NCBI RefSeq assembly: GCF_006345805.1
Contig: NW_021824918.1
Location: forward strand, 1-17,166
Direction of reading: 5' to 3'
Source of the DNA: Octopus sinensis
Taxonomy: Eukaryota
DNA length: 17,166 bases
Below, in pieces: positions 1 through 17,166 of this stretch. The translations under genes and the position numbers were made by a program. The notes under the pieces were generated by a model, which made no database searches, had not been told where the DNA came from, and was given only the letters and a program-made list of their open reading frames with translations. The first letter of the stretch is position 1. Every line of letters starts with the position of its first letter.

Positions 1-147
1 CATACATACATACATACATACGTACGTACGTACGTACATACATACATACATACACACACACATACATACATACATACATACACACACATACATACATACA
101 TACATACATACATACATACATACATACATACATACATACATACATAC
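1..147. repeat. (CATA)n microsatellite with CGTA/CACA variants
   Basis: Direct reading of tandem CATA units. Confidence 0.97.
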
Positions 148-699
148 TATGTTGGGAATGCTAGAAGCACCACGACGGAAGTCGAAATATGCGAGCCAAG
201 TGCCGTTGAAAATATGCTTGGTGACGTGAAGAAGAACCGACGCAAAAACAACCCACAACACCACAAGTACCACCACCACCAGCACCACCACCGTCACCTC
301 CAACATCAACAGCATCATGAGAACGTCTACTGCTCCCTGCTGCCACCACTACAAATTACAAAATAAGAAACATTGTAAGTTACAGCCAGCCGCCCTTTAA
401 GTCATATTCAAGCTTATTTTAAAACTTCTCAGAAAGGCAACACAGAATAACGATTAAAAAGAAAAAAAACATGTTAAAACAAAACAAAAAATAAAATAAA
501 CCCCAATTAGCCAGAAGTATGCAGAGTTTCGCGCCTAAAAGACATTATGGGTACCGCCTCTGCTTCTGCTATATGGGTGGTTTGTCAGGAACGTTGATAC
601 CCCGTCTCTGCAATGTCTATTTTCGCGAGGCGAGGTTTTGCAATAATATTTTTATTTGAAACGTTTTTGAAAAAAAAAATTAAGTTTTAACTTTGCTGA

Positions 700-843
700 T
701 AAGTAGCTTGTTTACCAACCACATGGTTCCGGGTTCAGTCCCACTGCGTGGCACCTTGGGCAAGTGTCTTCTACTATAGCCTCGGGCCGATCAAAGCCTT
801 GTGAGTGGATTTGGTAGACGGAAACAGAATAAGCCCGTTCGTA

Positions 844-887
<44 letters not shown>

Positions 888-1118
888 TATGTGTGTGTAT
901 ATTTGTGTGGTCTGTGTTTGTCCCCCTAGCATTGCTTGACAACCGATGCTGGTGTGTTTATGTCCCCGTTACATTGCGGTTCGGCAAAAGAGACCGATAG
1001 AATAAGTACTGGGCTTACAAAAAAATAGGTCCCGGGGTCGAGTTGCTCGATTAAAGGCGGTGCTCCAACATGGCCGCAGTCAAATGACTGAAACAAGTAA
1101 AAGAGTAAAGAGTAAAAG
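700..1118 (+). mobile_element. tRNA-derived CORE-type SINE, 'family A' (octopus-like), head slightly 5'-eroded
   Basis: B-box GGTTCAGTCCC (732-742), CORE-like CCTTGGGCAAGTGTC, internal (TA)n, 3' tail (AGTAAAAG)n. Near-identical to copies at 11908-12313, 13752-14152 and 16115-16519. Confidence 0.9.
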
Positions 1119-1408
1119 GGTATGAAATCCATTGTTCTTGTTGTTACTGTTACTGTTTAAGGAGCAGATTGTCCCAGGCCTCTCTGATTTAGTTGCGAGA
1201 CTTAAATCCGGCCCTGTGTTTAGCTTGTCATAATTTTTATTGGGTATTTGTTGAAAATTTCTTTAAAAAGTATCCATTTTCCTGAAAGATACGATGCAAA
1301 AAAGTCGGTCGATTTCGTGCGATTTCGTTTATAATAGTCTAGAGAGGAACACATCTGCATTGTTTTTCATTGACGCTCCAGGTGGAACAGAAAGACATTA
1401 CTGATAAA

Positions 1409-1799
1409 TCTCTATATATAAAGCTGAAGTTGTCTGTGTATGGCAGGTTCGGTAGCCTTCAACTAACACTATCTCCTCCGAGACCCTGAGGCGCAAGTTG
1501 ACCAAAATTGAGAGTATGATAGAAGAAGGCTTGCTCTTCATTTCGTAGAAGATAAAATTCAAATCGGACCATGTTAAGATCAAAAATTATTTACATCAAA
1601 AAGGTGCTTTTTTTCTATGAAAATCCCTATTTTTTTACAAATTTTTGACTGCTGTGTCGCCATTTTTCGGTTTGTTTCAACCAGAAAAATTTTCACTTAA
1701 AGAGAATAACAAGCTACATAATGCAAATTTTTTACTTCTCAAAAATTCAAATTCTAAAAGGTTGAAACAAACCCGAGCAACGCCGGACGATACTGTTAG
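1409..1799 (+). mobile_element. Non-autonomous Helitron-type element
   Basis: Begins A|TCTCTATATATAAA. Ends with hairpin CCG-AGCAACGC-CGG, then TTAG|T (variant of CTAG). Inserted between A and T with no TSD. Termini shared with 15342-15640. Confidence 0.75.
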
Positions 1800-2099
1800 T
1801 AATCAATAAAACCCTAAACATGAACTTGTAAACCAGGTCTATGATTATGATGACACGAACGAATTAAAATATTTAATTGAATCATCATAAAATTAACTTT
1901 TATTTCAACGCAATATTGAAATCAGCTTCAATGTATTATAAACTGAACTCTCAGCGACCCAGCAGGTCACGGGTAGTTTAGTAGAACACTTAAAGTGACT
2001 TCTGGGACATACGAAAATAAGGGAGGTAAGCCAGCCACGTTGGAAAAGAAATTTCGATTCGAGTTGGTTTCAAGTTTCGACTTTCGAAATAAATAGCAA

Positions 2100-2170
2100 C
2101 TAGTTGCCATTGCTGCTATTGTTATTGTTGTTGTTGCTGTTGTTATATTCATTGTTATTGCTGTTTTACT
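2100..2170. repeat. Decayed (GTT/GCT/ATT)n triplet repeat
   Basis: Direct reading. Confidence 0.8.
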
Positions 2171-2254
2171 GTTTCAGTATGCACTCTGGCCGTGGTCATA
2201 GTTATTTCTCTCGGTCATGGTGTGTGTATCATGTAGAGCTACAGTGGAGAGAGG

Positions 2255-2495
2255 GACATGACTATCATTTCTAGCAGCTCGAAGAACCCCGCAAAAGTTT
2301 CATTGGTGGAAAATGATGATTTTTTTGGTGTTTAACCCAGTTGACCTCTGAACCTACAGACCAACGGTTAATGATGGTCATGCATTGTGAATCGTCTATT
2401 TTCTCAGAGATACTGTATCTACCAATAGAATCAGTTTGTCCCTTCAGACGATTACTTGCAATTTGAAGGAGATTTGGGTGCTATTTCTAGCTGAG
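2255..2495. repeat. Possible old interspersed-repeat remnants
   Basis: Motif 'atttctagc' recurs in similar context (actatcatttctagcagctcg ~2260-2281; ggagatttgggtgctatttctagctg ~2467-2492). Family not identified. Confidence 0.3.
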
Positions 2496-2709
2496 AGACT
2501 TCAACGCTGTTTCTGCAGTAAATATTATAAGTACACTGTACCTAAGTATCCAAATACTTGGTGTAAACGTAGCAATACGTTATCAGAGTCGAGACACTGT
2601 TGAACTTAGTTTTAAATGCTTACTCTACGCTAGAGTTAAATTTGTCATTTTAATCAGTAATCTTTGTTGACATATGTAAGTAGATGTACATAACACATGC
2701 TTTCATAAA

Positions 2710-3410
<701 letters not shown>

Positions 3411-3764
3411 GACAGGGTTTGGGGGAGAGACATGGAAATGGATGAGGTGGAAGAAAGACTGAATAAGAAAAACACAAAACTTAGAAAACCAAAACAGAGA
3501 GAGAAAAAAAAAAACATGTCCGTCAATAAAACACAGAACGCGAATTTAAAACGTATGGGATCTATTTATAGAAAGCGCTGGCCAGAATATTAAATAGCTT
3601 GAATGTCTGGTAGAGTAAGAAATCTGTCATAAACAACCAGAGAAACAACACCCACTGTAAGATTACAACTGGTAGCAATCTGATAAATTTTGAGTCTCAT
3701 TGGATTACACACCCTCTAATACCCACACATACATGGATATATACAAGTGTGGTTTTATTTAAAC

Positions 3765-3807
3765 ATGTGTATATAAGTATTTATGTTTGTATGTATTTAT
3801 ACATAAG

Positions 3808-3886
<79 letters not shown>

Positions 3887-4125
3887 ATAAATAAATAAAT
3901 AAATATATATATATACATATATATATATATAATATGTATGTATATTTATATACGTGTGTGTGTGTGTGTGTACACACTCATATATGTTGAAATACATTGA
4001 TGGCTAAAACGAAAGGACACCCGAAAATATAATCACTTCCCACAAATTAGTGCGTGTGTGTATGTGTGTGTAGGTGTGTATATATATATATATATATGTA
4101 TTTAATATGTATATATATATATGTA

Positions 4126-4156
<31 letters not shown>

Positions 4157-4195
4157 GTATTTATATATATATATATATATATATATAGATATATC
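3765..4195. repeat. Compound (TA)n/(CA)n/(TG)n microsatellites
   Basis: Direct reading. Confidence 0.93.
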
Positions 4196-4662
4196 TGAAA
4201 CATACAAGATAAATTCTTGATTTACTGAAGTTATTTCTACTTCCAGAGAGAGAGAGAAAGAGCAGACCAACTTTTGGGTGGCAATTAGTACCAACTTTAA
4301 GGAGATTAAAAAATAGTTTTAGGAATCAAAATTTTGTCAAAACTAACATGCCATTGTGGAAAACATTTTGATTGTTTGGACAGGACAGCTACAGACATGT
4401 GTTTTTGCTTAAATGGTATCGTCTGCACCGCTATTATTTCCCCTTATATCTACACTAGACCAGACATTTATCTCTGGCCTACGGAATTTGCATAAATGAA
4501 ATGATAATAAGCTAGGGGAAATACAGCCGAGAGCCTTACGACTTGAATTTGAAGAAGAAAAACATATAATTTTATATTAAATAAGATCCAAGATAATTTC
4601 TTTATTTATTGAAATTATTTCTACTTCCAGAGAGGACAAACCAAGTGCTTGGTAGTAATAAT

Positions 4663-4880
4663 CTTTTATCTTTAATATGTTTCAGTCATTAGACTGCAAC
4701 CATACTGGGGCACCACCTTAAAACAATTTTTAGTCGAATAAATTGACACCAGTACTTATTTATTTTAAAGCCTGATATCTGTTTCATCAGTACCTTTTGC
4801 CGAATCGCTAAGTTACGAGGATGTAAACGTATCAAAGCCGGTTGTCAAGTGATGATGTTGAACAGACACAGACACAAAGT
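4663..4880 (-). mobile_element. Diverged 3' half of a family A SINE
   Basis: tttcagtcattagactgc...ccagtacttat...ttttgccgaatcgctaagttacg...ggttgtcaag aligns with gaps to 13775-13960. Confidence 0.8.
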
Positions 4881-5343
4881 CATATACGGATACAGCCATG
4901 TAACCACACACCTGCTTTTCTCCTACTTTTCTTTTGCTTCTCACGAAGACGAAGAGCTTTGCTCGAAACGACACACTTCTTTTTTCCATCTTAAACCGAA
5001 CGTCAACTTAATACATTCGCTGACTTTTGTTTTTATTTTCGATTTACCTATATCTATTTATCTATCAATCTCTCTATTTATCTATCTATCTACACACACA
5101 TATACATGTCTTTTACTGGTTATAATTTGTACAGTCGTTACTGTCCTGTTTTTGTTACGATTTTTTACCCCTCTGCGAAAAGATCTCAGAATTTTAATTG
5201 ATTTGCTTTTCGCAGGAAGGAAAGTTTCTTGTCGAAGATACGTCTCGCTTTTATCCATCGAAACATAGAGTAGATGAAACCTTTAGCGACTGAAGAAGGG
5301 TTTTTTTCTTTGTGTTAATTGTCCTGTACTCTATTTTTTTGCT

Positions 5344-5705
5344 GTTTTTAAAAAAAATGTCCAGTTCCTTTGGTTTGTGTCTATGTTTTCGTTTCTCATT
5401 GTGTTCGAAGTCCTTTTGGTGCCCTGTACTCATATATGCGTGTATATGTACATGTAGAGGTAGGTACGTACATATATGTTTATATATATGCATATGTTTT
5501 ATTTTATTTATTATTTTATTTATTAATATATATATATATATATATTTTTGTTTAAAAAAATGTCCAGTTCCTTTGGTTTGCGTCTATGTTTTCGTTTCTC
5601 ATTGTGTTCGACGTCCTTTTGGTGTCCTGTACTCATATATGCGTGTATATGTACATGTAGAGGTAGGTAGTACATATATGTTTATATATATATGCATATG
5701 TTTTA

Positions 5706-5716
<11 letters not shown>
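5344..5716. repeat. Local tandem duplication (~170-bp units, period ~203 bp) separated by (AT)n
   Basis: tgtccagttcctttggtttg... at 5358 and 5561. Only a few substitutions or indels between copies. Confidence 0.92.
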
Positions 5717-5764
<48 letters not shown>

Positions 5765-5777
5765 TACACACACATAC

Positions 5778-5818
<41 letters not shown>

Positions 5819-5819
<1 letters not shown>

Positions 5820-5965
5820 GCGTAACTTGTACGAAATTTATCGACCCCGAAAGGATGAAAGGCAAAGTAGACCTCGGCGGAATTTGAACTCAGAACGCAA
5901 CGGCAGACGAAATACGGCTACGCATTTCGCCCTGCGTGCTAACGTTTCTGCCAGCACGCCGCCTT
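5819..5965 (-). mobile_element. tRNA-derived SINE 'family B', monomer with tail lost into (TA)n
   Basis: Minus strand starts AAGGCGGCGTGCTGGCAGAAACG (A-box-like), then GAGTTCAAATTCC (B-box), then the GTCTACTTTGCCTTTCATCCTTTCGGGGTCGATAAA domain. Matches 10075-10201. Confidence 0.9.
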
Positions 5966-6174
5966 GTATCACAGGAGATTTTCTTTAAGAAGACAGTTTC
6001 ACAACCTCCATTGTTTTACACATGCACTCACGCCCCCCCCATTAAACTGATAAGAACAAGAATGTTATTACGTACAAATGTCCACTGTCTCAATGTTTCT
6101 TCTCTACAAGATTTTGCTAAGCTTGGTTAGCTTTTAAACTACCTTTATCGTCTTGTTCAAATCTTCTGAAGAAT

Positions 6175-6426
6175 GGGTATATATATATATACTCTGGGTG
6201 TTTTTGTGCATATATGTAAATGGACATGTGTGCGTATGCAGGCATATGCATATGTATACGTATATGCATGCACACACACACAGACACACACACATCTAAA
6301 CGCATATACATACATACATACATTTACATATATGCAAAGAAACGAATGTTTGTGTGTGCATGTTTTGTACGGTGTATATATATTGATATATATATATATT
6401 ATATATATATATATATTAATATGATA

Positions 6427-6469
<43 letters not shown>

Positions 6470-6525
6470 ATATAATATATAATATATATATATATATCAA
6501 TATAATATATATATATATATATATA

Positions 6526-6568
<43 letters not shown>

Positions 6569-6606
6569 TATATATATATATATATATAATATATATATAT
6601 ATATCA

Positions 6607-6637
<31 letters not shown>

Positions 6638-6673
6638 TATATATATATATTATATATATATATATATATAATG

Positions 6674-6707
<34 letters not shown>

Positions 6708-6713
6708 TATATA

Positions 6714-6756
<43 letters not shown>

Positions 6757-6895
6757 CTTTACACAAACACTTTTAAATAGGCACATTAATAAATATCTAC
6801 ATAGACATTTAGATGTGATTTATGTGTGTACGTGTGTATATATATGTATATCTGTGGGTGTTTGTAAAAGAGAAAGGCAGGGAGAGAATGGGGAA

Positions 6896-6932
<37 letters not shown>

Positions 6933-7010
6933 GAGACAGAGAAAGAGGGAAGAGAAACTTGTGTTGTGCCTCTGTGTGTGTGTATATTTTGTTTCGAGGT
7001 GTTTATATAT

Positions 7011-7045
<35 letters not shown>
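6175..7045. repeat. Compound (TA)n/(CA)n/(GA)n tract, including a ~390-bp interrupted (TA)n
   Basis: Direct reading. Confidence 0.95.
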
Positions 7046-7156
7046 ATGAGAAAATAGTTGGACATCACCCCTAACACTCTCTCTATATATAAATTAACAG
7101 AATGAGATAAAAAAATCCAAGGCTGTGAATATTTTAAGAACATTTATGAAGAAAAG

Positions 7157-7203
7157 GTCTTACAGCTGTTTCTGGGATATGGTATAAATTCCTTCTTCAG
7201 AGA
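7157..7203 (-). ncRNA. Minimal type I hammerhead ribozyme motif, probably in a Penelope-like element remnant; stem II decayed
   Basis: Minus strand reads UCU-CUGAAGA-AGGAAUUUAUACCAUAUCCCA-GAAA-C-AGCU-G-UA^AGA. It has the CUGANGA and GAAA cores, palindromic stem III ACAGCUGU, NUH=GUA and stem I UCU/AGA. Confidence 0.65.
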
Positions 7204-7206
7204 TGC

Positions 7207-7210
7207 TAAG

Positions 7211-7287
<77 letters not shown>

Positions 7288-7465
7288 GTATCTGTCTATA
7301 TATATACGTGTAAATATATACTATATATATATATATGTATCACAAGCATTAAAAATACAGACACACAAAGACACAACAAGTATATGTGTATATGTGAGTC
7401 TTTGTGTGTGAGTGTGTGTGTGTGTGTGTTTGTGTGTGTGTATGTGTGTGTGTGTGTTTGTTTGT
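7207..7465. repeat. (ATCT)n followed by (TA)n and (TG)n
   Basis: Direct reading. Confidence 0.95.
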
Positions 7466-7601
7466 GTGTGTTTGTTTATAAGTTTTTATGTTTTTGATAC
7501 AACTTTGCCATGTTTACAAGCCGAAAGAATTCTTTCGGAACGATTCTTGTCCCTCCGTCTCTTTCATTCCTTTCCGCCCTTCGCTTTGCACACTGTCTCA
7601 C

Positions 7602-7633
<32 letters not shown>

Positions 7634-8394
7634 CTTCCCTCTTTCCATCACCTTCACCTCCCCTTCTTCCTCCTCCTACTCGCTTCTCCCCCTCCGCCTT
7701 ACACTCATCTATTCGTTTCATTTTTTTTGTTGTTACATGCAATCATTTATCATCATTGTTCAAGGCGATTACATATTTGCTGAGTTGTTGTGGTTAACGC
7801 AGCCATTTCTCATTGAAAAATGACGCCGAACAAATATTTTACAAGCCAAGTGACACAAGATGACTCTTTAGTTTCGGTTGGCAGCCATTTTAGATCAACC
7901 ATTTTCAAATCAGACGATACTAAGTCTCGCTTTCGACGTTATTCCTTTTTCTATTTTGTTGGGAATATCTTGAGTAGTTTTATTTCACAAACATATCTTT
8001 TTAAATATCAAAATGCCAGAAACCTTGAACAGTTTCTGAGGGATACATTATTTTGATTTCAAAGAAGATTTTTTATTCATTTTTCGTCTTCAGCTATTTG
8101 TCTATGAATATTTATTAGGCGGCGACACAAAATCTGACATGTTGTTTTTATAAATGAATACTTGATAGAATGCAAAGAAATATAAAACAGAAAATAAAAA
8201 TATATACGATAGAAAGATACATGGAAAGAGAAAGAGGGAGAGAATAAAAACTGAAATTGAGAGAAAAGGACAGATATATCATAAACTAGATATGAAAGAA
8301 ACCTTCATTCGCTAGCATTTTTTTAATATGAAACGTAAGTTAATCTTGTTACACTTAGCTAGATAGACATAATGTGATATTGATTGATGCATAT

Positions 8395-8514
8395 ATAATT
8401 GATATATATATAAACGTGAATGCAAACGTGTAATATATGTATGTATAATACGTACATTCATACAAACGTATACATACATACATACATACATACATACATA
8501 CATACATACATACA

Positions 8515-8548
<34 letters not shown>

Positions 8549-8685
8549 CATACATACATACATACATGCATACATACATACATAAATACATACATACATA
8601 CATACATACATACATACATACATACATACATACATACATACAATACATACATATATACATGCATGCATACATACATACATAGATA
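8395..8685. repeat. (TA)n/(CATA)n microsatellite
   Basis: Direct reading. Source of the MYVC/HTYI pseudo-ORFs. Confidence 0.96.
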
Positions 8686-8919
8686 CAGCTTCTACGTAAA
8701 TATGGAAACAGACAGACCCTGTTTCAGAAGAAATGATGTGGGTGCCATTGTTCCCCATCTTATGGGTCAGGGTGAACTCTTCAAAGTACTTCTTTGCTGA
8801 AAGTGTTCCATGCGACCCTAAATGACCCCCAGATGGCCCCAGGTGACCTAGAGTGACACTTGAAACCTGTGAAAGAAGGAACATTTTACATAACAGCAAA
8901 ATCTTATTTACGAATATTA

Positions 8920-9060
8920 TAAGGTTGTCCCAAAAGTTCGTAGAAAGTCTTGGAAAATAATGGTCTTTATTTTGAGGAATAATTTTTGTTGTTTTTGTTA
9001 GTACTTGGCGAGTAAAAATTCAATTTTCGCAAGTGTTTACGAACTTTTGGGACAACCTAA
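8920..9060. mobile_element. Tc1/mariner-type MITE (~141 bp)
   Basis: Perfect 21-bp inverted repeat AGGTTGTCCCAAAAGTTCGTA (8922-8942 / 9038-9058), TA on both flanks (8918-19, 9061-62), no ORF. TIR resembles the Hsmar1/MADE1 TTAGGTTGGTGCAAAAGT type. Confidence 0.85.
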
Positions 9061-9417
9061 TATTTCCTAGAAAACATGACATTGATTCCGATATAAATTG
9101 GGTTTGTAGTTTTTTTCTTGGACCGTGATGGTTACATCCTACAACATTTAAAAATTATGCTTTTGCAATCAAAAGCAAGAAATAGCTACCAAACATATGC
9201 TGAACAAAAGAAACAGCGAAGCTCTTAGTCCCCACCCCCAACACATGAACGAAAAATGTTGGTTATGCCACATATCTGTGAAAGACATTATACATATGAC
9301 CAACAGCTGCCTCGTAATTTTCATCAAGCTATTTATTTCCTATGCCGTATGACGTTGCTAAAATCATGAAAAATGGCATTAGTAAGAAGGACCGCTTGGG
9401 ATAAGATACAAAGTATA

Positions 9418-10201
9418 GTTTCTTTATTGCCCACAAGGGACTAAACATAGAGGGGACAAACAAGGACAGACATAGGTATTAAGTCGATTACATCGACCCC
9501 AGTGCGGAACTGGTACTTAATTTATCGACCTCGAAAGGATGAAAGGCAAAGTCGACCTCGGCGGAATTTGAACTCACAACGTAACGACAGACGAAATACG
9601 TATTTCTTTATTACCCACAAGGGGCTAAACATAGAGGGGATAGACAAGGACAGACAAACGAATTAAGTCGATTACATCGACCCCAGTGCGTAACTGGTAC
9701 TTTATTTATCGACCTCGAAAGGATGAAAGGCAAAGTCGACCTCGGCAGAATTTGAACTCACAACGTAACGACAGACGAAATACGTATTTCTTTATTACCC
9801 ACAAGGGGCTAAACACAGAGAGGACAAACAAGGACAGACAAACGGATTAAGTCGATTACATCGACCCTAGTGCGTAACTGGTACTTTATTTATCGACCTC
9901 GAAAGGATGAAAGGCAAAGTCGAACTCGGCAGAATTTAAACTCACAACGTAACGACAAACGAAATACGTATTTCTTTATTACCCACAAGGGGCTAAACAC
10001 AGAGGGGACAAACAAGGACATACATAGGTATTAAGTCGATTACATCGACCCTAGTGCGTAACTGGTACTTTATTTATCGACCTCGAAAGGATGAAAGGCA
10101 AAGTCGACCTCGGCAGAATTTGAACTCACAACGTAACGACAGACGAAATACGGCTAAGCATTTCGCCCGGCGTGCTAACGTTTCTGCCAGCTCGCCGCCT
10201 T
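9418..10201 (-). mobile_element. Family B SINE tetramer: one tRNA-like head plus four ~184-bp bodies
   Basis: GAAATAC recurs at 9593, 9777, 9961 and 10145 (period 184). Head at 10152-10201. Flanked by direct repeat AGATACAAAGTATA at 9404-9417 and 10202-10215. Confidence 0.93.
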
Positions 10202-10540
10202 AGATACAAAGTATAATCATACATTCCGTCGTGAGGAAAATTATGAACCATTTCCACAAAATATTCTACTACATGCAAATGATGAAAAATTATTTCGACA
10301 GCGGCTAATGAGAATGCCAGATACATTTCGGCCTTCTTCACTGTTTCCTAAATCGAAGCCATAAATTTCGTCTAAGCATGCGACTGCTATTGCATGTCAC
10401 TGACAAGGTCCAGGAAAGCTGCTTGTCGGTTTTTCGTCTCCTACTGATATATATTGTTTTTAACACAGCACGTCTAAAAGAAATTTTCAAAAGGAAGGAA
10501 ATCTAGTACCACCTTCAATTATTGAAAAACAAGCTGCCTA

Positions 10541-10700
10541 CACAATCACTTAGGAGATATTGATTTCTTCGATGACATTGTCTGTCTCTCCTAGTGCCAC
10601 ATTGACATGGAGGAGAAGTCACAGCAATGAAAGTAACATACATGCAAGTTGACCTGAAATTCAACATCAGGAAAGCAAAATGCATGAGAGTGGGTGTGAC
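10541..10700 (+). pseudogene. Decayed reverse-transcriptase fragment of an RTE-clade LINE
   Basis: Translates as HNHLGDIDFFDDIVCLS*CHIDMEEKSQQ / (frameshift) KVTYMQVDLKFNIRKAKCMRVG. This matches the RTE pattern L.DLDFADD..LLS....DMQ.K...L......GL.IN..KTK.M, with [F/Y]xDD at 10565-10576. A weaker upstream match (HVTDKVQESCLSVF ~ V.TGVRQGC.LS.F) starts near 10393. Confidence 0.72.
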
Positions 10701-10705
10701 CAACC

Positions 10706-10817
10706 GCGTCCCCAAAGTCCACCCCCTCCTCACCGTGGTGGGGACGCTGGCAACGGGTAGCGTCAGAGCTATGCCGTCGGGAACTTCGCTTCCTTGTAGG
10801 GCTACCCAAGGCGGACT
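10706..10817 (+). ncRNA. HDV-like ribozyme candidate, probably inactivated
   Basis: P1 GCGTCCC(CA) 10706-14 / (TG)GGGACGC 10739-47. P2 AGTCC(ACC) 10716-23 / (GGC)GGACT 10810-17. L3-like TCCTCACC 10727-34. GG-CAAC after P1. P4 GGGTAGC 10755-61 / GCTACCC 10801-07. P3 and J4/2 are imperfect. Confidence 0.55.
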
Positions 10818-11092
10818 GGTCTGATACCGAGTGGTATTAGGGCCACAACCTGGTGAAAATCCTTCGACAACCGGCGGATCTTCGGTCGTTCTGCCCTTGC
10901 GTCTGCGGACAATCTGCGGCAAACAGGATGTCTCTACATGCGGGATTGTTGGGGACCGCTTATCAAATCCACATATTCCCACGAAACTTCTTCCATGAAT
11001 TCTCAATGGCGAATACAATGCCTCGAGGGTGGTGGAAGAAGCCGACTCAACCCGCCCAGGGGGAATGTCGCCACAAGTACAAGTAAGTAAGT
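10706..11092 (+). mobile_element. Short GC-rich non-autonomous retroposon-like unit with RTE-type tail
   Basis: GC-rich, hairpin-rich segment ending in ACAAGTACAAGTAAGTAAGT (11073-11092). No tRNA A/B boxes and no convincing ORF. Confidence 0.5.
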
Positions 11093-11093
11093 G

Positions 11094-11345
11094 CATGTCA
11101 GTTTCACAGACCTCAATCGAAGGAGAGGGGCTTTCTCCGTCCGGGTTGCGGATCCGTGAATTAAGCTGCCGGACGAGATAGTGAAGATGCCGACGACCTC
11201 TCGGTTCAAAGACTCTCTTGACCAGAAATGGCCTGAACTCTTTGCATGAACACCCTCCCTGTACATAACTTCATGTCCCCCTACATGGCTTTGCTTCTGC
11301 TTTTTGTGCCAAGAAATTAACAAATTAACAAATAAGAAACAAAAC
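11094..11345 (+). mobile_element. 3' end of a CR1-clade LINE (ORF2 C-terminus plus 3' UTR)
   Basis: Frame 11094-11249 reads HVSFTDLNRRRGAFSVRVADP*IKLPDEIVKMPTTSRFKDSLDQKWPELFA*, matching the CR1 motif RR.FFS.RV...WN.LP..VV......FK..LD..W. 3' hairpin CATGT/ACATG and 8-bp repeat (AAATTAAC)2 at 11314-11329. Confidence 0.8.
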
Positions 11346-11498
11346 AAAGAGATGGGAAGCGATGACAATAACGGGGTGGGCTGAAAAGATCAGAACATCA
11401 AAGCAAGGATTGGGGAAAGCAACAGTTGCCTTCAGGATGCTTAGACCTGTCTAAAGATCAGAGACCCTGTTAACAAACTCAAGACTATCTTTACACAA

Positions 11499-11646
11499 TT
11501 CAAAGGGCCAACCTTGTCATATTCTGTGTTACATTGACAATCCCTGAACATCACGTTAAGGGTAAGCGTGTATGTGGAGTACTTACGTACTTGCACGTTA
11601 ACTTTACGCCCCTGCTGTTCTGTTGATTGTAACCAAGGGAATGCCG
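11499..11646 (+). mobile_element. Diverged SINE 3' domain ('family D')
   Basis: ccttgtcatattctgtgttacattgacaatccctgaacatcacgtt aligns with ccttgttacattgtgcatcacactgaatctccctgagaaattcgtt at 16070-16115. Confidence 0.6.
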
Positions 11647-11665
11647 TTTGTTACATACATAAATT

Positions 11666-11907
11666 AAAGACCCTCTTCGGTCGTGAATGACCATGGGATT
11701 GCACCTAGAAAGTCCCTTCCGAAGCACAAGTCCGGGCAAGGTTGTTTGGGGAAGACCAGAAATCGCCCATACATAGCAATCTCCCTTCTCCAGGCCACCG
11801 ATGTTGTCCAAGGGAAAGACAAAGGGGCCGATACAGCTTGGCACCAGGGACGTCGCAACTCATTTCTACAGTGGAATAAACTGAATCAACGTGAAATGAA
11901 GTGTCTT
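11666..11907 (-). mobile_element. Body of a CORE-type SINE ('family C'), interrupted by a family A SINE
   Basis: Minus strand begins aagacacttcatttcacgttgattcagtttattccactgtagaaatgag, homologous to aagacactttacttcacgtttttccaggccactcagctgg at 15995-16035. Its head lies at 12327-12391. Confidence 0.7.
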
Positions 11908-12313
11908 CCTCTTTTACTCTGTTACTTGTTTCAGTCATTTGACTGCGGCCATGCTGGAGCACCGCCTTTAGTCGAGCAACTCGACCCCGGGACTTATTCT
12001 TTGTAAGCCCAGTACTTATTCTATCGGTCTCTTTTCCCGAACCGCTAAGTGACGGGGACGTAAACATACCAGCATCGGTTGTCGAGCAATGCTAGGGGGA
12101 CAAACACTGACTCACAAACACATACACACACATACATATATATATATATATACATATATACGACAGGCTTCTTTCAGTTTCCGTCTACCAAATCCACTCA
12201 CAAGGCATTGGTCGATCCGAGGCTATAGCAGAAGACACTTGCCCAAGATGCCACGCAGTGGGACTGAACCCGGAACCATGTGGTTGGTTAGCAAGCTACT
12301 TACCACACAGCCA
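11908..12313 (-). mobile_element. Family A SINE, full length
   Basis: A-box TGGCTGTGTGG (12313-12303), B-box GGTTCAGTCCC, CORE-like segment, (TA)n/(TG)n linker and AGTAAAAGAG tail. Confidence 0.92.
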
Positions 12314-12326
12314 CTACAGCTTGGTA

Positions 12327-12391
12327 CGGGAATCGAACACGCTACCTCACGATTGTAAGCTCCACGCTCTTACCACACCGAGCCATGCACC
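12327..12391 (-). mobile_element. tRNA-like head of the family C SINE
   Basis: Minus strand TGGCTCGGTGTGG ... GTGTTCGATTCCCG. Homologous to the head at 15674-15729. Confidence 0.7.
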
Positions 12392-12394
12392 TGC

Positions 12395-12765
12395 ACACAC
12401 ACACACACACACAAACTCGCACACGCACACACACACAAAAACTCACACGCATACACACAAGCTCACACACACACACGCAAACTCACACGCACACACACAC
12501 ACACACACCACACGTACACACATACACACACACAAACTCACATACACACACACAAACTCACATACACACACACACACAAACTCGCACACACACACACACA
12601 CACAAACTCACACGCATACACACAAGCTCACACACACACACACACACAAACTCTCACGCACACACACACACACAAACTCACACACACACACACCACACGT
12701 ACACACACATACACACACACACACGCACACACTCATATATACACATACGCACACGCTCGAACACA
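12395..12765. repeat. (CA)n tract with a higher-order internal duplication
   Basis: The block aaactcgcac...aaactcacacgcatacacacaagctcac...ccacacgtacacac occurs twice (~12413-12535 and ~12578-12720). Confidence 0.85.
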
Positions 12766-12800
12766 CTGAGGCACTGAAAGGCACGCACAACGCACACACA

Positions 12801-12950
12801 TCCTCTTTTACTCGTTCCAGTCATAACACTCTGGCCATGCTGGAGCACCGCGTCAGTGGCTATAGTTAATTACATTGCATACAGTACATATTTTATCGAC
12901 AACGGAAGGAGGGAAAACAAATTAAATGTGAACCCGGGTGGGGTTTTAAA
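12801..12950 (-). mobile_element. Old SINE remnant combining a family A-like tail with a family B-like central domain
   Basis: ctctttttactcgttccagtcat...ggccatgctggagcaccgc (A tail) followed by cagtacatattttatcgacaacggaaggagggaaaac (decayed ttatcgaccccgaaaggatgaaaggc). Confidence 0.5.
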
Positions 12951-13084
12951 TTTAGGAAGTAAAGTACCCGTCACTAATCCTAACAAGGTAATTTGTCTAA
13001 TTCTCCTATATACACACCCGCCCTGTTTTGGCGTGTATGGCCTTTTTACAATGTTACATACATTCATGTAAACACACGGTCACA

Positions 13085-13123
13085 AACACACATTTGTACA
13101 CATATATAGATCGACAGATACAT

Positions 13124-13157
<34 letters not shown>

Positions 13158-13378
13158 GAATACGTACAGATGTACATATATACATATAACATCAATATAT
13201 ATATATATATAGCTACATTTATGCATGCATACATACGTATGAACATTTATCAAGACATATACGCGCGTGTGTGTGTATGTGCGTTGTATATATATATATA
13301 TATATATACGTACAAATATACTTTTACATGTACATGTACATATAATACATATACATACATACATACATATACATATAT

Positions 13379-13410
<32 letters not shown>

Positions 13411-13600
13411 GATAGATAGATAGATAGATATATAAATATAACACACATGTATAAGCATGCATATATATATATATATATATGTGTGTGCGTGTGAGTGTAT
13501 GTAGATATATACATACATACATACACACACACTCACACACACACACACACACACACATGCAAATATATACAAATACTCCTACATATGAATTCGTATATAC
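13085..13600. repeat. Compound (TA)n/(TACA)n/(GATA)n/(CA)n tract
   Basis: Direct reading. Confidence 0.93.
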
Positions 13601-13751
13601 AAACATGAGTCGCTGGTTGTTGTCGTTGTCAAAATTCCAATAAAGGAATTATGTTTCTATGTTGGACACTGTTTCTGTTTTATGAGGAATTTTGGAAATT
13701 TAAACCAAAAAAACATGTTTTTTTCCCTTTTAAGATGTAGTCGTGGGAGTG

Positions 13752-13964
13752 CTTTACTCTTTTACTCTTTTACTTGTTTCAGTCATTTGACTGCGGCCAT
13801 GCTGGAGCACCGCCTTTTAGTCGAGCAAATCGACCCCGGGACTTATTCTTTTGTAAGCCCAGTACTTATTCTATCGGTCTCTTTTGCCGAACCGCTAAGT
13901 TACGGGGACGTAAACACACCAGCATCGGTTGTCAAGCAATGCTAGGGGGACAAACACAGACACA

Positions 13965-14014
<50 letters not shown>

Positions 14015-14152
14015 CATATATACGACAGGCTTCTTTCAGTTTCCGTCTACCAAATCCACTCCCAAGGCATTAGTCGGCCCGGGGCTATAGCAGAAGACAC
14101 TTGCCCAAGATGCCACGCAGTGGGACTGAACCCGGAACCATGTGGTTGGTTA
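13752..14152 (-). mobile_element. Family A SINE, 5'-truncated head
   Basis: Near-identical to 11908-12290. Ends before the A-box. Confidence 0.92.
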
Positions 14153-14319
14153 ACTAAATAAAGTGGAGTCCTTCAACCTTCACGTATTTGACCATGGCTG
14201 AGAGAGAGAGAGAGGAAGAGAGGGGGAGATATTGAACTGGGGTTTTAAGAAGAGAAGGAGACAGAAGAAGAAGAAAAGAAGAAGAAGAACAACAACAATA
14301 ACAACTGACCTTAATAGGA

Positions 14320-14390
14320 CGTCGGTGAATGGTTGAAGTTGACCTCGATGCGAGTGAAACGAAATACCGAGAAATTTTCCATCCGAATTA
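14320..14390 (-). mobile_element. Highly diverged family B-like fragment
   Basis: gaagttgacctcg...aaacgaaataccg resembles aaagtcgacctcgg...gacgaaataccg. Confidence 0.35.
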
Positions 14391-14464
14391 TCATCTCTTT
14401 TGTGGTCGACAAATAAAGTCGCAGTCTAGTTTTAGACTTGATTCATCCTCCCCTTGTTGCCGTT

Positions 14465-14548
14465 AATCATAATCATCATCATCATCATCACCATCTTCAC
14501 CACCACCACCACCACCACCACCTCCACCACCACCATCATCATCATCAT

Positions 14549-14591
<43 letters not shown>

Positions 14592-14630
14592 TTCACCACC
14601 ACCACCACCACCACCACAACCACCACCACC

Positions 14631-14661
<31 letters not shown>

Positions 14662-14837
14662 CCATCATCAACATCATCATCGTCATCATCATCACCTTTT
14701 TCTTCTCCCTCTCCACATTCATCTTTTTCTTCTTCTTCTTCTTCTTCTTCTTTTCCTCCTCTTCCTCCTCCTCCTTCTTCTTCTTCTTCTTCTTCTTCTT
14801 CTTCTTCTTCTTCTTCTTCTCTTCTTCTTCTTCTTCA
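14465..14837. repeat. Compound triplet microsatellite (CAT/CAC)n then (CTT/CCT)n
   Basis: Direct reading. Confidence 0.97.
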
Positions 14838-14872
14838 GACGAAATAAGGTTTTCTGTTTGTTCTTAAACGAT

Positions 14873-15294
14873 ATTTTTTTTTACTACCCACAAGGGGCTA
14901 AACACAGAGGGGACAAACAAGGACAGACAAACGGATTAAGTCGATTATATCGACCGACCGCAGTGCGTAACTGATACTTATTTAATCGACCCCAAAAAGA
15001 TGAAAGGGAAAGTCGACCTCGGCGGAATTTGAATTCAGAACGTAGCAGCAGACGAAATACCTATTTCTTTACTACCCACAAGGGGCTAAACACAGAGAGG
15101 ACAAACAAGGACAGACAAACGGATTAAGTCGATTACATCGACCCCAGTGCGTCACTGGTACTTATTTAATCGACACCGAAAGGATGAAAGCAAAGTCGAC
15201 CTCGGCGGAATTTGAACTCAGAACGTAGGTGGCAGACGAAATACCGCTAAGCATTTCGCCCGGTGTGCTAACGTTTCTGCCAACTTGCCGCCTT
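14873..15294 (-). mobile_element. Family B SINE dimer: one head plus two bodies
   Basis: GAAATAC at 15054 and 15238 (period 184). Junction GAAATAC-CTATTTC. Head at 15245-15294. Confidence 0.9.
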
Positions 15295-15341
15295 ATAAGG
15301 ATCACATATAAATAAATTGATCTGCTATTTGTTGTGTGTAA

Positions 15342-15640
15342 TCTTTATATATAAAAGTAAGGTTGTGTGTCTGTCTACTCCGATTTAGATTCCTAACGAC
15401 TCCCACATTTTTCGGTGCAGTTTAACCAAAAGCGGGTATCTTATAGTCGTGATTCATATCGAGCCCTTCTGGGTATTAGCGCGCGTCTACAATGAATCTA
15501 CGATTTAAAAAAAAAATTACCATAATTTTTTCCCATTTTTAATGCATTTTTTTGCTATTATATAAGAGAAGTAACTCTCTAAAAATGCTTATATAGTTAT
15601 TTCCCTTACAAACCCGAGCAACGCCGGGCGATACTGCTAA
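15342..15640 (+). mobile_element. Non-autonomous Helitron-type element
   Basis: A|TCTTTATATATAAA start. Hairpin CCCG-AGCAACGC-CGGG (15613-15628), 8 nt spacer, CTAA|T end. Confidence 0.8.
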
Positions 15641-15673
15641 TATGATATAAGGTATTATGCGTTGTTAGTGAAA

Positions 15674-16114
15674 GTGTGTGGCTTAAGGTGATTGGCTCGT
15701 GATCGCAAGGTCGTGAGTTCGATTCCCGGCGGAGTGTTGTGTCCTTCAAATCTTCAAAGCCACAAATCTTCAAAGGCAATTTCTACTCTTCTCCTCTTGA
15801 AGCCATCTACTCGCGATACCAGAGGACGCACACTCTCCTACCCTGATGTAATCTCCAGGGATACAGGCATCCAGCAACAGGACCTTCGTAATGCTGTGAT
15901 GGACAAGAAGTCTGGCGTAGCATGGTAAATTCCATTGTCTCGACCACAGTCGAACAATGATGATGATGATGATGATGATGATGTGTCCTTGCATAAGACA
16001 CTTTACTTCACGTTTTTCCAGGCCACTCAGCTGGCAATAATGAATAGTATTTGTAACTGAGCGAGGCAGCCTTGTTACATTGTGCATCACACTGAATCTC
16101 CCTGAGAAATTCGT
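15674..16114 (+). mobile_element. CORE-type SINE (family C head and CORE, family D 3' domain) split by an RTE insertion and truncated by a family A SINE
   Basis: B-box GAGTTCGATTCCC (15715-15727), TTGTGTCCTT, [insert], then GCATAAGACACTTTACTTCACG... continuing to 16114. Confidence 0.78.
15747..15981 (+). mobile_element. 5'-truncated RTE-clade LINE 3' end with (ATG)n tail and 9-bp TSD
   Basis: Translates as AISTLLLLKPSTRDTRGRTLSYPDVISRDTGIQQQDLRNAVMDK, then frameshift to WRSMVNSIVSTTVEQ*, like the RTE C-terminus (..LW.P...R.RGR...Y.D.I..D......L...M.DR..WR..V). TSD TGTGTCCTT at 15738-15746 and 15982-15990. Confidence 0.85.
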
Positions 16115-16519
16115 TGGCTGTGTGGTAAGTAGCTTGCTTACCAACCACATGGTTCTGGGTTCAGTCCCACTGCGTGGCACCTTGGGCAAGTGTCTTCTGC
16201 TATAGCCTCGGGCCGACCAAAGCCTTGGGAGTGAATTTGGTAGACGGAAACTGAAAGAAGCCCGTCATATATATGTATATATATATATGTATGTGTGTGC
16301 ATGTATATGTTTGTGTGTCTGTGTTTGTGCCCCCCAACATCACTTGACAACCGATGCTGGTGTGTTTACATCCCCGTAACATAGTGGTTCGGCAAAAGAG
16401 ACCGATAGAATAAGTACTGGGCTTACAAAGAATAAGTCCTGGGGTCGATTTGCTCGACTAAAGGCGGTGCTCTAGCATGGCCGCAGTCAAATGACTTAAA
16501 CAAGTAAAAGAGCAAAGAG
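16115..16519 (+). mobile_element. Family A SINE, full length
   Basis: A-box TGGCTGTGTGG at 16115, B-box GGTTCAGTCCC, CORE-like segment and AGTAAAAGAG tail. Confidence 0.92.
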
Positions 16520-16856
16520 CAATTCTGGAAAATCTATGATTTTCAAACAAGCGAAGTATACATTTACCACTCTCTATACCAATACAAGTTAACGTATAAC
16601 AATGAATTTCATATTATTTGTACGTCGGTTGTCTATTTTACACTTTCTTTAATAAATATGTTCAAATTGCAGTTACTCGTCTTCAGATTAGTTCCGTATT
16701 TATGAGACGACCAGTATAATCTGCGAACGGAGTAATGAAATATATGTGACACTGGCATGTAAATCCATCGCCGTTCTTCTCTGTTCATGCAATCTAAATT
16801 CCTATCTAAATTGGTGCTTTGTTTCTTTCACTGAAACAAAGCACTTCTTTGAAAAA

Positions 16857-17071
<215 letters not shown>

Positions 17072-17166
17072 GTGTCTGTGAGTATGTAAACAACTTTCCT
17101 TTCACGGTGACACTTATATTCTTGCTCTTTCGAAGCTTCTTGAAAACTCTTTGTGTTTCTAGTTTG

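What the first reader, a model, noticed from the sequence alone, without database searches (positions are those of the whole stretch)
10706..10817. HDV-like self-cleaving ribozyme fold, starting at the G where an RTE RT fragment breaks off
SEEN: three strong helices nest in HDV order. P1 is G10706CGTCCC/GGGACGC10747 (extendable to 9 bp). P2 is AGTCC/GGACT (8 bp with one A-C if extended). P4 is GGGTAGC/GCTACCC, enclosing GGAA-cTTCGc-TTCC. There is an L3-like TCCTCACC with the CC able to pair with GG10749-50 (P1.1), and GG-CAAC follows P1. Both anomalous A's (10721, 10732) follow a C, as expected from CpG decay; restoring them gives a perfect P2 and L3 UCCUCGCC. KNOWN: genomic HDV has L3 UCCUCGCU and GGGCAAC after P1, and HDV-like ribozymes occur at 5' ends of RTE, R2 and L1Tc retrotransposons. 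CAVEAT: P3 has a C-U mismatch or ambiguous register. J4/2 is either a short C10807-A-A or GGC lacking the usual NAA. This copy may be dead.
Basis: partly seen in the sequence, partly recalled or inferred. Interest (0 to 1): 0.8.

Follow-up and report, generated by a model that had tools for sequence, protein, structure and literature searches.

The report
Decayed HDV-like ribozyme heading a retroposon
The stretch is most likely a damaged copy of a self-cutting RNA (an HDV-like ribozyme) at the very front of a short RTE-derived jumping element that landed inside an older RTE; this arrangement is already known, and this copy is probably no longer active.

Summary
On their own they are no better than chance. 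The published HDV-like descriptor does not match. The relaxed version needed to admit this site hits about once per 8 kb. A three-helix nest appears in 4-17% of shuffles. Rfam gives 15.9 bits against a threshold of 44.

Context and homology rescue part of the idea. The old RTE reverse-transcriptase frame stops at about 10705 and resumes at about 11346, so 10706-11345 is an insertion. Its first base is the first base of P1.

A covariance model was built only from a canonical HDV-like ribozyme about 210 nt upstream of the endonuclease ORF of an apparently intact RTE (L129). It finds 10707-10786 at 23.3 bits (E about 5e-5). The best score in 1.4 Mb of control DNA was 14.8 bits.

A second full-length RTE (L131, bounded by a 13-nt target-site duplication) shares 10735-10824 (E 0.002).

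This copy has a broken P3 pair, an A at a P1.1-forming position in L3, and no secure J4/2 or P2. Verdict: a relic of a known kind of ribozyme, probably inactive.

The parts
10430..10705 (+). 5' part of an old, frameshifted RTE-clade reverse-transcriptase fragment (the host element). By eye it reaches back to about 10213.
   Evidence: tblastn of 120 RTE proteins matches 10430-10675. An RTE profile HMM matches positions 405-462. Motifs DIDFFDD and DLKFNIRKAKCM were read.
10706..11092 (+). Most likely extent of the ribozyme-led, internally deleted RTE-derived retroposon (about 387 bp).
   Evidence: The 5' end coincides with the end of RT homology and the start of P1. The 3' end is the only (AAGT)3 in the window. 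This is the same tail type as RTEs L129 and L131. No target-site duplication was found.
10706..10713 (+). P1 5' strand, GCGUCCCC. G10706 is the predicted +1 nucleotide, with cleavage 5' of it.
   Evidence: It pairs with 10740-10747 in 8 Watson-Crick pairs. Against L129, G10708-C10745 replaces C-G, a compensatory change.
10727..10739 (+). P3 (U10727 C C / G10737 G U, with U x U broken) enclosing L3, UCACCGU 10730-10736.
   Evidence: This register is given by Rfam RF02682, MAFFT and R1. C10729-G10737 is compensatory against the G-C pair in L129. A10732 sits where the descriptor requires a pyrimidine (a C in L129).
10740..10750 (+). P1 3' strand GGGGACGC, then a spacer U10748, then G10749 G10750 (the P1.1 partners).
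   Evidence: In the R1 alignment the model's G+1 falls on C10707, G10706 lies outside the match, and C10747-U10748 are an insertion against L129.
10762..10825 (+). Three-way-junction domain in the position of an enlarged P4. Outer stem 10762-67 / 10820-25, inner stem 10774-78 / 10810-14, hairpins 10779-83 / 10790-94 and 10799-801 / 10805-07.
Evidence: nhmmer with L131 against the window gives 10735-10824, E 0.0019. RNAalifold gives 24 pairs, 6 of them compensatory.
10755..10807 (+). It is present but is an alternative that is not conserved in L131.
10806..10817 (+). C10806-C-A-A fits the CNRA pattern. GGCGGACU pairs with 10716-10723 with one mismatch.
   Evidence: It competes with the conserved inner stem 10774-78 / 10810-14, and the P2 5' strand is separated from P3 by 3 nt.
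10827..10834 (+). Alternative J4/2 (C10827-C-G-A) plus a 4-bp P2 3' strand, GUGG. It pairs with CCAC 10719-22, or with CCCC 10723-26 with one mismatch.
   Evidence: Read. It is unsupported by any comparison. In the MFE, C10827 and C10828 are paired.
11081..11092 (+). (AAGT)3, an RTE-type microsatellite tail.
   Evidence: It is the only exact copy in the window. 0.15 matches with up to one mismatch are expected by chance. L131 ends in (AAGT)n immediately before its target-site duplication, and L129 ends in AAGTCAAGTAAGTCA.
11093..11345 (+). Unexplained 253-bp segment ending in an A-rich run (AAATTAACAAATTAACAAATAAGAAACAAAACAAAG). It is either a second insertion or the 3' part of the same element.
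   Evidence: There is no homology to any fetched locus and no RT homology.
11346..11880 (+). The old RTE reverse transcriptase resumes (KEMGS..IKARIG..VAFRMLRPV.. through GKTKGP).
   Evidence: HMM positions 488-529 match 11385-11505. tblastn matches 11362-11502. With 10705-11345 removed, the stitched RT aligns across the junction at 41 bits. About 16-22 residues of RT are missing.

Best explanation
The region 10706-10817 is the 5'-terminal part of a short, internally deleted RTE-lineage retroposon. The functional unit probably runs on to about 10830-10840. The retroposon spans 10706 to about 11092, possibly to 11345, and inserted in sense orientation into an older, decayed RTE reverse-transcriptase gene.

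Its first ~50 nt descend from an HDV-like self-cleaving ribozyme of the kind that sits at the extreme 5' end of autonomous RTE elements.

Inferred mechanism, from what is known of R2, L1Tc, baggins and RTE ribozymes: these elements lack their own promoter, so a master copy is transcribed as part of a longer read-through RNA. The double-pseudoknot ribozyme cuts 5' of its own first G. The released RNA, beginning at G+1, is reverse-transcribed at a new site. Full-length copies therefore begin exactly at the first base of P1, as this one does.

What is shown here is the insertion, the position of its 5' end, and the homology. Cleavage is inferred and was not tested.

This particular copy carries lesions in the catalytic core:
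- a U x U mismatch in P3;
- an A in place of a P1.1-forming C in L3;
- an extra base pair and a 1-nt spacer at the base of P1;
- no secure J4/2 or P2.

It is most likely an inactive relic.
For: 1. Insertion. RT homology to an RTE profile runs to about 10705 and resumes at about 11346-11385. The RT with the insert removed aligns across the junction at 41 bits. GC content jumps from 0.38 to 0.64 at 10706.
2. Homology. L129 is an RTE with an apparently intact endonuclease ORF (4269-4922) and RT ORF (5114-7153). At 3986-4057 it has a motif that passes the strict P1/P3/L3 core of the published descriptor and scores 27 bits against RF02682. It has G+1 paired with U, a 7-bp P1, P3 ACG/CGU, L3 UCCUCGU, GG, and GGCUAA.
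3. Model R1, made from that sequence alone, finds window 10707-10786 at 23.3 bits, E about 5e-5. The next hit in the window scores 4.3 bits.
4. Controls for R1. The best score was 14.3 bits in 345 kb of RTE loci. It was 12.5 bits in 582 kb of loci that all share the window's 17-mer. It was 14.8 bits in 501 kb of loci chosen to share a 14-16-mer with the model.
5. Compensatory changes against L129. In P1, C-G becomes G10708-C10745. In P3, G-C becomes C10729-G10737.
6. L131 is a full-length RTE bounded by a 13-nt target-site duplication. It begins within 2 nt of the 5' strand of a P1-like helix, GCCU(U)CCUC / GAGGAGGC. It is homologous to window 10735-10824 (E 0.0019).
7. An (AAGT)n tail of the same type as in L129 and L131 lies 375 nt downstream, on the same strand.
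8. The paradigm is established in the literature. HDV-like ribozymes are described at the 5' ends of R2, L1Tc, baggins and RTE elements (PMC6765202).
Against: - This copy fails the published descriptor. It needs about 7-8 relaxations, at which point the descriptor is non-specific.
- Rfam gives 15.9 bits against a gathering score of 44.
- Only two relatives could be fetched, and neither has been tested for cleavage.
- L131, the closer relative for the 3' half, has no canonical L3 or P3.
- L129's own P2 is only 4 bp.
- The 3' half (P4, J4/2, P2) has at least three incompatible readings. In the thermodynamically best fold, candidate catalytic cytosines C10827 and C10828 are paired.
- No target-site duplication flanks the window's insert.
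- 253 bp of the insert are unexplained.
- No other copy of the element could be retrieved, so neither a shared 5' end nor family-wide covariation could be checked.
Confidence: 0.6

Rival explanations
1. It is a conserved, structured 5' UTR of an RTE lineage whose role is not self-cleavage, for example binding the element's own protein, internal translation initiation or promoter activity. On this reading the HDV-like appearance of this copy is incidental.
For: The best-supported conserved structure is a nested three-way domain shared with L131. L131 lacks a canonical L3/P3 yet is a full-length element. The window copy fails the descriptor.
Against: L129 has a complete canonical core and a GGCUAA J4/2 at the same place in its 5' UTR. 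The window matches that core specifically. The two roles are not exclusive: R2 ribozymes are reported to serve in both cleavage and translation (PMC6765202).
Confidence: 0.17
2. It is a chance fold in a GC-rich stretch of a transposon. On this reading the resemblance to L129 is a compositional coincidence, and nothing ribozyme-like was ever here.
For: The helix nest occurs in 4-17% of shuffles. The relaxed descriptor hits about once per 8 kb. The MFE z-score is -0.09. R1 also gave an 11-bit false positive inside an ORF1-like coding region of L161.
Against: The 23.3-bit score is 8.5 bits above the best of 1.4 Mb of controls, two sets of which were biased in favour of matching. The match starts at the insert's first bases. 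There is independent homology to L131, and an RTE-type tail lies downstream.
Confidence: 0.12
3. This very copy is a still-active, non-canonical HDV-like ribozyme. It would have an 8-bp P1, a G-C closing pair, a 2-bp P3 and a large P4.
For: P1 is perfect. GG follows P1. Two CNRA-type candidates exist (C10806-CAA and C10827-CGA), each followed by a strand that can pair upstream of P3. Natural ribozymes tolerate imperfections; this is shown for twister in PMC11662667 (title and abstract only).
Against: One of the two P1.1 pairs is lost and a P3 pair is broken. Both sit in the part of the fold that the published descriptor constrains most tightly. Competing local structure is more stable. There is no comparative support for any P2.
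Confidence: 0.08
4. The region is simply the continuation of RT coding sequence (the ORF 10627-10824 stays open), or a fragment of another retroelement protein.
For: The frame of the RT fragment runs without a stop to 10824.
Against: The RTE profile stops aligning at about hmm position 462, near 10705-10710. The next ~16-22 profile positions are absent rather than diverged. Pfam finds nothing in any frame of 10700-11950. There are no endonuclease or C-terminal relics. RT homology resumes only after 11346.
Confidence: 0.02

Closest known systems
HDV-like self-cleaving ribozymes at the 5' ends of RTE, baggins, R2 and L1Tc non-LTR retrotransposons (Webb 2009 and Ruminski 2011 as reviewed in PMC6765202; R2: PMC3774820; L1Tc: PMC3185411)
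   Same: It sits at the first nucleotide of a non-LTR retroelement. P1 begins with G. The order is P1 - P3/L3 - P1' - GG. It has a large P4 region, as in R2. The presumed role is to release the element RNA from a read-through transcript.
   Different: This copy has a broken P3 pair, an A at a P1.1-forming L3 position, an 8-bp P1 closed by G-C with a 1-nt spacer before GG, and no secure J4/2 or P2. The carrier is a ~390-bp non-coding derivative, not an autonomous element.
L129 ribozyme: 3986-4057 of NCBI GCA_029980105.1, contig JARPNA010000175.1, ~210 nt upstream of the endonuclease ORF of an apparently intact RTE
   Same: 34 of 48 aligned positions are identical. The J1/2 AAAG.CCA.CCC, the L3 frame, the GG.AAC after P1, and an (AAGT)n-type tail on the element are shared. 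R1 scores 23.3 bits.
   Different: L129 is compact (72 nt, short P4) and canonical in its core. The window has a ~70-nt three-way insertion in the P4 position and carries core lesions.
Rfam RF02682, HDV ribozyme from Faecalibacterium prausnitzii
   Same: It is the only Rfam family to touch the site. The hit starts at 10706 and uses the same arrangement: P1, one spacer nucleotide, GG, CAAC.
   Different: 15.9 bits against a gathering score of 44. RF02682 is a bacterial family with a different context. The model cannot represent the P2 and P1.1 pseudoknots.
Twister-type ribozymes at the 5' ends of non-LTR retrotransposons (Schistosoma mansoni, PMC8501958)
   Same: Same logic of 5' processing by a self-cleaving RNA. 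An RTE fetched here (L196) has a twister-P1-like hit upstream of its RT.
   Different: It is a different ribozyme fold. There is no twister signal in the window.

Membership tests
HDV-like ribozyme (published descriptor, RNArobo suppl. Fig S11-S14, PMC4870747) | P1 of 6-7 bp that starts with G (+1) and closes on a pyrimidine | tested here: met
   G10706...C10747. There are 7 Watson-Crick pairs plus an eighth, C10713-G10740. The closing pair is G-C rather than the usual G-U, which the descriptor allows.
HDV-like ribozyme (published descriptor) | P3 of 3 Watson-Crick pairs whose 3' strand abuts the P1 3' strand | tested here: not met
In the homology register, U10727 x U10739 is broken while C-G and C-G are kept.
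HDV-like ribozyme (published descriptor) | L3 = U-Y-Y-H-C-G-(N)-Y | tested here: not met
UCACCGU matches 6 of 7 positions, with A10732 at a Y position.
HDV-like ribozyme | P1.1: two L3 cytosines pair with the two purines that follow P1 | tested here: inconclusive
   GG is present at 10749-50 but after a spacer, U10748. In the homology register only C10731 can pair.
HDV-like ribozyme (published descriptor) | J4/2 = C-N-R-A(-N), holding the catalytic C, directly before the P2 3' strand | tested here: inconclusive
   There are two candidates, C10806-C-A-A and C10827-C-G-A. Neither has comparative support. The stretch that might correspond to L129's GGCUAAC holds no C, but that correspondence is not significant.
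HDV-like ribozyme (published descriptor) | P2 pseudoknot of at least 6 bp, with its 5' strand contiguous with P3 | tested here: not met
   10716-23 / 10810-17 is 8 bp with 1 mismatch, but it is 3 nt away from P3. Its 3' strand is claimed by a conserved local helix. The alternatives are only 3-4 bp.
HDV-like ribozyme | Scores at or above the gathering threshold of a curated Rfam HDV-type family | tested here: not met
   No match at gathering thresholds. The best is RF02682 at 15.9 bits against 44.
HDV-like ribozyme | Site-specific, Mg2+-dependent self-cleavage 5' of G+1 that is abolished by mutating the J4/2 cytosine | not testable with these tools
   This needs an in vitro transcription and cleavage assay.
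Retrotransposon-borne HDV-like ribozymes (RTE/R2/L1Tc type) | The ribozyme's +1 nucleotide coincides with the 5' end of a non-LTR retroelement | tested here: met
   RT homology of the interrupted host element ends at about 10700-10710, and P1 starts at 10706. The related L131 element starts at its P1-like helix, as shown by its target-site duplication.
Retrotransposon-borne HDV-like ribozymes (RTE/R2/L1Tc type) | Sequence-plus-structure homology to a canonical member | tested here: met
   R1 was built from L129 only. It scores 23.3 bits, E about 5e-5, while controls scored at most 14.8 bits in 1.4 Mb.
Retrotransposon-borne HDV-like ribozymes (RTE/R2/L1Tc type) | Many genomic copies share the same 5' end and show covariation in all helices | not tested
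   No cephalopod or other source genome is reachable with these tools. All attempts to find copies failed.
RTE-clade non-LTR retrotransposon (the interrupted host element) | RT domain homologous to RTE reverse transcriptases | tested here: met
   The stitched fragment scores 41 bits against a profile of 80 RTE proteins. tblastn hits lie on both sides of the insert. Pfam alone does not detect it.
Non-autonomous RTE derivative (the insert) | 5' UTR and 3' tail of an RTE, no coding capacity, flanking target-site duplication | tested here: inconclusive
   5' UTR homology is met. An (AAGT)3 tail is met. There is no coding relic. No target-site duplication was found and the 3' boundary is ambiguous.

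The most novel reading that the evidence does not exclude
They would consist of little more than an RTE 5' UTR with an HDV-like ribozyme and an (AAGT)n tail. The ribozyme lineage would carry a conserved three-way-junction domain in place of P4 and would be shared with RTEs of other marine invertebrates. The family consensus would still be catalytically active. That would make it a ribozyme-headed, SINE-like parasite of RTE.
Probability: 0.25. Interest if true: 0.45.

Novelty: new member of a known kind. Interest (0 to 1): 0.3.

Why it matters
If the family consensus proves active, it would add a lophotrochozoan, possibly cephalopod, lineage to the known retrotransposon HDV-like ribozymes. It would carry an unusual conserved three-way domain in the P4 position. 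It would also show that a ~390-bp non-coding derivative can ride on RTE machinery using the same 5' self-processing.

That bears on how RTE elements, which are abundant and reportedly transcribed in octopus brain (PMC9115989), define their RNA 5' ends without a promoter of their own.

As it stands, this is a single decayed copy of a known kind of element. It is useful mainly as an annotation, and as a lesson that descriptor-style helix spotting in GC-rich DNA is not evidence by itself.

Tried and rejected
**Searches for more copies, all unsuccessful**
- The antisense 193-aa ORF across the site gave no hits in the protein collection.
- A stitched RT fragment gave no hits.
- A 64-aa RT piece searched against 1.8 billion representatives gave only a low-complexity false hit.
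- Ten window ORFs are not in the collection by exact look-up.
- A 17-mer scan of metagenome and viral contigs gave only chance matches.
- The Octopus vulgaris transcriptome supplement held as text has no match.
- There is no second copy inside the window.
- A viral-contig scan for RTE found nothing.
- A 14-16-mer scan of viral contigs gave chance hits only.
- Model R2 (window plus L131 domain) found no further members.
- Further RTE loci (L128, L130, L194-L197 and 60 others) have no HDV-like core.

**Alternative readings tested and rejected**
- RT coding continues through the site. Rejected.
- ORF1-like coding, suggested by an 11-bit R1 hit in L161. That hit lies in a coding region and is a false positive, and Pfam finds no such domain in the window.
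- A retropseudogene of a known structured RNA or tRNA. Nothing was found.
- 'Model B': GGUAUU-AGGG at 10833-10842 as the homologue of L129's GGCUAAC-AGGG, which would mean a lost catalytic C. The similarity is not significant: 157 of 1000 shuffles reach it.
- L177 4676-4758 as another member. It has a 7-bp P1 with G-U but no canonical P3/L3, so it was not used.
- A C-terminal RT coding relic in 10850-11100. There is no consistent hit.

Full report
**1. The observation**

- GCGUCCC 10706-12 pairs with GGGACGC 10741-47. The helix can extend by C10713-G10740 and A10714-U10739.
- AGUCC 10716-20 pairs with GGACU 10813-17. Extended to 10723/10810 it is 8 bp with an A10721 x C10812 mismatch.
- GGGUAGC 10755-61 pairs with GCUACCC 10801-07, around a GGAA/UUCC hairpin.
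- UCCUCACC lies at 10727-34, and U-GG-CAAC follows P1.

As a fold alone this is not beyond chance.
- Rfam at gathering thresholds finds nothing in the window.
- A permissive scan gives only RF02682 (the F. prausnitzii HDV-type ribozyme) at 15.9 bits against a threshold of 44, E 2.2. It does start exactly at 10706.
- The nested MFE is no better than shuffles, z = -0.09.
- I took the published HDV-like descriptors from the RNArobo supplement (PMC4870747) and implemented them. The strict forms give no hit on either strand.
- Admitting the candidate needs roughly 7-8 relaxations.
- A core relaxed just enough (P1 of 7-8 bp, one P3 mismatch, one L3 mismatch) hits 5 times in the window and 97 times in 753 kb of other DNA.
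- A P1>=7 / P2>=5 / P4>=7 nest in HDV order appears in 4.3% of dinucleotide shuffles of the 112 nt when P1 is at the start, and in 17% anywhere.

**2. Context: the site is the 5' end of an insertion**

The window is repeat-rich eukaryotic DNA with microsatellites, a 184-bp tandem array and several copies of a SINE-like repeat.

Upstream of 10706, in three shifting frames, lie RTE-type RT motifs. Pfam does not see them.

I fetched 120 real RTE proteins using a consensus-like query.
- tblastn places RT homology at 10430-10675 and again at 11362-11502.
- A profile of 80 of these proteins gives hmm 405-443 matching 10538-10654, and hmm 496-529 matching 11404-11505.
- With 10705-11345 removed, the stitched RT aligns through the junction: hmm 409-529, 41 bits. 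With the candidate region left in frame, the alignment stops at hmm 462, at about 10705-10710.

It also resumes about 640 bp later, with about 16-22 residues lost. The region 10706-11345 is therefore an insert. GC content jumps from 0.38 to 0.64 at its first base.

**3. Relatives**

No cephalopod genome is reachable with these tools, and all attempts to find more copies failed (see Tried and rejected). RTE-bearing contigs in public assemblies were informative.

*L129.* This is NCBI GCA_029980105.1, contig JARPNA010000175.1, and it carries an RTE with an apparently intact endonuclease ORF (4269-4922) and RT ORF (5114-7153). At 3986-4057, about 210 nt before the first ORF, Rfam RF02682 scores 27 bits. 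It is the only sequence among 66 RTE loci (345 kb) that passes the strict P1/P3/L3 core. Its features are:
- P1 GCCUCCC / GGGAGGU, with G+1 paired to U;
- P3 ACG / CGU;
- L3 UCCUCGU;
- GG after P1, a short P4, GGCUAAC, and a 4-bp P2.

MAFFT aligns it to window 10706-10757 with 34 of 48 positions identical.

A covariance model built from L129 alone (R1) was searched without filters over the whole window. It gives 10707-10786 at 23.3 bits, E about 5e-5. The runner-up scores 4.3 bits. Controls for R1:
- best non-self score of 14.3 bits in 345 kb of RTE loci;
- 12.5 bits in 582 kb of metagenome loci that all contain the window's own 17-mer GGGACGCTGGCAACGGG;
- 14.8 bits in 501 kb of loci chosen because they share a 14-16-mer with the model.

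Extrapolating from these controls gives about the same expectation as the reported E-value. The 5' half of the candidate is therefore homologous to a canonical-looking RTE ribozyme.

*L131.* This contig from a host-contaminated MAG carries a full-length RTE bounded by an exact 13-nt target-site duplication, ATACCTTGAAGGC, at 194-206 and 3449-3461. It ends in (AAGT)n. The element begins within 2 nt of G205, the first base of a P1-like helix GCCU(U)CCUC / GAGGAGGC. nhmmer with L131 190-420 finds window 10735-10824 at E 0.0019. L131 has no canonical L3 or P3.

**4. What the relatives say about the fold**

Rfam, MAFFT and R1 agree on one register.
- P1 is 10706-13 / 10740-47. It is 8 bp, with G10708-C10745 compensatory to the C-G pair in L129.
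- P3 is U10727-C-C / G10737-G-U. The pair U x U is broken, and C10729-G10737 is compensatory to the G-C pair in L129.
- L3 is UCACCGU, 10730-36.
- A spacer U10748 follows, then G10749-G10750, then CAAC.

- A10721 aligns with an A in L129, so it is not a CpG-decay product.
- A10732 aligns with a C of L3 that should form P1.1, not with the G.

For the 3' half, RNAalifold on the window plus L131 gives a nested three-way domain:
- outer stem 10762-67 / 10820-25;
- inner stem 10774-78 / 10810-14;
- two hairpins;
- 24 pairs in total, 6 of them compensatory.

In the window alone the domain is also more stable, -21.6 against -14.5 kcal/mol. With only two sequences, this is suggestive rather than proof.

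Three closings of the pseudoknot remain possible.
- C10827-CGA plus GUGG 10831-34.
- A UAUU-AGGG site at 10835-42, whose resemblance to L129 is not significant.

None has comparative support.

**5. The element**

The only (AAGT)3 in the window lies at 11081-11092 on the same strand. By chance, 0.15 matches (allowing one mismatch) are expected. L129 and L131 end in the same kind of tail.

The ribozyme-led unit is therefore most likely 10706-11092, about 387 bp. It has no coding relics, so it looks like an internally deleted, non-autonomous RTE derivative.

The segment 11093-11345, which ends in an A-rich run, is unexplained. It could be a second insertion or the rest of the same element. No target-site duplication was found.

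**6. Mechanism and verdict**

*Shown here:* the insertion, the coincidence of its 5' end with P1, the homology to a canonical RTE 5' ribozyme, and the lesions in this copy.

*Inferred from the established biology of R2, L1Tc, baggins and RTE ribozymes (PMC6765202; PMC3774820; PMC3185411):* a master copy is co-transcribed with upstream sequence. The ribozyme cuts 5' of G+1. The released RNA is then copied into new sites, so full-length copies start at G+1.

This copy is most likely inactive. It has a broken P3 pair, has lost one P1.1 pair, has a spacer at the base of P1, and has no secure J4/2 or P2.

My estimates:
- about 0.6 that this is a relic of an HDV-like ribozyme heading an RTE-derived retroposon;
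- about 0.08 that this very copy still cleaves.

The kind of thing is already known, so the novelty is 'new member of a known kind' and the interest is modest.

**7. Note on method**

I used Rfam models, the published degenerate descriptor, and retrotransposon relatives instead.

Noticed in passing
L196:208-262 (+), TARA metagenome scaffold ERZ28653657 scaffold_29454: A twister-P1-like ribozyme hit (RF03160, 37.5 bits against gathering 67.2, E 1.2e-4) lies about 1 kb upstream of an RTE RT ORF. This suggests that some RTEs use twister rather than HDV-like ribozymes at the 5' end, as reported for Schistosoma non-LTR elements.
   Followed up: no
L131:194-206 and 3449-3461: An exact 13-nt target-site duplication, ATACCTTGAAGGC, bounds a full-length RTE with an (AAGT)n tail. 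Its 5' end falls at a P1-like helix, but the interior lacks a canonical L3/P3.
   Followed up: partly
window 11093-11345: A 253-bp segment sits between the (AAGT)3 tail and the point where the old RT resumes. It ends in AAATTAACAAATTAACAAATAAGAAACAAAACAAAG and has no homology to anything fetched. It may be a second small retroposon.
   Followed up: partly
window 9419-10270; also 5819-5965 and 14880-15294: A 184-bp tandem repeat (3-4 units at 93-95% identity) abuts the 5' side of the old RT fragment, and related units occur elsewhere in the window.
   Followed up: no
window 697-1132 (-), 11913-12313 (+), 13816-14154 (+), 16115-16516 (-): There are four copies of a ~400-bp SINE-like repeat at 84-95% identity, each with an internal (TA)/(CA) microsatellite. 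One abuts the 3' end of the old RTE.
   Followed up: no
window 14397-14356 (-): This is the only strict hit of the P1/P3/L3 core descriptor in the window. It is AT-rich, rich in G-U pairs, and has no supporting context, so I take it as a chance match. It illustrates the descriptor's false-positive rate.
   Followed up: partly
L130-L193 (genome contigs): 64 contigs filed under bacterial or archaeal assemblies encode RTE reverse transcriptases. About 20 come from a single Metamycoplasmataceae MAG (CBDHHR01), and others from endosymbiont MAGs of the snail Alviniconcha. They are evidently host eukaryotic contamination.
   Followed up: no
L161:282-370 (+): An 11-bit R1 hit falls inside an ORF1-like coding region (…HRLNAKPNSPVVARCTFFKDKVKILKAKRKL…). 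It is a reminder that C-rich-then-G-rich coding DNA can mimic the P1/L3 region.
   Followed up: yes
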